Shown: positions 1 through 64,000 of the stretch, in pieces
Numbering within the stretch: position 1 is the first letter of the stretch
Layout of the letters: every line of letters begins with the position of its first letter
Assembly: GCA_963803145.1 (NCBI GenBank)
Contig: CAWDLW010000011.1
Span: 20,861-84,860 of the forward strand
Length of the DNA stretch: 64,000 nucleotides
Direction of reading: 5' to 3'
Origin: Methanotrichaceae archaeon
GTDB lineage: Archaea; Halobacteriota; Methanosarcinia; Methanotrichales; Methanotrichaceae
The notes under the pieces: generated by a model
The model's input: the letters and a program-made list of their open reading frames with translations, nothing else
Database searches by the model: none
Told to the model about the DNA's origin: nothing
Program-made: the position numbers and the translations under genes

Positions 1-2
1 CG

Positions 3-1913
3 CGTTATCTTTTTAATGAAATTCGGGAAGGAAGTCTAATAGCGGTTCGTAATTTCTGTGATCAACGGCGAAATCCTGACGGGAGTCCGTGTGGAGGACG
101 GAATGCCAGGGATGTGGGCTACGAAGGATATAGTATTCTCCAAATAGATCAGATTTATCCATGGCACTATGCCATGCAAGGTGATGGCGAACAAGGATAT
201 CCTGGATTTACTGTTCCTGCCACAGAAAGTGCAAGAACAGATTGGATAGAAATGGATACAGAAAACCGTGATGATGTATCAAGGATTAAATGTGAAGCGA
301 TACCGCTAAGAATGGCGTTTGAAAATAATCCAAGTATCGTTGGCGTTCCAGAGGTTTTTTTCGATTATTCTATGCCCATGCCTGGCTTCGAGGCGAGACT
401 CCTCACATCAGATATGACAAAAGAAATTCTAAATAAAGATATTGATAGGCTAGAAGCTCTAGAGCTTGGAAAACATATCGTTCAATATGATGTACCTATA
501 TTTATCCATCGAGGCGATCTATTAAGATTGCATTTCGGAATATTTGGCTACACTGGCGCGGGAAAAAGCAATCTAGTAAGCAACTTAGTTCACAATCTTT
601 TAGCTATTGTCCCAAAACCAAGTGATCAAGGTGCAAAAGTATTTAGAATTGTTTTAATTGATCTAATGGATGAATATACAGGCCTTTTAATTGATAATCT
701 ATTAGGGCATAGGGATAGCCGCCTCATTGTCTGTGGCCGTAACGAATTGCCGAGAGCGGTACAAGAGGCATGTATCAGAGCAGCCTTCGATATGGGTGAT
801 AGAGCCCAAGTGGAACAACAAGCTAGAGATGCGGCAAATGATTGGAGCCGGAGATTAATTCTGCCCGACGAATTGAAGTCGCTAAGCGAACGATATGCTG
901 AAGCCCTAACAAATCTTATTCTTGAACGACGAGTTTTGTTTTACGAATCAGATCAAGAACAAGGACTCGCATTTAGCATAGATCCTAATATCTTGAATGC
1001 GCTTATTGGTCAACAGGCTTACGGATCTGGTGCTCCAGGGACGGCTACACGAAATCAAAGAGTACCGGCATTAATCAATGAATTGACTCAACCGATTCGA
1101 AATGCGAGGAGGGTTCAAGGATATGAAAGAGATCAGGTGCTCGAATTTGTAATAAGGCGCTTAGAGACCGAAAAACAATTCATGCCCGCTAAAAATGCCA
1201 GAGATGCAATCGATAATTTTATACATACAGTTGAAGCTCATATGCATACTAGAGGCGCACTCCCTCAGAATATCGCTATAACTCCTTCTGATTTATCTGC
1301 TCAACTAAATGTCCGTCCTAATAATCAAGACCCCTTGATTCATCCATCCCTGACTATTGTTATTGGCGAAGATGAAAGCCACATAGCTAATTTTATTAGC
1401 CAGCTTGTTGATGATTGTTTTGAACAGAGAAGAGACGAAAGCATCCTCTACCCTACAATTAGTTTCATTTTCGATGAAGCGGATGTCTTTATTGGCCAAG
1501 GAAATCCCATTCTAGAAGATCAAACGACAATGCTAGCTAGACGAGGACGCAAGTTTGGCTTAGGGATTGGTATAGCAACCCAACGGATTGCTTATTTAAA
1601 TACATCGATCATGGCTCAACCCCACACGTATTTTATAAGCAAACTCCCAAGAAAATCAGATAGAAGCATAATTGCCGAAGCATTTGCGATTTCAGAAGAG
1701 ACCCTCAAGCAGACTTTCAGTTTTACAAAAGGTCAGTGGTTGGTCACAAGTCATGATGCAACAGGCTTGAAAAGTATACCGTTCCCTGTACAAGCGCCAA
1801 ATGCTAATGAAAGGGTTAGGGTTTGGCTTGATCCTACTGTATCTCAGGAGATATTCGATAGATTAGAACCAAATGGACGCCAACAACTGCCATGGTTAAA
1901 TTATTTGGGATAG
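3..1913 (+). CDS. HerA/FtsK-family ATPase (DUF87), 5'-truncated by the window edge
   Basis: Frame is open from position 3 (RYLFNEIREGSLIAVRNF...). Walker A GYTGAGKS, Walker B FIFDEAD, arginine-finger ARRGRKFG and ATQR sensor motifs are present. Confidence 0.85.
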   Translation, partial: RYLFNEIREGSLIAVRNFCDQRRNPDGSPCGGRNARDVGYEGYSILQIDQIYPWHYAMQGDGEQGYPGFTVPATESARTDWIEMDTENRDDVSRIKCEAIPLRMAFENNPSIVGVPEVFFDYSMPMPGFEARLLTSDMTKEILNKDIDRLEALELGKHIVQYDVPIFIHRGDLLRLHFGIFGYTGAGKSNLVSNLVHNLLAIVPKPSDQGAKVFRIVLIDLMDEYTGLLIDNLLGHRDSRLIVCGRNELPRAVQEACIRAAFDMGDRAQVEQQARDAANDWSRRLILPDELKSLSERYAEALTNLILERRVLFYESDQEQGLAFSIDPNILNALIGQQAYGSGAPGTATRNQRVPALINELTQPIRNARRVQGYERDQVLEFVIRRLETEKQFMPAKNARDAIDNFIHTVEAHMHTRGALPQNIAITPSDLSAQLNVRPNNQDPLIHPSLTIVIGEDESHIANFISQLVDDCFEQRRDESILYPTISFIFDEADVFIGQGNPILEDQTTMLARRGRKFGLGIGIATQRIAYLNTSIMAQPHTYFISKLPRKSDRSIIAEAFAISEETLKQTFSFTKGQWLVTSHDATGLKSIPFPVQAPNANERVRVWLDPTVSQEIFDRLEPNGRQQLPWLNYLG

Positions 1914-2140
1914 ATCAGAATGATTCCATTTTTAGTTGTAGATAGACCCGCATCATTACGAATCATTAAGGGATCAAATCCAAATGGCCCGATCGGCCTA
2001 ATGAGTCATGCAAATGCGAGCCCTCTATTTATAAAACTTTTCAAGAGCTATCCCTGTGGGGAAGGATTTTGCCATGCCCTTGATAAAAACGGGGAAAAAA
2101 ATTGTCCATATTCAAGTGAATTTATTAGATGTAGACAAGC

Positions 2141-3278
2141 GAGGATTCCTATTTACTTGTATCCTAAGGGCGGTTTTTTTAAATCGACTCTAGATTTGCC
2201 TTACGATGTTCGCTATTCTTGGTCTAACCTGTTTTTTTTCAGTTAATTCTCGATAGCATCCGCTATCCCTAAATGACATTTGCCTTTTTAAGAGTACAAA
2301 GCTGATACAAGTTAAAAGCGAAAGCGGTAACTATCATTTTCACATGCACTCTTCTGACTGATGTAACAAGCACTCTTCCAGCCTCGAAAACCCTCTTGAT
2401 TACAGCATGGGGCCTTTCGCCAGGCGATCTGAGGATACTGATCAACTGATTGCGTTCTTTATCAAGATCAGAAAGAGGTTTATCAGTAGTCCTGCGCTTC
2501 ATTGTAAAATCAATACCTTTGGCCTTCACACCGAAATATCCTCTATCTCTGAAAACTGGCACGCCAGGGATAGAGAGATCAACCTGACTGTCATGCAGTG
2601 ATGCAGTCGAGGTCTCTATATCACGTATTAGGCTGTAATCGATATCAGTTATTTGATGTAACTTATATCCGAAGTGAGTTTCATTGCCTTTCTTAGCCCA
2701 TGTGCCATCCTTGCTGCGACGTGTCTTAGCCTCATCGCCACGTGGTTTCTTTGACTCCGATGATCCTGGATCTGCTTCTATAAAGGTAGCATCCTGAACA
2801 ATTCCGCGTCTGATCTTCAATCCTTTTGCATCCAACTGTCTTTGAAGTTCAGCCCAAACAAGCCTATCTGTTCCTGTCTCCGCCATTCGTTCTTTGAATG
2901 ACCATATAGTTCTGGAATCAGGGAACTGATCAGGAAAACCAAGAAATGCCATAAATGATATGCGATCAGCCATTTGCCGTTCAACAGCCAGATCGCTCAG
3001 GCCATACCACTGCTGGAGAATCAGGATCCTGAACATTAGAATAACATCACAGTTGGGCCTTCCGCCCTTCTCGGTCTTATTAGTATACATCCCTTCCAGA
3101 AGAGGACGAAAGGGAACCCAATTGATCAATCCAGATACTTGAGCTAATTTAGACTCCTCTTGCTTTGCATTTAGACCTTTCAATACCCAAGTAGTAAAAG
3201 AATCCATAACAATAAATACTATTTGCTGTATTTAACACTTTCGATGCTAAAGCAGGGGGTAGGTTTATAGGAATCCTC
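2141..3278 (-). mobile_element. IS5-family insertion sequence, 1138 bp
   Basis: Terminal inverted repeats GAGGATTCCTATTTAC / GAGGATTCCTATAAAC. 4-bp target duplication AAGC at 2137-2140 and 3279-3282. Encodes a DDE transposase. Confidence 0.95.
2269..3207 (-). CDS. IS5-family transposase
   Basis: GGRP...LQQWYGLSD, PDSRTIW, VQDATFI, FGYKLH and DRGY motifs. Confidence 0.93.
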   Translation of the reverse strand: MDSFTTWVLKGLNAKQEESKLAQVSGLINWVPFRPLLEGMYTNKTEKGGRPNCDVILMFRILILQQWYGLSDLAVERQMADRISFMAFLGFPDQFPDSRTIWSFKERMAETGTDRLVWAELQRQLDAKGLKIRRGIVQDATFIEADPGSSESKKPRGDEAKTRRSKDGTWAKKGNETHFGYKLHQITDIDYSLIRDIETSTASLHDSQVDLSIPGVPVFRDRGYFGVKAKGIDFTMKRRTTDKPLSDLDKERNQLISILRSPGERPHAVIKRVFEAGRVLVTSVRRVHVKMIVTAFAFNLYQLCTLKKANVI

Positions 3279-4275
3279 AAGCAGAGCATATAATAAAAAA
3301 CACCATAAAAATATGCGATTGTGGTATGTTCACAAAGGAAGGCGCTAGGTTTTCCTATGAAGATCTATTTAGCATATACGAAAAAATGGGCGCAGATTAT
3401 GGTATCATGATAGATGTCTTTAAAGATAGAGAAGCAACTTTGAAAAGTGCGAGAAATGCAATTGATATTTATAACAAGCATAATTATAAATTTAAATTGG
3501 TTTTAGTTGCCCAGGGGACTAGTGTAGAAGAATATGTTAAATCGTATGAGGATCTATTAAACCTAGGAAGCGATTTTATTGCCGTAGGTGGTCTTCTTAA
3601 GAGACGCAAGAATACTGCGAGATATGTATATGTAGAAAGCTTGGGATTTATGAGCGATGTTCTTAAGTCGTTACGCAATGAATTTGATCCCAGTTGGCTA
3701 TTTGCGTTAGGATGCTATCACCCTAAAAGGCATAAGATGTTCGAAGAATATGGGGTATGGGGTAGCGATTATAAAGGATGGATTTTTCAATATAAAAAGC
3801 GTGAGCGCTTGATACAAATTCATTGGGAAAATATAATTAAACAGCTTAACGAAGTAGTTGGGGAAAATAGTGAGGCTACATTATCTTCATTTGCAGTTGA
3901 GATAAAAAAAAGGCGTGCAAAATTAATTAAGTACGAAAAGAAAGATTATAATAAATCGCGAAGGAATTTACCTGTTAAAGACAGAAATCCATTGTTCATA
4001 AAATTAGATTCTAAATTAATCCATGTGTTAAGTGATATTCAATCAGTATTATATTTGGATGGGTCTAGTTCTGTCATTGAAAATGAATTGAATTCTATAA
4101 TATTACTAGCATCAACATCCGAACAACAAATTAGGTTTAATCAATTGAGAAATTTAATCCGAAATCTCTCTTCAGTTAGGTCTAACATATAATCCAAAGC
4201 AAAGACCCTTATAAGAACTAGGATTTATTAAACAGGTACGAAGAACATCCTAATTTTAAAAAAATAATATTTTAT

Positions 4276-4514
4276 CCCATATTTCGCAGTATTGATTTTC
4301 AAAATCTATAATTTTCATGAAACTTAGGTCAAATTAATATTTACAATTTGCTGGTCAAATCGCTATTTCACACAAAAAAGAGGTGCCAAGATAACTGGCT
4401 CAAATAGTTTCTATTTTTCAAGTTGTTTACTTAAATTCGTTATTAGGATTCAATGTGCAAATTTAAATTAGCTTGAAAATTATTTTTGCTTGAAATGAAA
4501 GTGCGGAATGTGGG
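4276..4514. mobile_element. MITE, 239 bp, copy 1 (IS1634-like ends, inferred)
   Basis: Ends CCCATATTTCGCAGT...AGTGCGGAATGTGGG. 6-bp target duplication TTTTAT at 4270-4275 and 4515-4520. Near-identical to 50360-50598. Confidence 0.9.
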
Positions 4515-4529
4515 TTTTATCGATTTAAG

Positions 4530-4615
4530 AGGGCACAAAAACGTGCGAGGGTTCACTTTATCCCCGAACTTTAGGTCGTGGTATTCGTTACCCTCGGCGT
4601 TCCAGAAGTAATAAA
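4530..4615 (-). mobile_element. Orphan IS200/IS605-type left-end remnant
   Basis: Minus strand reads TTTAT-TACTTCTGGAACGCCGAGGGTAACGAATACCACGACCTAAAGTTCGGGGATAAAGTGAACCCTC. This has the same layout as the left end at 47150-47227. No tnpB follows. Confidence 0.55.
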
Positions 4616-4684
4616 TATATCATATGGAGTTAATACATATAAATCTATTTAATCTTCATTGATATAGAATCCCCCCTATACCGA

Positions 4685-4870
4685 TCAACATTGTCCACAA
4701 TATGAGGAGATCCCCAAAGCCTCAGCCTTCAGCTTTCTTGCCTTCTTCAGTGCCTCAGACTGACTCATCTTTCCACAACTCCCTAAATATCTAGTGATAA
4801 TCCTATTGCCTCCTGCCAGGAGCAAACCCACTTGAGATAATTTCGATCGCCTTTCTTACCCTCTATCCAG
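4685..4870 (-). pseudogene. Frameshifted remnant of a small basic protein (WxCSW...YLGSC.KMSQ.EAL.KARK.KAEALG family)
   Basis: Two frames give KKGDRNYLKWVCSWQE and GNRIITRYLGSCGKMSQSEALKKARKLKAEALGI. Confidence 0.45.
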
Positions 4871-5096
4871 CAATCTTCTCATCAATCGCTGATATCTCAA
4901 AGATTCGAATTTTGTAGCCGTTACACTATTCGCGATAACCACACGATCGATCATATCATTTACCGCACTTTCAGGCTTGAAATCATTGGCGGTAACTATG
5001 CCGCAGCTCCTATTCACGCCTATGGTAAAATAAAGTGCATAATAAATAGGAACATAGATCTTTAAACCAGTAAAGCCAGTAATTAAGGGGATATTA

Positions 5097-5606
5097 TTGA
5101 AGATAGAATCAATATTGTGTATAGTGCTAGTATCGCTAATGTTCCCTACTGCTATGGCGGCAATAGGTTCTACAAGTGATACCACGCCGCCGAGCGTTAT
5201 TAGTTTCAATTTTGGACCGAGGTTGGTAGATATATATAGCGGATCTCAGAATATCACATTCACAGTAAGATTGAAAGATGACTTAAGTGGTATTTCTGAC
5301 GGAGAACTAGATGGAAATCCAGTAATCCCATCACAGGCACGTTTCTATAGTGAATCGGGCGATAATTATCTTACTGTTGATTTTCGGTCACCGTCTAATG
5401 ATCCCAAGTTTAACAATTCCAACCTTGTTTCGGGGAATAAGTTAGACGGTACTTATATTAGTAACATGGTTGTGCCAAGAGATGCTGAGCCTGGCAATTG
5501 GACACTCGAATACCTCTCGGTAGTTGATGAGGCGAACAACAAGAGGGAATACGACACATACAAAATGTTTACGATGGGATTTCCAATCGAATTTTGGGTT
5601 GTATAA
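5097..5606 (+). CDS. Secreted hypothetical protein, Ig-like domain
   Basis: Signal peptide, DTTPP motif and beta-rich sequence. Confidence 0.6.
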   Translation: MKIESILCIVLVSLMFPTAMAAIGSTSDTTPPSVISFNFGPRLVDIYSGSQNITFTVRLKDDLSGISDGELDGNPVIPSQARFYSESGDNYLTVDFRSPSNDPKFNNSNLVSGNKLDGTYISNMVVPRDAEPGNWTLEYLSVVDEANNKREYDTYKMFTMGFPIEFWVV

Positions 5607-5994
5607 GGAAATCGCATATAGCGGTTTCCTTTGTTTTGGATAATATTGTAAACTCGATATGCTTTGACTACGAACTATGAACCTTTTGAAGTTGTATGTA
5701 GTAATCCTGTATGTTATGTATAGCAAATTGTACAACTTGCAGACCTCTGCAAAATCGGCCTAACGTCTATTCTACCTAGCCAATCATTCACATGCTTTAT
5801 GGAATAAATTTTCGACAATTGCCCGAATACGATTTTTCGGCAGCGACTAAAACAAAAATGCGCTGTATAATCCGGAGCGCACACTCATGCCTTCACAGGT
5901 CGGATAGATGTTTATAAAAATGTGATACGGCTTCGAAGATGCCAAAAATTGAAGGGACGGGCTTACAGGTTACGCGTACCCATGGGAGGTAGGG

Positions 5995-6327
5995 TCAGCC
6001 TGTATACCCCAAATCCTTGGCCTTGGCATAGGCTTCATTAGCTTCTTCGGTGCGGCCTAATGTATTGAGGATCATGGCTTTGCCGCTCCAGGCGTATGTA
6101 TATTGGGGATCAATCTTCATGGCCTGATCAAAAGCTTGGTCATCAAAGAACAGAAAAGCGGTAGTTCCTCTTGATGTCTGCCAGCCTGTTGGATATTCAA
6201 CTGTAAAGAATGGTCCATCCTAAATGGAATATTCGATCGCTTTCGCAATGGAAATAGGCGTTATATATAAAGCCAAAATCGAACATATACATAACGCCAA
6301 AGCTAAAATCCTCTTTCTGCGTTCCAC
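5995..6327 (-). pseudogene. Degenerate secreted TPR protein with an internal stop and a probable deletion
   Basis: Signal peptide, in-frame TAG at 6220-6222, and C-terminal TPR DQAMKIDPQYTYAWSGKAMILNTLGRTEEANEAYAKAKDLGYTG. Confidence 0.6.
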
Positions 6328-6474
6328 GAATTATCCCTCTGGGTTTTAGGTATCACCCTGGCAATTCACTTTCCAAAGATAAATACTTTCAAGCCTTTTG
6401 CAGTTACCAGTAATCAGATATGAACAAGAATGGATAGAAAATTAGAGAATGAAACAATAGTACTGTGAGGTTTT

Positions 6475-6807
6475 AGGCGAGCCAAACGCAGATTCACAGC
6501 GCCCTCCTCAGAGGGATCAACCACGGTAGTGGCGATCTTGAGACTCGCCTCGCACCTTCACACAGGCAATGCGAGACAGCACTGGTATCTGGCACAGCGC
6601 CCTTATTACAGGGACTCATTCATCAAGGATGAGGAGCCTGCACCCGCCTCGCCTGCACACATTCGATTCTCGCCGCGTTTATATACGAACTGAACGATGT
6701 ATGCCTTAACTCGCTTTCGCCGAAAACTTCGCTGTTAAGCAAGGCGCTCCATTGAGGGTGGACATACGGCCCTCGGAACTTAATCGGCTACAGCCCTGTA
6801 TCGCGGC
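6475..6807 (-). ncRNA. Candidate structured ncRNA of unknown class, copy A (~333 nt)
   Basis: No ORF. GC-rich with nested inverted repeats, colinear motif homology to 60255-60728, and a TATA box 26 nt upstream. Confidence 0.6.
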
Positions 6808-6832
6808 AAACTAACTATATTATCGTTATAGA

Positions 6833-6848
6833 TATTTATACTTTTTGG
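6833..6848 (-). promoter_or_regulatory. BRE/TATA promoter of ncRNA copy A
   Basis: CCAAAAAG-TATAAATA on the minus strand, 26 nt before the first helix. Confidence 0.6.
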
Positions 6849-6909
6849 TAGAGTTTTAAATTTCCGCTTATAATGGAAATCAGAAATTAAGCAGCCACCC
6901 ATGTGAAAG

Positions 6910-7117
6910 ATTTCTCCATAATAGTACCGAAGAAGTCAGTTGAAGGATCTGAAGTCTAGAGCGAAGGTTCCGCAGGTTTGCAAAGGCTCAAGCCAGAAAA
7001 GCGAAGTTGGACAAGTGGATCTGGATAAGCTTGAGCGTGATATCGAGGAAGAAGGCAATCGGGTTGCGCGAGAGAAGTACAAGATTTTTGCTGGACACTA
7101 ATGTCTTTAGACTATAA
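6910..7117 (+). pseudogene. VapBC-type toxin-antitoxin remnant
   Basis: Antitoxin-like tail LDKLERDIEEEGNRVAREKYKIFAGH* overlaps a PIN start FLLDTNVF that stops almost immediately. Confidence 0.5.
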
Positions 7118-7187
7118 TCGCTTAAATTTTCAGATAACACATTTATAGCAAATGCCATCATTTTCTAAAAGTACGAAGTGATAATAA

Positions 7188-8063
7188 ATGAGTATAAAGA
7201 AAAATACAGAAAAGAGCATATTCAGCCTTGTCGCAGTGACGATCGCAGCCTCTCTATTTTTTTGCACCATCGCCGCCTCAGGCCAGGCTGTACCTAACGG
7301 CAATGCATCGGCTGCAAATAATTCTGCCGCCGATATGACCTTCAAGCTCCTTCAGATCCAGGCGGATGTGCAGGGGAGCCTGAACGATTTGGATGCAGAT
7401 GTGGCAAATGCATCTCAGAATCTCTCGGCAACGGGCCTTGAGGGCGACGCAGCTCGTGGAGTTCTGAGCAAGCTGATGGAAACTAACACAAACCTGGTCG
7501 AAGCAGTGACGGTCAGCAAGAATGGAACGATCGCTGTGGCTGAATGCAAAGACTGCGAGGGCGGCGAAGGCGCTAACATAAGCAACCAGGAGCATATAGC
7601 CCATATTCTGAAGGATAAAACACCAGCGTTCAGCGACGAGTTCCTGCTTGTGGAAGGATATAATGGCACTGCTCTCGCATATCCAGTCTTCTCTCCGCAA
7701 GGTGAGCTATTGGGCGGCATCAGCACAATCATCAAGCCTGATAGTCTGGTAAATGCCAACGTGGCTCCAAAGCTGAACGGCACAAACTACAGCTTCTGGG
7801 TGATGCAGCTGGATGGCCTGATTGCCTACGACAGAGATTCAAGCCAGATTGGGAAATATCTATTCGAAGATCCGCTTTATAAATCATTCACAAGCCTTCT
7901 GGCCTTGGGACATACTATGGTGGCTGAGAGGTCGGGGCATGGCAACTACAGCTTCCAGGTCACTGAGGGCAATAAGACTGTAGTAACCAAGGATGTCTAC
8001 TGGACTACTGTTGGGCTTCATGGGAAGGAATGGCGGCTTGCCATCACCAGGATAATGAGCTGA
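7188..8063 (+). CDS. Secreted Cache/PDC-domain protein
   Basis: Signal peptide; AYPVFSPQGELLGGIS and WTTVGLHGKEWRL Cache-type motifs. Confidence 0.75.
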   Translation: MSIKKNTEKSIFSLVAVTIAASLFFCTIAASGQAVPNGNASAANNSAADMTFKLLQIQADVQGSLNDLDADVANASQNLSATGLEGDAARGVLSKLMETNTNLVEAVTVSKNGTIAVAECKDCEGGEGANISNQEHIAHILKDKTPAFSDEFLLVEGYNGTALAYPVFSPQGELLGGISTIIKPDSLVNANVAPKLNGTNYSFWVMQLDGLIAYDRDSSQIGKYLFEDPLYKSFTSLLALGHTMVAERSGHGNYSFQVTEGNKTVVTKDVYWTTVGLHGKEWRLAITRIMS

Positions 8064-8337
8064 GGCTTCTCTACTATTTTTTACTAAAAGCCTTCAGCAT
8101 CCTTGAATTCTTTTTCTCAGAATACACAACATCATCAGAATACACTGCGGCATCTGAAGCTTCCTCTTTGATCTCTTGTTAGCCGCTGTGTCTCTTGCAC
8201 TGTCTTCTCTGCCCCAATAGGCAAAGGGCTTCCTAGAATTTGGGCATGAAGAAGCAAGGATTACTAGCCTTGCAAAAGGGCAGATTCAAATATGTTTTAT
8301 ATAGATCCAGTGCATCCTCATCCTACGGGTACATATC

Positions 8338-8793
8338 GTGAGTTTACATAGCGGTGGCGTTTTATTATATAGGTTTAGAGGCGATGAACTTCAGATCTTG
8401 CTCGTTCACCCCGGAGGCCCATTTTGGAAGAAAAAGGATGAGGGAGCTTGGTCGATACCCAAAGGGCAGTTTGAAGAGAACGAAAGCCCGCTTGATGCTG
8501 CCAAAAGAGAATTCAAGGAAGAAACCGGCTTTGACGCTGATGGGAACTTTGTTGATCTTGGATCGATAAAGCAATCCAGCAAAAAGATAATACATGCCTG
8601 GGCGCTGGAAAGCGATTTAGATGAAACAAAGATCGTCAGCAATAACTTTGAGCTTGAATGGCCCAAAAATTCAGGACGTATGAAAGAATTCCCTGAAATA
8701 GATAAAGCAGGCTGGTTCAATATAGAACAGGCTAAGAAAAAGATGCAGAAAGGCCAGCTTGGCTTTATTAATAGACTTATGTCGAAATTATAA
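8338..8793 (+). CDS. NUDIX hydrolase
   Basis: LLVHPGGPFW and Nudix box GQFEENESPLDAAKREFKEETG. Confidence 0.9.
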   Translation: MSLHSGGVLLYRFRGDELQILLVHPGGPFWKKKDEGAWSIPKGQFEENESPLDAAKREFKEETGFDADGNFVDLGSIKQSSKKIIHAWALESDLDETKIVSNNFELEWPKNSGRMKEFPEIDKAGWFNIEQAKKKMQKGQLGFINRLMSKL

Positions 8794-8836
8794 CTTGCCT
8801 GTCTATCTTATACAACTTCCTAATTGCTACATCTAT

Positions 8837-9421
8837 CTATTTTCCCTTGATCTCCCCACCAATTGAGAATGCTCTGCCCAAAGATTTCCCTATGCCGTTG
8901 TATTTGCGGCCCTCTGGAGAGAATATAATGGGCATTACCTTTTCTATATCCGGAACTCCATCTGTGCCCAAAACGGTTTCATCGGCCTTGACATCCATGA
9001 CTTCGCCTATGAACTCTGTATGCAGCCCAATCTCAATATGGCGGAGCAATTTGCACTCAAGGATCAGAGGGAACTCTTTGACATAAGGAGCATCCACAAG
9101 ATCGCTCTTGACAGGGTTAAGACCCGTCGCCTTGAACTTATCCATATCACGTCCAGATACTATGCCGAAGTAATCTGCCTCCTTTACATGCCTCTCTGAA
9201 GGTATGCTCACTGTGAATGCTTTGCGTTCCAGAATATTTCCGTAGGTGTAAGTCGCCTTCCTAAGGGAAACATAGATGCAGGGAGGGACAGAGCAGCATA
9301 TTCCAGCCCAGGCTGCGGTCATAACGTTGGGCTTTCCATTTTTGTCGTATGTCCCCACAACGAAGACGGGCGTAGGGTATACTATTGTTTTTGCTCCCAG
9401 GGATTTCTTCATGAAGGTCAT
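8837..9421 (-). CDS. Flavin reductase family protein (flavoredoxin-like)
   Basis: [24 protein letters not shown]...HTEFIGEV. Confidence 0.9.
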
Positions 9422-9585
9422 CTCATTATTATGAAGGCGTCATATCCATAAATTTGTGGCGATACCTTCCTTTCCTCAGGATTTTTGGAAATTTTGTACA
9501 AAATCCACAACCTTTTTCGTCAAGGATAACATATAGAGTCATAGATATTTGGTTCTCGGAGCATGATCGTAGGAGAAGTACATCC

Positions 9586-10023
9586 ATGGGAGAAATACAA
9601 CCAGGTGAAGACACTGCTAGCCACTGGTTCAAGCTTGGCAATGCACTGGCCAGTGGAGGTCAGTATGAAGAAGCAGTTAAGGCGTTGGATAAGGCAATCG
9701 AGCTTAATCCTAAGGATTCAGAAGTCTGGAACAACAGGGGAATCGTTCTTTTTTTCCTGAAAAAGAGTAAAGAGGCCATCTGGTCTTTTGAGAGGTCTAC
9801 AACGATTGACCCAAGGAATGCAGAAGCCTGGTACAATCGAGGCATTGTGCTTTGCAGCCTGGAAAGGTACGAGGATGCTGTAGTCTCCCTGGAAAAGGCT
9901 CTGGAGATTGATCCACAGAGTGCAATCGTCTGGCACAACAAAGGAGTTGCTCTCAAGCACCTTGGCAGGGATAATGAGGCCAGGTTTGCTTTTATGTGTG
10001 CTGGCAGGCTTGGGATGAGCTAA
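9586..10023 (+). CDS. TPR protein
   Basis: Four TPR units (AIELNPKDSEVWNNRG and similar). Start placed at ATG 9586. Confidence 0.85.
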   Translation: MGEIQPGEDTASHWFKLGNALASGGQYEEAVKALDKAIELNPKDSEVWNNRGIVLFFLKKSKEAIWSFERSTTIDPRNAEAWYNRGIVLCSLERYEDAVVSLEKALEIDPQSAIVWHNKGVALKHLGRDNEARFAFMCAGRLGMS

Positions 10024-10203
10024 GGATGGAGTTTGCGTGATGCTTCTAAAGTTGTAGTGAAGTCTTGTAGTGAAGCCGCAATAGGGGTTCATGAGTTCGA
10101 TCCTCACCAAAAGCATATAGCGAGTATAAAGTGAACCACGATATGCAAGCGCAGTCTCTGTCATGTTCCACCATATTTTCTTTTCAGCAGAAGTCAGCGA
10201 CCT

Positions 10204-11364
10204 TTAACGAAAATCAGCGATTATCAGGCTAAGCTCATCGGCATGAGCGGCATTTTCCAGAACATCTCTTATCTCATCGCTGTTCTGGGGATCATGGATA
10301 TAGCTTACATGCTCCTCGTAGCCCTTGATTATATGCTCCAGTGATCCATCCGGAATCCTCTGGCCGCCTGTAGTCTCCGATCTTCCGTTATAAAGCACGA
10401 GAACCTTGATAGGTATATTTCTTTGTACGGCCTCCAGCAGCCCTATATGGCCGGCAGCGATGAAGGCAAAGTCGCCCGTGACCGCCCAGGCAGGACTGCA
10501 TCCGGCCAGATATGCGCCTATCGCCAGAGGAACGCTTCCACCCATGTACGTTGTCACATCGATGCAGTTGTAAGGAGGCAAAGCGAAAAGCGTAGACATT
10601 CCTGTGTCGCCAGTCACAATCGGGCCTCTCATGGATTTGAGTGCATCGAAAAGCTTGGCGTACTTCTCGGCAATCGGTCTCCATTTCTCAGGCAGCGATT
10701 CTGGAATCGGCGAGATAGAAGGCTTCGGGATGCTTGTCCAGTCGCCTCGCTGGTTTTTGCAGCGCAGAACTTGGCTCTGGTAATTGCAAAATGGTGGACA
10801 AAGAACATGCTGGGTTATGTCTCTGCTGTAAATGCGCTGACAAACGCTTGCCCTCCTCTGTTCTGGAACTTGTGAAGACCTACTCACATCACTTGCATCT
10901 ATGACTATTGCGTAGGGAAGATGGTATCTTTCAGAGATCTCAAAGCCTTCCAGAACATCTTCATATACGTTTTCCAAATCCGCAGATTTATGAGGGATGC
11001 CTATTCCCTTTACAAAGGCCAGAGTATCGAGAATACAGTCAGATTGTATCCCTTTGATATCATCTACTACAATTGCAACGAATCCTGCGTTCGTCCCAGA
11101 GTAAAGAGAATCGCTTACGCTGTTTCCTGCCTTGATGAATCCATGGGCCTTGAGGGCTGTGAATGCCCTTTTGCCCGCCAGGGCAGCGCCATGAGCAATT
11201 GTGTATGCTACCTCCTCATGGAATGATATAACCGGCCTCTGGCCTGAAGTGATGCAATAATCATAGTATACTTCTGTAGCTCCGAGGCCCGGCACATAGG
11301 TCGCGATATCAACGCCCATATCCTGCATCGCCAGACCGATTGCCTCTGAGACCTTCGCTCTCAT
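10204..11364 (-). CDS. TPP-dependent enzyme, IorA-like (indolepyruvate oxidoreductase alpha), short form
   Basis: YVPGLGATE, HEEVA, LKAHG and TPP motif GDFAF...N. Confidence 0.75.
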   Translation of the reverse strand: MRAKVSEAIGLAMQDMGVDIATYVPGLGATEVYYDYCITSGQRPVISFHEEVAYTIAHGAALAGKRAFTALKAHGFIKAGNSVSDSLYSGTNAGFVAIVVDDIKGIQSDCILDTLAFVKGIGIPHKSADLENVYEDVLEGFEISERYHLPYAIVIDASDVSRSSQVPEQRRASVCQRIYSRDITQHVLCPPFCNYQSQVLRCKNQRGDWTSIPKPSISPIPESLPEKWRPIAEKYAKLFDALKSMRGPIVTGDTGMSTLFALPPYNCIDVTTYMGGSVPLAIGAYLAGCSPAWAVTGDFAFIAAGHIGLLEAVQRNIPIKVLVLYNGRSETTGGQRIPDGSLEHIIKGYEEHVSYIHDPQNSDEIRDVLENAAHADELSLIIADFR

Positions 11365-11420
11365 ATTGCAAGCAGTTTCACGATCATTTTATAAACTTTT
11401 GCATTTTATCTTCGGAGATT

Positions 11421-12446
11421 TCAGAACTTGCGCAGATGTACAATCGTTCTGTAGCCCGCAAGCACAAGCCCATAGACTGCAGGACCAACGATAACACCTG
11501 ATGGCCCTATTATGAATATGGGTGCGGTAAAGGCCAGTATCGTAAGCAACGGATGAACTGATGCTCCAATCATCACCAGCCGCGGGCGAAGCAGATATTC
11601 TGGAAAGGCGACTAGGAAAATCTCGCCAAAAAAGAGCAGTTCAAATGCTCTTGTGTAGTCATGGATGATTAAATAGTAGATGGCCATTGGCACAAAGAGC
11701 GTTGCTGGCCCAAGCTCTGGAAGCAGAGCAAAGAAGCCAAGCACTATGCCCCATGTTATAGGAAAGGGTATCCCTATAAGAAAGAAGCCTATTATAGCTA
11801 TGATTGCGCTTACTACTGCTATAAGAAAATGGACACGAAAAAAAATGTTATAGATAATGTTTAACTCCTCGAGAAAATTATGAACGATTGTTTTTTGAGG
11901 TATAATTTCAAAAATTCTGTTAACTAGGCCTCTACCCTCGGTAAAAAGATAGTACGTGAAGATTACTAGCAGCACAAGTTGAGCAAGATATACAGGAATA
12001 TTGGGAACGAACCCAGAGATATTCTCCTTCAAAATTTCGGTGACTGAAGAGGCAATCGATGAAGGGGCGACGCCTAGAAGAGAGACCCATGGTGCTGGAA
12101 GGACTCTTTCCATAAACATCTCAATTGCCTGGGAAAGGCTCGATTCCCGGATATAGGTTGCACCTCCAGAGCTTATCTGGCCTGATACCTCGGCAAGCAA
12201 GCGGCTTACAACAAAGAGAACAAGATACAAAATTAGGGATGATGCCGAAAATATAGTGATCAACGATGAGATTTGCTTATTCCCGGTAAGGCGTAGAAGA
12301 TAAGCATAGATTGGATAAAGAAGATACGTCATAAAAATGCTAAAAAGAAATGTGGTCAGGAACACCTTCGTCAGGTATACGGCTGCAATTAGCGATATGA
12401 TAAAAAGGGCTACGGCAATCGTATAGAATCTAGCGCGAAGGTTCAT
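11421..12446 (-). CDS. AI-2E family transporter
   Basis: Multiple TM helices; YLLRPRL...VHPLL...GVIVGP. Confidence 0.85.
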   Translation of the reverse strand: MNLRARFYTIAVALFIISLIAAVYLTKVFLTTFLFSIFMTYLLYPIYAYLLRLTGNKQISSLITIFSASSLILYLVLFVVSRLLAEVSGQISSGGATYIRESSLSQAIEMFMERVLPAPWVSLLGVAPSSIASSVTEILKENISGFVPNIPVYLAQLVLLVIFTYYLFTEGRGLVNRIFEIIPQKTIVHNFLEELNIIYNIFFRVHFLIAVVSAIIAIIGFFLIGIPFPITWGIVLGFFALLPELGPATLFVPMAIYYLIIHDYTRAFELLFFGEIFLVAFPEYLLRPRLVMIGASVHPLLTILAFTAPIFIIGPSGVIVGPAVYGLVLAGYRTIVHLRKF

Positions 12447-12512
12447 AGATATTAATTGGCGCCAGTTCTGATATACTTTTTGTTTTAATTAATAAAGTAT
12501 CCAAGTGGTATA

Positions 12513-12974
12513 ATGAGAAGAAGTGATAGGGAGATCGTCGATCGGGCGGATATGGAATCGATAATCTTGAAGTCTCCGATCTGCAGATTGGCTATGTGCG
12601 AAGGCGGCATCCCTTATGTGGTTCCCCTTTGCTTCGGCTATGAAGAGGGAACTCTGTATTTCCATTCTGCATCTGTTGGCAGGAAGCTGGAGATGCTCAG
12701 GAGAAATAATAAAGTCTGCTTTGAGATGGATATAGACCAGGAGCTTATTAGGCCTCGTGATAGCAGCAGCAGTTGCAGTATGAGATATAGGAGCGTTATA
12801 GGATATGGAGAGGCCTCTTTTATCGATGATCCTGCCGAGAAGCGGAAGGCTCTGGATGTAATCATGCGCCATTATTCCCAGGCGCCGCTTGCATATCCTG
12901 AGGATATACTTGTTCGCACCACTATTTTCAAGGTTAGGGTTGAAAGCATGACCGGAAAGAAATCTGGGTATTAA
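12513..12974 (+). CDS. Pyridoxamine 5'-phosphate oxidase family (NimA-like) protein
   Basis: MRRSDRE, PYVVPL, YFHSA.GRK, YRSVIG. Confidence 0.88.
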   Translation: MRRSDREIVDRADMESIILKSPICRLAMCEGGIPYVVPLCFGYEEGTLYFHSASVGRKLEMLRRNNKVCFEMDIDQELIRPRDSSSSCSMRYRSVIGYGEASFIDDPAEKRKALDVIMRHYSQAPLAYPEDILVRTTIFKVRVESMTGKKSGY

Positions 12975-13238
12975 TTTATGTAAATTTGAACTGACTTCTA
13001 TAGATCCATTATAACCTTTGGCAACGACGAAAAGCGGCTTCCTGCGCAGTCTTCTAGTAGGCATCATGCCAGGCTTTATGGCCATTATCGCTCTGCCAGA
13101 TCACAATCTACCTAGCCTCAATTTTTTAATCCCCTGAGGATTCTGGCAACACTCCCTAATGCAAAAGTATAGCCATTTCTTACTGAGCAGCATCAGAAAC
13201 AACCTATATATTACCAAGACCTATAGGAAAGATCAGGA

Positions 13239-13988
13239 ATGAAGAAATTGGCCTTAGCTGGGTTAAATCTTGCCTGCATAATCCTGATTGTCTCTTGCGT
13301 CGGCCTCAGTGGGGCAAAGAGTGTCTCCTCGCCGTATGCATCTCTATATAATAACTCAAATATCAATGACTCAGGTATAGATTGGTTTCCACGAATAAAC
13401 ACAACAACCCTTGAGATCTCGAAAAATGTCGATTTCATCTCCGGCTTGAAGGGCTATCAGCAGACAACCGATTATACCTGCGGTCCGGCAGCCCTGCTCT
13501 CTCTGGCCAAGTTCTATGGAATGCCGGGCATCGAGGAGAATGCAGCGACAGAAATGCGGATCGCTAAAGAGGTGGGCAGTAGGGATCTGAACTCCTCCCA
13601 GCCTGGCACCAAGCCCCAGGAGATGGTGGCCTGGCTCGAGAAGAACGGCTTCAATGCGCGATTTGAGTTTGAGAATAAGGGCGATGGATCTGCACTACAG
13701 CGGTTGAGAGATAATATTCATCGCGGCATCCCAACCATTATCGAGTGGATCGATCTTGGCGGACATTGGGCAATAGCAGTCGGATATGATTATCGCAACG
13801 TAAGCGATCCTTGGGATGACGTTCTTATTCTGGCAGATCCTTACGATAGGTATGACGATTACCAGGACGGGTACTCTTTCGTGAATGCTAATCGCTTTTA
13901 CTGGATGTGGTTCGATGCTCTGTACTTCGGTAACGTTACTTGGAGAACCATGATTACTGCCACGCCGAAGGTGCCTTTCAGGCGATAA
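13239..13988 (+). CDS. Secreted C39-like cysteine peptidase
   Basis: QQTTDYTCGPA, GGHW...GYD, ADP. Confidence 0.8.
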   Translation: MKKLALAGLNLACIILIVSCVGLSGAKSVSSPYASLYNNSNINDSGIDWFPRINTTTLEISKNVDFISGLKGYQQTTDYTCGPAALLSLAKFYGMPGIEENAATEMRIAKEVGSRDLNSSQPGTKPQEMVAWLEKNGFNARFEFENKGDGSALQRLRDNIHRGIPTIIEWIDLGGHWAIAVGYDYRNVSDPWDDVLILADPYDRYDDYQDGYSFVNANRFYWMWFDALYFGNVTWRTMITATPKVPFRR

Positions 13989-14006
13989 CTAGTGATGTCG
14001 ATTATG

Positions 14007-14094
14007 TGTACTGTTGCATTGGAGGTGGTGACAGTTAAAACCCTTATCCTTTAACCACTACCTTTGCTGCGAAGCACCCTAGTGCAACAGTACA
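14007..14094. repeat. 88-bp palindromic element (possible MITE remnant or terminator)
   Basis: Perfect 12-bp inverted repeat TGTACTGTTGCA/TGCAACAGTACA plus inner pairing. No target duplication. Confidence 0.45.
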
Positions 14095-14384
14095 GCCTCT
14101 ATCTCTGCATAAAAGCTATAGATGCATACTGGATATTATCGCGACGTTAAAATCAGGGTTGCGAGCCTTATCTACCCATCCTAGAAATGTTCGCTAAGGA
14201 AGCAGTTAAAGAATGCAACAGATGAGAATTATAACTATAAATAAGGCCCGATCCTCGATTTCGGAAAACTTTTTCGCCGATCCTGTAACAATCGTTATCG
14301 GCTGTTCAAATAGTTTCTTGGATAAACTTAAGTATCATCATTCTAAGGAGGTATATCGCATGAAATTCGAGTTACACTTAGTCC

Positions 14385-16001
14385 ATGGAGCTTGATAGTT
14401 TGGCACCTTTTATAGAGATTAGGGATCTAAAAGTTCGATTTGGTGATGTTGAAGTCCTGCGCAACATCAATTTAGTCATCGAGGAGGGAGAATCTGTAGG
14501 CATTTTAGGCAGAAGCGGCTCAGGCAAAAGCGTTTTGATGCACGTTCTGCGTGGAGTTGAGTCCTTCCCTGGCATCAGCGGGAGCGTGATATATCATGTG
14601 GCCAGATGCAAGAAGTGCAGACAGGTCGAGCCTCCCAGCCAGGCTGGCCAAAAGTGCAGGTGCGGAGGAATACTTGAGCCTGTTGATGTCGATATTGTAG
14701 CCCTTGATGTAAATGATCCATTGCGGCGAGATGTCGCCCGAAGGATCGCAATAATGCTGCAGAGAACATTTGCTCTCTATGGCGATGAGCGTGTGATAAT
14801 CAACGTTATGAGGGCTGTCGAGGAGTCGGGCGGCACTATAAGCGTTAATCGTGCGGCCGATCTATTGGATGAAGTGAACATGTCCCATAGAATGATGCAC
14901 GTTGCACGTGAGCTTTCAGGCGGCGAGAAACAGCGCGTCGTTCTGGCAAGACAGCTCGCAAAATCGCCCATGATCCTCCTTGCAGACGAGCCCACAGGAA
15001 CTCTTGATCCATCGACTGCAAAGGTGGTTCACGATTCCATCAGGCACGCAGTCAAGGATTTCAATATGACGCTGATCATCACCAGCCACTGGGAGGATGT
15101 GATGATCGATCTTGCTGACAGAGCAATCTTTCTAGATCAGGGAGAAATCAAGGCTGTCGGAGCGCCGAAGGATGTAGCAGCTCAATTCCTTTCAATGGCG
15201 GGCGAGCTTGGACTGCGCAAGGCTGTTGAGGTAGGAGAGCCCATAATCACGGTCAAAAATGTCTCCAAACGTTACATCAGCATAGATCGTGGCGTCGTCA
15301 AGGCTGTGGATAACGTAAGCTTCGATGTTTATGAAGGCGAGATATTTGGCCTTGTGGGCGTCAGCGGCGGCGGCAAAACCACACTATCTAGGCTCATAAG
15401 CGGGCTAGTCGCACCGACCACCGGAAACATATCCGTTAGAGTCGGAGATGATTGGGTAGATATGACGGTTCTCGGTTCTGGTGGCAGAGGAAGGGCCACA
15501 AAATATATCGGAGTGCTTCACCAGGAGTATACGCTTTATCCCTCCAGATCTGTTATCGAAAATCTGACAGAGTCAATAGGCTTATCGCTTCCATTCGAGC
15601 TTGCGGAAAGAAAGGCAATTCATACACTCACTACAGTTGGCTTTACAGAAGAACAGGCTGAGGTAGTGCTGGCCAAAATGCCTGATGAGCTGAGTGAAGG
15701 CGAGCGTCACAGGGTTGCCATGGCTCAGGTGCTGATAAAAGAGCCCAGCATAATTATTCTGGATGAGCCGACTGGAACCATGGATGCCATAACCAAGGTC
15801 GAGGTAACGAAATCTATCCTCAGCGCTCGCGAAGAGCTGGGTGAGACATTTGTCATAGTCAGCCATGATATGGACTTCGTGAAAAACGTATGCGATAGGG
15901 CTATGCTCATACGGAATGGGAAGACCGTATTCACTGGCAATCCTGATGAAGTCCTGGCCAAGATTACTGAAGAGGAAGAGAAGGAGCTGCTGGGGAGTTG
16001 A
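14385..16001 (+). CDS. atwA: Methyl-coenzyme M reductase system component A2
   Basis: Two ABC ATPase domains, a zinc motif, RRIAIMLQRTFALY, and position at the head of the mmp cluster. Confidence 0.95.
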   Translation: MELDSLAPFIEIRDLKVRFGDVEVLRNINLVIEEGESVGILGRSGSGKSVLMHVLRGVESFPGISGSVIYHVARCKKCRQVEPPSQAGQKCRCGGILEPVDVDIVALDVNDPLRRDVARRIAIMLQRTFALYGDERVIINVMRAVEESGGTISVNRAADLLDEVNMSHRMMHVARELSGGEKQRVVLARQLAKSPMILLADEPTGTLDPSTAKVVHDSIRHAVKDFNMTLIITSHWEDVMIDLADRAIFLDQGEIKAVGAPKDVAAQFLSMAGELGLRKAVEVGEPIITVKNVSKRYISIDRGVVKAVDNVSFDVYEGEIFGLVGVSGGGKTTLSRLISGLVAPTTGNISVRVGDDWVDMTVLGSGGRGRATKYIGVLHQEYTLYPSRSVIENLTESIGLSLPFELAERKAIHTLTTVGFTEEQAEVVLAKMPDELSEGERHRVAMAQVLIKEPSIIILDEPTGTMDAITKVEVTKSILSAREELGETFVIVSHDMDFVKNVCDRAMLIRNGKTVFTGNPDEVLAKITEEEEKELLGS

Positions 16002-16002
16002 A

Positions 16003-17535
16003 TTGAAGGTTTTTGTTGACGGAAAGGAGATCGATCTTGCCCGGGATGCTAGCCTAGGCGATGCACTGAGTAAGGCCGGCGCCCGGACTGCCGAAGGCTC
16101 AATAGTTGGGATCATTCGGGGCCGAGGTGAAAAGGCGCGTCAGACCAACTCTTACTGGCTAAATACCACAAAGGGCAAGCTTAGGATAGAGCTCTTGGAT
16201 ACTGAGCTCACGAAGATCTGGCATGATAATCTGGACAAGATACAGGGCCTGGAGGTAAGATGGGCATCTCAGGATGGCATGTCCTTCGGCCCATTTGCGA
16301 CAAAGCTTGCCTGGACTAGAGAGGCTTATGAGTATAACCGCTGGGAAATCGTTCTTGGAGCAGCTGGATTCGAGGCAGAAAGAACACAGCTTATATTCGT
16401 TAGAAGAAGGCATACAGCGGCTTATGGAGCCCCCGTCAAAGGCGGAGTCTTTGCTCACGTAGTCGGCGGCAAGAACACCCTTGATAGACTGGGGTCAGGA
16501 GACAAGATACTTGGCATAGAGCCGATAGTCGAGTGGGAGGATCTAACGGAAAAGCTTGCCACACAGGATTTGAACGTTTCTCTGACAGACGGCATGGAGA
16601 TAATTACGCATCTCGATATTGAGCTTATAGAGGATGCCCCATTAGGCTCAGAATTCTTCCTTGCCCTGACCAGAGATGGTACCTTCAAAGTCGATTCTGT
16701 TTCAAGCTCCTATATCTCCTCAGATGATCTTTTGGGCGAACCCATAAGCTATGAGCACAGGGAGCCGCGGCTTGAAGGTATTGTAACTATACGCACCAGC
16801 GGCCGGGGCCACGGCAGAATCTTTCTGTATAAAGCAGATAGGACCTCAAACCCAGGCCATTCTGTTGTAGCACGCGTTACTGCGGGCATGGATATGGTAA
16901 AGCTCGCACGCGCTGGGGATCTTCTTACTGCACATGTTAAGCCTGAAAGAATCATGCTGATGGGGGAGAGGCTAAACCAAGCTTTAGAGCCCCTAAAGAA
17001 GCAAGGCATCGAGGCAGAAATAAACGGATATTCGGGCGAAGATGCAGTCATTATAAAACAAAATCCCGGTACAACGATGGAGGTAATCAGGGATAAACGG
17101 GTCGAATTAACGACAATGCCTGCTAACCGCTTAGTTGCTATAGAGCTTTATTATGATAAAGCCCCGAAGACCCTGGATTACTTCAGGCATATCACAGGTT
17201 TGAAAGAGCGACCTGTGGGACCATTACCCGTCTACTTTGTCTATGAAAACACTTTGCTCTTCAAGCCGGAGATTGATGCAGTCAGCTATAAGGAGTTGCT
17301 TCCTGAAAATAAGCCTACAGGTCCGGTTCCGGCCGGCTCAATAGCGGTATCCAATCAGGTAGCTAAAAAAATAGGGCTGGTGGGAACTCGGCTTGTAGAA
17401 GATAAGCGTTATGGGCCTTCTGGAGAAAAGTTTGAGGCAACGAATATCATAGGCAGAGTCCTCGAGCCTGATAAATTGAAAGATGTTAAGGAGGGAGAGA
17501 CAGTTTATGTCCTGGAGGTGCGAAAATTAAGGTAA
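16003..17535 (+). CDS. mmp3: Methanogenesis marker protein 3
   Basis: TTKG, FGPF, RYGPSGEKFEATNIIG and gene order. Start placed at TTG 16003. Confidence 0.9.
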   Translation: MKVFVDGKEIDLARDASLGDALSKAGARTAEGSIVGIIRGRGEKARQTNSYWLNTTKGKLRIELLDTELTKIWHDNLDKIQGLEVRWASQDGMSFGPFATKLAWTREAYEYNRWEIVLGAAGFEAERTQLIFVRRRHTAAYGAPVKGGVFAHVVGGKNTLDRLGSGDKILGIEPIVEWEDLTEKLATQDLNVSLTDGMEIITHLDIELIEDAPLGSEFFLALTRDGTFKVDSVSSSYISSDDLLGEPISYEHREPRLEGIVTIRTSGRGHGRIFLYKADRTSNPGHSVVARVTAGMDMVKLARAGDLLTAHVKPERIMLMGERLNQALEPLKKQGIEAEINGYSGEDAVIIKQNPGTTMEVIRDKRVELTTMPANRLVAIELYYDKAPKTLDYFRHITGLKERPVGPLPVYFVYENTLLFKPEIDAVSYKELLPENKPTGPVPAGSIAVSNQVAKKIGLVGTRLVEDKRYGPSGEKFEATNIIGRVLEPDKLKDVKEGETVYVLEVRKLR

Positions 17536-17945
17536 CGAAGTATGTAATAACCTCCCCCGAATCTGATGTCCTCCCGGCAGATATCGCTATGAAAATCTAC
17601 GGCTCAAAGCATGATGTGAATGTTAAAGAAACCTGCTTTGGAGTCATCATCAATGGCGAAGAAGATGTGATTGGCGAGGTTATCAAGGAGCTCAGGGCTT
17701 TGGACCCTGTTGGAATATTTATTAAGGACAGAGGATTCCCCCCCGGAGACCGCAGGCGCTGCCGCGGCATTCGTGGCGGAGGACCCAGGCCCGGGTTTTA
17801 CATGCTTGAATCTGAGTCCAAGATGCTTCCTATGATATCCAAGGCTCTGGCTTCTGAGGGGAAGGTACCTATGACGGGAGAGGCTCAGAGGAAGAAACCT
17901 CTTCCACCTAAGAGGCTTGAAGAGATTGTAAAAGAGGAGTTATAA
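17526..17945 (+). CDS. mmp6: Methanogenesis marker protein 6 (probable ATT start; first ATG is 17589)
   Basis: KETCFG, IFIKDRGFPPGDRRRCR, GGPRPGF. Confidence 0.88.
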   Translation: MKVTKYVITSPESDVLPADIAMKIYGSKHDVNVKETCFGVIINGEEDVIGEVIKELRALDPVGIFIKDRGFPPGDRRRCRGIRGGGPRPGFYMLESESKMLPMISKALASEGKVPMTGEAQRKKPLPPKRLEEIVKEEL

Positions 17946-17973
17946 TTATTTTGAATTTATTCAGAGGTATTTC

Positions 17974-18411
17974 ATGGCTAAAGTCATAGTATATCCTCCA
18001 ACCAGCATGATACTTGCAGATCTCGTGGAGAGGATGGGCCATAAGGCGCTTGTTGTGCCAGAAAAGGTCAGGGAATTGGTGACTGCCGGGAAGGTCGAGT
18101 CGCCACCCCTGAACATCACTCCTGAAGAGCCCAAGAAAGGGCTACGCTATGCTGCTGTAGATGTTCCATCCGGTGTACGTGGGCGAATGGCTCTCATCGG
18201 GCCTATGATCGAGGAGGCTCAGGCTGCGATAATCGTCGAAGACCCCGGCTGGCTTACAGGCTGCGCAGGATGCTCCCGTACAAATGAGCTTGTACGGCTG
18301 CTGATAAAAACTAAGGGCATACCAATTCTTGAGCTGAGCTATCCAAAGGATGATGCGGAGGCCAGGGTGTTTGTGCATAAGATCAAGGAGTTTCTGGAGG
18401 GGTTGAAGTGA
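17974..18411 (+). CDS. mmp5: Methanogenesis marker protein 5
   Basis: [33 protein letters not shown]. Confidence 0.92.
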
Positions 18412-19634
18412 TCCGCATCGCGGAGCTTGCCTGCGGCCCCGAATATAGCGGCATACAAAAGGAGATAGAGCGTGCGGCCGTTACTGTCGGAGCTAAAATA
18501 ATCTATCCCGAGGTCTCTTTAGAGGATATCCTTGATGTCGAGAAGAAGTTCGGAGTAAAGGTCGCCTCAGGAGATCTAAACCTCGCTATAGCTAGAGCTG
18601 TTCGGATCGTAGAGAATCCTGATTTGGCTGACGCCGTAATAGTCATGACCTGCTTCCGTTGTGCCGAAGCAGCCATCATCAGATCCGAGATACGGAAGTT
18701 CATACATGAGCGGTCGAAGATTCCCGTTCTGAGCTATTCCTTCACCGAGAGGACTACCGCTGAGACGCTTCTCACAAGGATGGAGGCTCTTGTCACAACT
18801 GTGAAATACCGAAGCCTTCTCGCACGAGAGAGCCAGAAGGGCTTAACTGCTGGAATCGATTCTGGATCTACAACCACCAAATCCGTTGTAATGAGGGATA
18901 ACCAGGTTATAGGCACAGGCTGGGTTCCCACGACAGAGGTGCTAAAGAGCGCTGAGGATGCCTATAACGCTGCCCTCAATGAGGCAGGCATCAAGAGAGA
19001 GGATGTGCAGGCCATTGGAGTAACGGGCTATGGACGTTTCCTCGTCGGCAAACACTTCAATGCGAGGCTAATTCAGGAGGAGATCACAGTCAACTCGAAG
19101 GGTGCCGTTTTCCTGGCTGATACCCAGAAAGGTCCATCAACTGTCATAGATATCGGCGGAATGGATAACAAGGCAATCTCTGTTCAGGATGGAATACCTG
19201 GGGGATTCACTATGGGCGGAATCTGCGCCGGGGCCTCAGGAAGATTCCTTGAGCTGACGGCCCGCAGATTAGGCGTAGATATAACAGAGCTTGGAAAGCT
19301 TGCCTTAAAGGGCAATTATGAGAACGTTGTCATGAACAGCTACTGTATAGTCTTCGGCACTCAAAGCCTTGTTAACAGCCTATCCATGGGCTGCAAGCCT
19401 GAGGATGTGGCCATGGCTGCCTGCCATAGCGTGGCAGAGCAGGTTTATGAGCAGCAGCTCCAAGAAGTCGAGGTCAAAGAGCCAGTAATAATGGTGGGCG
19501 GAACTTCCTTAATAGAGGGACTGCCAAAGGCCATGGAGCAGCTTCTCGGCATCAAGGTAATAGTGCCAAAGTATGCCCAGTATATTGGAGCTGTAGGCGC
19601 CGCACTCCTCGTCTCAGGGCTGCTGGAGGGCTGA
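18408..19634 (+). CDS. mmp15: Methanogenesis marker protein 15 (BadF/BcrA-type ATPase)
   Basis: [39 protein letters not shown]. Confidence 0.92.
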
Positions 19635-19635
19635 G

Positions 19636-20217
19636 ATGGCTGAGATGGAGCCGATGGAGGTCTTCAAAGTCGAAGTAAATGGCGATGAGGAGTTCGGGAA
19701 GAGGAAGTACAGAGAGCTGATCATGGATATCCTCCAGGATCTGGGAATCATCAGGTCGATCGGCCGACTTTATGTTTACATTGATATAAAACGTCCTGCG
19801 TTTGCTGTTTACGGCATCCTTCGAGGCGGTATACCACCTCTCCGCATCATAGACGTGGGAGATGTTGTGAAGTATGGGGCAGGTTATCAAATAAAAGTCA
19901 ATGATGAGGAGCATATGGCAGATTTACTCAAGGCCCTCTGGGCGAACTATGGCAGAGAGCGCGTTGATCAACCTGCCAGGGATACGGTGATCATAGCCTC
20001 GGATACTTCGCCCTCCGATCTTGTTGTTGCAGATGTTGAGTCCGAGTTTCGTCAGGATCTGACTGATGCGCTCATCAGGGTGGCTCCTGAAGGCTTCCGC
20101 AACAGAAGGAATGAGATGGGTGATAGGAACTTCTTCTTTATAGCTGCCGAGGAAACTCTGACGCCTGAGCTGATTTCTGATATAAAAGAGAAGATCAGGA
20201 GCATGGAGAATGCTTGA
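19636..20217 (+). CDS. mmp17: Methanogenesis marker protein 17
   Basis: YGRERVDQP, PEGFR and gene order. Confidence 0.88.
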   Translation: MAEMEPMEVFKVEVNGDEEFGKRKYRELIMDILQDLGIIRSIGRLYVYIDIKRPAFAVYGILRGGIPPLRIIDVGDVVKYGAGYQIKVNDEEHMADLLKALWANYGRERVDQPARDTVIIASDTSPSDLVVADVESEFRQDLTDALIRVAPEGFRNRRNEMGDRNFFFIAAEETLTPELISDIKEKIRSMENA

Positions 20218-21133
20218 GCCTGTAATGTTCACCGGGGGGGTGTACAAACACGACCTGGTCATGGAACTGGTCGATGATTTAGGGGGCTACATTCTTCAGA
20301 AAAATGTAGCACAAAGCGAGGTGATACTGCTATTACTGGTTCCCTCTGAGGACATGCAGACTCTGGAGGCTTTATCAAAGGAGCTAAGAGGAGAGCTTGT
20401 TAGGGCACCTCTTGCGGGAACTGAAGTGGCAGTCGTTACGCCAACGCTTGCCATTCATCATTTGCCTCATACTGCATGCGATATTGCCGAATACCTGCGC
20501 AGGAATGGCGCCAAATCGAATATGATCGGCCTAGCCCGCGGAGTCGGCCGCGAGATCGCCCAGATAAACGAGTACGAGGCGGCTCTAATAAATGAGCACG
20601 ATGCGGCAGTCTTCATATTCGGAAACTTCGCCGAATGCATCCGAAAAAAGGAAAATCTCTACAGAAATATCAGCGTGCCTGTCGTTGTCACAGGCGGTCC
20701 AGAGATCCCTAAGGAGGATATGCCATATGCCTTCGAGTACGTGCCATCTGTTGGAAGGATAGCCCATAGGGCCAGGAAGGCGACGGAAATAGGCACACTT
20801 GACCTGATCATAGATGCAGCCGGACACGCTTTGGATAAGACAAGAGCTGATATCGCCAAGGATCCTTTGACCACATCGCCTCCACGTGTCATGAATGCCG
20901 TACGGGAGCAGGTTCCTGAGGTGGAGTACTCATTCTCGCCACTGCCTATTGCGCTCAATCTTACGGGCGTAAGGGTAAAGCTGCCATTTGGAGAATACGT
21001 GGATCGCGTAAAGGCTGTCAGGTTCGATGAAGGCTTGACATTGGGCGAGATCGCTACGATAAAACCCTCCCGGATGAAAAGCTATATACTCGTGAGAATA
21101 TTGCCTGCATCCGAGACTGGCTTTGTGTTTTAA
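20210..21133 (+). CDS. mmp7: Methanogenesis marker protein 7
   Basis: GGVYKH, HHLPHTACDIAEYLRR, MIGLARG. Confidence 0.92.
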   Translation: MLEPVMFTGGVYKHDLVMELVDDLGGYILQKNVAQSEVILLLLVPSEDMQTLEALSKELRGELVRAPLAGTEVAVVTPTLAIHHLPHTACDIAEYLRRNGAKSNMIGLARGVGREIAQINEYEAALINEHDAAVFIFGNFAECIRKKENLYRNISVPVVVTGGPEIPKEDMPYAFEYVPSVGRIAHRARKATEIGTLDLIIDAAGHALDKTRADIAKDPLTTSPPRVMNAVREQVPEVEYSFSPLPIALNLTGVRVKLPFGEYVDRVKAVRFDEGLTLGEIATIKPSRMKSYILVRILPASETGFVF

Positions 21134-21154
21134 AAGGCCACAATAGGTGAGACA

Positions 21155-21595
21155 ATGAGCTTTGAGGATGACCTAGATCGCATTCTAGAGAAAGGGGTTG
21201 AAAAATCAGCAGATGACATGATCAATGCCGTGGAGAGCGCCTACGGAGAGGTCCCTTATGTTTTCCACTTCATGAAGGATCACCCTGAGCTTCTGATAAC
21301 CAAAATCCTTCACAATAATGCCATCCTTAGGAGCTCAACCCTTGATGCGAAGACGGTGGAGCTGATATCTGTAGCAGTAAGTGCAGCTTTGCGATGCACT
21401 CACTGCCTGAGGCTTCATATCCATGTTGCTTCAAACCTGGGGATTCCTGATGACCAGATCGCTGCAGTGATATTCCTAGCAGGGAATCTTGTGAACGCAA
21501 GTGTCCTCGCGACTGCCACACGTCACTTAGATGAGGAACGTGAGATCTGCAGGGACTGTGAGATGGGGACTTGCGGGGTTCATTTGGATAAGTAG
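21155..21595 (+). CDS. Carboxymuconolactone decarboxylase/AhpD family protein
   Basis: LDAKTVELISVAVSAALRCTHCLRLH. Confidence 0.85.
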   Translation: MSFEDDLDRILEKGVEKSADDMINAVESAYGEVPYVFHFMKDHPELLITKILHNNAILRSSTLDAKTVELISVAVSAALRCTHCLRLHIHVASNLGIPDDQIAAVIFLAGNLVNASVLATATRHLDEEREICRDCEMGTCGVHLDK

Positions 21596-21634
21596 AATTT
21601 ACTAGGTAATTACTATTTTTATAGTTCTGCTATC

Positions 21635-21928
21635 ATGGGCTCAGATAACCAAAATTTTCCTAATGCCAAATGGTGGGAGTCAGCTGAAGACCATAGATTC
21701 GCACTTGAGGTTTTGCAGCTCAGGATGAGACGCCAAATACTGAAGTTCATTGGTTCAAGCATTAGGACAAAAGAGGAGATAGCAAAAGAATTTGGCCTAA
21801 GTGCTGAGCAGGCCGAGTATCATTTGGCTTTGTTGGAAAAGGCATTAGCGATCGAGCATATTGAATGCTGTTACAGGGCCACGCCTACTGGCATTCTTTA
21901 TCTGGAAAATGTAGAATCAAAGCGTTAA
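21635..21928 (+). CDS. Winged-helix (ArsR-like) protein
   Basis: RRQILKFI...AEYHLALLEKA. Confidence 0.75.
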   Translation: MGSDNQNFPNAKWWESAEDHRFALEVLQLRMRRQILKFIGSSIRTKEEIAKEFGLSAEQAEYHLALLEKALAIEHIECCYRATPTGILYLENVESKR

Positions 21929-22045
21929 TCTAGTGTATCCCCGTCTCTTTATTACTATTCCTATTATCGTTCATGGCCAAAAGAAATTTATATTTGGCAG
22001 TAGTAAAAATTGATTAAATTCAAATTTCTAGGCAAGTGAGGGATC

Positions 22046-22486
22046 ATGGGATTCATAAGCGAATTCAAAGAGTTCGCCATGAAGGGCAATGTCCTGGATA
22101 TGGCTATTGGCATCATCATTGGAATAGCCTTTGGAAGCATCATCAGCTCTCTGGTGAAAGATATTATTATGCCTCCGTTAGGATTGATTTTAGGCAATGT
22201 TGACTTCACTGATTTGTTCATCTCCCTAAATGGGCAAAGCTACCCATCATTGGCAGCGGCACAGGCGGCAGGCGCACCAACAATAAACTACGGAGTCTTC
22301 ATCAATACGATCATCAACTTTCTGATAATTGCCCTTGCCATATTCCTGGTCATAAGACAGATCAACGCCATGAAGAAAAAGCCTGAGGAAAAGGCTCCAG
22401 ATACAAAAAAATGTCCATATTGCAAGGAAAGCATATCCAAGGATGCAGTTCGCTGCCCTCACTGCACATCTGATTTGAAGGCGTGA
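22046..22486 (+). CDS. mscL: Large-conductance mechanosensitive channel with C-terminal zinc ribbon
   Basis: [33 protein letters not shown] and tail CPYC-x10-CPHC. Confidence 0.93.
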
Positions 22487-22786
22487 ATCTTAAATTCTAT
22501 ATTTCTAGCATCTATATTTTCAATATTACTCTTTGAGATTTATTCTTAGTTCTAGCTTTTATAATAACCCTCTTTTCATGGGTTCGCCATAATATAAAAT
22601 CAAATTCGTTTCTTGATAAAAGCAAGCAGATAAATTATATATCTGTATCTTTTTCGGCATGAGTCGATTGTTCTTTTGTTAATTTATCGCCAAATCTTCT
22701 TATAGTTTTAAACATATAAAAAGATATTTAGTTGTTTATACAACCAAAAGCTCTAAGTGTGATCATGTTTTACCCATCTGTTGTAC

Positions 22787-25477
22787 ATGGCGACAGAGAT
22801 TATTGCAGATACCTCTCTTCACAGCGGCAAAAATAGCCTTAAAGATGGAGAGATCTTGGACCTACTTGATGAGATCATCCGAGAATGGTGGATGAGATCT
22901 TTTTCGAGGTACGATGAGCTTTTCACCCCGCCTCAGCGCTTAGCAGTTCCTCTCATCCATGAGGGGAAAAATGTTCTCATCTGCTCACCCACAGGCTCAG
23001 GAAAAACCCTTTCAGCTTTCATCTCCATATTAAACCAGCTCTTTCTGCTTGCGAAGGACGAGGAGCTGGAGAATAGCGTTTACTGTCTTTATATATCTCC
23101 ACTCAAATCCCTGGCCAACGACATTCATAAGAATCTGGAGCGTCCCCTTGCCGAGATTCGGGCATTGGCACGCGAGAAAGGAATCGAACCTCAGGAGATA
23201 AGGCACGCCATCAGGCATGGCGATATCTCCGCTCAGGATAAAGGCAAAATGTTGAGAAAGACGCCGCATATCCTGAACACGACACCTGAGAGCCTAGGAA
23301 TCCTCCTAAGTGCTCCCCAGTTCAGAAAGAAGCTGAAGACCGTTCGCTGGGTCATAGTTGACGAGATTCATTCTCTGGCAGGCTCAAAAAGGGGTGTTCA
23401 TCTATCTGTAAGCCTTGAGCGGCTAGAGGAACTTAAATCTGAGCTTGTTCCAGAGATGGATCCTGGTGCAGGGAGCTTCGTTCGCATAGGCTGCTCTGCA
23501 ACGATAGAACCGCTTGACGAAATAGCAGCATTCCTGGCTGGGAGCGGTAGGCCGGTTGAGATCGTCGATACCCGTTTCTCCCGGCAGTTCGATCTAAAGC
23601 TGCTCTGCCCTGTTCCAGATCTTATTTTCACGACTGCACGAGAGCTGAGCGATGGGCTCTACAGGATAGTTCATGAGCATATCCAGGAGCATAAGAATAC
23701 TCTTATTTTTACTAACACCAGAAATGGCGCAGAGCGCGTTCTTTACAATTTGCGCTCCCGATACCCTGGATTCTACAACGAGCAAAACACAGGCTGTCAT
23801 CACGGCTCAATGGGAAAGGAGGGCAGGCTTGAGACCGAGGACAGACTGAAGGCAGGCTCTCTTAAGGTCGTTTGCTCCTCAACATCCCTGGAGCTTGGCA
23901 TAGATATGCCTCATATCGATCTTGTGCTGCAGATCGGCTCGCCTAAATCTGTGGCAGCTCTACTTCAGCGAATAGGAAGGGCCGGTCACAGCTTGGATCA
24001 GGTTGTCAAGGGCAGGATAATTGTGCTAGACAGAGATGAGCTAATCGAGTGCGCTGTGATGCTCGAGAAGGGAAGATCGGGCTTCGTAGATAAAATCCAT
24101 ATTCCAACAAACTGTCTCGACGCGCTCTGCCAGCATCTTCTGGGCATGGTGCTGGAGAAGCCCTGGGATCTGGATGATGTCAGGCGGGTTGTAAGAAGAT
24201 CCTATTGCTACCGCTACCTGAAGGAGGAGGATTTCAAAAGCGTTATCGATTACCTCTCAGGCAAGCACACAGGCCTTGCTGAGCGGCATATCTACGCCAA
24301 GATCTGGCATGATGACGCCTCAAATAAAATAGGCAAACGGGGCCGTAATGCCCGGATGATCTATTACACCAATACAGGAATGATCCCGGACCAGTTCTCC
24401 TGTGATGTCTTGACACGCGAGGGCCAATGGGTTGGAAGCCTTGACGAGAAGTATATGGAGAAGCTGGATAAGGGAGATGTGTTTGTAATCGGCGGAAGAT
24501 CCTACCGCTTCTGCTATCGACGGGGAGGAAATGTTTACGTTGATTTAACTGCAGATCGGCCCAACATTCCTTCTTGGGTTTCAGAGAAGCTTCCGCTTTC
24601 ATTCGATCTTGGGAATAACGTCCTCCGCTTCAAGAACGATATGGTCTGGATGATGAGAGCAAATGACAGCAATCACGTGATCCGCTGGCTTCTTGGGCAG
24701 TATCCTATAGATGATAACAGCGCCCGGTCGATCTATGAGATCTTTCTTCACCAGATTGGCTATCTGGGAGAGGACTCCGTCTCCACTGATTGGCGATTGG
24801 TAATCGAGGAAGGTCGAGATCCCGAGAACGATCGAAGGGTATTTTATTTCATGACCAATTACGGGGTGCGGTTCAATGACGGCTTCTCACGAATGGTTGC
24901 CTATTTGATCTCCAGGGAGAAGACGAGCAACGTCTATGTCTCAATCGTTGATTCGGGCTTTATGGTCTCTGTTCCGAAGACCAAAAAGGTGGACATCCGG
25001 GAGATACTGACGTCCATAGATGATGATAACTGTGAGGCTCTGCTGCATATGGCAATAGAGAACACGCATCTTCTGAAAAGCCTATTCAGAGTCAACGCAT
25101 GCAGATGCTTCATGATTCTGCGAAACTACATGGGAAGGAGGAAGAGCGCCCGGAGGCAGCAGGTCAGTGCTGATATGCTTATTTACTTCGCTCGCAAGCT
25201 CGATAGGTTTGCAGTCCTAGAGGAGAGCTACCGGGAAATAATAGAGGATAGGTTCGAAGTTGAGAATATCAAGGAGATCCTTCGCGGCATACAGTCGGGC
25301 GATATTCAGGTTGTGCTGAAAAAGGCTGATTCGCCAAGCCCAATGGCCTTCGGAATAGCGACAGTTGGCGCGAGCGATGTCATCCTCGCAGAGGACAGGC
25401 TCTCACTTCTAAAGGAGTTCCATAAACGGGTCATGGAGAAGATCGGCAATGGTGATGCAATAGAGGGCATGAGCTAG
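22787..25477 (+). CDS. lhr: Lhr-family ATP-dependent helicase
   Basis: SPTGSGKT, DEIH, CSAT, HHGS, SSTSLELGID, QRIGRAGH. Confidence 0.9.
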   Translation: MATEIIADTSLHSGKNSLKDGEILDLLDEIIREWWMRSFSRYDELFTPPQRLAVPLIHEGKNVLICSPTGSGKTLSAFISILNQLFLLAKDEELENSVYCLYISPLKSLANDIHKNLERPLAEIRALAREKGIEPQEIRHAIRHGDISAQDKGKMLRKTPHILNTTPESLGILLSAPQFRKKLKTVRWVIVDEIHSLAGSKRGVHLSVSLERLEELKSELVPEMDPGAGSFVRIGCSATIEPLDEIAAFLAGSGRPVEIVDTRFSRQFDLKLLCPVPDLIFTTARELSDGLYRIVHEHIQEHKNTLIFTNTRNGAERVLYNLRSRYPGFYNEQNTGCHHGSMGKEGRLETEDRLKAGSLKVVCSSTSLELGIDMPHIDLVLQIGSPKSVAALLQRIGRAGHSLDQVVKGRIIVLDRDELIECAVMLEKGRSGFVDKIHIPTNCLDALCQHLLGMVLEKPWDLDDVRRVVRRSYCYRYLKEEDFKSVIDYLSGKHTGLAERHIYAKIWHDDASNKIGKRGRNARMIYYTNTGMIPDQFSCDVLTREGQWVGSLDEKYMEKLDKGDVFVIGGRSYRFCYRRGGNVYVDLTADRPNIPSWVSEKLPLSFDLGNNVLRFKNDMVWMMRANDSNHVIRWLLGQYPIDDNSARSIYEIFLHQIGYLGEDSVSTDWRLVIEEGRDPENDRRVFYFMTNYGVRFNDGFSRMVAYLISREKTSNVYVSIVDSGFMVSVPKTKKVDIREILTSIDDDNCEALLHMAIENTHLLKSLFRVNACRCFMILRNYMGRRKSARRQQVSADMLIYFARKLDRFAVLEESYREIIEDRFEVENIKEILRGIQSGDIQVVLKKADSPSPMAFGIATVGASDVILAEDRLSLLKEFHKRVMEKIGNGDAIEGMS

Positions 25478-25490
25478 AGGGCTTGAGCTA

Positions 25491-26192
25491 ATGGATTTTG
25501 AGAAGCGCTTCGGCTTCCTAAACGGCTGCCTTTTTATTCGTGAGGCAGGGATCTGTGTTGCTTCCGACCTTCATATCGGCCTTGAGGATGAGCTTCGTCG
25601 CCAAGGACTCGCATTTCCTTTGAAGGAGAAGCAAATGCTTTTGGGCCGGCTTGAGGAGGCACTGATTGCGTTCAAGCCCTCCGTGTTCGTTCTGGCAGGA
25701 GATATCTTCCATTCTTTTGATAGATTGGATAACCATGTGAAGGATAAGTTCGATTCGATAATGAGCATGCTTGAAGGGCAATGCAAGGTTATACTGCTGC
25801 GAGGATCTCACGACACGATGCTCTCCTCATTGAGCCTGGAATCCTTAGAGCGGTATGATGCGGACGGCTTCACATTCATTCATGGGCATGATATTATTAG
25901 TAATCATAGTAATATCGTCCTTGGCCATGAGCATCCTGTGATCCAGATCGAAATGGAGCGTCTGCCCTGCTTCCTTTTCGGAGAGAAGGTGATCAATGGC
26001 AAAGATCTCTTTGTTCTGCCTGCCTTCAATCCTCTCTGCCAGGGTGTGATGATAAACCATGTGGAAGGCAGGGATATGCTTTCGCCTCTGCTCAAAAAAG
26101 TGAATGTTGAGGAGCTTTGTCCAATTGTCGAGGTGCAGGGGGAGGTGCTGGCATTTCCGAAGCTGCGAGGGCTGAGAAGACATATTGGATAA
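25491..26192 (+). CDS. Lhr-associated metallophosphoesterase
   Basis: SDLHIG, AGDIFH, RGSHD, HGH, GHEHP, LPAFNP; adjacent to lhr. Confidence 0.88.
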   Translation: MDFEKRFGFLNGCLFIREAGICVASDLHIGLEDELRRQGLAFPLKEKQMLLGRLEEALIAFKPSVFVLAGDIFHSFDRLDNHVKDKFDSIMSMLEGQCKVILLRGSHDTMLSSLSLESLERYDADGFTFIHGHDIISNHSNIVLGHEHPVIQIEMERLPCFLFGEKVINGKDLFVLPAFNPLCQGVMINHVEGRDMLSPLLKKVNVEELCPIVEVQGEVLAFPKLRGLRRHIG

Positions 26193-26285
26193 TAATTTGT
26201 TAGAGCATTTACAAATCTTTTTATGCTATAATACGTAACAAACAAAAATAGCTCTGTTAAGAGACTGAGTTAGGAACGATATGTA

Positions 26286-27353
26286 ATGGTTGCTGATGCG
26301 CAATCTGCCGATGAATCAAATCAGGAAGAAATTGAGCGAGGCAAGCAATTAATTAAAGAGTTGGCGAAAATACTTAGAATGCTTCCTGATCAAGATATAG
26401 GTAAATTACTGGGTATAGGGGAGATAGAAGATCTTTTGGTGGCAATCCTAGATCCATCAACCGTGGAGAATTATCCTACCTATGCAGAATTCTTTTTCAA
26501 AAATAAGAGAAGATCTGTTATTTTCGCCCATATGTCGTATATTATTAATCAGAGGTTTTGCTTTAGGGGCAAAAAAGACGGAAATGTGCGTTATATTTCA
26601 CCAGATATCCACCAATGGTTCGATGACGGAATTATGCTTTTAATAGGCAAAGAGCCTTTTACTAGATTTATTACTCTATATCGCAATAAGGAACTGCGTG
26701 TCGCTATTGCAAGCCGCGATATCGAAAAAGGCGAGGATATTAGGCCTGAAGATCTTAAATTTATAAAAATCAACGAATTAAAAGAGTATGTTAAGACTAT
26801 ACCCCCTAAGCAAATTAACGATTTAGAGAGGCCAATCAGGGAGTTAATGAAGCTGATCGATAGAAATGAGAGTGATGAATCAAGATATCAAAGATTACTC
26901 GAAGAATATCCTTGGGTATTTGGCGCTGAATACTCAGCAATACAGAGACATGAGTACCTCGATGATGAAAACATACCTGATTTTACCGGAATTAAGGTAA
27001 GCGATAGTTCTAGAGATATCTTTGAACTCAAGCCTCCAACGATGAAAATCTTTACCAAGAGCGGAGATTTTGCGTTAGATTTCTATAATGCGTGGAACCA
27101 GGCGGAAAGGTATTTGGATTTTACTCATCGAAATGATGATTATCTTCGAAAAGAAAAAGGAAGAATCTTTGATAATCCCAAATGCTATTTGATTCTCGGT
27201 TGGAATCTTTCTAAAGTAGAGCTCGAAAAGATACGTATTAAAGAAAGAGGGAATCCCTCAATACGCCTGCTTACCTATAACGATCTTATTGCCTTTATGG
27301 AATCAACAGTAACTCTCATAAAAGGATTAATCAGCAATACTCAAACCCCATAA
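26286..27353 (+). CDS. Shedu (SduA)-like DUF4263 nuclease
   Basis: ESRYQRLLEEYPWVFG, IPDF, FELKPP, AWNQAERY, LILG, LLTYNDL; AT-rich compared with its neighbours. Confidence 0.75.
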   Translation: MVADAQSADESNQEEIERGKQLIKELAKILRMLPDQDIGKLLGIGEIEDLLVAILDPSTVENYPTYAEFFFKNKRRSVIFAHMSYIINQRFCFRGKKDGNVRYISPDIHQWFDDGIMLLIGKEPFTRFITLYRNKELRVAIASRDIEKGEDIRPEDLKFIKINELKEYVKTIPPKQINDLERPIRELMKLIDRNESDESRYQRLLEEYPWVFGAEYSAIQRHEYLDDENIPDFTGIKVSDSSRDIFELKPPTMKIFTKSGDFALDFYNAWNQAERYLDFTHRNDDYLRKEKGRIFDNPKCYLILGWNLSKVELEKIRIKERGNPSIRLLTYNDLIAFMESTVTLIKGLISNTQTP

Positions 27354-27431
27354 AGCTAAGCGTAGCATAACGATAGTATAGCTTCGTTATTAGAGTATCG
27401 TGTCAGCTCCAGGGATGACTTGACCAAAAAC

Positions 27432-28403
27432 CTATGGACTCACACTACTACTCTCAGCGCCTTTATCCTCTATCGATTTCACCAGTGCATAAAGCGTTTC
27501 ATTCGCTGGGACGCTTATCGCATGCTTCTTTGCAAGCCTGATCACGTAGCCGTTTATGGAGTCTATCTCGGTCCTCCTTCCTTTGAGCACATCCTGAAGC
27601 ATGCTCGATGTGTTCGTCGAAGTCTTTGAGGCAACAGAGTAAACAAACTTCCGAATCTTGCTTCTATCGAAATTTAGTCCTTCCTTTTCGGAAACGGCAA
27701 CACATTCGTCTATAATCCTTTCCACAGTTCCTTCAAGGTGCTTTGAGAGCATAATGCCATTCTTTTCCCTTGTTATTGCAGTTATGGGATTTATTACAGC
27801 ATTTGCGAAGAGCTTGTTCCATTGCTGGCTTCTGAAATCTTGGGCGAACTCAATTTCAAAGCCCTTCTCCTCAAATCGTGCCTTCATAAACTGCTTTATT
27901 TCTTCAGGGATCCTGTCCTCAAAAATAGTCAATCCTTTGCCCTTAAGCTCTATCAGACCGTCCTCCGAAAACACGACGCCGTTTGAAGTTACGCCCTCGA
28001 AGATCCTAACTGGAAGATTGAAGGTTTCTGCATTGCCCATGCCGTTCATTAGCAGGATGAAGATGGAGTCTTTCAGCTTACTGCCAAGCATTCCAGATTC
28101 AATTACTTCCTGGCGAACTTTGGGAAGCGAATGGGTCTTAACGCATACAACGACTACATCAGGGGAGAAGTCTGATTTCTCAAGTTCGTCGAGGCTGGAG
28201 AAGCAATGCTTAAATCTGAATGCTCTTCGCTCCTCAAAGAAGTTTATTTTAAGGCCCATCTCTTTTATCTTTTGGGTATGGCCTTTTCTTCCAAAGAGGC
28301 CTACATTCTCGATGGCTTTATCTTCAAGCTCATCGATCTCTGAGAGCAAATATCCAACAAGGGAGCCTATTGCGCCGGAGCCGTAAACCAGAACATTTGC
28401 CAT
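27432..28403 (-). CDS. panE: 2-dehydropantoate 2-reductase
   Basis: VYGSGAIGS, CVKT, WNKLFANAVINP, SSMLQD, TEIDSING. Confidence 0.9.
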   Translation of the reverse strand: MANVLVYGSGAIGSLVGYLLSEIDELEDKAIENVGLFGRKGHTQKIKEMGLKINFFEERRAFRFKHCFSSLDELEKSDFSPDVVVVCVKTHSLPKVRQEVIESGMLGSKLKDSIFILLMNGMGNAETFNLPVRIFEGVTSNGVVFSEDGLIELKGKGLTIFEDRIPEEIKQFMKARFEEKGFEIEFAQDFRSQQWNKLFANAVINPITAITREKNGIMLSKHLEGTVERIIDECVAVSEKEGLNFDRSKIRKFVYSVASKTSTNTSSMLQDVLKGRRTEIDSINGYVIRLAKKHAISVPANETLYALVKSIEDKGAESSSVSP

Positions 28404-28618
28404 GTAATCTCTTTTCACTAGTCATTTACTTTTCTTTATATAAATCTCATTAATGGCTCTGATGACACATTATATCGATAATAATAGTACTATTAAGTTT
28501 CTCCCCTTAAGCTCAATCAATTTGCGATAGATAGATAAATGATCCGTTACATTCCAAGGAGCAAAGGCGGCAAATTAGGCTGCAATTAGACCGCAGCAGC
28601 GGCATATTTCTGGAGAGT

Positions 28619-30751
28619 GTGGTTATGGCAAAGGTCAGGATGGCTATGTTCCTTGTAGCTATTGGATTATCGTTTTCTTTTCCCGGCTCAGGATTGAACT
28701 CTTCATCATCAGATGGTAGCGACCAGGGATATAGCTTGTATATGTCAGAGGCTCCAAAGGATGTTAGCCAGCTAACGGATGAAGAACAGCTATCTGCGCA
28801 GAATTTAGGAAACGGCTTACTAATTGTCGATTCAAATGGAAATGGCAGCAAGACATCACTGGATGTTCCACCTGGGGCGTTTGTCAGGCTAAGGCTGCAG
28901 CCAGCAGCCAGTGGCGATCTGAAGCTCTACTGCCGCTTCCCCACAGGATCGACGGATCTGCTGCTTACTGGCAGAGCGGAGAAGGGCCACAGCTATCGGG
29001 CATGGTACCAGACGGAGCTGGAGGGTAATTATGAAGTCTGGTATACGGTTGACGAGTCCAAGAGCAATTCCGTTCTCTTCAACACCAGCAGCGTTTTGCC
29101 TGCTGAGTTTGTAACGGGAATCAGCGCATCCGGAGGTGCCATCTCGTCTGCGCCACCAACAATGGCCAGAAGCGGCGGCATATTGGCGGGATATGCACCC
29201 GCGGCTGCTCCCAGCATTGGCTTTTCCGCCGGTGGTGCCAAGGATATCAACAACTTCAGAGAGAATATAAAGCAGAATTACCTGCCTTTACCTACGGACA
29301 TAACCTATGAGGGGCTCTTTTATGATTACTACTTCGATACAGGCCAAGCAAAGGAATGCAACAAGCTCTTCTGCCCTTCGTATAGCTATGCTATCTCTCG
29401 TGATCCGTTCTCCAATGAGCCGCAGTATTATCTCTCTGTCGGCCTCAACTCAGGTATAACCGACTTCAAGCGGAAGAAGTTGAACCTAGTTGTGGTATTG
29501 GATTACTCAGGCTCGATGGGCAGCCCATTCGATAGCTACTACTACGATCGATTCGGAAACCAGGGTCAGCTAATTAGTGAGGACTCCGGAAAGACAAAGA
29601 TGGAGATCGCAGATAAGGCGGTTGTATCAATGCTGGATCATCTGAATGCAGATGATCGATTTGGCATGGTCATCTTCAGCGATGATGCTTTTGTAGTGGA
29701 TCCGCTGACACCTGTTGGGGATAAAAATCTAGGGATGCTGAAGATGCAGATCCTCAAGATCAAGGAGGATGGCTCGACAAATATGGAGGCTGGAATGAAG
29801 CGGGCCAACAAGCTCATTGCCAGATATCTGGATGCAGATCCTTCCGAGTACGAGAACAGGATAATTTTCCTGACGGATGCAATGCCTAATATCGGAGATA
29901 CTGGCGAGGGAGATTTATCTCAAATTCTGGAGGATAATGCGGCCCATAGGATCTATACCACATTCATAGGCATAGGCGTGGACTTCAACACAGAGCTTGT
30001 AAATCAGATAACCAAGATACGTGGAGCGAACTATTACTCAGTCCACTCGGCCATTGAGTTCAAACAGCGTATGGACGATGAGTTTGACTTCATGGTCACA
30101 CCTCTCGTCTTTGATCTGCAGTTGAACTTAAATGCTCCAGGCTACAGTATCGAGAAGGTCTACGGTTCCCCTGAGGCAGATGAGGCCACAGGTGAGCTGA
30201 TGAAGGTCAACACGCTATTCCCATCCAAGACGGAAGAGGGCGCGGTCAAGGGTGGTGTAGTACTAGTGAAGCTCAAAAAGCTTTCACAGGAAAGCAATCC
30301 CTCACAAGATAGCAGTATGAGATTAAAGGTGAGCTACACCGATCGCAATGGAGTGCCGGATAGCGATGAGGCGGTTGTAGATCTGCAGAGTAAAGATCCA
30401 GATTATTACCAGAATAGCGGGATTCGCAAGGCTATACTGCTCTCAAGGTATGCAGATCTTCTCAAAGACTGGACCCTGGATGAGCGGAAGGCTTTGGATA
30501 CGGGCGTGCGGGTTGTGCCAGCTGTGAACTCCGAGCGCGGGATCGTTGTGCCTGTGATATTGGGCGAGTGGGAACGCCAGTCTCAGCCTCTACAGGTATC
30601 TGAGCCTTATCGCAAGCTCTTCTCAGTATTCGGTTCGTACTTCACGGAGGAGAAAGCAGCAATAGGTGACGATACACTGCAGCAGGAGCAGGATATTCTC
30701 GATAAGCTCAAGACATATGAGGGCTCAGGCCAGATTCAAAATAGTGCATAA
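28619..30751 (+). CDS. Secreted VWA-domain protein
   Basis: Signal peptide, MIDAS DYSGSM, GSTN and LTDA. Confidence 0.85.
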   Translation: MVMAKVRMAMFLVAIGLSFSFPGSGLNSSSSDGSDQGYSLYMSEAPKDVSQLTDEEQLSAQNLGNGLLIVDSNGNGSKTSLDVPPGAFVRLRLQPAASGDLKLYCRFPTGSTDLLLTGRAEKGHSYRAWYQTELEGNYEVWYTVDESKSNSVLFNTSSVLPAEFVTGISASGGAISSAPPTMARSGGILAGYAPAAAPSIGFSAGGAKDINNFRENIKQNYLPLPTDITYEGLFYDYYFDTGQAKECNKLFCPSYSYAISRDPFSNEPQYYLSVGLNSGITDFKRKKLNLVVVLDYSGSMGSPFDSYYYDRFGNQGQLISEDSGKTKMEIADKAVVSMLDHLNADDRFGMVIFSDDAFVVDPLTPVGDKNLGMLKMQILKIKEDGSTNMEAGMKRANKLIARYLDADPSEYENRIIFLTDAMPNIGDTGEGDLSQILEDNAAHRIYTTFIGIGVDFNTELVNQITKIRGANYYSVHSAIEFKQRMDDEFDFMVTPLVFDLQLNLNAPGYSIEKVYGSPEADEATGELMKVNTLFPSKTEEGAVKGGVVLVKLKKLSQESNPSQDSSMRLKVSYTDRNGVPDSDEAVVDLQSKDPDYYQNSGIRKAILLSRYADLLKDWTLDERKALDTGVRVVPAVNSERGIVVPVILGEWERQSQPLQVSEPYRKLFSVFGSYFTEEKAAIGDDTLQQEQDILDKLKTYEGSGQIQNSA

Positions 30752-30841
30752 ATCTCTGCTGGCATAGGGGGTGGCTTTAACAATACAATGCCATCTCCAT
30801 ATATTTTATGGATATAACCAAAGAAGGCTGGTGTTATTTGG

Positions 30842-31438
30842 ATGGATTACTTCGATGCCGTTCTGGATAAAGTCCAAGCTCTTATAAACAATGATAACCA
30901 GTCCGTTGCACATAGGATGGATCATGTTCAAAGGGTCCTCTTAAATGCCTGCGACATAGCTGGCCATTATCCTGAGGCTGATCTTGAAGTCCTCAAGCTC
31001 TCAGTGTTGCTGCATGACGTCTGCCAGCCCTTCGACCGCAAGGAAGAACATGTGAAGCTGAGCGTGGATATGGCAAGAGAGATTCTTCGGGAGGTCGGAT
31101 ATCCTATTGAGAGAGCAGAGAAGGTTTTACGCATAATATCTGAGCACTCGACTGAATGCTTAAGTGTAAGCAGGCCGACGTCTATCGAGGCCAGGATACT
31201 CTTTGATGCCGACAAGCTTGATGGCCTAGGTGCAAGTGGAATTGCCAGAGTCTTCGCCCTCTTCGGCCAGCGCGGAATGACTCCACTTGAGGCAGTGCCC
31301 TGGTATCTTCATAAGATGATGGTGGCAGGAGAGAACATCCAGACAGAGCAGGGAAGGTGTATGGCGATGGAGCGGTCGAAATACGTTCTGGACTTCATAG
31401 AAAGAATAAAAGCCGAAAATAAGCTTGGGGATCAATGA
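30842..31438 (+). CDS. HD-domain protein
   Basis: AHRMDHVQRV, LLHDV, DADKLD. Confidence 0.9.
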   Translation: MDYFDAVLDKVQALINNDNQSVAHRMDHVQRVLLNACDIAGHYPEADLEVLKLSVLLHDVCQPFDRKEEHVKLSVDMAREILREVGYPIERAEKVLRIISEHSTECLSVSRPTSIEARILFDADKLDGLGASGIARVFALFGQRGMTPLEAVPWYLHKMMVAGENIQTEQGRCMAMERSKYVLDFIERIKAENKLGDQ

Positions 31439-31968
31439 TGCAGCAAGTTCAACAAAGATCTCTTTCCGAATTCATAAAAGCCCTCCAGATCCAGGCGGAT
31501 TTTAAGTGCCTGCAGTGCGGAAGATGCTGTTGTTTGTCTGATCCGATATCGATAACTGCCAGAGATGCAGAGAGGATATCTCAGTACCTGGATATTACGA
31601 TGGAACAGTTTCTGGAGAAGTTTGCGAAGAGGACAAATGCATCAGATAGCGGCCTTTCCTTATCGTCGCAGCCTTGCATATTTTTCAAGGAAGGCACGGG
31701 ATGTATAGTTTATCAGGCCAGGCCAATGATCTGCAGGATGTATCCGCCGATAGCGCTGTTCGTCCATGGACGGCTTAAGGACAGCAAATGCCCCGGAATG
31801 GAAGCATCCAATAGACTCTGCAAAGAGTATCCATTAGAAGACGACGATTGCTCTTACACATCTCTTCTTGGGATAGTCGAGGCCGTCCAGGCGCAGGGTA
31901 TACCTGTTAATATCGAGAGAAATGAAGATGGATCGATTGAGCTGAAGCTTGTCCGATACTTTATGTAA
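31435..31968 (+). CDS. YkgJ-family cysteine-cluster protein
   Basis: CLQCGRCC, PCIF, CIVYQARPMICRMYP. Confidence 0.88.
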   Translation: MMQQVQQRSLSEFIKALQIQADFKCLQCGRCCCLSDPISITARDAERISQYLDITMEQFLEKFAKRTNASDSGLSLSSQPCIFFKEGTGCIVYQARPMICRMYPPIALFVHGRLKDSKCPGMEASNRLCKEYPLEDDDCSYTSLLGIVEAVQAQGIPVNIERNEDGSIELKLVRYFM

Positions 31969-32122
31969 TCTACAGTTTTATGGCAGGTGCAGGGTGGCCG
32001 GTGAGATATGCTTGGCCCATTTATGGGCGTGAGCCAAAAGGGTAGATTCCAGACCAAACAGGTAAGAGAAGTGCCTGAACAGGTCAACTCTAATTCCTAT
32101 TCACGTCGTCCCTCCCGTAGGG

Positions 32123-32155
32123 TAGCCCGTCGCGGCGATTGAGCGACAGCCCCGT
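32123..32155. repeat. Non-coding hairpin motif, copy 1
   Basis: TAGCCCGTCGCGGCGATTGAGCGACAGCCCCGT, homologous to 37686-37719 and to the reverse complement of the 63 kb repeats. Confidence 0.55.
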
Positions 32156-32372
32156 TTTAGCTCTTGTTATCACCCCAAAAGAGGCGTTAGATGAATTGTA
32201 AATTGGTTCCAACAATAGCTATCCCTTGGCGGATTCATGCGGATTTCAAGGAATAGTCGTAGGGAGAAGGCAGAGTGGCAGATCAATAGTCTTGCTTACG
32301 GAAATGGGTCATGGCCCGATATCAGCAGATGTGAATTTTGGGATGCTTTCAAGTTTATTTCAAAGGGTTAAT

Positions 32373-32777
32373 CTATAGTGAGTCATCGAATCCTATCTTG
32401 GCATGTGATCCATCGCAGAAAGGCTTCTTCTTCGATCCTCCGCACCTGCACAGGGCAAAGGGGCCGCAGCTTGCAATCTCCTTATCATCGCGATCAATGA
32501 GTGCGCAATTGCCTTTAACCAGTAGCGGTCCGTTCTTCATCACCTTAATCTCAGCCGAAGGATTTTGGATCGATTCTGATTTTTTATATGATAAGGCCCC
32601 CGAAGGGCATTTATCGATCGCCTTCATGATCTCTTCGGAGCTCGCACCTTTCATGTTTATCCATGGCCTTTTATTGCGGTCGAAGACCTGAGGCAAGCCG
32701 TTCACGCAACTCCTTGAATGAATGCATTTTTCCGGGTCCCAGTAAACCGTTATCTCCTCGTTTGTATACTCTTTCAT
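32373..32777 (-). CDS. Divergent 4Fe-4S (YjdI-like) plus CDGSH iron-sulfur protein
   Basis: CIHSRSCV, CPSGAL, LCRCGGSKKKPFCDGSH. Confidence 0.9.
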   Translation of the reverse strand: MKEYTNEEITVYWDPEKCIHSRSCVNGLPQVFDRNKRPWINMKGASSEEIMKAIDKCPSGALSYKKSESIQNPSAEIKVMKNGPLLVKGNCALIDRDDKEIASCGPFALCRCGGSKKKPFCDGSHAKIGFDDSL

Positions 32778-33246
32778 CGCATATGGAGTAATTGTAGTAC
32801 TACTAAGCTTTTCTGCTGATAATTGCTTTGAAGCAGTATTAGAGTGGTAAATATCTCGTCCCTTCGGCCATTGTATTGTATCCCATGTAGTGATCTAAAT
32901 TTTCATCATAAAAGAACTCTGATAATAATCATAAGAATACTATCGATTGTTCAATATCACGGATATTACTATGATGACTATTCCCGGCGATTAATTAGGC
33001 CGCAGCACAATTAATTAAATTTAAATACTTTAAAATCCTGTTAGCTTATAGAGGGCCTCGATGTATTCTTCCCCCTGACTCGAAGGCTCTACTCCCTTTC
33101 AATCATTGCTGTATTTCGCCTTATATCCTTCTTAAGGCAGCAGACTGACACCCGACCACCGTGAAACTCATAAAAAATAGTTGAGACTTCGCATGACAAG
33201 ATTAGTTGAATCTGAAAGGATGAACGAAATAGACTAATTGTCCTAT

Positions 33247-33957
33247 CTAGGCTGCAGATATAGCCTCATTTTTGCAGTTTTGTTCTGCCAATGCCAGATC
33301 TTGGCTGGCGCTAGGCATCTCAGGCCAGGGAAGACTATAATTTGGGTCCAACGATATCGATTTCCTAAAGGCGAAAATGGCTCCAGTGCAATTTCCCTGC
33401 TTCTGATAAATCGATCCCTTTATATGCCAGTAGTGGGCCGAATCTGGCTCCAGAGAGAGGGCCTGTTCTATGGCAGATTCTGCTTCATTTATCTGACCTA
33501 ATGATAGGCAAGATAGAGCTTTGATACCATATGCAGTGGCATACGATGGATCCATGGTTGTAGCCTTTTCTGCGTCCATTAATGCAGCAGTTGCATTGTC
33601 CCTAGCCAGGTAAGCATATCCTCTGCTGGCAAATCTTACTGGATTTGGCTCTATGGCTATGGCTTTATTGAGGAGCGCTATAGCATCGATGGGTTTGCTT
33701 ATCTTCCGCAGCGAATAAGCCTTCATGCATAGAAGTCTTGGATCGTCTGGATATTTTGCCAGGCCCTCATCGGTAGTCTTGATGGACATATCCCAGTTTC
33801 CTTCAGCGATATACTCCTGGCCTTGGGCTATACATTGATTTATGTTGGACTCTCCGCTGGTTAGGCAAGAATCATTAGTTGCACAAGCAATCCCGACAAT
33901 AGCTACAAAAACTAAAATAGATGCCGACTTATTCCATGAAACCAAAAACCCCAACAT
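33247..33957 (-). CDS. Secreted TPR protein (start uncertain)
   Basis: Hydrophobic N-terminus followed by several TPR units. Confidence 0.75.
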   Translation of the reverse strand: MLGFLVSWNKSASILVFVAIVGIACATNDSCLTSGESNINQCIAQGQEYIAEGNWDMSIKTTDEGLAKYPDDPRLLCMKAYSLRKISKPIDAIALLNKAIAIEPNPVRFASRGYAYLARDNATAALMDAEKATTMDPSYATAYGIKALSCLSLGQINEAESAIEQALSLEPDSAHYWHIKGSIYQKQGNCTGAIFAFRKSISLDPNYSLPWPEMPSASQDLALAEQNCKNEAISAA

Positions 33958-34031
33958 ATACAATCCCACTGATGCTATCATTAAATATAGATTATATAAA
34001 ACTTCCAGATCTTCTTTGCCGATATTAGCAT

Positions 34032-35441
34032 CTAGCACCACTCCTCGCCTTTCCTCAGCCACGCGTCCATATCCTTTGCCGCTATCTTTCCTGCACCCAT
34101 TGCACTGATGACTGTGGCTCCGCCCGTGGTGATATCACCGCCAGCCCAGACTCCTTTCATCGTAGTCCTTCCGCGCTCATCAACTGCCAGAGTTCCCCAT
34201 TTCGTTGTCTTCAGCTCAGGCGTGCTGGATGGTATAAGTGGATTCGGTATTGTCCCGACTGCGATGATGACAGTATCGACCTCAATGGAATGCTCTGAGC
34301 CTTTTTTGACTCTTGGGCTCCTCCTGCCGCTCTCATCCGGCTCCCCAAGCTCCATATCCACTAGCTCCATAGCCCTGACTCCACCACGTTCATTGCCCAG
34401 GAACCTTGTCGGATTGGTTAGGAAATCGAAGACGACGCCCTCCTCTAAAGCGTTCTCCACCTCTTCCAGCCGGGCGGGCATCTCTTCGCGAGAGCGACGA
34501 TAAATAATATGCACATCTTCCGCTCCCAGACGAAGCGCACAACGAGCTGAATCCATTGCTACATTTCCTCCGCCGATCACAGCCACCTTTTTGCCCAATC
34601 TCACCGGCGTGTCATACTCGGGGAACCTGTAAGCCTTCATCAAGTTGATTCTTGTGAGATATTCATTGGCAGAATAAATGCCGCTCAGGTTTTCTCCCGG
34701 GATATTCATGAACCTCGGAGCACCTGCACCGATCCCCAGAAATACAGCATCAAATCCGTCATCGATTAACTCTTTCACCTGCGTTTGTCTGCCTACGACA
34801 GAATCGAGTTCAAGATCTGCGCCCAGAGATTGAACGTAGTCGACCTCAGATTTGACGATGCTTTTGGGAAGCCTGAACTCGGGTATTCCGTAGACTAAGA
34901 CCCCACCGGCTTCATGCAGTGCCTCGAAGATTACTACGCTATGGCCCATCCTTACAAGCTCAGCTGCACAGGTCAGACCTGCAGGGCCTGAGCCGACGAT
35001 TGCAATCCTTTTCCCAGTAGATGAATGAATTTCGGGGCGACACCGCTCATTGCTCAGCTCCCAGTCAGCAACGTAGCGCTCCAGCCGGCCTATGGCAATA
35101 GGTGATTTCTTCTTTGCAAGGACACATTTGCACTCGCACTGGTCCTCCTGCGGGCAGACCCTTCCGCATACTCCGGGCAAGCTATTCTTTCTTTTTAATA
35201 TCCTGGCGGCCTCGGCCATATCGCCATCCCTTAGCGCCTTGATAAATTGCGGAATCTCTATGCCCACAGGACAGCCTTCGATACATTTAGGCTTCTTACA
35301 CTGGAGGCATCTGTTTGCCTCTTCAAGCGCCTGCTTCTCGGAATAGCCCAATGCGACCTCTTCGAAGTTCCATCTCCTCTCCTCTGGAGATTGCTTGGGC
35401 ATCTCGACCCTGCTCAAGTTCATCTTAGACATAACACTCAT
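34032..35441 (-). CDS. GltD/NfnB/SudA-like NADPH-dependent Fe-S flavoprotein
   Basis: EANRCLQC...CPV, CGRVCPQE, GSGPAG, GGGNVAMD, GGDITTG. Confidence 0.9.
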   Translation of the reverse strand: MSVMSKMNLSRVEMPKQSPEERRWNFEEVALGYSEKQALEEANRCLQCKKPKCIEGCPVGIEIPQFIKALRDGDMAEAARILKRKNSLPGVCGRVCPQEDQCECKCVLAKKKSPIAIGRLERYVADWELSNERCRPEIHSSTGKRIAIVGSGPAGLTCAAELVRMGHSVVIFEALHEAGGVLVYGIPEFRLPKSIVKSEVDYVQSLGADLELDSVVGRQTQVKELIDDGFDAVFLGIGAGAPRFMNIPGENLSGIYSANEYLTRINLMKAYRFPEYDTPVRLGKKVAVIGGGNVAMDSARCALRLGAEDVHIIYRRSREEMPARLEEVENALEEGVVFDFLTNPTRFLGNERGGVRAMELVDMELGEPDESGRRSPRVKKGSEHSIEVDTVIIAVGTIPNPLIPSSTPELKTTKWGTLAVDERGRTTMKGVWAGGDITTGGATVISAMGAGKIAAKDMDAWLRKGEEWC

Positions 35442-35769
35442 TATTACGGCTTTAGGGATTGAGTGCCTTTCTCAATCACCTTTTGCTAAATACATTCGTT
35501 TCCAGCTGCTTGCGATAGTTCTTCGATTCGACCTCTTCTATGCGACTGTCACCGTTGATAATAAATAACTTATTGCCCGATCGCATAAGATGCAGGGTAG
35601 CCTTTGAGAATGATAAGAATTATGGAGATCAATCCACAACTTGTATTGGGCCTGGAATAGCAAAGATGCTGCTTTAGGTCAGCAGGGCAAATACGGGTCA
35701 TGGGTGTGTGCCACTGAAAAGATTATTATGAATCGAAAGCAATAGTCAATTTATCGGAATATCGTCAAG

Positions 35770-35998
35770 AGAAGAGAAGTGAAAAGAGCTTTAATTGCTT
35801 TAGGACACCATATGCTCAGGGATATTTATCGAGTGTTGAGCACAGGCGAACCTTATCATGACGTTGGAGCTGAAGCGGTTATCAGCTTCTCCTCAAAAAA
35901 GAAAGAGCAAAGGATGATAAGGTTGCTTGAGCGTGCAGGTTATACGGTAACAAGGGCAGCTGCTGCATAGACCATGCATGATGTATTTTCATATCAAG
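35770..35998 (+). pseudogene. IS110-family transposase C-terminal remnant with probable right end
   Basis: KRALIALGHHMLRDIYRVLSTGEPYHDVG...RMIRLLERAGYTV, followed by TATTTTCATATCAA. Confidence 0.65.
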
Positions 35999-36033
35999 GC
36001 ACAAAGATAATATAACGGTACCTTTAGCTCATA

Positions 36034-37395
36034 TTGATGTCCCTAAAGCCTATTATAATAGGATCGATAACAATAATTCTGGTGCTTTTTATCACCTCTG
36101 CTGCAGAGGTGGCCAAGATGAATGTTACTGAATCGAATACATCAACTTCAGGAAACTCCGCCATTGCAAAGGATGAGATCATCATCGCCAAGGAGAACGG
36201 AATCCAGGTGGAGTGGCGGCACATCGTCCTGAAAGGGAACAACACCCAGATAGGCATGGCTCTTGGCCAGATAGCTCAGAGAGATTATGGTATCAAATCT
36301 CTGTCGAGATACGCCGATCCTATATACGGCAAGGCTAGACAGGTGTATATGGAGAGGAACTATCCCATCATGAGCGAAAGGATGAAGGGCATAGCTATGG
36401 CCTATGGCCTCTCTCCAGATAATGCCACCTTCGATACTAATACCCTGCCCTATGATACAGGATCTTTAACCTGCTCCATGATCTACTTCCCCCCTGATAC
36501 GATGGCCAATGGCCACGCCATAACCTCCAGGAATATGGAATGGTATCTGGTTCCTCTGGATGTCTACCTTAACAAGACTGAGAAGAGTGTCGGCAATGCG
36601 GTATTCTCTCGAGACTTCATAATGGAGATATATCCTGATAAGGGTTACTCGACTTTAGCAATTGGTACCAGTGACCTCAGCACAGTTACCGATGGTCTGA
36701 ACTCCGCAGGTTTGGGTATATCATTGCTAGAGGATTCTTGGATGGAACCGGTCCTGAATGTGCCCTTTGCAGGCAGTAGAGACAGCGGCATTGCTAGCGT
36801 GCAGATAACGCGGCTCATCCTGGAGACCTGCAAGACTGTGGGAGAAGCAAAGATAGCTTTCCTGGCCAACAAAGAGTTCCTTCCTGCGATGGGGGTTCAC
36901 TACATGGTCTATGATAGCCAGGGAAATTCCACAATAATCGAGTGGAACAAGACGGATGGAAACCTGTACTTCACAGACGGCAACAATAGCAAGCCTAATA
37001 TCATGACAAATCACCCCATGTACCTTTTCTCCAAATACGCCATAAAAGATCTGCCGAGGGAGAAGAATCTGATCCCATACAACGACCCATATGATACCTT
37101 CAACCGCTATATAACTCTGTATAACATCACCAGCAGCCATAAGGGCAAGTTCTCTGAGATGGACGCTGCCAATGCATTGAGTGCAGTCTCAGCCAACAAA
37201 GTGATCGCAGCCGAAGGCGCTATGAAACCGCTTCCCATCAATACGATCTATCATGTCCTTATGGATCTTACTAATAGAAGCATGAATGTGAAATTCTACC
37301 TCAAGAACGGGCCTATTGATCCAAAGACAAAGGAGAACACTTCGATCTACTCGCCGTACTTTGCCTTCAGTATGGGCAATTCAACTCTGAGGTAA
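36034..37395 (+). CDS. Secreted Ntn-hydrolase (C45/choloylglycine hydrolase-like)
   Basis: Signal peptide, nucleophile Cys in LTCS, SRNME, DGLNSAGL, MTNH. Confidence 0.8.
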   Translation: MMSLKPIIIGSITIILVLFITSAAEVAKMNVTESNTSTSGNSAIAKDEIIIAKENGIQVEWRHIVLKGNNTQIGMALGQIAQRDYGIKSLSRYADPIYGKARQVYMERNYPIMSERMKGIAMAYGLSPDNATFDTNTLPYDTGSLTCSMIYFPPDTMANGHAITSRNMEWYLVPLDVYLNKTEKSVGNAVFSRDFIMEIYPDKGYSTLAIGTSDLSTVTDGLNSAGLGISLLEDSWMEPVLNVPFAGSRDSGIASVQITRLILETCKTVGEAKIAFLANKEFLPAMGVHYMVYDSQGNSTIIEWNKTDGNLYFTDGNNSKPNIMTNHPMYLFSKYAIKDLPREKNLIPYNDPYDTFNRYITLYNITSSHKGKFSEMDAANALSAVSANKVIAAEGAMKPLPINTIYHVLMDLTNRSMNVKFYLKNGPIDPKTKENTSIYSPYFAFSMGNSTLR

Positions 37396-37416
37396 TAGTG
37401 TAATGGTGCCAGGGAA

Positions 37417-37438
37417 TCCCCATCATAAAGGATGGGGA
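37417..37438 (+). terminator. Hairpin after the Ntn-hydrolase gene
   Basis: TCCCCATC-ATAAAG-GATGGGGA. Confidence 0.4.
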
Positions 37439-37461
37439 TAATTTGGCCCTTTGCAACAACC

Positions 37462-37608
37462 CTATATGTAACCAACATCTTCTGCCTTAATCTGGGTCAT
37501 TTCGCCTACATGCAGGCCAGCTCCCGCCAGCAGTAATAGTATGCATCTTTCTCTGTCTTCCTCGGCAGCCTTCAGCAAGGCATTGAACTGCGGCTGGAGT
37601 CGGCGCAT
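37462..37608 (-). pseudogene. Tyrosine recombinase/integrase fragment
   Basis: QFNALLKAAEEDRERCILLLLAGAGLHVGEMTQIKAEDV is a box I region with the catalytic Arg replaced by His; a stop follows. Confidence 0.7.
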
Positions 37609-37685
37609 ATGTCCAGACAAATCGAGGAGACAGGTAATCAATCAGCCGTTTGTTACCTCCTCGTGTGAACCGTCCCGGAGGGCGT

Positions 37686-37719
37686 TAGCCTGTCGCGGCT
37701 GCTTTCGCGACAGCCCCGT
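37686..37719. repeat. Non-coding hairpin motif, copy 2
   Basis: TAGCCTGTCGCGGCTGCTTTCGCGACAGCCCCGT. Confidence 0.55.
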
Positions 37720-37843
37720 AAACAGCCAGCGCGGGAGCGGAGCGACTCGCGGGCACTCCAGAATGTGAGGTTGAAAATGAATAGAACGTCTTCAAGTGAA
37801 TAGCTAATTAATAATACTAGTATTGACAATCACCCAATAAAGT

Positions 37844-38704
37844 ATGATACCAGAGCCATTCGTCGATACTGAAACAGATAGGACAAAGTCCAGGTGGGTG
37901 GCCAAAGCATACCAGGAATTCATTAGAGAGACCGGCAGACAGAGGACCACACTTAGGGGACTTTTCTATTATGCGCTTAAGAGAAAAGAGCAAGATTATC
38001 CCATTTGTGGCAAATTTGTTGGTGAGATCAGGATTACCAGACCCTACCACGAGAGCGATGGAGAGCGCCTTCCGAAATGGGTCAACAGGGCTAGGAAGCT
38101 CGGCTTCATACATGCAGATGCTATCTTAGACGAAGTTCCGGGAGAGCACTTCTTCCTGCCTGAATCTGAGGGGAATATGCCTTATCGAGTCGAAGTATGG
38201 CTGAACAAATCAGCCTTTAATCCGATCCTGCAGCCGGTATGCGATAAGCATAGTGCAACACTCGTTTCAGTTGATGGCAAGCCATCGAAGACGGCTATTG
38301 ATGATCTTTACCAGCGCTCTGTTGGACATGCTACTATTATCATATGCCTTTCCGATCTAAGCGCTTCCAGCCTTTCCTTCTGCAGAGATCTCGCAGTAGA
38401 AATCGCAAAAGGAAAGCCAGCAGGCGAATGGGATATCCGCCTGAAGAGAATCGGCCTTACTCCCAAGCAGGTTCTGAATTTGGATATCCCTCAAGTTACT
38501 GGTGAGCGGAGCGGAAATGTTGATGAGGCCGAATATAGAAAATATGTGGAGCCCTTTAGGCTGAACCCAAGAAAAATGTCAGAGCTTGATGCACTGGAGG
38601 CGCATTATCCGGGAGGCATTGCAGGTTTCATCGATGATGCTTTATCGAAAACTAATGGGTCCGATAATGAGCAGCTAATGCTTGATCTTAAGGGGGGACA
38701 TTAG
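37844..38704 (+). CDS. Topo VI-A/Toprim-like hypothetical protein with degenerate acidic motifs
   Basis: TLRGLFYY, VEVWLNKSA, CLSDLSASS, RIGLTPKQV, ELDAL. Confidence 0.55.
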   Translation: MIPEPFVDTETDRTKSRWVAKAYQEFIRETGRQRTTLRGLFYYALKRKEQDYPICGKFVGEIRITRPYHESDGERLPKWVNRARKLGFIHADAILDEVPGEHFFLPESEGNMPYRVEVWLNKSAFNPILQPVCDKHSATLVSVDGKPSKTAIDDLYQRSVGHATIIICLSDLSASSLSFCRDLAVEIAKGKPAGEWDIRLKRIGLTPKQVLNLDIPQVTGERSGNVDEAEYRKYVEPFRLNPRKMSELDALEAHYPGGIAGFIDDALSKTNGSDNEQLMLDLKGGH

Positions 38705-38760
38705 CTCCCGGAAAGATAGAGATGGATATAGATTTAGATTCTGCATTAAAATAAGGCAAG

Positions 38761-39300
38761 CTATCCTACTCTTTCAACATGTCTTATAAGATCCCATCCT
38801 ATTACAAAGCTCTCATCTACAGCTGAGAGGAGCTCGTCATGGATGGAGCTTGGGGAGTAGTATAGTACGGCAAGCACTCCCGCATCCTTTGCGGATTCGA
38901 TTGCTGGCACAAAGTCGCTATCGCCCGTCACAATGACTGCTTTTGAGATCGACCGCTCACAGCTTAGCTTCACAAGATCCACAGCGAGTGCGATATCCAC
39001 TCGCTTCTGAACAAATTCGCCGCCTACACAGCCAAGTCTACCAAGTTTTACCTCGAATCTGGGAAGCTTTTTAAGTGTGTAGACAAATTTATCCATGGCT
39101 GCAAATCTCTTGCGCTCGTCGTCTGTCGGAGGACAGCTCTGGTAAGGCATGCAGTTATAGTAGTATGTTCTCAATCGCTCATAATCACCGCAAAGCACGT
39201 CTGAAAACTTGGCAAGATCTATCTTTGGCTTGCCGAAATCGATATCCAGAACCTTCGTTAAGTAGGCACCATCTATGAATACAGCAGCACGGTTATACAA
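38761..39300 (-). CDS. NYN-domain (LabA/DUF88) protein
   Basis: VFIDGAYL, QKRVDIALAVD, VTGDSDFVPA. Confidence 0.9.
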   Translation of the reverse strand: MYNRAAVFIDGAYLTKVLDIDFGKPKIDLAKFSDVLCGDYERLRTYYYNCMPYQSCPPTDDERKRFAAMDKFVYTLKKLPRFEVKLGRLGCVGGEFVQKRVDIALAVDLVKLSCERSISKAVIVTGDSDFVPAIESAKDAGVLAVLYYSPSSIHDELLSAVDESFVIGWDLIRHVERVG

Positions 39301-39517
39301 AACAGTCCCTCTTAGAACCTATTATTTACTGCCATCCACGTGAACGGCAGTGTTTATTATAATCCTAACTTTCCCGGCTTCGGTATATTTAACTTACGCT
39401 AGCCTGAATCAGTACTAATTCTTCTTAGCTTTGATCATTAGATCTTCAAATAATTTATTTACCTGTACTCTACGCCACTTTCAATTATAAATTTTTTGAG
39501 ATCCGTCATAAGAAGCT

Positions 39518-39790
39518 TCAACTGCTGTCATTGCTAATCTTATTGCCTTTCTTGGGCTCTTTGCTAAAGCTCTTATAGATGGTTTCAAGCAATTCATCGC
39601 CGCGTGACTCAGGTAGATCTCTCTTCTCGACTTCAGCATAGCAAATCCAGACTCCGATAGCATCCTTGATCTCCTTAAGTGCTTCCTCCTCCGTCTCACC
39701 GAAGGCCGAACATCCTCGCAGCTCAGGTGCAACAGCAATATATCCATTGGCCTTTTCGCTATAAACTATCTCGATTGCATATTTATTCAT
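39518..39790 (-). CDS. HicB-family antitoxin with no adjacent hicA
   Basis: YIAVAPELRGCSAFGETEEEALKEIKDAI. Confidence 0.85.
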   Translation of the reverse strand: MNKYAIEIVYSEKANGYIAVAPELRGCSAFGETEEEALKEIKDAIGVWICYAEVEKRDLPESRGDELLETIYKSFSKEPKKGNKISNDSS

Positions 39791-39805
39791 TGGATCAATC
39801 CGAGC

Positions 39806-40249
39806 CTATTTAATCGCTTCCTTCACAATCTCCAAAAGCTGAATGTCGAATGTCAGGGTTTGCTCTGAAAGAGGATGGTTTGCATCAAGGGTGACAGTAT
39901 TCTCATCCATGTCGGTTATCATTACTGGAACCACCTGGTCGTTAGACGCACAGACCTCTAGGGTCATTCCCAATTCGGGCTTTACGTCCTCTGGAAGGTC
40001 CTTTTTATCTATGGTTATAACTCTGTCTTCTCTATATTTTCCATATGCTTTCTCTGGAGGTAACTTTACTGTCTTCGATTCTCCTGGGCTCATACCTATT
40101 ACCGCCTCCTCGAAGCCGGGTATGAACTTGCCTGAGCCGATTTCGAACTCCAATGGCTCTTCCCCTTTTGACGTGTCGAAAGGTACGCCGGTGTCAAGCT
40201 TGCCTGTGTAATGCACCTTTACAGTATCTCCTTTCTTTGCAGTTGCCAT
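39806..40249 (-). CDS. FKBP-type peptidyl-prolyl isomerase (SlyD-like)
   Basis: VKVHYTGKL, FDTS, IPGFEEA, DANHPL. Confidence 0.92.
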   Translation of the reverse strand: MATAKKGDTVKVHYTGKLDTGVPFDTSKGEEPLEFEIGSGKFIPGFEEAVIGMSPGESKTVKLPPEKAYGKYREDRVITIDKKDLPEDVKPELGMTLEVCASNDQVVPVMITDMDENTVTLDANHPLSEQTLTFDIQLLEIVKEAIK

Positions 40250-40370
40250 TTTTACGCCTCTTAAATCGCTGAAATTACTTGAAATAAAAAATGCTGCTTC
40301 AACTATATAGCTGATATGCCAGTAGGAGCCATCCACATAGCACCCGAGAAAGATCTCGCTTCAGCTGCTC

Positions 40371-40556
40371 ATGGTTATCGAGGAGAACGCCAACATAAAG
40401 GTTATCCGTGCCTCTGATGCAGAAGGGGCACTCGAAAAGATTAAGGAACTGATACATAAAGGCGCCGAAGCCATGAACGGCTCATCAACTACGTTTAAAG
40501 AAATAGGCCGTCAGAATCTATTGAATCGTGGCTGTTTGGGTTGGAAGAACCTATAA
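40371..40556 (+). pseudogene. LUD-domain protein fragment
   Basis: EGALEKIKELIHKGAEAMNGSSTTFKEIG, truncated. Confidence 0.45.
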
Positions 40557-40657
40557 AAAATTATTACATCAATGTCTGATGGCAAATCAAAATTACAAAG
40601 CCTTTTGACCAACAGGTATATCATCCAGAGAGACCATTTAGTGGTGCTGCATATGCG

Positions 40658-40715
40658 TCGATTCAAAGAGATTTGTTGAGATGTTTTTTGTGGCAGGTTC
40701 GATTCTTTGAATCGA
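40658..40715 (+). promoter_or_regulatory. Conserved 5' leader hairpin, copy 1
   Basis: TCGATTCAAAGA...TCTTTGAATCGA directly before the RBS-like AAGGTAAGTGA and the ATG. Confidence 0.6.
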
Positions 40716-40736
40716 TACAAAAGGTAAGTGAATTAA

Positions 40737-40937
40737 ATGTTCGAGAGAAAGTATGGAAGCAGCAGTGGCGGCAGCAGAGGCGGCTACAGCAGCGGTCCGA
40801 GAGAGATGACAGACGTAACATGTTCAGAATGCGGGAAGCAGACACAAGTCCCCTTCAAGCCAGACGGAACAAGGCCCGTTTACTGCAGCGAGTGCTATCA
40901 GAAGCATAAGCCTGCAAGGCCATCCAGAAGATACTAA
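40737..40937 (+). CDS. CxxC-x17-CxxC domain protein, copy 1
   Basis: Gly/Ser-rich N-terminus, then CSEC-x17-CSEC with VPFKPDGTRPVY. Confidence 0.9.
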   Translation: MFERKYGSSSGGSRGGYSSGPREMTDVTCSECGKQTQVPFKPDGTRPVYCSECYQKHKPARPSRRY

Positions 40938-41103
40938 ACCGATTTGATTATTACTTAATCGATCTGTTAATCAGACTGTAACCGCAACAGCGGAAAAGAC
41001 TATGCAGGGCAATTTTATGCCCCGCCAAATTTTTAGGCCCTCGCCATCTTGTGCGACTCTTCAAATGCTGTTCTGACGCGAGTGGCTGGCAGACTATGCC
41101 AAA

Positions 41104-41622
41104 ATGCGCATACGATGCCAGAATAGATCAAAAAAGCAACTTGAAGCCGAGATTTCCATGGTCACAATGGATAAAAATAGAATGAGTGAGCACAAGCAGG
41201 TGATGATTTTTAATTCAGTATTAAACGAAATGATTGAGGTTGATGAGGGAATAGCTCCCTTGCTCAAGGCGATATGGAATTTAGGAATTGCAACATGTAA
41301 TTCCTGCCAGGAAAACAAGCCTGGAATTATATGGATAGAATTCTCTAGGGCCGAAGACGCAGAAATATTTTTGACCCGCATAGCATCATGCCTCGATCCT
41401 GTTAATAGCCCTGCAGCGGATAACTGGCTATATTCCAGAATAATAGGCCAAAACGAGGGCTGGCGATATAGCGCACACCCCCATGATTCCAGAGAATATA
41501 TCGATGAGGAAAACGGCACATTAGAATTGAACGCCTCTGAACGATGTAGAATTGCACTATCGATATCGATTCGCTTTCCAGTCAAAGACTACGAAAGACT
41601 GCTCGATCTGGTGGGAAGATAG
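41104..41622 (+). CDS. Hypothetical protein
   Basis: 172-aa ORF; VDEGIAPLL...GIATCNSCQ is reminiscent of TYW3-like N-termini. Confidence 0.55.
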   Translation: MRIRCQNRSKKQLEAEISMVTMDKNRMSEHKQVMIFNSVLNEMIEVDEGIAPLLKAIWNLGIATCNSCQENKPGIIWIEFSRAEDAEIFLTRIASCLDPVNSPAADNWLYSRIIGQNEGWRYSAHPHDSREYIDEENGTLELNASERCRIALSISIRFPVKDYERLLDLVGR

Positions 41623-41741
41623 CTAATGATGAGTAGCTACAATAATTGCACAGAATAATGAAATTATGAATAATAAAAAATTATTATAATAGTATAAACG
41701 ATAATGGGAAAATTATCTCTGAGATAAGGTGAATTCGCTTC

Positions 41742-42086
41742 GTGGAGGAATCTAAAATTGACCAATCTATAGCTACAGAGACGAAAAAATTCGATAATAT
41801 AGTCTCGGAGCTGAGGCGGAGGGGGATTGTAGTACTGATGCATCGCTCTACAAGGTGGGGCTATGTTGTAGATGCTGTTATCCCCTCGGCAAAGGTGGTT
41901 ATTCTGAAGACGCCAGATCTGAGCAGACAATTTAAAATGGCACTGAGCATGTTCCATGATATGGTAAATAGACTTGAAGGCGATGGATATCGAGTCCTTG
42001 TAGTGCCAAAAAGCAGCATGAATGAGGCACAGATAAACGCCTTCTGTGACCAGGTTACCGCTGAACAACCCCTTGCTGCTGCATGA
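41742..42086 (+). CDS. Hypothetical protein, paralog 1 (weak DUF559/restriction-fold resemblance)
   Basis: Clear paralog at 45631-45974 sharing TRWGYVVDAVIPS and RLEGDGYRVL. Confidence 0.75.
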   Translation: MEESKIDQSIATETKKFDNIVSELRRRGIVVLMHRSTRWGYVVDAVIPSAKVVILKTPDLSRQFKMALSMFHDMVNRLEGDGYRVLVVPKSSMNEAQINAFCDQVTAEQPLAAA

Positions 42087-42372
42087 TTCATTTCATGCCC
42101 CTCCATGATATAACCGTGCTTGTCAAGAGAAAAAACAGGAAGACGGCAAGGCAATAGGCGGTAAGGTAGCAGCACATGATATGAGGCTGAGGGGATTTCT
42201 TGCCCTTAATGAGTTCATCTAATGTAGAACTCTTATATCGCAAGGAGTCGGTCCAGCTTTCTTACATTCTGGTATAGTAATCCCAAAGATAGCTTTCCAG
42301 AGGCCAAGATAAGATAGGCATTAGCGTTTGAAGCCTCTGAGGAATATAGCAAATCAAAGCGAGGAGCCGATA

Positions 42373-42624
42373 ATGACTTGTGATCGTTGCACTAGAGCAC
42401 CTGTTGGTGCATGCGTAGGCGAGGCGTTCTGTGCCGCCATCCATCTGACTGATGAGGATGCCTGCGTGCTGGCAGCTGATGACTGCCTTTCCTGGTGGCA
42501 GAAAAGAGACATTGAGATAAAAATAGATGATACACTCTGGATGATGTCCGAGCAGAGAATAAACGAGTTGTCAAACGACCCAAAGATAGCCAGAGCGTAT
42601 CTTGCAGATAGGATTATTGACTGA
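42373..42624 (+). CDS. Small Cys-rich hypothetical protein
   Basis: GAGGAG RBS, then MTCDRC...C...C. Confidence 0.5.
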   Translation: MTCDRCTRAPVGACVGEAFCAAIHLTDEDACVLAADDCLSWWQKRDIEIKIDDTLWMMSEQRINELSNDPKIARAYLADRIID

Positions 42625-43063
42625 ATGGTTTCCGGGTGTTTCTCAATTTTCTCGGAACTATTCTAGTAGAAGACTTCATTAAATACTCTTTTATACAATT
42701 TGGAGTTTCTAACACTATGAATTCTGCATCTATATCCCGCTAACTACGCCTGGTTCTCCTAATTCTTTTAGGCGATTAGTAGTGGGGACCATGTAAATTA
42801 CTATCTGCGGATTTCCCTTTCAGCCTTGCTATGAGCGTTTCATCTGCCATTAGTTCTCACCTTATCATCAAATACGCACCAAACTTTAATTTGCAGCAAT
42901 ACCTGAGGCAGATAGCTGAGTATATCGAATCATAGTGGAATCATCACTGTGGTTAACGTGGAGAAGATACTCAAACAAACTCGTGATATACAAGATATAC
43001 AAAAATAGATAACGGCTATTCGATTACTGAATAGCCTCTCAAGCGTTTACAGCCCTCAATAGA

Positions 43064-44326
43064 TTACCAATGCCTGACAGTATGTGGCTTACGAAGGCCT
43101 GGTTTGCTCATGCTCTCCTGCCTGAAACTTCTAGATAAGGTCCTCGATCTATTCGGAGCCGGCTCTGCTGCTGCACCCACAGCGTTCTTTGCCCGTTCTG
43201 AATGATACTGGTGCTCCATGAGCTCTATTCTCGTCTGTGTGAGCCTCTCGATGCTGCGAAGGATGTTGCGTTCATCTGCCGCGCAGAAAGAATACGCTGT
43301 GCCTTTTGCGCCAGCGCGTCCCGTACGACCGATACGATGAACATAGCTCTTAGGCTCGTTAGGCAGATCGTAATTTATAACATGGGATATGCCGTCGACA
43401 TCAATGCCACGTGCAGCAATATCTGTTGCGATGAGCACCTGTAAGCGGCCTGATTTGAAATCATGCAGGGCCTTTGTGCGCTGGTTCTGCGATTTGTTGC
43501 CATGAATTGTATTGGCTCTGATATGGTCCTTGATTAGCATCAGCTCAATCTCATTCGCACGATGCTTCGTGCGTGTAAACACTAAAACGCGCTTCAGATC
43601 TCCCTGCTTCAGAAGCCCCAGCAACAGAGGATACTTCTTGTTCTGATCCACAAAAAAGACATGTTGTCCGATACACTCTAGCGTACTAGCCTGCGGAGCT
43701 ACCTCGACATGTATTGGATCAGTGAGGAGTTTCTTCGCAAACTCGTTTGTCTCCGGCGATATTGTGGCAGAGAAGAAAAGCGATTGACGCTTCCGTGGCA
43801 ATGCAGCGACGATCTTGCGAACATCTTTGATAAAGCCCATATCGAGCATCCTGTCTATTTCGTCGAGAACGAAGAACTCGACGCCCTTCAGCTTAATGTA
43901 GCCCTGGTTCATCAGATCGAGCAGCCGACCGGGGGTGGCGACGAGGATATCGACGCCCCGGGAGAGCATCTTGACTTGAGGCACTTGACTGACACCACCG
44001 AATATGACCATATGTCTGAATCGAAGAAACTGGCCATATGTGGCAAAGCTCTGATCTATCTGTGCTGCAAGTTCTCTTGTTGGTGCGAGCACAAGTACGC
44101 GCGGAACTCCAGGAGTAGGAGCCTTAAGCTCCTCGGACATCCTCTGGAGTATGGGCAACACAAACGCTGCTGTTTTGCCGGTGCCTGTCTGAGCGATGCC
44201 CATAAGGTCCTTGCCCTCTAGAAGATGTGGTATGGCTTGCATCTGTATTGGCGTTGGTGTTGTGTATCCTTCTTTGACTAGTGCCCGCTGTAGCGGATCT
44301 ATAATATTTAGATTTTCAAATGACAT
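43064..44326 (-). CDS. DEAD-box RNA helicase (RhlE-like)
   Basis: Q motif, AQTGTGKT, PTRELA, TPGRL, DEID, SAT, ARGID, HRIGRTGR. Confidence 0.93.
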   Translation of the reverse strand: MSFENLNIIDPLQRALVKEGYTTPTPIQMQAIPHLLEGKDLMGIAQTGTGKTAAFVLPILQRMSEELKAPTPGVPRVLVLAPTRELAAQIDQSFATYGQFLRFRHMVIFGGVSQVPQVKMLSRGVDILVATPGRLLDLMNQGYIKLKGVEFFVLDEIDRMLDMGFIKDVRKIVAALPRKRQSLFFSATISPETNEFAKKLLTDPIHVEVAPQASTLECIGQHVFFVDQNKKYPLLLGLLKQGDLKRVLVFTRTKHRANEIELMLIKDHIRANTIHGNKSQNQRTKALHDFKSGRLQVLIATDIAARGIDVDGISHVINYDLPNEPKSYVHRIGRTGRAGAKGTAYSFCAADERNILRSIERLTQTRIELMEHQYHSERAKNAVGAAAEPAPNRSRTLSRSFRQESMSKPGLRKPHTVRHW

Positions 44327-44564
44327 TTTTTCCATCTCTGTTATTGATGATGCTCTCTGTTTTGGTTGAAGCGTTATGGAGCGGATCCGAAAAGACATCA
44401 AAGATACCGTTTTTATTAACGATACCTCTCGGATATGTCTCGCCTCTGAGAACGAGTTGAATCTTATCTGCTGCTATGCATTCCCGAGGATGCTTCAACC
44501 GGATGCAGAGGCACTTCATGGAGATTGTAATTATGCTAGAACAAAGTGATACTATAATACTCAA

Positions 44565-44731
44565 ATTATAATAACCAATTCGTTTTTATATCGCCTTGGC
44601 ATTCCTGGCGATATACAGGCCCGGGTCCGTCTATTTTGAAGAACCTGGGTATGACATCTACAATCTGAACAGGTCACGATTATCTTTTTTGGACCTTTAT
44701 TGAAGCCGTCTCTGCTTTTTCCAAATCTCAT
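44565..44731 (-). pseudogene. Degenerate CxxC-x17-CxxC gene, copy 3
   Basis: MRFGKSRDGFNKGPKKIIVTCSDCRCHTQV, then frameshifted FKIDGPGPVYRQEC. Preceded by the same leader at 44753-44809. Confidence 0.7.
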
Positions 44732-45062
44732 TTATTCTTAGTACCTTTCGTTTCGATTTCAAAGAATCGATCGCGCCACAAAAACATCTCAACAATTTTT
44801 CTGAATCAATGCAATGCAGCCACCTCTAGACATGTTTTATTGACTATATAGCTGTCGGTCGAAAATAATAGAATATAAGGCCATGCTTCTGAGTGGGAGT
44901 TACCTGATATCCTGGAAGATTGTAGAAAAACAATTTGGAACTGTAGCCATCTTAGCGTAATCACTGGCATGGCGATAGAGATTATCACAAAGATAATGTC
45001 CCGCACATTTTAACCAACAGGTATATCATCCAGAGAGATCATCTAAGCATGCTGCATTTGCG

Positions 45063-45119
45063 TCGATTCAAAGAAATTTGTTGAGATGTTTTTGTGGCGC
45101 GATCGATTCTTTGAATCGA
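45063..45119 (+). promoter_or_regulatory. Conserved 5' leader hairpin, copy 2
   Basis: Same 12-bp inverted repeat and near-identical interior as 40658-40715. Confidence 0.6.
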
Positions 45120-45140
45120 TACAAAAGGTAAGTGAATTAA

Positions 45141-45341
45141 ATGTTCGAGAGAAAGTATGGAAGCAGCAGTGGCGGCAGCAGAGGCGGCTACAGCAGCGGT
45201 CCGAGAGAGATGCATGATGCAACCTGTGCAGAGTGTGGAAAGCAGACTCAGGTCCCCTTCAAGCCAGATGGAACAAGGCCCGTTTACTGCAGTGAGTGCT
45301 ATCAGAAGCATAAGCCTGCAAGGCCACCCAGAAGATACTAA
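45141..45341 (+). CDS. CxxC-x17-CxxC domain protein, copy 2
   Basis: 66 aa, differing from copy 1 at only a few residues. Confidence 0.9.
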   Translation: MFERKYGSSSGGSRGGYSSGPREMHDATCAECGKQTQVPFKPDGTRPVYCSECYQKHKPARPPRRY

Positions 45342-45630
45342 ACCGATTTGATTATTGCTTAATCGATCTGTTTTAGCCAGACTACATCCGCAACAGCGGA
45401 ATAGGTGATGCGGGGCGGTCTTATGCCCTGCACATTTTTGCTCCTCGCGGTCTTTGCGGCTCTACGAAAAGCTATTATGATGCATATGGTTTGCAGACTG
45501 GGCTGAAGACGAAAATATAATAAACGGAATATTTAATCCAGGCGGAAGACGGCTTCATCATTGCATTCATAGTTGAGAGACGTCTTGTGCTGGGTGGTTT
45601 TGCATCTAATATGGGTGTCAGTCCAAGATA

Positions 45631-45974
45631 ATGGAGGAATCTAAATTAAGCAATCCCTTATTCCAGAAATGAAGAAGCTTGATGAAATAGTCTCAGAGTT
45701 GAGGCTAAGAGGAAATGTAGTGCTGCTGAACCGCCCGACGCGATGGGGCTATGTCGTGGACGCTGTAATCCCCTCGTCAAAGGTAGTCATTTTGAAGATG
45801 CCAGACCTGGTAAGGCAAGGCAAAGTGGCACTGAGCATGCTCAGGGATTTTACCCAAAGGCTTGAAGGCGACGGATATAGAGTCCTCATAGTACCTAAAA
45901 GAAACATGGACACAGAGCAGATAAACGCCTTCTGTGATCAAGTCCCAGTTGAACCAGCTCTTGCTGCTGCATAA
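45631..45974 (+). CDS. Hypothetical protein, paralog 2 (1-nt deletion near the N-terminus; intact from ATG 45669)
   Basis: MEESK start at 45631 is out of frame with the body; 344 nt versus 345 nt in paralog 1. Confidence 0.65.
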
Positions 45975-46171
45975 ATAAGCTAGAAATTAATGTAGAGAAA
46001 GTGCGGGCATAGCCTGCCGAGTAGAGAGTTGTCTGAAATCCGTCTCCTGTGTTTTTCTGGTTTCTTGGAACGGAACAATTCTGATTATAGCTGTCTCCAT
46101 CAGGCGCTCTATGTAAGATCGAACGGGCCTGATTATCATTTGTATTCATGGGATATCATCCTTTTCATCAA

Positions 46172-47222
46172 GTGAACTACCCTACCCTGAATGGTAGGGC
46201 TTCCCACTTCATCGCCAAAACTTGCATCACAGAAATGTGATGTAGAGGTTTTGGTTCTATGGGCACTGTGGGCTGTTCCATCCCTGCTACGAGTATGTTT
46301 CTGGAAGCATTGTAGTCTCTATCACATGTGAACCCGCAATAAGGGCACTCATGCGCTCTGTCAGAGAGATCTTTTCTCACAATGCTTCCACAATTGGAGC
46401 ACTTCTGAGTGGTATTCCTGGGATCTACTTTGATCAGCCTTCGACCAGCACTTTCAGCCTTGTACGAAAGCATGAATATGAATTTGGACCAGGCAGCATC
46501 ATGGATGTTCCGGTGCATGCCTTTGTTATGTCCTTTTTCCTTCAGGCCCTTGACATCCAGATCTTCAACGCAGACGTTATCATATTTATTGATATATGAT
46601 CTTGATAGCTTATGCAGGAAGTCATCTCTCTGATGACCAACTCTGGCATGGATATTCCCTATTTGTTCCTTGATCTCCTTCCGGTTGTTAGATCCTTTCT
46701 CACATCTGGCAAGCTTCTTCTGATATCTGGCTAACTTCTTAGCTGATTTCTCAGAATATCTTGGATTCTCGATAGAATTGCCATTAGAATCTACAACGAA
46801 AGATGTCAGACCAATATCTAAGCCTATAGATCTCCCAGCTTCAGGCAAGGGTTCAGGTTCCTGGTCTGCCTGGACGATGGCAAACCAGAGCCTTCCTTCT
46901 CTCTTGATGATGACAGCTTTGATACAGCCTTTGATCTTTCGATAGAGCTTGACCTTGATACCGTTCTCTCTGGCTTCGTTCATCTTCTCAAGAAGTTTAT
47001 TATATAGCCATCTACAAGCATCCAGGGCTTCGGCTAACTTTTGCTGAGTTGCCTTATCAGGAACTATGGGATACTTGTAGCTGATAATCATTGAATCCTA
47101 CTTACTGTAATTTATCTTTCATATTGATTACCCATGCGGCGTGAAAGTAAAAGGGAGGACTCCGCTTTCATCCCCGGCCTGAAGACCGGGGACTTCCCGC
47201 TCGTCCTCTCCACTCCTACGAG
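46172..47222 (-). mobile_element. IS200/IS605-family (IS1341-type, tnpB-only) element
   Basis: Left-end hairpin CCCCGGTCTTCAGGCCGGGG follows TTTAA. Right-end hairpin CCCTACCATTCAGGGTAGGG is followed by TAGTTCAC. Confidence 0.85.
46177..47091 (-). CDS. tnpB: TnpB RNA-guided nuclease with an in-frame internal deletion
   Basis: RuvC motifs GLDIG, VEDL and DRDYNA with a CSNC/CPYC zinc finger. Only 304 aa; ENGIK is joined directly to VKLYR. Confidence 0.85.
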   Translation of the reverse strand: MIISYKYPIVPDKATQQKLAEALDACRWLYNKLLEKMNEARENGIKVKLYRKIKGCIKAVIIKREGRLWFAIVQADQEPEPLPEAGRSIGLDIGLTSFVVDSNGNSIENPRYSEKSAKKLARYQKKLARCEKGSNNRKEIKEQIGNIHARVGHQRDDFLHKLSRSYINKYDNVCVEDLDVKGLKEKGHNKGMHRNIHDAAWSKFIFMLSYKAESAGRRLIKVDPRNTTQKCSNCGSIVRKDLSDRAHECPYCGFTCDRDYNASRNILVAGMEQPTVPIEPKPLHHISVMQVLAMKWEALPFRVG

Positions 47223-47404
47223 TTAAAGATACACTAATAATCATAACCATTTGCCAAGCCTACGAATGAACTCTTGGTCTCCACGATTTGGGTATATGGT
47301 AAGAATCGCATAGTATACCAGCATAATTGTCGGTTGATGATCTGAGGAGCATTTTATGAGATAAGGATAGATGCGTCGATGCTACTTTACCGTTGGCCGA
47401 GGCC

Positions 47405-47755
47405 TCAATCTAAAGGTACATCATCTGCGAGGATCTGATCGATCAGATCCATCATTGGCTGAATCTGCTTTTGCAGAATATCCCAAAGTATCTCCTCATC
47501 CAAGCCGAAGTATCTGTGGACGGAGATGTCTCTTTAGCCCGCTATCTTGCGCCATGGAACTTTGGGATAACGTTCTCTTACTACCAGAGGGATGTGCTTG
47601 GCGGCTTCGCCTAAGATTACAAGATTAAAAATTACAGCATCATAAGTTCTTTCGTCTGAAGCTAACTGATCAAAATCGATACCTTCAGTATAACGCAATA
47701 GCTTCTCGCAGGAAGTCCGCATATCCTCAAGATACAGCAGATAATCCCTAAACAT
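47405..47755 (-). pseudogene. HepT/DUF86 HEPN toxin with a premature stop
   Basis: PWRKIAG*RDISVHRYFGLDEEILWDI: TAA at 47534-47536 falls just before the RX4HXY motif, and the frame continues to TGA at 47405. Confidence 0.85.
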
Positions 47756-48035
47756 AGAGGGCCTCTCTCTCTATCTGTGTCTTGAGCCTGGGCCTGATGG
47801 ACTTGCGGGTGACTAAATCTACAGGACGCCCCAGCAGATCCTCGAGGAAGAACTTAAGATCCATGTACCCGTTGAATGTGGCGGAGTCCCGGAACTCAAC
47901 CAGGATGTCTACATCGCTATCCCGCCGGGCTTCATCCCTGGCAACTGACCCGAAGACTGCTAGAGTCTTCACCCCCATCCGGGTCAGATCATCTCGATGA
48001 ACGGCTAGCATCTGTAGGATCTCTGATCTCGTCAT
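47748..48035 (-). CDS. MNT-family nucleotidyltransferase antitoxin
   Basis: [31 protein letters not shown]. Confidence 0.9.
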
Positions 48036-48102
48036 GGTCCTCTCAAAGATTACTATAGAGATCTTTGATATAAATGGCTTTTGAAGTTCATATTCAAGGC
48101 TG

Positions 48103-48325
48103 CATGATGTCCGGCTTCATAGAGGAGATGCTTGGAGCGGTAATGATAGACTACAAGAAGCTCGACAATCGCCACTGTCAGATGGAGAAGATCCTAGCCG
48201 ACAAGACCATCAGAATCACCAGCGAGCTTGGAACCGATGTCTCATTCAGCTTCGAGGGCAGGTAGTTCGTGATAGATAACTGGGCCCTATCTCTGCCAAG
48301 GGCTGCACGGTAATGTGCCCGCCTT
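48103..48325 (+). pseudogene. M29-type aminopeptidase fragment
   Basis: IDYKKL...TIRITSELGTDVSFSFEGR*, with further stops. Confidence 0.5.
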
Positions 48326-48326
48326 G

Positions 48327-48545
48327 AAGAACTGATACGATAGCTTCCACCGGGACTCCATCATGAGGTAGAGAACTTTATTAACCTCCTGATCGAGAAG
48401 CGGGCTAGAGAGCCCAAAGGGGATCTGAAGTTTGATTGGATTGGAGCATTGCAGGATATGAGTGATCATTATTCATCCGTGGAACTCTAACATAAGATTC
48501 TTGACAATTGGGACGACGAGGAAGATGTACCTTCTTGATACTCGA
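48327..48545 (+). pseudogene. DUF2281-like antitoxin and PIN toxin remnant
   Basis: ELIR*LPPGLHHEVENFINLLIEKR...LKFDWIGALQDMSDHYSSVEL*HKIL overlaps a truncated MYLLDT. Confidence 0.6.
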
Positions 48546-48602
48546 ACAAGCTCTTTAAGATAAAATATAGAATGAACCCTCGGCACAGAGTCGGAATATC
48601 GA

Positions 48603-49130
48603 ATGAATTGGATGGATATCTATAAAAAGTTCATTTCGTATTTATCCTTTATGCAATCGATTAAGCTAGAGTTTCCTGAACCGTATAAACATGAACACCC
48701 TCCTGTCTGCGATGCCATCGAGCTTTTTGAAAAACAACTCACCTTTAGCCAGAGGGCAGCAGACTGGGTTGCTGAGACAGTTGGATCATGGAAATTCATT
48801 TTTTTGCAGACTATCGTATTTGGTGTTTGGATTTTGATGAATATTACAGTTTGGTTTTACCATTGGGACCCTTACCCTTTTATTTTGATGAACCTGGTTC
48901 TATCTCTGCTGGCATCCTATGCAGCTTCGATCATCTTGATCAGTCAGAATCTTCAAGAAAAGCGTGATAGGATCGAATCACGCCAACACTGTTTGGTCAA
49001 TGAAAAAGCTGAAGAAGAGGCCCGTGTAATCTTGGACCATTTGACCGCTCAGAATAGAGCCTTAGCTGCTATTTATGAGACGTTGAAAGAGCTTCAGATA
49101 AATGCCGATAAAGCAAATTTAAGGCCCTAG
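48603..49130 (+). CDS. DUF1003 membrane protein
   Basis: QRAADWVAETVGSWKFI, WDPYPFILMNLVLS. Confidence 0.88.
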   Translation: MNWMDIYKKFISYLSFMQSIKLEFPEPYKHEHPPVCDAIELFEKQLTFSQRAADWVAETVGSWKFIFLQTIVFGVWILMNITVWFYHWDPYPFILMNLVLSLLASYAASIILISQNLQEKRDRIESRQHCLVNEKAEEEARVILDHLTAQNRALAAIYETLKELQINADKANLRP

Positions 49131-49202
49131 TTGATTGCCCACATTGAGTGATGAATATGCCTAGCGCCGGAAATTCTATTCATATCTCCTTACGCCTTGT
49201 CC

Positions 49203-49427
49203 TTATATGTAGGTTCCACCCCTTTTCCAGACCATGAGACCGTTGTTGTTCCTAATCAGGCTGTAGCCTAGCTTTCTAAGTTCGGTACGTACACGATCAG
49301 TTTTAAATCCTAAATTATCGGCGATAGTCCGAATCTCTCTGCGGTCATATACGAAAAATTTGAATCTGTCATTCCTTGAAAGATATGTATTGAGATCTAC
49401 TGACTGCTGCTTGTTTCGTTGAGCCAT
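49203..49427 (-). CDS. Small basic hypothetical protein (possible HTH)
   Basis: 74-aa ORF with GAGGGG RBS, downstream of the RHH gene. Confidence 0.5.
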   Translation of the reverse strand: MAQRNKQQSVDLNTYLSRNDRFKFFVYDRREIRTIADNLGFKTDRVRTELRKLGYSLIRNNNGLMVWKRGGTYI

Positions 49428-49462
49428 TGCTTTCGCCCCTCTCTGATTTGCTTACTTGGTCG

Positions 49463-49615
49463 CTACTCGATCTTCACACTGCGCCTCTCGAAAAACTCTT
49501 TTAAGGCTTCCTCTACAACCTCGCTTTGAGCACGCATGCTGTTCTTGGTTTGTGCTGTATATACCTTCAGGGCTCTGGCTATCGGTTCTGATAGGGTCAA
49601 TGTAGTTTTAGGCAT
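49463..49615 (-). CDS. Ribbon-helix-helix (CopG-like) protein, 50 aa, absent from the ORF track
   Basis: MPKTTLTLSEPIARALKVYTAQTKNSMRAQSEVVEEALKEFFERRSVKIE. Confidence 0.65.
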   Translation of the reverse strand: MPKTTLTLSEPIARALKVYTAQTKNSMRAQSEVVEEALKEFFERRSVKIE

Positions 49616-49651
49616 TTATTCACAAGTTTATTGGACTCTGTATATATATAT

Positions 49652-49687
49652 AGCTTTTGGTACTAAAGAATTTAGGTACCAAAAGCT
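49652..49687. promoter_or_regulatory. Palindromic operator between divergent TATA boxes
   Basis: AGCTTTTGGTAC-N12-GTACCAAAAGCT, flanked by TATATATATATA and TTTATTTAAA. Confidence 0.6.
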
Positions 49688-49831
49688 TTTTATTTAAAGA
49701 TATCGTACTAGAAGTTAGTGGATGGCGGCACAGAATCAGTCAAGGAATCAAAGACTTTTGCCAGCGGTTTTGTCCTGACTGGCCATCCCATTAATGTTTT
49801 GAATATGTACTCCGGGCGAGGAGGGTATCAG

Positions 49832-50062
49832 ATGAAGATTGTTGATTCATGGCCTCAAGTAGATGGAGCGGTGCGGTACCTGCTGAGAGATGGACATGGA
49901 AAAATCACCGTAGATGTAAAAGACAAAGAGATGACAGGGTTCACACGTCATGGGTATGAAGGAGATGAGGATAAGGCACTGAAGAAGGCATTTAAGTTCC
50001 TGGATTCAAAGAGAGCCATCCATGCAGCCTGTAAAGCGCGCTCCTCCGGAGTTATAGGATAA
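49832..50062 (+). CDS. Small hypothetical protein
   Basis: GAGGAGGG RBS before ATG 49832 (MKIVDSWPQ...). Confidence 0.45.
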   Translation: MKIVDSWPQVDGAVRYLLRDGHGKITVDVKDKEMTGFTRHGYEGDEDKALKKAFKFLDSKRAIHAACKARSSGVIG

Positions 50063-50359
50063 CCTAATCTTAGCTTTATTCACTCTTGCAAATCACTATC
50101 GTAAATGAGATGAAATTGTTGGAGGAAAAAATGGTAGAAAGCGAATGCATATTATGCGGTAGCCTAATTGCCGCTGGGCGGTTTGTTGTCCCTGGCGCTT
50201 GGATATGTAGCCTGTGTGTAACTCATCTTGAAAAGCCTTTAGATTGGAACCCAGTGGGTTGCCACGCTTAGGTCATGGCACTGAAAAAATCAAAAACTCC
50301 TCCTGTTGGGGAGTTCGTTATAATCCTCACCTTCTAATAAATGCTATCAACTTTATCAT

Positions 50360-50598
50360 CCCATATTCCGCAGTATTGATTTTCAAAATCTATAATTTTC
50401 ATGAAACTTAGGTCAAATTAATATTTACAATTTGCTGGTCAAATCGTTATTTCACACAAAAAAGAGGTGCCGAGATAACTGGCTGAAATAGTTTCTATTT
50501 TTCAAGTTGTTTACTTAAATTCGTTATTAGGATTCAATGTGCAAATTTAAATTAGTTTGAAAATTATTTTTGCTTGAAATGAAAGTGCGGAATGTGGG
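50360..50598. mobile_element. MITE, 239 bp, copy 2
   Basis: CCCATATTCCGCAGT...AGTGCGGAATGTGGG with a 5-bp target duplication ATCAT at 50355-50359 and 50599-50603. Confidence 0.9.
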
Positions 50599-50869
50599 AT
50601 CATTATGTAAATGCAATATTCGAAAGTTTGCATCAGATTACAAGATTGCAGTTCCCGAGGCATTAAGCCTGAAATATCCTGAAAATCCAGGTATCGGAGG
50701 ACGCGTGGGGAAGGCTGCTCTACAATCGTCGGAGCTGGTCTTGCAGGCCACCATAGTTCGTAAGGCTCCAAGGGCGATAAGCAGTTAGGCAGAAAAGAAA
50801 TTCAGCCTATTTTGGGCAGTTTTGACAGTTGAATAATTTGGTATGTGCTAATAACAGAAAGGTCTGAAT

Positions 50870-51143
50870 AACAGAGATGCTGAAAAGTTCCTGGATTTCG
50901 GTGAGAAACATCCCTGGTTCTATCTGAGGTTTGAAAAGGTCGCTTTGCAGCTAATCGCCCAAGGCCGAAATCATTACTCTGCCTATGCTATTCGCGATTA
51001 TCTACGCATGGAAGCTGAGCTTAGATGACTCGTTAGATTTCCCGCCGTTCAAGTTGAGCAACAAATTCAGAAAAGGACTTGCGCTAAAGTCTGTCAAGAA
51101 ACACCCTCAGTATAAGAACTTCTTTTGTTTCTGCGATATCTGA
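50870..51143 (+). pseudogene. Degenerate phage-type hypothetical protein
   Basis: HPWFYLRFEKVALQLIAQGRNHYSAYAIRDYLRME, then frameshifted FKLSNKFRKGLALK...HPQYKNFF. Confidence 0.5.
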
Positions 51144-51282
51144 TAATGGTCTACAATTAAGAAGAACCGGATAATCTTTCTGACGACCCAAAACCACAGC
51201 GACGCGGGTACTATTGAGGAACCTGAAAGACCGGATGTCTGCCCAACTTGCAAAAAAGAAAAGCTAAAATGGGGGGGAGGAC

Positions 51283-52938
51283 CTACTCGAAGTCCCCTCC
51301 GCCCATGCCACCCATGCCGCCGGGCATTCCGCCAGGCATGCCACCGGGCGGCATGCCTCCCGGTCCAGATTTGGATGCGATGACATCATCTATCCTGAGG
51401 ATCATGACCGCGGCCTCGGCTGCGGAGTTGATGGCCTGAGTCTTAACTCTAAGTGGCTCGACGACTCCTTGCTTCAGCATATCCACTGGCTTGCCGGTAT
51501 CCATGTCCAGGCCTGCGCTCTTCATGCCTTTCTCATGGGCGCTTCTAAGCGCGACAAGTGTGTCGATTTGATCAAGGCCTGCGTTCTCCGCCAGAGTCTT
51601 GGGTATAATCTCCATAGCATCTGCGAAGGATTCTATGGCCAGCTGCTCACGTCCGCCCACTGTGGAAGCGTAGGCTCGAAGCCTGAGAGCCAGCTCTACC
51701 TCGGGAGCGCCGCCTCCGGCAACCAGCATCTTGTCCTCAACAGCGACGCCAACGACTCTCAGTGCGTCCTCCATTGCCCTTGCCAGCTCATCCACCACGT
51801 GTTCTGTTCCGCCGCGAAGGATTATGGAGACTGCCTTGGGGTTCAAGCATTCTTCGACGAAGGTCATCTTCTCATCGCTGACCTTCCTCTCCTCGACTAT
51901 GCAGGACTTGCCGAGATCATCCTTTGTCAGCTCATGGATGCTGGTGACGATCCTGCCGCCCGTTGCACGAGCCAGCTTCTCCATATCGCTCTTCTTAACA
52001 CGGCGCACTGTATAGATTCCGGCCTTTGCCAGGAAGTGCTGTGCCAGATCATCTATGCCCTTCTGGGCGAAGACCACATTGGCTCCTGAAGCCACGATCC
52101 TATCGACCATGTCCTTGAGCATGGTCTCCTCCTGGTCCAGGAAAGCCTGAAGCTGGTCAGGGGAGGTGATCTGAATCTTGGCATCGATCTCGGTCTTCTC
52201 TATCTCTATAGGTGCATTGAGCAGAGCGATCTTGGCGTCGGTGACCTTCTTTGGCATGTTGGGGTGGAGCCTATCCTTATCGATAACCACTCCGCTCACA
52301 AGCATGGAGTCGGTTATGCCGCCCCCGACCTTCTTCTCCACAGTGATATTATCGGTATCGACAGTCCCGTCTTCGTCTACTACGGACTTGACTGCGTTAA
52401 CGGCCATCACAGACAGCTCATTTCGGGCGGATTGAGAGCCCTTGCCGGTCATGGCAGTGGTTGCGATCTTCTGGAGAAGATCTTCGTCTTTTGTGGAGAC
52501 GCTTACTGCTAAGGCCTTGAGAATCTCCATGGACTTGTCAGCTGCTGCTCTGTAGCCTGCAGCTATGACTGTTGGATGGATCTCTTGATCCAGAAGATTC
52601 TCGGCCTGCTTGAGAAGCTCTCCTGCCAGGACCACGGCTGTGGTCGTCCCATCCCCTACCTCCTGGTCCTGGGTCTTGGCGATCTCAACCATCATCTTGG
52701 CCGCAGGATGCTCAATATCCATCTCTTTGAGTATAGTGACGCCGTCGTTGGTGATCACAACGTCGCCCATGGTATCTACAAGCATCTTATCCATGCCCTT
52801 GGGGCCAAGAGTTGTCCTGACTGCGCCTGCAACTGCCTTCGCAGCCATGATATTCGATCTCTGTGCATCTCGTCCAGCAGTCCTCTGACTGCCTTCTCTG
52901 AGTATGTATATAGGTGTTCCACTAAATTGTCCAGCCAT
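51283..52938 (-). CDS. thsA: Thermosome (group II chaperonin) subunit
   Basis: [21 protein letters not shown] and a GGM-rich tail. Confidence 0.95.
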
Positions 52939-53682
52939 TTATTACCTCAATAATGACATCTATCAAACATTTACTCGTTGTTTGAGGTTCTATATATAAT
53001 GCATGCCTATGGGTTCTGTTGCATATGGTGGTGTTGAGTAATGCTGTTGCATGAAGGGGTGTTTACTGGTAAGTACTCCTAAAGGCGTGTTACTGGGGAG
53101 TTAGACACTTTGGAATAATAATGTGTGAGTTCTCCTCCAGGATTCTACATGCAAAAGAAATATGTGCTCAAGACCCAATTGCGTGGTCGATAATTGATGG
53201 ACCGAAAAAAGATTGCCTTTGTAATGGTTGTAATGATGATGCCTTTTATTGCATCATATCTTCTTTTCACAAAAGGGGTCCTCTCCATGTCTGAGCTTGG
53301 CCTAGCGATCGTGGGTGGCCTTTTTACATTAGCAGGCGTTATTCTATATTTATTATTATGGGATGATATACATCGGTGGTGGGAGGGACGGAAATCGCGA
53401 GAACCTGTCCAGGATGTGGCGCGCATAGATTCACCAAAATCTGAAAAACTTGAGCAGGAATTAACATTGTTGATCAACCCATTATATGCCAAGCTTAACA
53501 GGGATCGGGAAATTATTGACCTCATGACTACATTCATAACCGCAAGACCTTGGAGATATCGGCATGATGATCCAAAAACATCTGAACTTGAGAAGCTAGA
53601 AGCCGATATTAAAGAACTGATGCGACAATATGGGTATTTGTCTGAGCCAATATATGGCGAAATTCAAACCTTCTTTAGATTA

Positions 53683-54765
53683 TAGTCATTCTCCCAACTT
53701 TTTACCTTATAAACTGCTTTATCCAAGACTTAGAGTATCCATCTTTATTGGAATAAAATATTTGTAAAGCGCAATCTTGGGCATCCTCAATAGCTTCATC
53801 AAAATCAGTATATTTTGATATCTCTCTTTTAAAATCCTTCCAACCGAACTCTATAGGATTTAAATCAGGGGAATATGGCACGTTATATATTAAATGGATA
53901 TCAAGTTCGTGGGCTAATGCCCTAAACTTCTTAGCTAGATGTATTCTAGCATTATCTAGGACAATACATATTGGTCTCATAATATTGTTACTTCTCAATT
54001 TTTGGGCGAAGATCATTAAATCTTCTTTCTTGGATGAGTGAGAGACCATAACTTCATCATTTCCATTCAATGCAATGAACCCAAAAACAGTTCTAGACCT
54101 AACTTTTCCAGGTTGATAATTTAGCATATGGGTGTTTAAAACCCTGCGTGTATTAGGTCGCTGTTGCAAAGAGCTTTCATCAAGGAATCCAATAATAGGT
54201 TCTTTGACTGTTGTTATTACTGAATCTATCCTTTTTTTAGAAAACTTTCTGCATTAACAGGCCTCTTATTATTTCTAATATATGGTTTACCATATTTGAC
54301 TTTCTTTATTGATCTTAAAATCTTCCAACCACCTTTATACGAATATTCTACGCCTCTTGTGTCTTTTGCATATTTTATTACCTCTTTTATAGTCATTCCT
54401 TTGTCCTCAATCTCTTCGATAATTTTATCCCATTCATCAAAAGATATCATTGGTTCTTTGCCGTTTCTATTCTGTGGTATCAATCCATCATATCCTTGTT
54501 TGTTCCAATCGCTTAGCCAATTCTTTATTGTCTTTTCACTTCGTTTAAGAATATCAGCTACTATATATACATTCTTTCCTTCGTATAAATGTATTATCGC
54601 TAGTAGCCGTTCTTTAATTCTTATGTTTCTCTCATCTTTATACAATTGATCTAATTCTACCTTCGAGATATGTCTTACAATTACAGGTTTCCTGCCCATG
54701 AACGGCTATATCGTATATTAATTATTTAAGGGTATCTATGAGGTAAAAATTACGTGGATTAACTA
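53683..54765 (-). mobile_element. IS630-family insertion sequence
   Basis: Imperfect terminal repeats TAGTCATTC / TAGTTAATC and a TA duplication at 53681-53682 and 54766-54767. Confidence 0.88.
53702..54699 (-). CDS. IS630 transposase (OrfA 54226-54699 fused to OrfB by -1 frameshift)
   Basis: HTH OrfA ends FLKKG at A7G (54231-54238). The -1 frame reads KRIDS...GFLDES, LDNARIH, YSPDLNPIE. Confidence 0.88.
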
Positions 54766-54899
54766 TAAATCCAGAATATAAGCAAGAGAATGGTTGGGAG
54801 GCCAAAAAGATCCTTTGGAAAATTAATAGGCTATTGAAGAATCGACAAGACGATCTTATAAATGAATTGAAAAAGTCGAAGAATAAACCGAGTTAGGGT

Positions 54900-55215
54900 C
54901 TTCCCCTCATTGTGCTTTTCTGAAGCAACCCTAACCACTTATTCTCTCCTTCCAATTCCAACGTTCGCCATTTCCGCGGGCGTCTTGCCATTCAATGCCT
55001 GATGTGGCCGAACGAAGTTATAATAGATCTGGTTCATAGATATTACTGGAGTCTCATCGACCTTTAGCCCTCTGGTAACCTTCTCCCTTTCCCTAATAGC
55101 GTCATGCATTCTCTCTAAAACGTTGTTTAGGCTCGCCTGCAAAGCCGCATCAGCTATATTCTTGCACGACTGGTGACGATCATAGAACTCCTTGTTAAAC
55201 GCACTCTAATAGGAA
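54900..55215 (-). pseudogene. IS6-like DDE transposase C-terminal remnant
   Basis: NNVLERMHDAIREREKVTRGLK, YYNFVRPHQALNGKTPAEMA. Confidence 0.7.
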
Positions 55216-55328
55216 GCGGCAATGAAGGCGTGGATCTATTTTAAATCATAAATATAAACAGGAACTTCCGGAGACCATAAGTTTAATACCCTTTAACTTT
55301 ATATTAACCGAGTTAAGGAGTTGTTACT

Positions 55329-55460
55329 ATAGCGAAGAAAACGGTAGATATAAAGCAATCAGCTTATCAGAGTGCTAAAGCTAAAAAGAAAGCCAGTCAT
55401 GACAAAGACAAACCGGTGAAAGCGCCAGAAACTGAGACCAAAACTGAGACCAAAAAATAG
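55329..55460 (+). CDS. Small Lys-rich protein, 43 aa, possible ATA start
   Basis: AAGGAG RBS, open frame (I)AKKTVDIKQSAYQSAKAKKK...ETETKTETKK and a T-rich tract after the stop. Confidence 0.35.
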   Translation: MAKKTVDIKQSAYQSAKAKKKASHDKDKPVKAPETETKTETKK

Positions 55461-55676
55461 TTCATTTACCTAATTTTTTTATCAATTATCTAAATTTTAC
55501 GGAGCACAGTGTGCCTGTACTCAAACCGTCAGGCTGGATGTATGTTTCCCAATCGTATAATCCACATTTTCAGTAGTTCTTCATCTAGTAGGCCACTAAG
55601 CAAAAGTATTAGTAGCCAGAGGACATTATATCAGCGCGCAAAACTTATTTTTGTTTTTCGCTAAGGACGTGAAGAA

Positions 55677-55907
55677 ATGTTTAGAAGTGAGGAAAGTTAT
55701 TCCTCTATGCAGAGTTCTGCACCCCCCGTTCCCGTGACGGTTGGCGCCGAATATGATGCCACAATTGAAGATACCGCTCGTGAAGGGGATGGAATAGCTA
55801 GAGTTGAGGGCTTTGTAATCTTTGTACCGGAAACCCAAGTAGGGGATCAGGTCAGGATTCAGATCGACCGTATTATGCGCCGCTTCGCTATAGGCCACAA
55901 GGTCTAA
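55677..55907 (+). CDS. Single TRAM-domain protein
   Basis: PVTVGAEYDATIED.AREGDGIARVEGFVIFVP. Confidence 0.92.
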   Translation: MFRSEESYSSMQSSAPPVPVTVGAEYDATIEDTAREGDGIARVEGFVIFVPETQVGDQVRIQIDRIMRRFAIGHKV

Positions 55908-56171
55908 GTAAGCGAACTCAATGATGCAAACGTAACAGCAAGGCTGTTTAAACGAGAGACTGGTTCATAGAACCAGATCTTTCCTGTTTGGATAAATCAT
56001 TTTAGACATCTTCTATATCGAAGAGTTGTCATGAGCCAATATTTACCGTAGCCGAAATGCTAACTCTCAATATCTCTGATTTAGAGAAATCTCTAAACAT
56101 GTCCATCAAGACAATATCCAGCCAGCAGCTGTTTTTCAGATAGGTATTAATGGTATAAAGAAAAATAAGTA

Positions 56172-56438
56172 ATGAAATTCAAAAAGATTTTGGTGATAAA
56201 TACGTCTACATCTGGAGAGAGCGTTCAGATTCTTGAGGAGAGGATCAAGGAGCTGATAGAGCGGCTCAGGACATCGGATGAGAAGCTGAAAGCATCCCAA
56301 GAACAAAAGCTCAGGATATCTGAGGAGAAGGTCAAGGTCTTGCAAAATAAGATCAAGCAATTGAATAAGCATATCGATGAACTGGAGGGCGAGCTGGATA
56401 CCTGCCTCCACACATCAGGGCAGATGCCTGTTGAGTGA
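56172..56438 (+). CDS. Small coiled-coil protein
   Basis: Heptad-rich 88-aa ORF. Confidence 0.5.
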   Translation: MKFKKILVINTSTSGESVQILEERIKELIERLRTSDEKLKASQEQKLRISEEKVKVLQNKIKQLNKHIDELEGELDTCLHTSGQMPVE

Positions 56439-56578
56439 TCTGAGATGTATGCTTTGGATTTGTTGGCTGATAGCCTCAAAAATGGTTGCTGTAATGGGTT
56501 TTGGTTAGAGCACAAAAGCCATCTATGCTCATATGAAAGCGAGCTGGCCGGGCATAGCTCACATGGCAGGAGGACAAT

Positions 56579-56731
56579 GTGAGCCAAAAGAAGGGTGCTA
56601 AGGGTATGCCCAGCCACGGGCCAGGCAAGCACGATCCCTCGAAGCCGGTGAAGAGCAATCAAAGGGATCATAGTTTTGACAAAAAGTCAAGCAACAGGAA
56701 ATACGAGGGACCCCGGAAGACTAGGCCTTGA
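56579..56731 (+). CDS. Small basic protein, 50 aa, absent from the ORF track
   Basis: AGGAGG RBS, GTG start, MSQKKGAKGMPSHGPGKHDPSKP...GPRKTRP. Confidence 0.45.
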   Translation: MSQKKGAKGMPSHGPGKHDPSKPVKSNQRDHSFDKKSSNRKYEGPRKTRP

Positions 56732-56905
56732 AAAGGTATAGCAGGGGATCAATAAGGGTAATGAGGTCTATAGCGGATTGTTCCTAATTTCCTCATTTCC
56801 CTACCATCGATTGTAATCCTGCAATTGTTTTATAGGTACAGGCAAGCTGAAGCCAAAAGTGCATTAATCCCCCAGTTCCTGGCCAGTTTTCTCCTGACAT
56901 TAAGT

Positions 56906-58801
56906 CTATCCTTCAATATCTCGAAACATCATACGCATCTCATAGACCCCCTCATCGCTTCTCTTTTCTGTATCAAATCCCATATTTTTAAAAAGGTTGA
57001 GCATCGCCTCATTCTCAACTAAAACTTCAGCAGTAAATCCGAGCAACCCTCGCCTCATGGCCAGATGAGTAAGATAAGAAAGCAGTTCGTAGCCTACGCC
57101 TATTTTTTGATGCTCATCTTTTACCACAAGCGCAACCTCTGCTGTATGCGTACCCTTGTTCATATCATACTGCCCAATCCCGACGATGGTTTCTTTGTTA
57201 TCTCCCTTTAAAACAGCCAGGATCATCATGCGGCTAGAGTAATCCACCACTCCGAACTCCTGCAGCCTTTCATGTGGCATATCCATTCTTGAAGACATGA
57301 ACCTCCTGTACATGCTGTCATTAGAAAGATCATAGAAGAAGTCCTTCATCAATGGCTCATCTCCGATCTTCACTGGTCTCAGGAGAATATTGAGTCCGCC
57401 TTTGGTTGTCCTGAATGTCTCCAGAGCCACAGGATATACTCCTTTCATTCCGGGTACGAACGCCTGGTCTTTGTAGATGAGCAAACGCTTCTTGGCCTCT
57501 TCAATTAGCCATGGCCTGAATTTTGGATGGGCTATGGCAATCAGATCCATAGCGCGTTCCCTGATATTTTTGCCATGGAGGTATGCTATACCATACTCAG
57601 TTACTACATAGTGGACATCCCCTCTGGTCAGTGTCACTCCAGTACCCTCCTGAAGAGATGGCACTATCCTTGAAATGGTGTCATTGACGGCAGTAGAAGG
57701 AAGGGCCAGTATACTCTTGCCGCCAGGTGCAAGCACGGCTCCTCTCATGAAATCTGCCTGGCCGCCGATACCGAAATAGAATGTCCCGCTCAGTGACTCT
57801 GCAGTAGACTGGCCCGTCAAATCTATCTCTATGGCGCTGTTGATTGCCGTCATCAACTTATTCTTGGCAATAATCAATGGGTTGTTTACATAATCGATGG
57901 TCTTGAACTCGATAGTTGGATTCTCATCCAGTAACTCGTAAGTCTCCTTTTTGCCCATGCAATAAGAAGCTACAGTCTTGCCCATGTCGATGGATTTATT
58001 GGTGTTATCCACCACGCCCCTCTTCACGAGGTCTATGATGCCATCGCTTAAGAGCTCAGTATGAATCCCAAGATGCTTTTTCTCGCCCAAGTAGGAGACC
58101 GCAGCATTAGGTACGATGCCGTATCCAACCTGTATAGTAGATCCATCCTCAATGATTTGGGCGACATACATGCCTATCGCCTTGATGATTTCCCCCGGGT
58201 CTTCTACAGTATACTCTAGCAAAGGTTCGTCGTGAGGAATAATAAAATCTACATCTTTTATATTTATGAACCCGTCACCCTGGGTGCGAGGCATATCGGA
58301 GTTTATCTGGGCTACGATCAATGATGCCTTCTGGGTCGCAGCCTTTACGATATCTACGCTTATCCCCAGACTCATATAGCCGTGTTTATCCGGAGGCGAA
58401 GTCTGGATCAGTGCCACGTCTATTGGTATTATCTCCCTTCTGAAAAGGCCGGGAACGGCAGAAAGGGATATGGGTGTGTAGTCTGCAGCGCCTCTATTGA
58501 TCGCATTTCTTTCGCCTTCGCCAATGAAGAATGAGTCGATCCGGAAGTTATCACGGAATTTTTCATCTATATATGGAGCGGCACCAAGAGTCCATACATG
58601 TATTAGCTCGACACCGAAAAAGGCTTTGGGATTGCTGCTGACGAAGTTTACGAGGGCCTGAACTAAGTACTGGGGTTCGCCGCAGCCAGTGCCTATGAAA
58701 ATCTTATCGCCAGGATGTATATGGCTGAATATCTCTTCATTCGATGCAAATTTTTCTGGCCATGTCTTCTTCAGATCCCCTAAGAGATTGCTTCTTTCCA
58801 T
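56906..58801 (-). CDS. Acetyl-CoA hydrolase/transferase fused to a C-terminal GNAT domain
   Basis: PPDKHGYMSLG, GIHTE, GIGGQADF, VVTEYG; C-terminal SMYRRF and AEVALVV...QKIGVG. Confidence 0.9.
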   Translation of the reverse strand: MERSNLLGDLKKTWPEKFASNEEIFSHIHPGDKIFIGTGCGEPQYLVQALVNFVSSNPKAFFGVELIHVWTLGAAPYIDEKFRDNFRIDSFFIGEGERNAINRGAADYTPISLSAVPGLFRREIIPIDVALIQTSPPDKHGYMSLGISVDIVKAATQKASLIVAQINSDMPRTQGDGFINIKDVDFIIPHDEPLLEYTVEDPGEIIKAIGMYVAQIIEDGSTIQVGYGIVPNAAVSYLGEKKHLGIHTELLSDGIIDLVKRGVVDNTNKSIDMGKTVASYCMGKKETYELLDENPTIEFKTIDYVNNPLIIAKNKLMTAINSAIEIDLTGQSTAESLSGTFYFGIGGQADFMRGAVLAPGGKSILALPSTAVNDTISRIVPSLQEGTGVTLTRGDVHYVVTEYGIAYLHGKNIRERAMDLIAIAHPKFRPWLIEEAKKRLLIYKDQAFVPGMKGVYPVALETFRTTKGGLNILLRPVKIGDEPLMKDFFYDLSNDSMYRRFMSSRMDMPHERLQEFGVVDYSSRMMILAVLKGDNKETIVGIGQYDMNKGTHTAEVALVVKDEHQKIGVGYELLSYLTHLAMRRGLLGFTAEVLVENEAMLNLFKNMGFDTEKRSDEGVYEMRMMFRDIEG

Positions 58802-58885
58802 TGTTTCCCCTTGACATTCACTTAGCAGATAACAGGGCTAAATACCTTGAGGCCATAATCTCAGAAGAAAAAATATCTTCAGTAT

Positions 58886-59161
58886 TCAAATTACCTGCCC
58901 AAGACGGTGTGCTTCGTTAAATTCAATATGCAAACTTTCGATATCCCCCAGGCTATAGTATGCGGGATGAGTTACTCTGTCCGTTAAGAGAAGAAAAAGG
59001 TGTGCTGCTTCGGAGTAGTCGAGATAATAGCTATGTAAAGCCCCAATGATATGCTCTGATCTATTTGTTAACTTTACAGATATTGGTTTATCTTGGTTTT
59101 GAATGCAAAACTGGCGGATAGTATCTAAGCTGCCGTTTTTGTACCAACATTTAACCTTCAT
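58886..59161 (-). CDS. Hypothetical protein
   Basis: 91-aa ORF with no recognised motif. Confidence 0.4.
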   Translation of the reverse strand: MKVKCWYKNGSLDTIRQFCIQNQDKPISVKLTNRSEHIIGALHSYYLDYSEAAHLFLLLTDRVTHPAYYSLGDIESLHIEFNEAHRLGQVI

Positions 59162-59740
59162 TTTATTCCATATGTGATAGGATCTATATACCCATGTTGC
59201 TTGGGCCGCCCGGGAAAAAGCAATAAAGAATTTAATTCATGATGCCCGCCAGATCATTGATAAGATGTAGGCGCTAGCGGACTTGAGCTAACGCATTTTC
59301 TTCGCTCTGAAGAAGATCGGCCTCTAGAGCTTGACTATACAAAATCGGTAAACAACGGTCTATTGCCGCTATTTCATCGGCCGCAGCTGCAATAAGCTCC
59401 AAAAGCTCTTTGCGCCGTGATATGGCCATATCTAAATTGTTTTCCATGCTTGCCTGTAACAATGTCGCTTAAAATCGACACCGAAATATTAACCCAATCA
59501 AGGAAGCAGGGAGGATATGAACCTATCGCCCTTAAGTCCATCGAGAAGATACTTGATTTAATGATACCTCGCATAGATATGGGCATTCTCATATTGGCCA
59601 TATCATCGGTTTTATAAATTTCACGAGGTTGCTTGATGCCTTCCATCTCCTAACATTTGCGAGATGCCCACAGATCAATCTATATAGCCGAATGCTATCT
59701 TTCTCAAAGACAAAGGATGATATAGTTGGGATAACATCAG

Positions 59741-60055
59741 GTGGATATGTGTAAACGCTTTTATGGGCGTGATGGTTGTATCACTACAGAAAGAACTAAT
59801 GCAGGGATTAATGAGAGCGTATCTTTTTCAATCGATTCTTGGGTGATTTTTAACTATAGTTCTGATGTCTGGCGAGGCACCGCGAAGGCGAGACATATAA
59901 CCTCTTTGGGGAATGGAGAAGGGACCTTCCGGCGGCCTGGCGGAGAATACAATGGCAAAATAGTAATTGAAAGTGTATATTCAGATGGAGTGCATGATGC
60001 GGCTGAGATACATTTTAGCGGAAAAGGCAAACTGGGACATATCTCCCTCGTTTGA
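59741..60055 (+). CDS. Hypothetical protein
   Basis: 104-aa ORF with AGGTG RBS and a T-rich tract after the stop. Confidence 0.45.
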   Translation: MDMCKRFYGRDGCITTERTNAGINESVSFSIDSWVIFNYSSDVWRGTAKARHITSLGNGEGTFRRPGGEYNGKIVIESVYSDGVHDAAEIHFSGKGKLGHISLV

Positions 60056-60254
60056 TCTTTTTCTTCTGGACTTCGCGAATTTTCCTAGAGTTGCGTTATC
60101 TAATTAGCAGCTTGAAATTAAGGCCAAATGATTAGATTCATTGCAGCATCTCGTTTTTTCATTTTCTTTGTTGGGATCTTTCAAGTAAAGGTTCCAAATT
60201 TGCGAGGCTCTGATCATAAACTATTTGTATCCATAACAGACAAACATAGTATTT

Positions 60255-60728
60255 GCCGCGTTTTGCGCTGTTCGACGAGGGTTAATCCACCGGCAGGGCT
60301 CTCAAGGCTTGGAATTCGATAGGCGGATCTTTCGCTGATCTGCTGAGGAATGGCGAAAAGCCTGAGAGGTGCAACGCTCATGAGGGCGTTAGCATCCGGT
60401 GAATATTGGGGAGAAGCTGAGACCTACCGGTCAGAGATGTGCACGCCTTAACTGGCGTAGCATGCCTTCATTCAGCTATACCTGGAGTCCTCGTTTTGTG
60501 CGGGACGCGGCACTAGCCGAGGCAAAGGCGGGCGCAGGCTCTGCATCTTAAAGGTGTCGAGCTCCTGTAAAACGGACGCTGTGCTAAATACCAGCTAGAT
60601 ACCGGTGCTGTGCTGCCTTGGAGCCAAGGTTGAACATCGAGGCTCTGGGCGGGAAAACCGGCCTACACTACGGTGATAGGCTCCTGTTAAGGACGCTGTG
60701 GATCGGCGTTGGTCCGCCCTTGGCTCGA
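60255..60728 (+). ncRNA. Candidate structured ncRNA of unknown class, copy B (~474 nt)
   Basis: 15-bp helix 60254-60268/60498-60512 with G-U pairs, many hairpins, and colinear homology to 6475-6807. Confidence 0.6.
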
Positions 60729-60890
60729 TTACCCATCCTCTAATTATCTCAAGCATAAGGGCAAGCCAGGAGATTTCATTAGGCCCCTTTACGATAACTC
60801 TATGGTATTAAGCAATCTTTAAAAAAGTCATAGTGCCATGCTGAAGGGCGCAACCATAGCCCCTCAGTTATGACAGCATAAGCATAGACC

Positions 60891-61085
60891 TTATACTTTT
60901 TCTACTTTCTCTGCCTTGGGGCCCCTCTCGCCCTCTACTACCTCGAAGCTGACCTTGTCACCCTCATCGATAGAAACCCCAGGCTTCAAACCTGAAGCGT
61001 GAACAAAATAATCTTTTCCGTCATCGCCAGCGATGAATCCAAAACTCTTAACTCTGTTGAAAAACTTTACTGTTCCATTTACCAT
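60891..61085 (-). CDS. cspA: Cold-shock domain protein
   Basis: GTVKFFN.VKSFGFI, DYFVHAS, GERGPKA. Confidence 0.92.
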   Translation of the reverse strand: MVNGTVKFFNRVKSFGFIAGDDGKDYFVHASGLKPGVSIDEGDKVSFEVVEGERGPKAEKVEKV

Positions 61086-61441
61086 TTTAGTTCCTCAGTT
61101 AGACGTAGGTATAGCTTTTCTCTATATAACTCTATTTGTAACCTTTATTTCAACATTTCGGCAATTCGTATTTGAGCGCGAAAAAATGCTGAAAAACGAA
61201 GATCGACTATACCTCCAGACCATCACGCTTGACCTGTCAGCTTTCCAGGATGTCTAGGTATAATGCTGAGGTAGAATATCCAGATTCCTTTGCTAGCTGC
61301 TCAAAAAGTTCCCTTTGCGCAGGGAGCGGGTATATATGTGAAGATACCTACTATTATCTGGCGTGCCTTTAACCGGGCCGGAACGTCGGCCCAAAAAGTA
61401 TTAAGGCTTATTAAAAGCAAGGCACAAGGTGAGAATATTAT

Positions 61442-62323
61442 ATGGTAAAATGGAAGTCTGATATGGGTCTTGAGGCCAGGATGTTCCTGACAATGTTTCT
61501 CCTGGCGGTGGTTTACCTTGCCTTTGTGGCGTTCCTATTTTACGTGGGCGTGAACCAGGTATTCATAGTTCTATTCATGGGAGCCTTCATCTTTCTTCAG
61601 TATTTCTATTCAGATAGGCTCATACTGACATCAATGGGCGCTAAAATCGTCTCTGAGAGCGAAGCTCCTGAGCTTCACGAGATAGTCACAAGGCTCTGCG
61701 CAATCGCAAACCTGCCAAAGCCCAAGATAGCGATAGTGAATACAAGCATGCCAAATGCTCTGGCCACTGGTCGCAATCAGAAGAATGCAGTCGTGGCTGT
61801 GACGACAGGCATAATGAACCAGCTCAACAGAAGCGAGCTTGAGGCCGTGCTCGCACATGAGCTGACACATGTCAAGAACAGAGACGCAATGGTCATGACT
61901 ATTGCCACGTTCATTTCATCTATAGCCATGCTGATGATCCGCTGGCTGCCGATGTTCGGCGGAGGGGACCGGCGCAGCAGAGATGGTGGCAGCATAATAG
62001 CGGTTCTCTTGGTCTCAATCGCGGTCTGGATCACAAGCTTCCTGCTGATAAGGGCTCTGTCCAGGTACAGGGAGTTTGCAGCAGATAGAGGATCTGCAAT
62101 AATTACCGGCAGGCCATCGAATCTGGCATCGGCATTGATGAAGATAAGTGGATTTCATGTCCCAACCCAGGATCTGAGAAAGGTTGAGGGGTCAGCTAGT
62201 GCCCTGTTCATAGTGCCTGCGATCACAGGCAGGTCTATAACGAACCTAATCTCGACACATCCCTCTACAGAGGCCAGGATAGCTGCGCTTCAGAAGATGG
62301 AGCAGGAGATGGAGGCCGTCTAG
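61442..62323 (+). CDS. htpX: Zinc metalloprotease HtpX
   Basis: PNALATGR, HELTH, LSRYREFAAD, STHP. Confidence 0.93.
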   Translation: MVKWKSDMGLEARMFLTMFLLAVVYLAFVAFLFYVGVNQVFIVLFMGAFIFLQYFYSDRLILTSMGAKIVSESEAPELHEIVTRLCAIANLPKPKIAIVNTSMPNALATGRNQKNAVVAVTTGIMNQLNRSELEAVLAHELTHVKNRDAMVMTIATFISSIAMLMIRWLPMFGGGDRRSRDGGSIIAVLLVSIAVWITSFLLIRALSRYREFAADRGSAIITGRPSNLASALMKISGFHVPTQDLRKVEGSASALFIVPAITGRSITNLISTHPSTEARIAALQKMEQEMEAV

Positions 62324-62887
62324 ATGGGCTTCCTAGACTCCCTTTTAGGAAAGACTAAGCTTCCTGAATCAAAAACGGACAAGCTCTTTGCAATTTCAAC
62401 TGCAGCTATCACACTTGAGGCGAACCTTGGCCTGAAGCCGGATGGCTCGGCTGCGCTATGCTTCAAGTCAATGGAATCCTCAAGATATGATGCAGCACGA
62501 TCTGAGATCGAAGATCTTCTGAAGATCAGCTCAAAGGAGACTGGCACCAAGTACACGATACAGAAGGATGAATACGGCTACCTATGGGTTGTTCTTAAGG
62601 ATCAAGACTTCGAGGATCTTGTTACTACTATTCAGATGGTCAGCCAGTCAATGATAGAGAATGGCTTCGGCACTCAGCTTTTATGTGCAGTCTACAGCTT
62701 CAGGGGAGAATCGAAGGTTTACTGGATCTACAACTTTAAGCAGGGGGCTTACTATCCATTTGTGCCCAAAGGCGATCATCAGCGTGATACAGCTCTCGAG
62801 TTCAGGCTGAAGTCAATCATGGAAAAGGAGTTGCCGATAGAAAAGAATGTGGAGATGTGGTATCCATTGTGGGGGATGCCGATATAA
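62324..62887 (+). CDS. PspA-associated protein (PspAB-like)
   Basis: LFAISTAAITL, DEYGYLW, GFGTQLL, YPFVP, WYPLWGMP; directly abuts htpX. Confidence 0.7.
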   Translation: MGFLDSLLGKTKLPESKTDKLFAISTAAITLEANLGLKPDGSAALCFKSMESSRYDAARSEIEDLLKISSKETGTKYTIQKDEYGYLWVVLKDQDFEDLVTTIQMVSQSMIENGFGTQLLCAVYSFRGESKVYWIYNFKQGAYYPFVPKGDHQRDTALEFRLKSIMEKELPIEKNVEMWYPLWGMPI

Positions 62888-63045
62888 GTACGGAATAACT
62901 TTTTTTAATTGAATCGCCTATATTCTGGGCTATGCATGGGCAGTAGTTTGGAAGCTGTTATCTGTTTTGATTGCAATTTTTGTCGTATACTACGGAGCCA
63001 ATCTGACTTTGCATTTGAGATTGCTGCTAATTCAAAAACTATGCG

Positions 63046-63244
63046 TTCTTCTGGGGCTAGCACTAACGGTTACGATAGTGCGCTCAATCGCCGAGCAGGC
63101 TTTAAACGATTTTAAGTTCAATGCCGCGTGTTTCAGAACGCTTTGATTTTACACTGAGGCAGGCTAATGCAATCCAAAAGCTACACTTTTCTTCTGGCGC
63201 TAGCACTAACGGTTCAACTGGCGTGCTCAGTCGCCGCACGGGCT
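63046..63244 (+). repeat. Two 56-bp direct repeats (63046-63101 and 63189-63244) carrying the hairpin motif
   Basis: TTCTTCTGG(G/C)GCTAGCACTAACGGTT...GCTCA(A/G)TCGCCG..C(A/G)GGCT, 44/56 identical by manual count. Confidence 0.75.
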
Positions 63245-63810
63245 ACCCCTAACCCCTCTTCGGGGGAAGGCTCTAGAAAACGATATGCCATAAGGCTGAT
63301 TGGAATAAGATGAATTGCAGCCAAAGGATGAAAGTGACCGCAAGCTATTGATGGTTTAATGTTTTCATATCAAGGAATTTTCGTATCATTTAATAGGGTT
63401 TTGGGGCCAACCTTACTTGAATGAGCACATATTACATAATGAACTTACTAGCTGGTTCCTAGGGCTCATATCCATACTTGGATGTCTGGTCTTGCCGGAC
63501 CCTTTATTTAGAGCTGTTTTAAAATTATTAATACCCCTTTAAAGATTATTAGTTTGGTCTGAACTTATACCTCAAAAAGGAGTAATCATATGAAAATACA
63601 AAGATTGTAAAGACATCTCAATAGATAAAAGTTTCTAGTTACCCCCAGGTAATTCAACGAAATATCAGAGAATTTAATGGGTAGCAATCGTGGTGATTAG
63701 AAAGCGATGGCTTTTGCGATTGCTACCTGGCTTAGAGAGTATTTTCAACTAATAGCTATCCTGTACTCTCCAAGTTTCTCACCAATTTATAATCTCCATT
63801 CTATATCAAG

Positions 63811-63999
63811 TCATATCTTATATCCCTGTTCTTTGATTAGATAGAGTAAACCACTATCAGGAACTGGCAAATTAAAGTATTGTAATACATATATAAAGGC
63901 ATCAATGAATGCTTGAGCCTTTATACTATCTATCATATCTCCAATCGTTCTATTTTGTTGATTTCTTTCCACTGGTGGGTTTTTGAGTTCATATAAAAC
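63811..63999 (-). CDS. C-terminal part of a hypothetical protein running in from the window edge
   Basis: Open frame VLYELKNPPVER...KEQGYKI*, AT-rich. Confidence 0.45.
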   Translation of the reverse strand, partial: VLYELKNPPVERNQQNRTIGDMIDSIKAQAFIDAFIYVLQYFNLPVPDSGLLYLIKEQGYKI

Positions 64000-64000
64000 G

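Follow-up and report, generated by a model that had tools for sequence, protein, structure and literature searches.

To our knowledge, very few large structured archaeal RNAs have been found beyond rRNA, RNase P RNA, SRP RNA, introns, and transposon-linked guides. Three of the described RNAs that most resemble the large RNA presented here (ROOL, GOLLD, and OLE) have been reported as RNA-only multimers (10.1101/2024.12.08.627333). Like these three RNAs and raiA, the large RNA was several hundred nucleotides long, contained many covarying helices and invariant unpaired blocks, was restricted to one lineage, stood alone, and had a function that could not be deduced from its context. Unlike them, it was archaeal, it occurred in multiple copies with diverged paralogues, it had a separable 5′ core, and it had no Rfam 15 match. 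A plasmid or prophage link was not found for the large RNA in plasmid and phage collections.

Two further groups of RNAs shared some of these properties. RNase P RNA, which is normally single in a genome, and SRP RNA were similar to the large RNA in size, in having a high G+C content in a lower-G+C genome, and in having ends joined by a long helix. Both models matched elsewhere in the source genome and neither matched the large RNA, in line with a preliminary description of the locus, in which it was recognized as neither. Specifically, RF00373 (RNase P RNA) matched at three other places with 208 to 215 bits, none of which was a copy of the large RNA, and RF01857 (SRP RNA) gave a single match at C34:22164-22479 with 181 bits. 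HEARO and the omega RNAs of IscB and TnpB are multicopy structured RNAs of about 200 to 300 nt that occur in both archaea and bacteria and in some cases have no intact ORF beside them, and the large RNA was likewise a multicopy structured RNA without an adjacent intact nuclease ORF. Unlike those RNAs, it had no variable guide at either end, and it had its own promoter-like block and was not located inside a transposon end. HEARO was rejected as an identity: there was no Rfam HEARO match, and no OrfB/TnpB or HNH-RuvC protein was identified via Pfam beside nine copies.

The protein-sequestering sRNAs of the CsrB/RsmY/RsmZ type are encoded by paralogous genes and carry a repeated motif that binds several copies of one protein. 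By analogy, the large RNA, which had several paralogues per genome and an internal structural repeat, may bind one protein repeatedly. Unlike the CsrB-type RNAs, which have many short GGA hairpins, it contained a multihelix module of about 95 nt twice. We know of no CsrA from archaea.

The window examined here (a 64-kb stretch of DNA from a Methanotrichaceae archaeon) contained two copies of the large RNA, copy A and copy B, whose features are listed in Table 1. Both loci had been recognized in the preliminary description; their limits were revised in our analysis, and the supposed two copies turned out to be two of at least nine full copies, plus fragments, in the source genome. That description had therefore undercounted the family, and it had overlooked the free-standing 5′ domain found in some genera. 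We concluded that copies A and B belong to a multicopy gene family for a large structured noncoding RNA that, among the genomes searched, is specific to the Methanotrichaceae. The full explanation, which includes a role as a trans-acting scaffold, was given a probability of roughly 0.55. Matches were scored with two covariance models: R1, which covers the 3′ domain and was used with a cutoff of E ≤ 0.001, and R2, which covers the 5′ core.

Table 1. Positions of the large RNA copies and associated features in the window
Feature	Position	Strand	Details
Copy A, whole RNA	~6460..6810	-	~350 nt; R1 162.9 bits; fold z = -2.59
Copy A, 3′ domain	6460-6661	-	
Copy A, short 5′ domain	6662-6810	-	149 nt; without signature hairpin
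Copy A, putative promoter block	6811..6846	-	AAAAAGTATAAATATCTATAAC at 6846-6825
Copy B, putative promoter block	60208..60251	+	BRE/TATA-like ATAAACTATTTGTATCCATAAC at 60216-60237, ~25 nt before conserved 5′ end
Copy B, whole RNA	60252..60731	+	~480 nt; fold z = -5.13 (minus strand, -2.05); RNA-library contigs over 60264-60739
Copy B, 5′ domain	60252..60514	+	P1 = 60254-60268 with 60498-60512; interior multibranched
Copy B, near-invariant hairpin	60440..60462	+	UGCACGCC-UUAACU-GGCGUAGCA; 5′ core signature
Copy B, 3′ domain	60515..60731	+	R1 180.9 bits
Copy B, module I	60526-60621	+	closed by AAGGCGG/CUGCCUU
Copy B, module II	60637-60731	+	closed by AUCGAG/CUCGAU plus GGGCGGG/UCCGCCC
Convergent cspA	60891-61085	-	cold-shock-domain protein (PF00313, 4e-19)

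All of the ordered landmarks that had been listed as common to A and B were located in the sequence. They included TTTGCCGCG at 60252-60260 and 6810-6802, the CGCGGC that closes the 5′ domain, AGGCGGGYGCAGGCTC, AGATACCRGTGCTGT, CACTAC, and two CGCTGTG blocks. Pairwise alignment of A and B with MAFFT yielded a mean column identity of 69%, with the matches in the 3′ half, and left the 5′ ends, including the promoter blocks, out of register. The copies nearest to A were C2 and C18c (86 to 87% identity over 396 nt). Full copies ranged from 350 to 500 nt in length, and each comprised a TATA-type putative promoter block peculiar to the family, a 5′ domain whose ends were joined in a long helix, and a 3′ domain of about 215 nt with two similar multihelix modules.

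Copy B folded far better on the plus strand (-215.9 kcal/mol, z = -5.13, with 0 of 100 shuffles as good) than on the minus strand (-164.6 kcal/mol, z = -2.05). The strand was fixed because the pairs were rich in G-U, and many G-U pairs were found on the plus strand, in agreement with the earlier preference for a plus-strand RNA. The 15-bp closing helix (P1) that had been proposed for copy B was present in the minimum-free-energy fold.

Covariation was then assessed with supporting pairs taken from MAFFT alignments that were made without structure fitting, and in the slid control the pairing partners were moved 1 to 3 columns. The 3′ domain (42 copies) had 58 pairs in 11 helices, which were 85.4% paired compared to 33 to 50% in the slid control, and 36 of the pairs had changes on both sides. 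In the case of the 5′ domain (27 long-type copies), 53 pairs in 11 helices were 84.3% paired compared to 32 to 45%, a comparison that was flattered since these sequences had themselves been folded to obtain the 5′ structure; changes on both sides were observed for 29 pairs. Covariation as strong as that observed was absent from all 500 shuffles of either domain, and the double-change cells numbered 145 in the 3′ domain (shuffled, 63 ± 7.6) and 112 in the 5′ domain (shuffled, 55 ± 5.8); because this shuffle statistic ignores the kinship of the copies, we relied on the slid controls with regard to relatedness. The covariation supports more than 100 base pairs over both domains, and the fold is under selection.

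The structure was chosen using ensemble-averaged pair probabilities. These replaced a simple count of pairing columns, which failed to separate the alternatives because modules I and II resemble each other. Mutual information in a model-fitted alignment (A4, 57 unique rows) mostly extended known helices by adding a U-A/C-G pair that closed the UCC..GGA hairpin, an ACCG/UUGG helix, and an A-U/G-C pair on the module I stem. The other column pairs with high mutual information in A4 were not antiparallel runs, and we claim no tertiary contact or pseudoknot from them. Sequences that looked like K-turn, C/D-box, or hammerhead motifs (a GA/AA tandem in helix S1 and CUGAUGAG in some 5′ domains) were rejected, as they were not kept across copies. 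The alignments of the RNA copies contained many indels. No ORF was conserved among 38 copies, in which the longest ORFs (median, 80 aa) varied in strand, position, and sequence, and this result extended the earlier remark that A and B lack a credible ORF.

The two modules of the 3′ domain had similar contents, namely, a variable hairpin, a UCC..GGA hairpin, and an ACGCUG..CRGYG hairpin. When modules I and II of copy B were compared, the score was 52, versus 30.2 ± 6.7 for shuffles (3 of 1,000 were as high), and a near-invariant unpaired GGRCGCUGUG block occurred twice. The long helix closing the 3′ domain had been said to differ in sequence between the copies and still pair. This was indeed the case: the strands that pair in copy A were UGUGA(A)GG/CCUCACA and AGGCGAG/CUCGCCU, and those in copy B are the ones listed for module II in Table 1.

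In the 5′ domain, the signature hairpin corresponded to helix 11 of the alignment (12 pairs, 89% paired, 6 double-changed), and the helix closing the 5′ core was 13 to 17 bp long. Of the 104 family genomes, 73 contained the signature pattern TGCRYGCYNTNAYNKGCRYAGYA, and it was absent from all 287 other genomes of the class; its reversed control produced five matches. Paralogues diverged mainly in the variable interior of this domain. Genomes of genus g6 (1.9 Mb) each carried one gene that had the 5′ domain only (R2, 7/7; R1, 0/7), with a similar putative promoter and a pyrimidine-rich tail; its predicted product is an RNA of about 160 nt. Copies with only the 5′ domain were also present in G022 and G064, and G004 had another 3′ part. 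The RNA is modular because such 5′-domain-only genes exist in some genera.

Among the 42 copies examined, 26 were preceded by a block related to the one upstream of copy B (AACTACAAATATCTATAA, with ≤4 mismatches), and 38 had a UUUGCCGCG-like start. The 24-nt promoter motif (≤5 mismatches) was located at five places in the genome, four of which were at copies of the large RNA; the block of copy A was among these four (C11:27704, window position 6844). Based on its geometry, the conserved upstream block probably acts as a promoter. At the other end, a T-rich stretch was found within about 80 nt of the last helix in 31 of the 42 copies.

To look for transcription, we used contigs of four metatranscriptome runs, each run belonging to a different study. 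Within 59800-61200, they fell solely on 60264-60739 and the csp gene; depth was zero in all four runs over 59800-60222 and 60740-60880, an absence that contigs cannot prove and that we weigh only alongside the positive coverage of the RNA. Three metatranscriptome contigs were 99 to 100% identical to copy B. These are contigs assembled from environmental RNA libraries, in which strand, ends, and level are unreadable and DNA carry-over is possible. With its covariation-supported fold, its upstream block and T-rich end, and its RNA-library contigs, the large RNA is a large structured stand-alone noncoding RNA. The idea of a stand-alone, selected, plus-strand RNA outside known families, which had been put forward earlier, was also supported by the G-U pairs, the lack of a conserved ORF, the lack of an Rfam match, and the varying downstream genes.

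Related sequences had a very high word depth in one soil metatranscriptome. Contig depth is no measure of expression, but the depth suggests that the RNA is worth a proper measurement.

R1 matched 88 of 105 family genomes, which represented 12 of 16 genera and had 1 to 13 matches each, and the resemblance between A and B was far beyond chance because the 3′ domain recurred so widely at this cutoff. R2 matched 90 of the 105 family genomes. The matches totaled roughly 380 for R1 and roughly 260 for R2. Outside the family, R1 gave no match in the 76 genomes of the class or in the 146 of the phylum sample, and R2 gave none in 146; among the genomes searched, the RNA is confined to this lineage. 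All 14 of the R1-confirmed archaeal named loci among the matches listed were titled Methanothrix, Methanotrichaceae, or "uncultured archaeon." The sequence pattern that supplied these names was too loose for high-G+C bacteria: there were many Streptomyces-type rows among the matches listed, and all six bacterial rows tested failed the model. The RNA was present in 14 genera. No match was obtained in g12 and g5 (five genomes, 80 to 96% complete), and presence throughout the family is unproven because these two may hold diverged forms.

The covariance scan of the window against Rfam 15 gave no matches that reached a family's gathering threshold. Around copy B, three noise matches of 11 to 15 bits were obtained at E ≤ 10, ten diverse copies yielded only flanking tRNAs and noise, and the 5′-only form yielded only noise. 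The RNA family is previously undescribed: we found no description of it in the literature, where a listing inside a supplement could have been missed. The passage of PMC10477309 that mentions running Rfam does not describe it, nor does the portion of PMC5867862 that covers sRNA41 and sRNA154.

The neighbors of the large RNA differed among the copies examined. The earlier view that A and B lie among decayed or orphan ORFs was partly correct, as some ORFs matched no family and a DDE transposase was located 3.2 kb from A, but intact housekeeping genes were present too. An all-versus-all comparison of the ORFs flanking 10 places in the source genome (±6 kb) revealed no recurrent neighbor protein family. 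In the same type of comparison for 42 loci (±1.5 kb), the biggest clusters were spurious frames within the RNA, and the real recurrent neighbors were the MC1 chromatin protein (PF05854, 2.6e-37), a 58-aa ORF without a family, and DUF1699 (1.2e-55). We claim no association with any of these three, since each was seen at only some of the loci, and those loci may be related by orthology or segmental duplication. A "conserved ORF" at L002:541-816 (minus strand) was discarded; it was an antisense frame of MC1 and matched nothing.

Paralogues were 60 to 95% alike. C42 and C18a were parts of a common 1.38-kb duplicated unit (85.7% identity) and were alike for 125 nt past the 3′ end, C18c and C2 were 95% alike over 584 nt, and C18b was without its 5′ domain. 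Close paralogues remained similar for 110 to 125 nt past the 3′ end and for about 50 to 100 nt before the 5′ end. In a sister species (G002), the orthologous locus, whose flanks were 92 to 95% identical, was without copy B: about 270 unrelated nt were present in place of about 715 nt, and there was no clean insertion or excision. Thus, copy positions change between sister species, and some copies move within segmental duplications.

This turnover, together with the multiple copies per genome, the fragments, and the 5′-truncated copy, is what would be expected if the RNA belonged to a selfish nonautonomous mobile element (SINE- or retrozyme-like, or carried on an integrating element) and its structure served its own propagation. 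IS1-like transposase genes, a tyrosine integrase, and a DDE transposase were also found within 1 to 4 kb of some copies. We consider this explanation unlikely. The sister-species site has the appearance of a replacement, the paralogues are old (60 to 87% identity) and have kept their pairing by compensatory change, every g6 genome contains a single copy, and the duplicates include flanking genes (MC1), as segmental duplication of DNA predicts. Nor did the sequence collections lend weight to carriage by mobile DNA, which had been suggested earlier: blastn against the plasmid and phage collections gave no match, and of six pattern matches in viral contigs, none was confirmed by the covariance model. 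A riboregulatory pair was judged to be comparably doubtful. Here the large RNA would be the cotranscribed precursor, coregulated partner, or decoy of a small RNA rich in C/U (anti-Shine-Dalgarno-like), whose gene was often located on the same strand, 35 to 84 nt past the end of the R1 match (for example, the pair at G000:C42:11447-12140). The small element was found just downstream of 25 of 55 unique large-RNA copies that had at least 200 nt of downstream sequence and at 15 of 15 aligned long-type loci, its promoter-like block opens like that of the large RNA (ACCGAAAACTA...), and it was multicopy in 73 of 105 family genomes. However, it was absent at both window copies, 6 of about 10 small RNA copies in the source genome were solitary, and the exact pattern was absent from g6, g8, g13, g9, and g7, five genera in which the large RNA or its core is present. 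In addition, the energies of duplexes between the small-RNA tail and the neighboring large RNA were at the level of shuffles (mean z of 0.03 for 23 pairs, mononucleotide shuffles) and the predicted sites were inconsistent, so base pairing between the two RNAs was dropped as evidence.

Catalytic and ligand-binding RNAs typically have a size, a multijunction architecture, and near-invariant blocks like those of the large RNA (the two unpaired GGRCGCUGUG blocks and the signature hairpin), and a ribozyme that cleaves itself or acts on another substrate was therefore weighed. We regard it as improbable: no Rfam ribozyme family matched, even at E ≤ 10, and the RNA-library contigs had no consistent internal end, a point that is weak since contigs cannot show ends. 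A conserved scaffold with a variable region, in multiple copies, might also suggest that the large RNA serves as guide or scaffold to an RNA-guided nuclease or recombinase whose gene lies elsewhere (omega RNA- or bridge RNA-like), but the variable part lies inside the closed 5′ domain and is not terminal. There is no guide-like flank because the sequence past the 3′ end is conserved between close paralogues (C18c/C2 and C42/C18a). No TnpB, IscB, or IS110 gene was identified beside the copies examined, and there was no HEARO or other Rfam match, which made this possibility quite remote. Least credible was a cis-acting leader or riboswitch of the downstream gene. Two copies had a same-strand ORF 170 to 260 nt downstream (a DUF6612 protein and Hsp20), but the downstream genes overall belonged to unrelated families and were 170 to 1,400 nt away, the T-rich stretch follows shortly after the last helix in most copies, and the small RNA gene with its own promoter-like block often lies in between. 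Moreover, copy C18a and copy B face convergent genes, and in the case of B this is the csp gene that had already been cited as an argument against a leader.

By analogy, the large RNA most probably acts in trans, either as a stable RNA or as an RNP scaffold. Each gene, with its own strongly conserved archaeal promoter block, would produce a discrete transcript of about 160 to 500 nt, in which the 5′ core is joined in most genera to a 3′ extension of about 215 nt that contains two tandem similar modules. The RNA would serve as a stable scaffold in trans that binds at least one lineage-specific protein or assembles with itself, and the duplicated 3′ modules would give it more than one place at which to bind or assemble. 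The family probably grows via segmental duplication at the DNA level and loses copies via decay. A bolder and more speculative version, which we hold only tentatively, is that the RNA is the core of an unrecognized lineage-defining machine. In this machine, a single-copy 5′ core of the g6 type would have its own catalytic or ligand- or protein-binding function, and the 3′ modules would drive formation of a homo-oligomeric RNA or RNP particle comparable to the ROOL, GOLLD, and OLE cages. If this were true, Archaea would have their first orphan "ornate" RNA class of this kind.

Several properties make the family important: covariation supports more than 100 of its pairs, a conserved putative promoter block belongs to the gene itself, one genome can contain as many as 13 matches, and the core is separable. 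Methanothrix and its relatives dominate acetoclastic methanogenesis in wetlands, rice paddies, and digesters and account for much of the biogenic methane. Two complete genomes of cultured-Methanothrix size (G035 and G073) carried five to six copies, which makes northern blots, pull-downs, and cryo-EM feasible. A covariance model of the RNA would end the annotation of these loci as blank or as mistaken ORFs in hundreds of MAGs.

The preliminary description had recognized two copies of the RNA, A and B, and direct reading of the sequence showed that all of its landmarks were present in both. Searches with blastn, nhmmer, and a covariance model raised the count from two to at least nine full copies in the organism's own 4.13-Mb assembly, and weaker fragments were found on contigs C17, C14, C20, C18, and C42. 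The aligned own-genome copies followed a common plan from 5' to 3': an AT-rich block of about 45 nt, the conserved 5' end with the sequence UUUGCCGCG, a 5' domain that ranged from 125 to 300 nt and was closed by GCCGCG/CGCGGC, and a 3' domain, also conserved, of about 215 nt, with similarity fading shortly past ...CUCGAUUAC. In a MAFFT pairwise alignment, copies A and B had 69% mean column identity; the matches were confined to the 3' half, and the 5' ends and promoter blocks were out of register.

Coordinates of the RNA copies and associated features. C numbers are contigs of the own assembly (G000) unless a sister species is named; L numbers are extracted loci. Copies outside C11 were located by blastn/nhmmer/covariance model.
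Feature	Location	Strand
Large RNA, copy B	C11, window 60252-60731	+
Large RNA, copy A	C11, window ~6460-6810	-
Large RNA, full copy	C42:11447-12007	
Large RNA, full copy	C18:129316-129879	
Large RNA, copy	C18:130758-131002	
Large RNA, full copy	C17:1604-2176	
Large RNA, full copy	C35:5426-5941	
Large RNA, full copy	C18:43357-43770	
Large RNA, full copy	C2:11386-11801	
Small RNA-like gene	L002:1800-1858 = G000:C42:12073-12131	
Small RNA-like gene	G000:C18:129202-129247	-
Small RNA-like gene	C17:1483-1529	-
Small RNA-like gene	C17:87326-87384	
Small RNA-like gene	C17:86177-86230	
Small RNA-like gene	C8:84430-84489	
Small RNA-like gene	C21:14247-14301	
Small RNA-like gene	C25:141215-141273	-
csp gene	window 60888-61115	
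MC1 gene	L200:6909-7187 = G000:C18	-
MC1 gene	L002:566-841 = G000:C42	+
Segment replaced in sister species G002	window 60076-60790	
Replacement in G002	L188 = G002:C1:887533-887809	
60-nt segment upstream of copy B promoter	window 60107-60166	
DUF1699 gene in a relative	L028:625-1107	+
tRNA gene in a relative	L030:645-717	+
tRNA gene in a relative	L019:601-678	+
RNase P RNA match	C9:3971-4272	
RNase P RNA match	C38:46773-47074	
RNase P RNA match	C17:254301-254602	

The plus strand of copy B folded at -215.9 kcal/mol (z = -5.13, with 0 of 100 shuffles as good), and the opposite strand folded at -164.6 kcal/mol (z = -2.05); the z-score of copy A was -2.59. Helices of the 3' domain were taken from ensemble-averaged pair probabilities and direct reading, and the resulting 58 pairs in 11 helices were tested on a MAFFT-only alignment, unfitted to structure, of 42 non-identical sequences from eight genera (A2). 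The cells were paired in 85.4% of cases, compared to 33 to 50% when the 3' partners were slid by one to three columns. Both sides had changed at 36 pairs, giving 145 double-change cells (63 ± 7.6 in shuffles and 51 to 66 in slid controls), and on each of the five measures, 0 of 500 shuffles attained the observed value. Two similar modules made up the domain, and each was closed by a helix and contained three hairpins: one variable, one UCC..GGA, and one ACGCUG..CRGYG; modules I and II of copy B aligned with a score of 52, which 3 of 1,000 shuffles reached (mean, 30.2 ± 6.7). G-U pairs were frequent among the conserved pairs (e.g., columns 76-115, 163-251, and 224-235), and they fixed the RNA strand because each would be C-A on the opposite strand. 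These pairs and the better fold of the plus strand bore out the plus-strand RNA that had been proposed.

For the 5' domain, 53 pairs in 11 helices were tested on an alignment of 27 long-type domains (A3). The structure was derived from folds of the same sequences, which flattered its 84.3% of paired cells relative to the 32 to 45% of slid versions; the double-change counts, which are independent of that derivation, were 112 cells at 29 pairs versus 55 ± 5.8. Four of the five measures were attained by 0 of 500 shuffles and the fifth, further pair types, by one. The best-supported elements were a 13-bp closing helix and a 12-bp signature hairpin, UGCRYGCC-NUNAYN-GGCRYAGCA, which was almost invariant in sequence.

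The preliminary description had not recognized the RNA, and Rfam 15 likewise yielded no match to it in the whole window at gathering thresholds, only noise around copy B at E ≤ 10, and no match to it in ten diverse homologous loci. Elsewhere in the own genome, both RNase P RNA and SRP RNA were located, and full-text searches of the literature, supplements aside, turned up no description of the large RNA. We rated the large RNA as a new RNA class. Archaeal RNase P RNA itself had three full-length matches in the assembly, two identical at 214.8 bits and a third at 208.1 bits; with contamination of the assembly estimated at 6.77%, they may come from contig duplication or from a second strain and not be true paralogues.

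Several features were those of a stand-alone gene. The upstream block was highly conserved across genera (...ACCGAAAACTACAAATATCTATAACGATT, 10 nt, and then UUUGCCGCG); the 5' motif was recognizable in 38 of 42 copies, and the block, at four or fewer mismatches, in 26. In the own genome the block was specific to this RNA: four of its five matches at five or fewer mismatches were at RNA copies. Its spacing would suit an archaeal BRE/TATA element some 25 nt upstream of the start. A T-rich stretch (at least 7 T in 10) lay within about 80 nt past the last helix in 31 of 42 copies, copy B not among them. No conserved ORF was found, as the longest ORFs of 38 copies differed in strand, place, and sequence. 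Neighboring genes were unrelated between the copies examined and included those for cold-shock protein, acetyl-CoA hydrolase/GNAT, HtpX/PspAB, a sensor domain, NUDIX, flavin reductase, DDE transposase, histidine kinase, SOUL, molybdopterin oxidoreductases, IS1-like transposases, tyrosine integrase, Hsp20, prolyl-type tRNA synthetase, NAD kinase, arginine decarboxylase, and LigD primase-polymerase. At five loci in genera g2 and g16 (L028 and, similarly, L019, L039, L049, and L050), a DUF1699 gene (PF08004, 1.2e-55) was directly upstream of the RNA, which may be plain synteny, and tRNA genes lay 600 to 1000 nt from the RNA in two relatives.

Part of the window was present in seven metatranscriptome runs, which came from four studies, and four of the runs were aligned to 59800-61200 with a minimum likeness of 88%. 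Their assembled contigs, which indicate presence rather than strand, ends, or level and may include DNA carry-over, covered 60264-60739 and the csp gene, with zero depth in all four runs over 59800-60222 and 60740-60880. Three contigs were near-exact to copy B: a 118-nt match was without differences, a 137-nt match had two, and a 163-nt match had one. In one soil run, word depths for related sequences were in the thousands over the signature hairpin.

Comparison of copies pointed to turnover. C42 and C18a, one of the copies on C18, had 1.38 kb in common at 85.7% identity, comprising an MC1 chromatin-protein gene (PF05854, 2.6e-37) about 350 nt upstream of the RNA, a 58-aa ORF, the RNA, and 125 nt downstream. 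The C42 MC1 gene may be a pseudogene because its ATG is ATA. The 58-aa ORF (MVKKAKKKNDAVMTGILVTRFKMGL...), a divergent ORF located between MC1 and the RNA, recurred beside the RNA in several genera and had no Pfam match. C18b, 1.45 kb from C18a, had lost its 5' domain. The sequences flanking copy B were 92 to 95% identical in the sister species G002, and the segment between them was replaced there by about 270 unrelated nt, so the site was not that of a clean insertion; the closest G002 relative of copy B (86% identity) was in a tandem pair elsewhere. These patterns would fit DNA-level duplication, relocation, and decay. The 60-nt segment upstream of the copy B promoter was 77% like sequence just upstream of the C18 MC1-RNA unit, which suggests that copy B descends from a unit of this kind that lost its MC1 gene.

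A covariance model of the 3' domain (R1, 231 positions) matched 88 of 105 Methanotrichaceae genomes in 12 of 16 genera, with 1 to 13 matches per genome, and none of 76 genomes from four other families of the class or of the 146 genomes that represented other families in a sample across the phylum. A model of the 5' core (R2, 110 positions) matched 90 of the 105 family genomes and 0 of 146 outside. One or both domains occurred in 14 of 16 genera; both models were without matches in g12 (two genomes) and g5 (three genomes), whose genomes are 80 to 96% complete. The signature hairpin pattern was present in 73 of 104 family genomes and in none of 287 genomes from elsewhere in the class (reversed control, five matches). 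Among named genome records, the pattern matches listed were to Methanothrix sp. and Methanotrichaceae archaeon contigs and to many high-G+C bacteria. The bacterial matches are due to chance; when tested with R1, all 14 archaeal loci were confirmed, compared to none of the 7 bacterial and none of the 6 viral loci.

The 5' and 3' domains are separable units. In genus g6, R1 matched none of seven genomes and R2 matched exactly once in each; the gene at these loci was about 160 nt long and was flanked by the 3' end of a feoB-like gene and by a convergent ABC permease. It lacked the 3' domain and comprised a promoter block of the related type, a closing helix of 17 bp, the signature hairpin, and a pyrimidine-rich tail. 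Two g8 genomes (G022 and G064) had longer 5'-only genes, and in G004 (g3), the part on the 3' side of the 5' domain was unrelated. Conversely, genera g10 and g11 had R1 matches only, and A-type copies, including copy A, kept the 3' domain with a short 5' domain that lacked the signature hairpin. The extra hairpins to which the length difference between A and B had been ascribed are one case of this separability.

A second, multi-copy small RNA-like gene, absent from the window, often lay 3' of the large RNA: in 25 of 55 unique copies with at least 200 nt of downstream sequence, it was on the same strand 35 to 84 nt past the R1 match. It consisted of a promoter-like CGAAAACTATATAT block, a hairpin (GGCAAAAGUC...GACUUUUGCC) with UCCCUCCUACA usually in its loop, and a UCCCUCC(UU) tail, and both C/U-rich motifs were complementary to GGAGG-type ribosome-binding sites. 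The exact pattern occurred in 73 of the 105 family genomes, among them all 59 of g2. The small gene is undescribed, and Rfam had no hits in the scanned loci containing it. The closest precedents known to us, by description, are sRNA41 and sRNA154 of Methanosarcina mazei, which are anti-RBS sRNAs (PMC5867862). The small gene also occurred alone, and we considered it unlikely that the large RNA is its partner.

A selfish element seemed similarly doubtful; the plasmid and phage collections gave no blastn matches to the RNA. We thought a ribozyme improbable, a guide RNA more so, and a leader very improbable indeed.

Cis or guide-like features were absent, and for this reason, and because of its joined ends, multi-junction fold, duplicated module, invariant unpaired blocks, and dedicated promoter block, we favored the idea that the large RNA is stable and acts in trans, as a scaffold either for protein or for itself.

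Follow-up and report, generated by a model that had tools for sequence, protein, structure and literature searches.

What kind of RNA carries the same short module twice, and what might the pair be for? The question is raised by two loci within the stretch of Methanotrichaceae DNA analysed here in full (64 kb; hereafter the window). An initial annotation described the module as a small hairpin followed by an invariant CGCTGTG, placed two instances in each of two non-coding RNA (ncRNA) copies, and proposed that they form paired protein or ligand binding sites or contacts for RNA multimerisation. All four strings are present, at 60561–60583 and 60680–60700 on the plus strand and at 6615–6593 and 6517–6495 on the minus strand. 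When both strands of the 64-kb window were searched with the descriptor CACAGCGYCCN{4,12}GGR, the reverse complement of YCC-N-GGR-CGCTGTG, exactly these four sites were recovered. Dinucleotide-preserving shuffles of the window (n = 100) contained no match (mean 0.00, maximum 0), and the repetition is thus real and not a product of chance. There are indeed two ncRNA copies with the module twice in each, and the pseudo-symmetry is genuine.

The module pairs belong to two paralogues of a structured RNA of 350–520 nt, located at ~60250–60745 on the plus strand (copy A) and ~6810–6440 on the minus strand (copy B), which align with each other across ~300 nt. An nhmmer profile built from both regions detected 10 copies in the genome that contains the window (4.13 Mb, 51 contigs, 45% G+C). 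A covariance model found 14 matches in the same genome, nine strong and full-length and five weaker or shorter; copy A was matched at 60500–60736 (198.5 bits) and copy B at 6458–6683 (160.9 bits). The model also matched 81 of 100 other Methanotrichaceae genomes, with 1–12 matches each, and the RNA was present in 13 of 16 genera including that of the window's genome. Since 19 of the 100 genomes had no match, among them all seven sampled genomes of one genus (0/7), the RNA is dispensable in part of the family. In a class-wide draw, 55 of 74 Methanotrichaceae genomes were matched by the covariance model and none of the 76 sampled genomes from four other families of the class (0/3, 0/67, 0/4 and 0/2). 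A two-module pattern scan of one genome per species for 185,579 species returned 47 loci. Forty-five of them lie in metagenome-assembled genomes that bear the label Methanothrix, Methanosaeta, Methanotrichaceae or Methanosarcinales, and nhmmer confirmed a full-length copy at each of these 45 loci. The two bacterial loci (L068 and L079) were not confirmed by nhmmer and were taken as chance matches.

No match to any of the 4227 models of Rfam 15 reached the gathering score in the whole window. Permissive searches (E ≤10 for both copies, E ≤1 for the short relatives described below) returned only scores of 10.9–28.6 bits, all below gathering, and the matches over the two whole copies (10.9–18.1 bits at E ≤10) were at chance level. 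Those that fell on the module concerned only archaeal C/D-box sRNAs, namely sR24 at 6482–6515 (12.8 bits) and sR53 (10.9 bits), with scores far under gathering (36 and 49 bits) and E-values of 6.8–8.4, and the sequence of neither copy contains a C box (RUGAUGA) and a D box (CUGA) in register. Searches of the openly searchable literature found no account of the family. The accessible text of a Methanothrix paper deals with RNA only as rRNA removal (PMC11225162), and that of a Methanosaeta paper with ncRNA only as part of the annotation pipeline (PMC10477309). The loci therefore represent an uncatalogued, lineage-restricted, multi-copy structured ncRNA of the Methanotrichaceae (Methanothrix/Methanosaeta), a family of acetate-consuming methanogens. 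The predicted transcripts and promoters of the two copies are as follows.

60218..60254, plus strand: promoter of copy A, with AAAC followed by the TATA box TATTTGTA at 60222–60229
about 60249–60252, plus strand: predicted transcription start of copy A, just before GCCGCG at 60255–60260
60250..60745, plus strand: full predicted RNA of copy A, ~490 nt, in which helix P1 closes a variable 5′ domain and the conserved 3′ domain comes next
6833..6888, minus strand: promoter of copy B, with the TATA box TATAAATA at 6840–6833
6888–6859, minus strand: inverted repeat upstream of copy B, AATTTCTG..CGGAAATT
6440..6810, minus strand: full predicted RNA of copy B, ~360 nt, of the type with a short 5′ domain; GCCGCG at 6807–6802, 3′ domain at 6683–6458, U-rich stretch after the last helix

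All full copies share the upstream promoter element AAACTACAAATATCTATAACGATTATATAGATAGTTTGCCGC, which is kept across genera (a strict regular expression fits 29 of 66 loci). The clade of copy A has the reverse complement TATTTGTA in place of the promoter octamer TACAAATA. Such an inversion is expected of a symmetric TATA box and predicts a transcription start ~25 nt downstream, before GCCGCG. A general promoter of stable RNAs was considered and rejected, because in the window's genome the motif is specific to the family and occurs essentially only ahead of its members. The inverted repeat upstream of copy B is common to the paralogues at contig C18:43k and contig C2:11k. Open reading frames overlapping the copies reach only 50–54 aa and paralogues differ by indels of many lengths, which argues that the loci are RNA genes. 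The family thus shows three features of structured ncRNA genes, namely covarying structure, an own promoter and no conserved reading frame. Neighbouring genes differ among the copies, and the duplicated units around them measure only 584–1379 nt.

Sequencing runs bearing the sequence came from sediment, freshwater, wetland, peat and soil, and four of them were examined for coverage. Metatranscriptome contigs from three studies cover 60264–60561 and 60661–60712; contigs of this kind do not show transcript ends, strand or level. They start at 60264–60276, ~10–20 nt past the predicted RNA start, and are absent from 59700–60263 and 60726–60887, while a DNA run spans the whole stretch; uncovered stretches in contigs do not equal silence, and DNA carry-over into RNA libraries is possible. 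The position of the contigs inside the predicted RNA gives a weak hint that copy A is expressed.

The structural elements of copy A are listed first, followed by those of copy B.

60255..60268, plus strand: 5′ strand of P1, GCCGCGUUUUGCGC, which pairs with GUGCGGGACGCGGC at 60498–60511
60534..60611, plus strand: four-way junction 1, containing the module instance 60561–60583
60534–60537 and 60608–60611, plus strand: closing helix of junction 1, GCAG/CUGU
60538–60562, plus strand: long hairpin P2
60563–60576, plus strand: hairpin X1, UCC/GGA, with loop UGUAAAAC
60577–60581 and 60603–60607, plus strand: hairpin Y1, CGCUG/CGGUG
60636..60729, plus strand: outer helix P3, AUCGAG at 60636–60641 with CUCGAU at 60724–60729, enclosing junction 2
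60647–60653 and 60713–60719, plus strand: closing helix of junction 2, GGGCGGG/UCCGCCC
60660..60708, plus strand: arms of junction 2, containing the module instance 60680–60700
60660–60681, plus strand: long hairpin of junction 2, with tetraloop C(UACG)G
60682–60693, plus strand: hairpin X2, UCCU/AGGA
60694–60698 and 60704–60708, plus strand: hairpin Y2, CGCUG/CGGCG, with loop UGGAU

6576..6641, minus strand: four-way junction 1, containing the module instance 6615–6593
6641–6638 and 6579–6576, minus strand: closing helix of junction 1, GCAG/CUGU
6613–6600, minus strand: hairpin X1, CCCU/AGGG, with loop GUAAUA
6599–6595 and 6584–6580, minus strand: hairpin Y1, CGCUG/CAGUG
6463..6550, minus strand: junction 2, containing the module instance 6517–6495
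6550–6544 and 6481–6475, minus strand: closing helix of junction 2, AGGCGAG/CUCGCCU
6516–6502, minus strand: hairpin X2, CCCUC/GAGGG
6501–6487, minus strand: hairpin Y2
6470–6463, minus strand: 3′ strand of P3, CCUCACAG

The conserved 3′ domain of ~225 nt consists of two four-way junctions. In each of them the closing helix meets three arms with almost no linker, namely a long hairpin, the short hairpin X (YCC/GGR) and hairpin Y. This nested structure was drawn manually, and the underlying MAFFT alignment of 29 copies was not fitted to a structure. In that alignment 92.0% of the cells were paired, compared with 39–47% when the partners were slid, and two-sided changes occurred at 20 pairs, compared with 10.6 in shuffles (0 of 500 reached the observed value). 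For 82 distinct homologues, whose alignment was fitted to the covariance model and is therefore biased towards the modelled pairs, 93.2% of the cells were paired (36.7–46.7% with partners slid) and 32 of 46 pairs showed two-sided changes (16.4 in shuffles; 0 of 500 reached it). Copy A folded with a minimum free energy (MFE) of −215.9 kcal/mol and a z-score of −4.84, and none of 100 shuffles folded as well. The unconstrained MFE fold of copy B (−135.7 kcal/mol, z-score −2.21) contained P1, both four-way junctions and P3 unaided.

Two long-range helices lie outside the junctions. P1 (12–14 bp) joins the 5′ end of the RNA with the start of the 3′ domain; it is also present in MFE folds and covaries across loci, where GUCGCG pairs with CGCGAC and CAUAC with GUAUG. 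An RNAalifold pairing of CGCGGC with GCU was dropped in favour of P1 with the 5′ end. The 5′ domain enclosed by P1 is variable yet structured, with 124–286 nt separating the RNA start from the 3′ domain. One modelled helix in the variable region was weak (69.4% of cells paired) and is probably mis-drawn. The outer helix P3 pairs the segment before junction 2 with the 3′ tail, the duplex having −6.84 kcal/mol where shuffled tails give −3.92 kcal/mol; the shuffle mean is surpassed in 81 of 82 sequences. Compensatory variants of P3 include AAUCGAA/UUCGAUU, UGUGAAG/CUUCACA and GUGAGG/CCUCAU, and copy B pairs UGUGAAGG with CCUCACA. Pairing of the 3′ tail with the variable hairpin's loop, which would form a pseudoknot, gave an equivocal signal (−6.4 vs −5.6 kcal/mol, 47 of 82 sequences) and was rejected, as the tail forms the nested P3 instead. 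A mutual-information scan for tertiary pairs yielded nothing reliable, because shifts in the alignment dominated the signal.

The consensus of junction 1 comprises the closing helix GCAG/CUGU, the long hairpin P2, hairpin X1 with the loop nGUAAAAn and hairpin Y1 (CGCUG/CAGUG). At one pair of the closing helix the 82 sequences have C-G (38), G-C (14), G-U (6), A-U (4) and others. As a partner for GCAG, the first CUG of module 1 was discarded because it leaves a G-G mismatch in four sequences where the second CUG gives G-C; against the second CUG, the closing pair is C-G in 19, G-C in 4 and U-A in 1. Junction 2 is closed by a 7-bp helix of the type GGGCGGG/CCGCCC, with two-sided changes at 7 of 7 pairs and 93.1% of cells paired, and its long hairpin ends in UNCG-type tetraloops (UACG, UUCG, UGCG). 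The arms of junction 2 (helices 10–13) had 91.7–99.3% of cells paired across the 82 sequences. The highest value belonged to Y2 (CGCUG/CRGCG, 99.3%), the loops of which vary (UGGAU, UGAAU, UGAGU, UGUAG, CGACU). Both Y hairpins are nearly invariant and the support for their pairing consists of few changes, i.e. G-U in 64, G-C in 12 and A-U in 6 sequences at one pair and 1–3 double changes at other pairs.

With this architecture at hand, the hairpin and CGCTGTG module that was first noticed proves to exist and to be incomplete, each instance being the centre of a whole four-way junction. The annotated 23-mer combines the terminal bases of the long hairpin (GAGC or AGGC) with all of hairpin X and with the heptamer CGCUGUG, in which CGCUG forms the 5′ strand of hairpin Y and UG the first two bases of the Y loop. 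The heptamer is ~90% conserved in both modules, and it is paired and not a single-stranded tail. Its high conservation with few covarying changes indicates that the sequence itself, beyond pairing, is under selection. The small X hairpins covary among the homologues, and the difference between TCC/GGA and CCC/GGG is a true compensatory change, since the closing pair of X1 is U-A in 54, C-G in 21 and of the G-U type in 6 of the 82 distinct homologues and that of X2 is U-G in 46, U-A in 20 and C-G in 15. The identity of this pair in both modules of one copy, as in A and in B, does not extend to the family. Combinations of X1 and X2 were UA/UG in 28, UA/UA in 19, CG/UG in 14, UA/CG in 6 and CG/CG in 6 of the 82 sequences, with others in the remainder. 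No concerted change of the two hairpins was found in this set; as the closing pairs vary independently, the agreement inside copy A and inside copy B is not a rule.

The two junctions share the order of their arms and have nearly identical cores (GGGu-uCC..GGa-CGCUGUG and nGGc-uCC..GGg-CGCUGUG), which suggests that they are products of an internal duplication. Four relatives of ~165 nt in the window's genome contain junction 1 only, and the persistence of such one-junction forms supports the duplication of a one-junction unit as the likely origin of the twin junctions. In addition, a natural hybrid at contig C17:87111-87236 has a new closing helix and fuses P2 and X1 with Y2, the repeated CGCUGUG being the point of fusion. 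Taken together, the loci are very probably free-standing, conserved genes whose structured RNA holds two homologous four-way junctions with cores conserved in sequence.

Several large RNAs invite comparison. OLE, ROOL, GOLLD and the raiA motif resemble the present family in size, covarying helices, multi-way junctions and restriction to single lineages, and they likewise emerged from comparative sequence analysis with a function not evident from context. None of them matched at E ≤10 over either whole copy in Rfam, and the RNA described here differs from them by its host, an archaeal methanogen, its up to 14 matches per genome with own promoters, and its twin homologous four-way junctions. Junction 2 also resembles the cloverleaf of tRNA and of the tRNA-like modules of YrlA RNAs, its closing helix measuring 7 bp and its third arm 5 bp. 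This likeness is only topological: linker lengths and loop sequences differ, and the T-loop and D-loop consensus is absent from junction 2. ARAGORN found no tRNA in the window, and no model of the tRNA clan matched the copies in Rfam at E ≤10. A repeated module, several paralogues and conserved bases in or near hairpins are traits shared with the protein-titrating RNAs CsrB/RsmZ and 6S RNA, from which the family differs by having two modules only, whole junctions in place of GGA loops and an archaeal host. Large, intricately folded ncRNAs with many covarying helices are rare, and the known ones are mostly bacterial. A large structured RNA without known function is thus a known category; the family and its architecture are new, archaeal and multi-copy. 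It provides a family-wide archaeal example of a large structured RNA with 1–14 matches per genome. Methanothrix ranks with the most important sources of biogenic methane in wetlands, rice paddies and digesters, and to our knowledge almost nothing is known about its RNA biology.

What the RNA does can be approached from the pattern of conservation. Bases in the junction cores are kept in sequence and rarely covary, which suggests direct reading of these bases by a protein or a tertiary contact and makes the cores candidate surfaces for sequence-specific recognition. If the cores are read directly, the RNA most likely works in trans and offers two equivalent binding platforms. In such a mechanism it would serve as a ribonucleoprotein scaffold or as a titrating RNA, and the variable 5′ domain could tell the paralogues apart. 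On balance we favour this reading as a whole, i.e. a structured RNA family that scaffolds or titrates a partner in trans through two equivalent sites, and regard it as reasonably probable. The modular twin-junction build, the one-junction relatives and the natural hybrid make the RNA readily amenable to mutagenesis, pull-down and cryo-EM.

A specific binding partner can be proposed from the genomic neighbourhood. Four of the seven paralogues of the chromatin protein MC1 (PF05854) in the window's genome have a gene for the RNA 210–390 nt downstream on the same strand, and on contig C18 these form a tandem MC1-RNA-MC1-RNA array. All four pairs derive from one duplicated unit of ~1.4 kb. In other genomes, from several genera, MC1 lies within 1.3 kb upstream at 6 of 67 RNA loci and shares the strand at five of these. 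As a separate observation, more MC1-RNA pairs are visible among the genome match positions. The numbers of MC1 and RNA matches per genome are correlated (Spearman 0.72, 101 genomes); within one genus the coefficient was 0.44 for 55 genomes and 0.52 for the 30 genomes that were at least 90% complete. All three values are uncorrected for relatedness, genome size and completeness, which confound them. MC1 also occurs in genomes that lack the RNA, including 7 of 7 in one genus. MC1 is reported to prefer DNA four-way junctions, with a KD of about 2.5e-8 M, and to bind bent DNA as well, and the accessible part of the same paper reports no binding of MC1 to RNA (PMC6776556). By analogy, each RNA four-way junction might bind one monomeric MC1, so that the RNA could buffer, store or redirect the protein; we consider this candidate doubtful. 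The broader wording of the same idea, that the family may be a decoy for a nucleoid protein recognising junction-shaped nucleic acid, is equally speculative. If the link were true, it would represent a new mode of regulating an archaeal nucleoid protein.

The favoured scaffold or titrating function also has to be weighed against regulation by base pairing, in which the 3′ domain would provide stability or a scaffold for a chaperone and the variable 5′ domain would target mRNAs. Many paralogues exist per genome, and their 5′ domains vary in length and sequence while the 3′ domain is conserved, as this explanation would predict. However, the 5′ domain is highly structured with conserved hairpins and offers no obvious free variable stretch, and 350–520 nt with two ornate junctions far exceed what archaeal base-pairing RNAs are generally known to need. 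We therefore regard a base-pairing regulator as improbable.

Self-assembly of the RNA into homo-oligomers, with the pseudo-symmetric junctions supplying the intermolecular contacts, would be compatible with an RNA of this size that has an ornate multi-junction fold and is internally pseudo-symmetric. ROOL, GOLLD and OLE are large bacterial RNAs cited as examples of homo-oligomers. However, these families gave no Rfam match here, nothing in the sequences bears on assembly, and a comparison of loops over the homologues revealed no conserved self-complementary loop. The multimerisation contacts suggested in the initial annotation are thus unsupported, and an RNA-only assembly seems very unlikely.

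A cis-acting leader of the thermosensor or riboswitch type, with the junctions as tandem sensors of a downstream gene, would require a constant place in 5′ untranslated regions and coherent genes. Only one orthologue group shows this arrangement: at eight places, namely the contig C35 copy and seven loci of other genomes, an Hsp20 gene follows 101–277 nt downstream on the same strand. Copy A, for its part, lies among genes for a cold-shock-domain protein, an M48 (HtpX-like) peptidase and a PspA-associated protein, a setting that would fit such a leader. In contrast, most copies have unrelated or convergent downstream genes or long gaps. No constant neighbour gene was found, the largest clusters comprising 12 of 77 places and consisting of orthologous loci with kept gene order. 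Moreover, a U-rich stretch comes after the closed helix at the end of the RNA, and tandem RNA genes exist, with two inside 1.4 kb on contig C18. A leader function is accordingly hard to credit.

Equally hard to credit is an RNA of mobile elements, either as the guide or scaffold of a transposon enzyme or as an integration site of the kind that tRNA genes provide: the copy at contig C18:43450 does have a tyrosine-recombinase gene (~193 aa) ~580 nt on its upstream side, close to an IS1-like fragment, a cluster of integrase-like genes (small tyrosine recombinases) occurs near 6 of 77 places, and one copy on an IMG/VR contig is flanked by genes for an integrase and for ParA, but Pfam scans of the larger open reading frames next to nine copies in the window's genome detected no TnpB, IscB, IS110 or Cas9 gene, the 77 places have no shared neighbour of the kind expected if the RNA guided an adjoining enzyme, the duplicated units (584–1379 nt) contain no enzyme gene, no shared larger mobile units were found around the copies, orthologous positions are kept across genera, and viral contigs gave one match with the first search pattern and none with the second. 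Cas1 and Cas4 genes were observed ~1.6 kb from a single copy only.

A probable sister family of the large RNA, which has two four-way junctions, consists of RNAs of ~165 nt that contain only one such junction; it occurs at four loci in the genome of the window:

C20:66207-66379, plus strand, one-junction RNA (L121)
C14:1452-1612, minus strand, one-junction RNA (L122)
C18:45604-45775, minus strand, one-junction RNA (L123)
C42:46581-46745, plus strand, one-junction RNA (L124)

In these RNAs, the X hairpin CCCUGUAAAAGGGG is followed by the Y hairpin AGCUGGGUUAAAAUCCAGCU, and UAUGCCUCACUUG is conserved. Their promoter, AATTATAAATAAATTAGG, is unlike that of the large RNA.

Two palindromic sequences, both possible operator sites, were found in the promoter regions of the large RNA. 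The first, an inverted repeat, lies ~20 nt 5' of the TATA box in copies with a short 5' domain. The second, ATCTATA-N7-TATAGAT, is located downstream of the TATA box and ahead of the transcription start in many large-RNA copies.

window 6859-6888, minus strand, inverted repeat AATTTCTG-N-CRGAAATT, also present in the paralogues at C18:43k and C2:11k

Convergent to copy A of the large RNA in the window is a gene for a small cold-shock-domain protein, and window 60888-61088 is likewise covered by metatranscriptome contigs.

window 60891-61085, minus strand, cold-shock-domain protein gene, 64 aa (PF00313, E 4e-19)

The ~600 nt upstream of copy A (window 59646-60250) and the ~830 nt downstream of copy B (window 5610-6440) are without convincing ORFs, and an Rfam scan for RNA genes gave no match in either stretch at the gathering score.

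One full copy of the large RNA (5911-6143, minus strand, 156 bits) was detected on an IMG/VR contig of 30.6 kb classed as viral (L125), flanked by genes for a ParA-like ATPase and a 194-aa integrase (region 4806-7501). This contig may derive from a provirus or a plasmid, or be a chromosomal fragment that was misclassified. In the genome of the window, a tyrosine-recombinase gene (193 aa) adjoins the large-RNA copy at C18:43450. A 1173-nt repeat with a weak IS1-like transposase match is found within C18:39537-42868 and, just beyond the window edge, at C11:18758-19930 (99.7% identity). Another repeat, of 159 nt, has two copies inside the window (97.5% identity):

window 4356-4514 (C11:25216-25374), 159-nt repeat
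window 50440-50598 (C11:71300-71458), 159-nt repeat

A second, small conserved element was observed 3' of several large-RNA copies in the same genome, where a regular-expression search retrieved five copies, all outside the window:

C18:129247, minus strand, small element (L013), ~50-120 nt downstream of the large RNA
C42:12073, plus strand, small element
C17:87326, plus strand, small element
C25:141273, minus strand, small element
C8:84430, plus strand, small element

Its layout comprises a promoter-like AAACTATATATCTCGGC..TATATAGTATAA, a hairpin GGCAAAAGUCG...GACUUUUGCC enclosing 25-40 variable nt, and a C/U-rich tail UCCCUCCUU. The element may be a small RNA whose tail resembles an anti-Shine-Dalgarno sequence; alternatively, the opposite strand may carry a strong ribosome-binding site. 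The Rfam search with L013 gave no match; a CRISPR-repeat hit was weak (21.2 bits, E 0.66) and under the gathering score. On contig C18, the distance between the tandem MC1-RNA array and the genes cas1 and cas4 (C18:132568-134583; 5969-7984 of the stretch L128) is ~1.3-1.6 kb, varying with the placement of the RNA 5' end.
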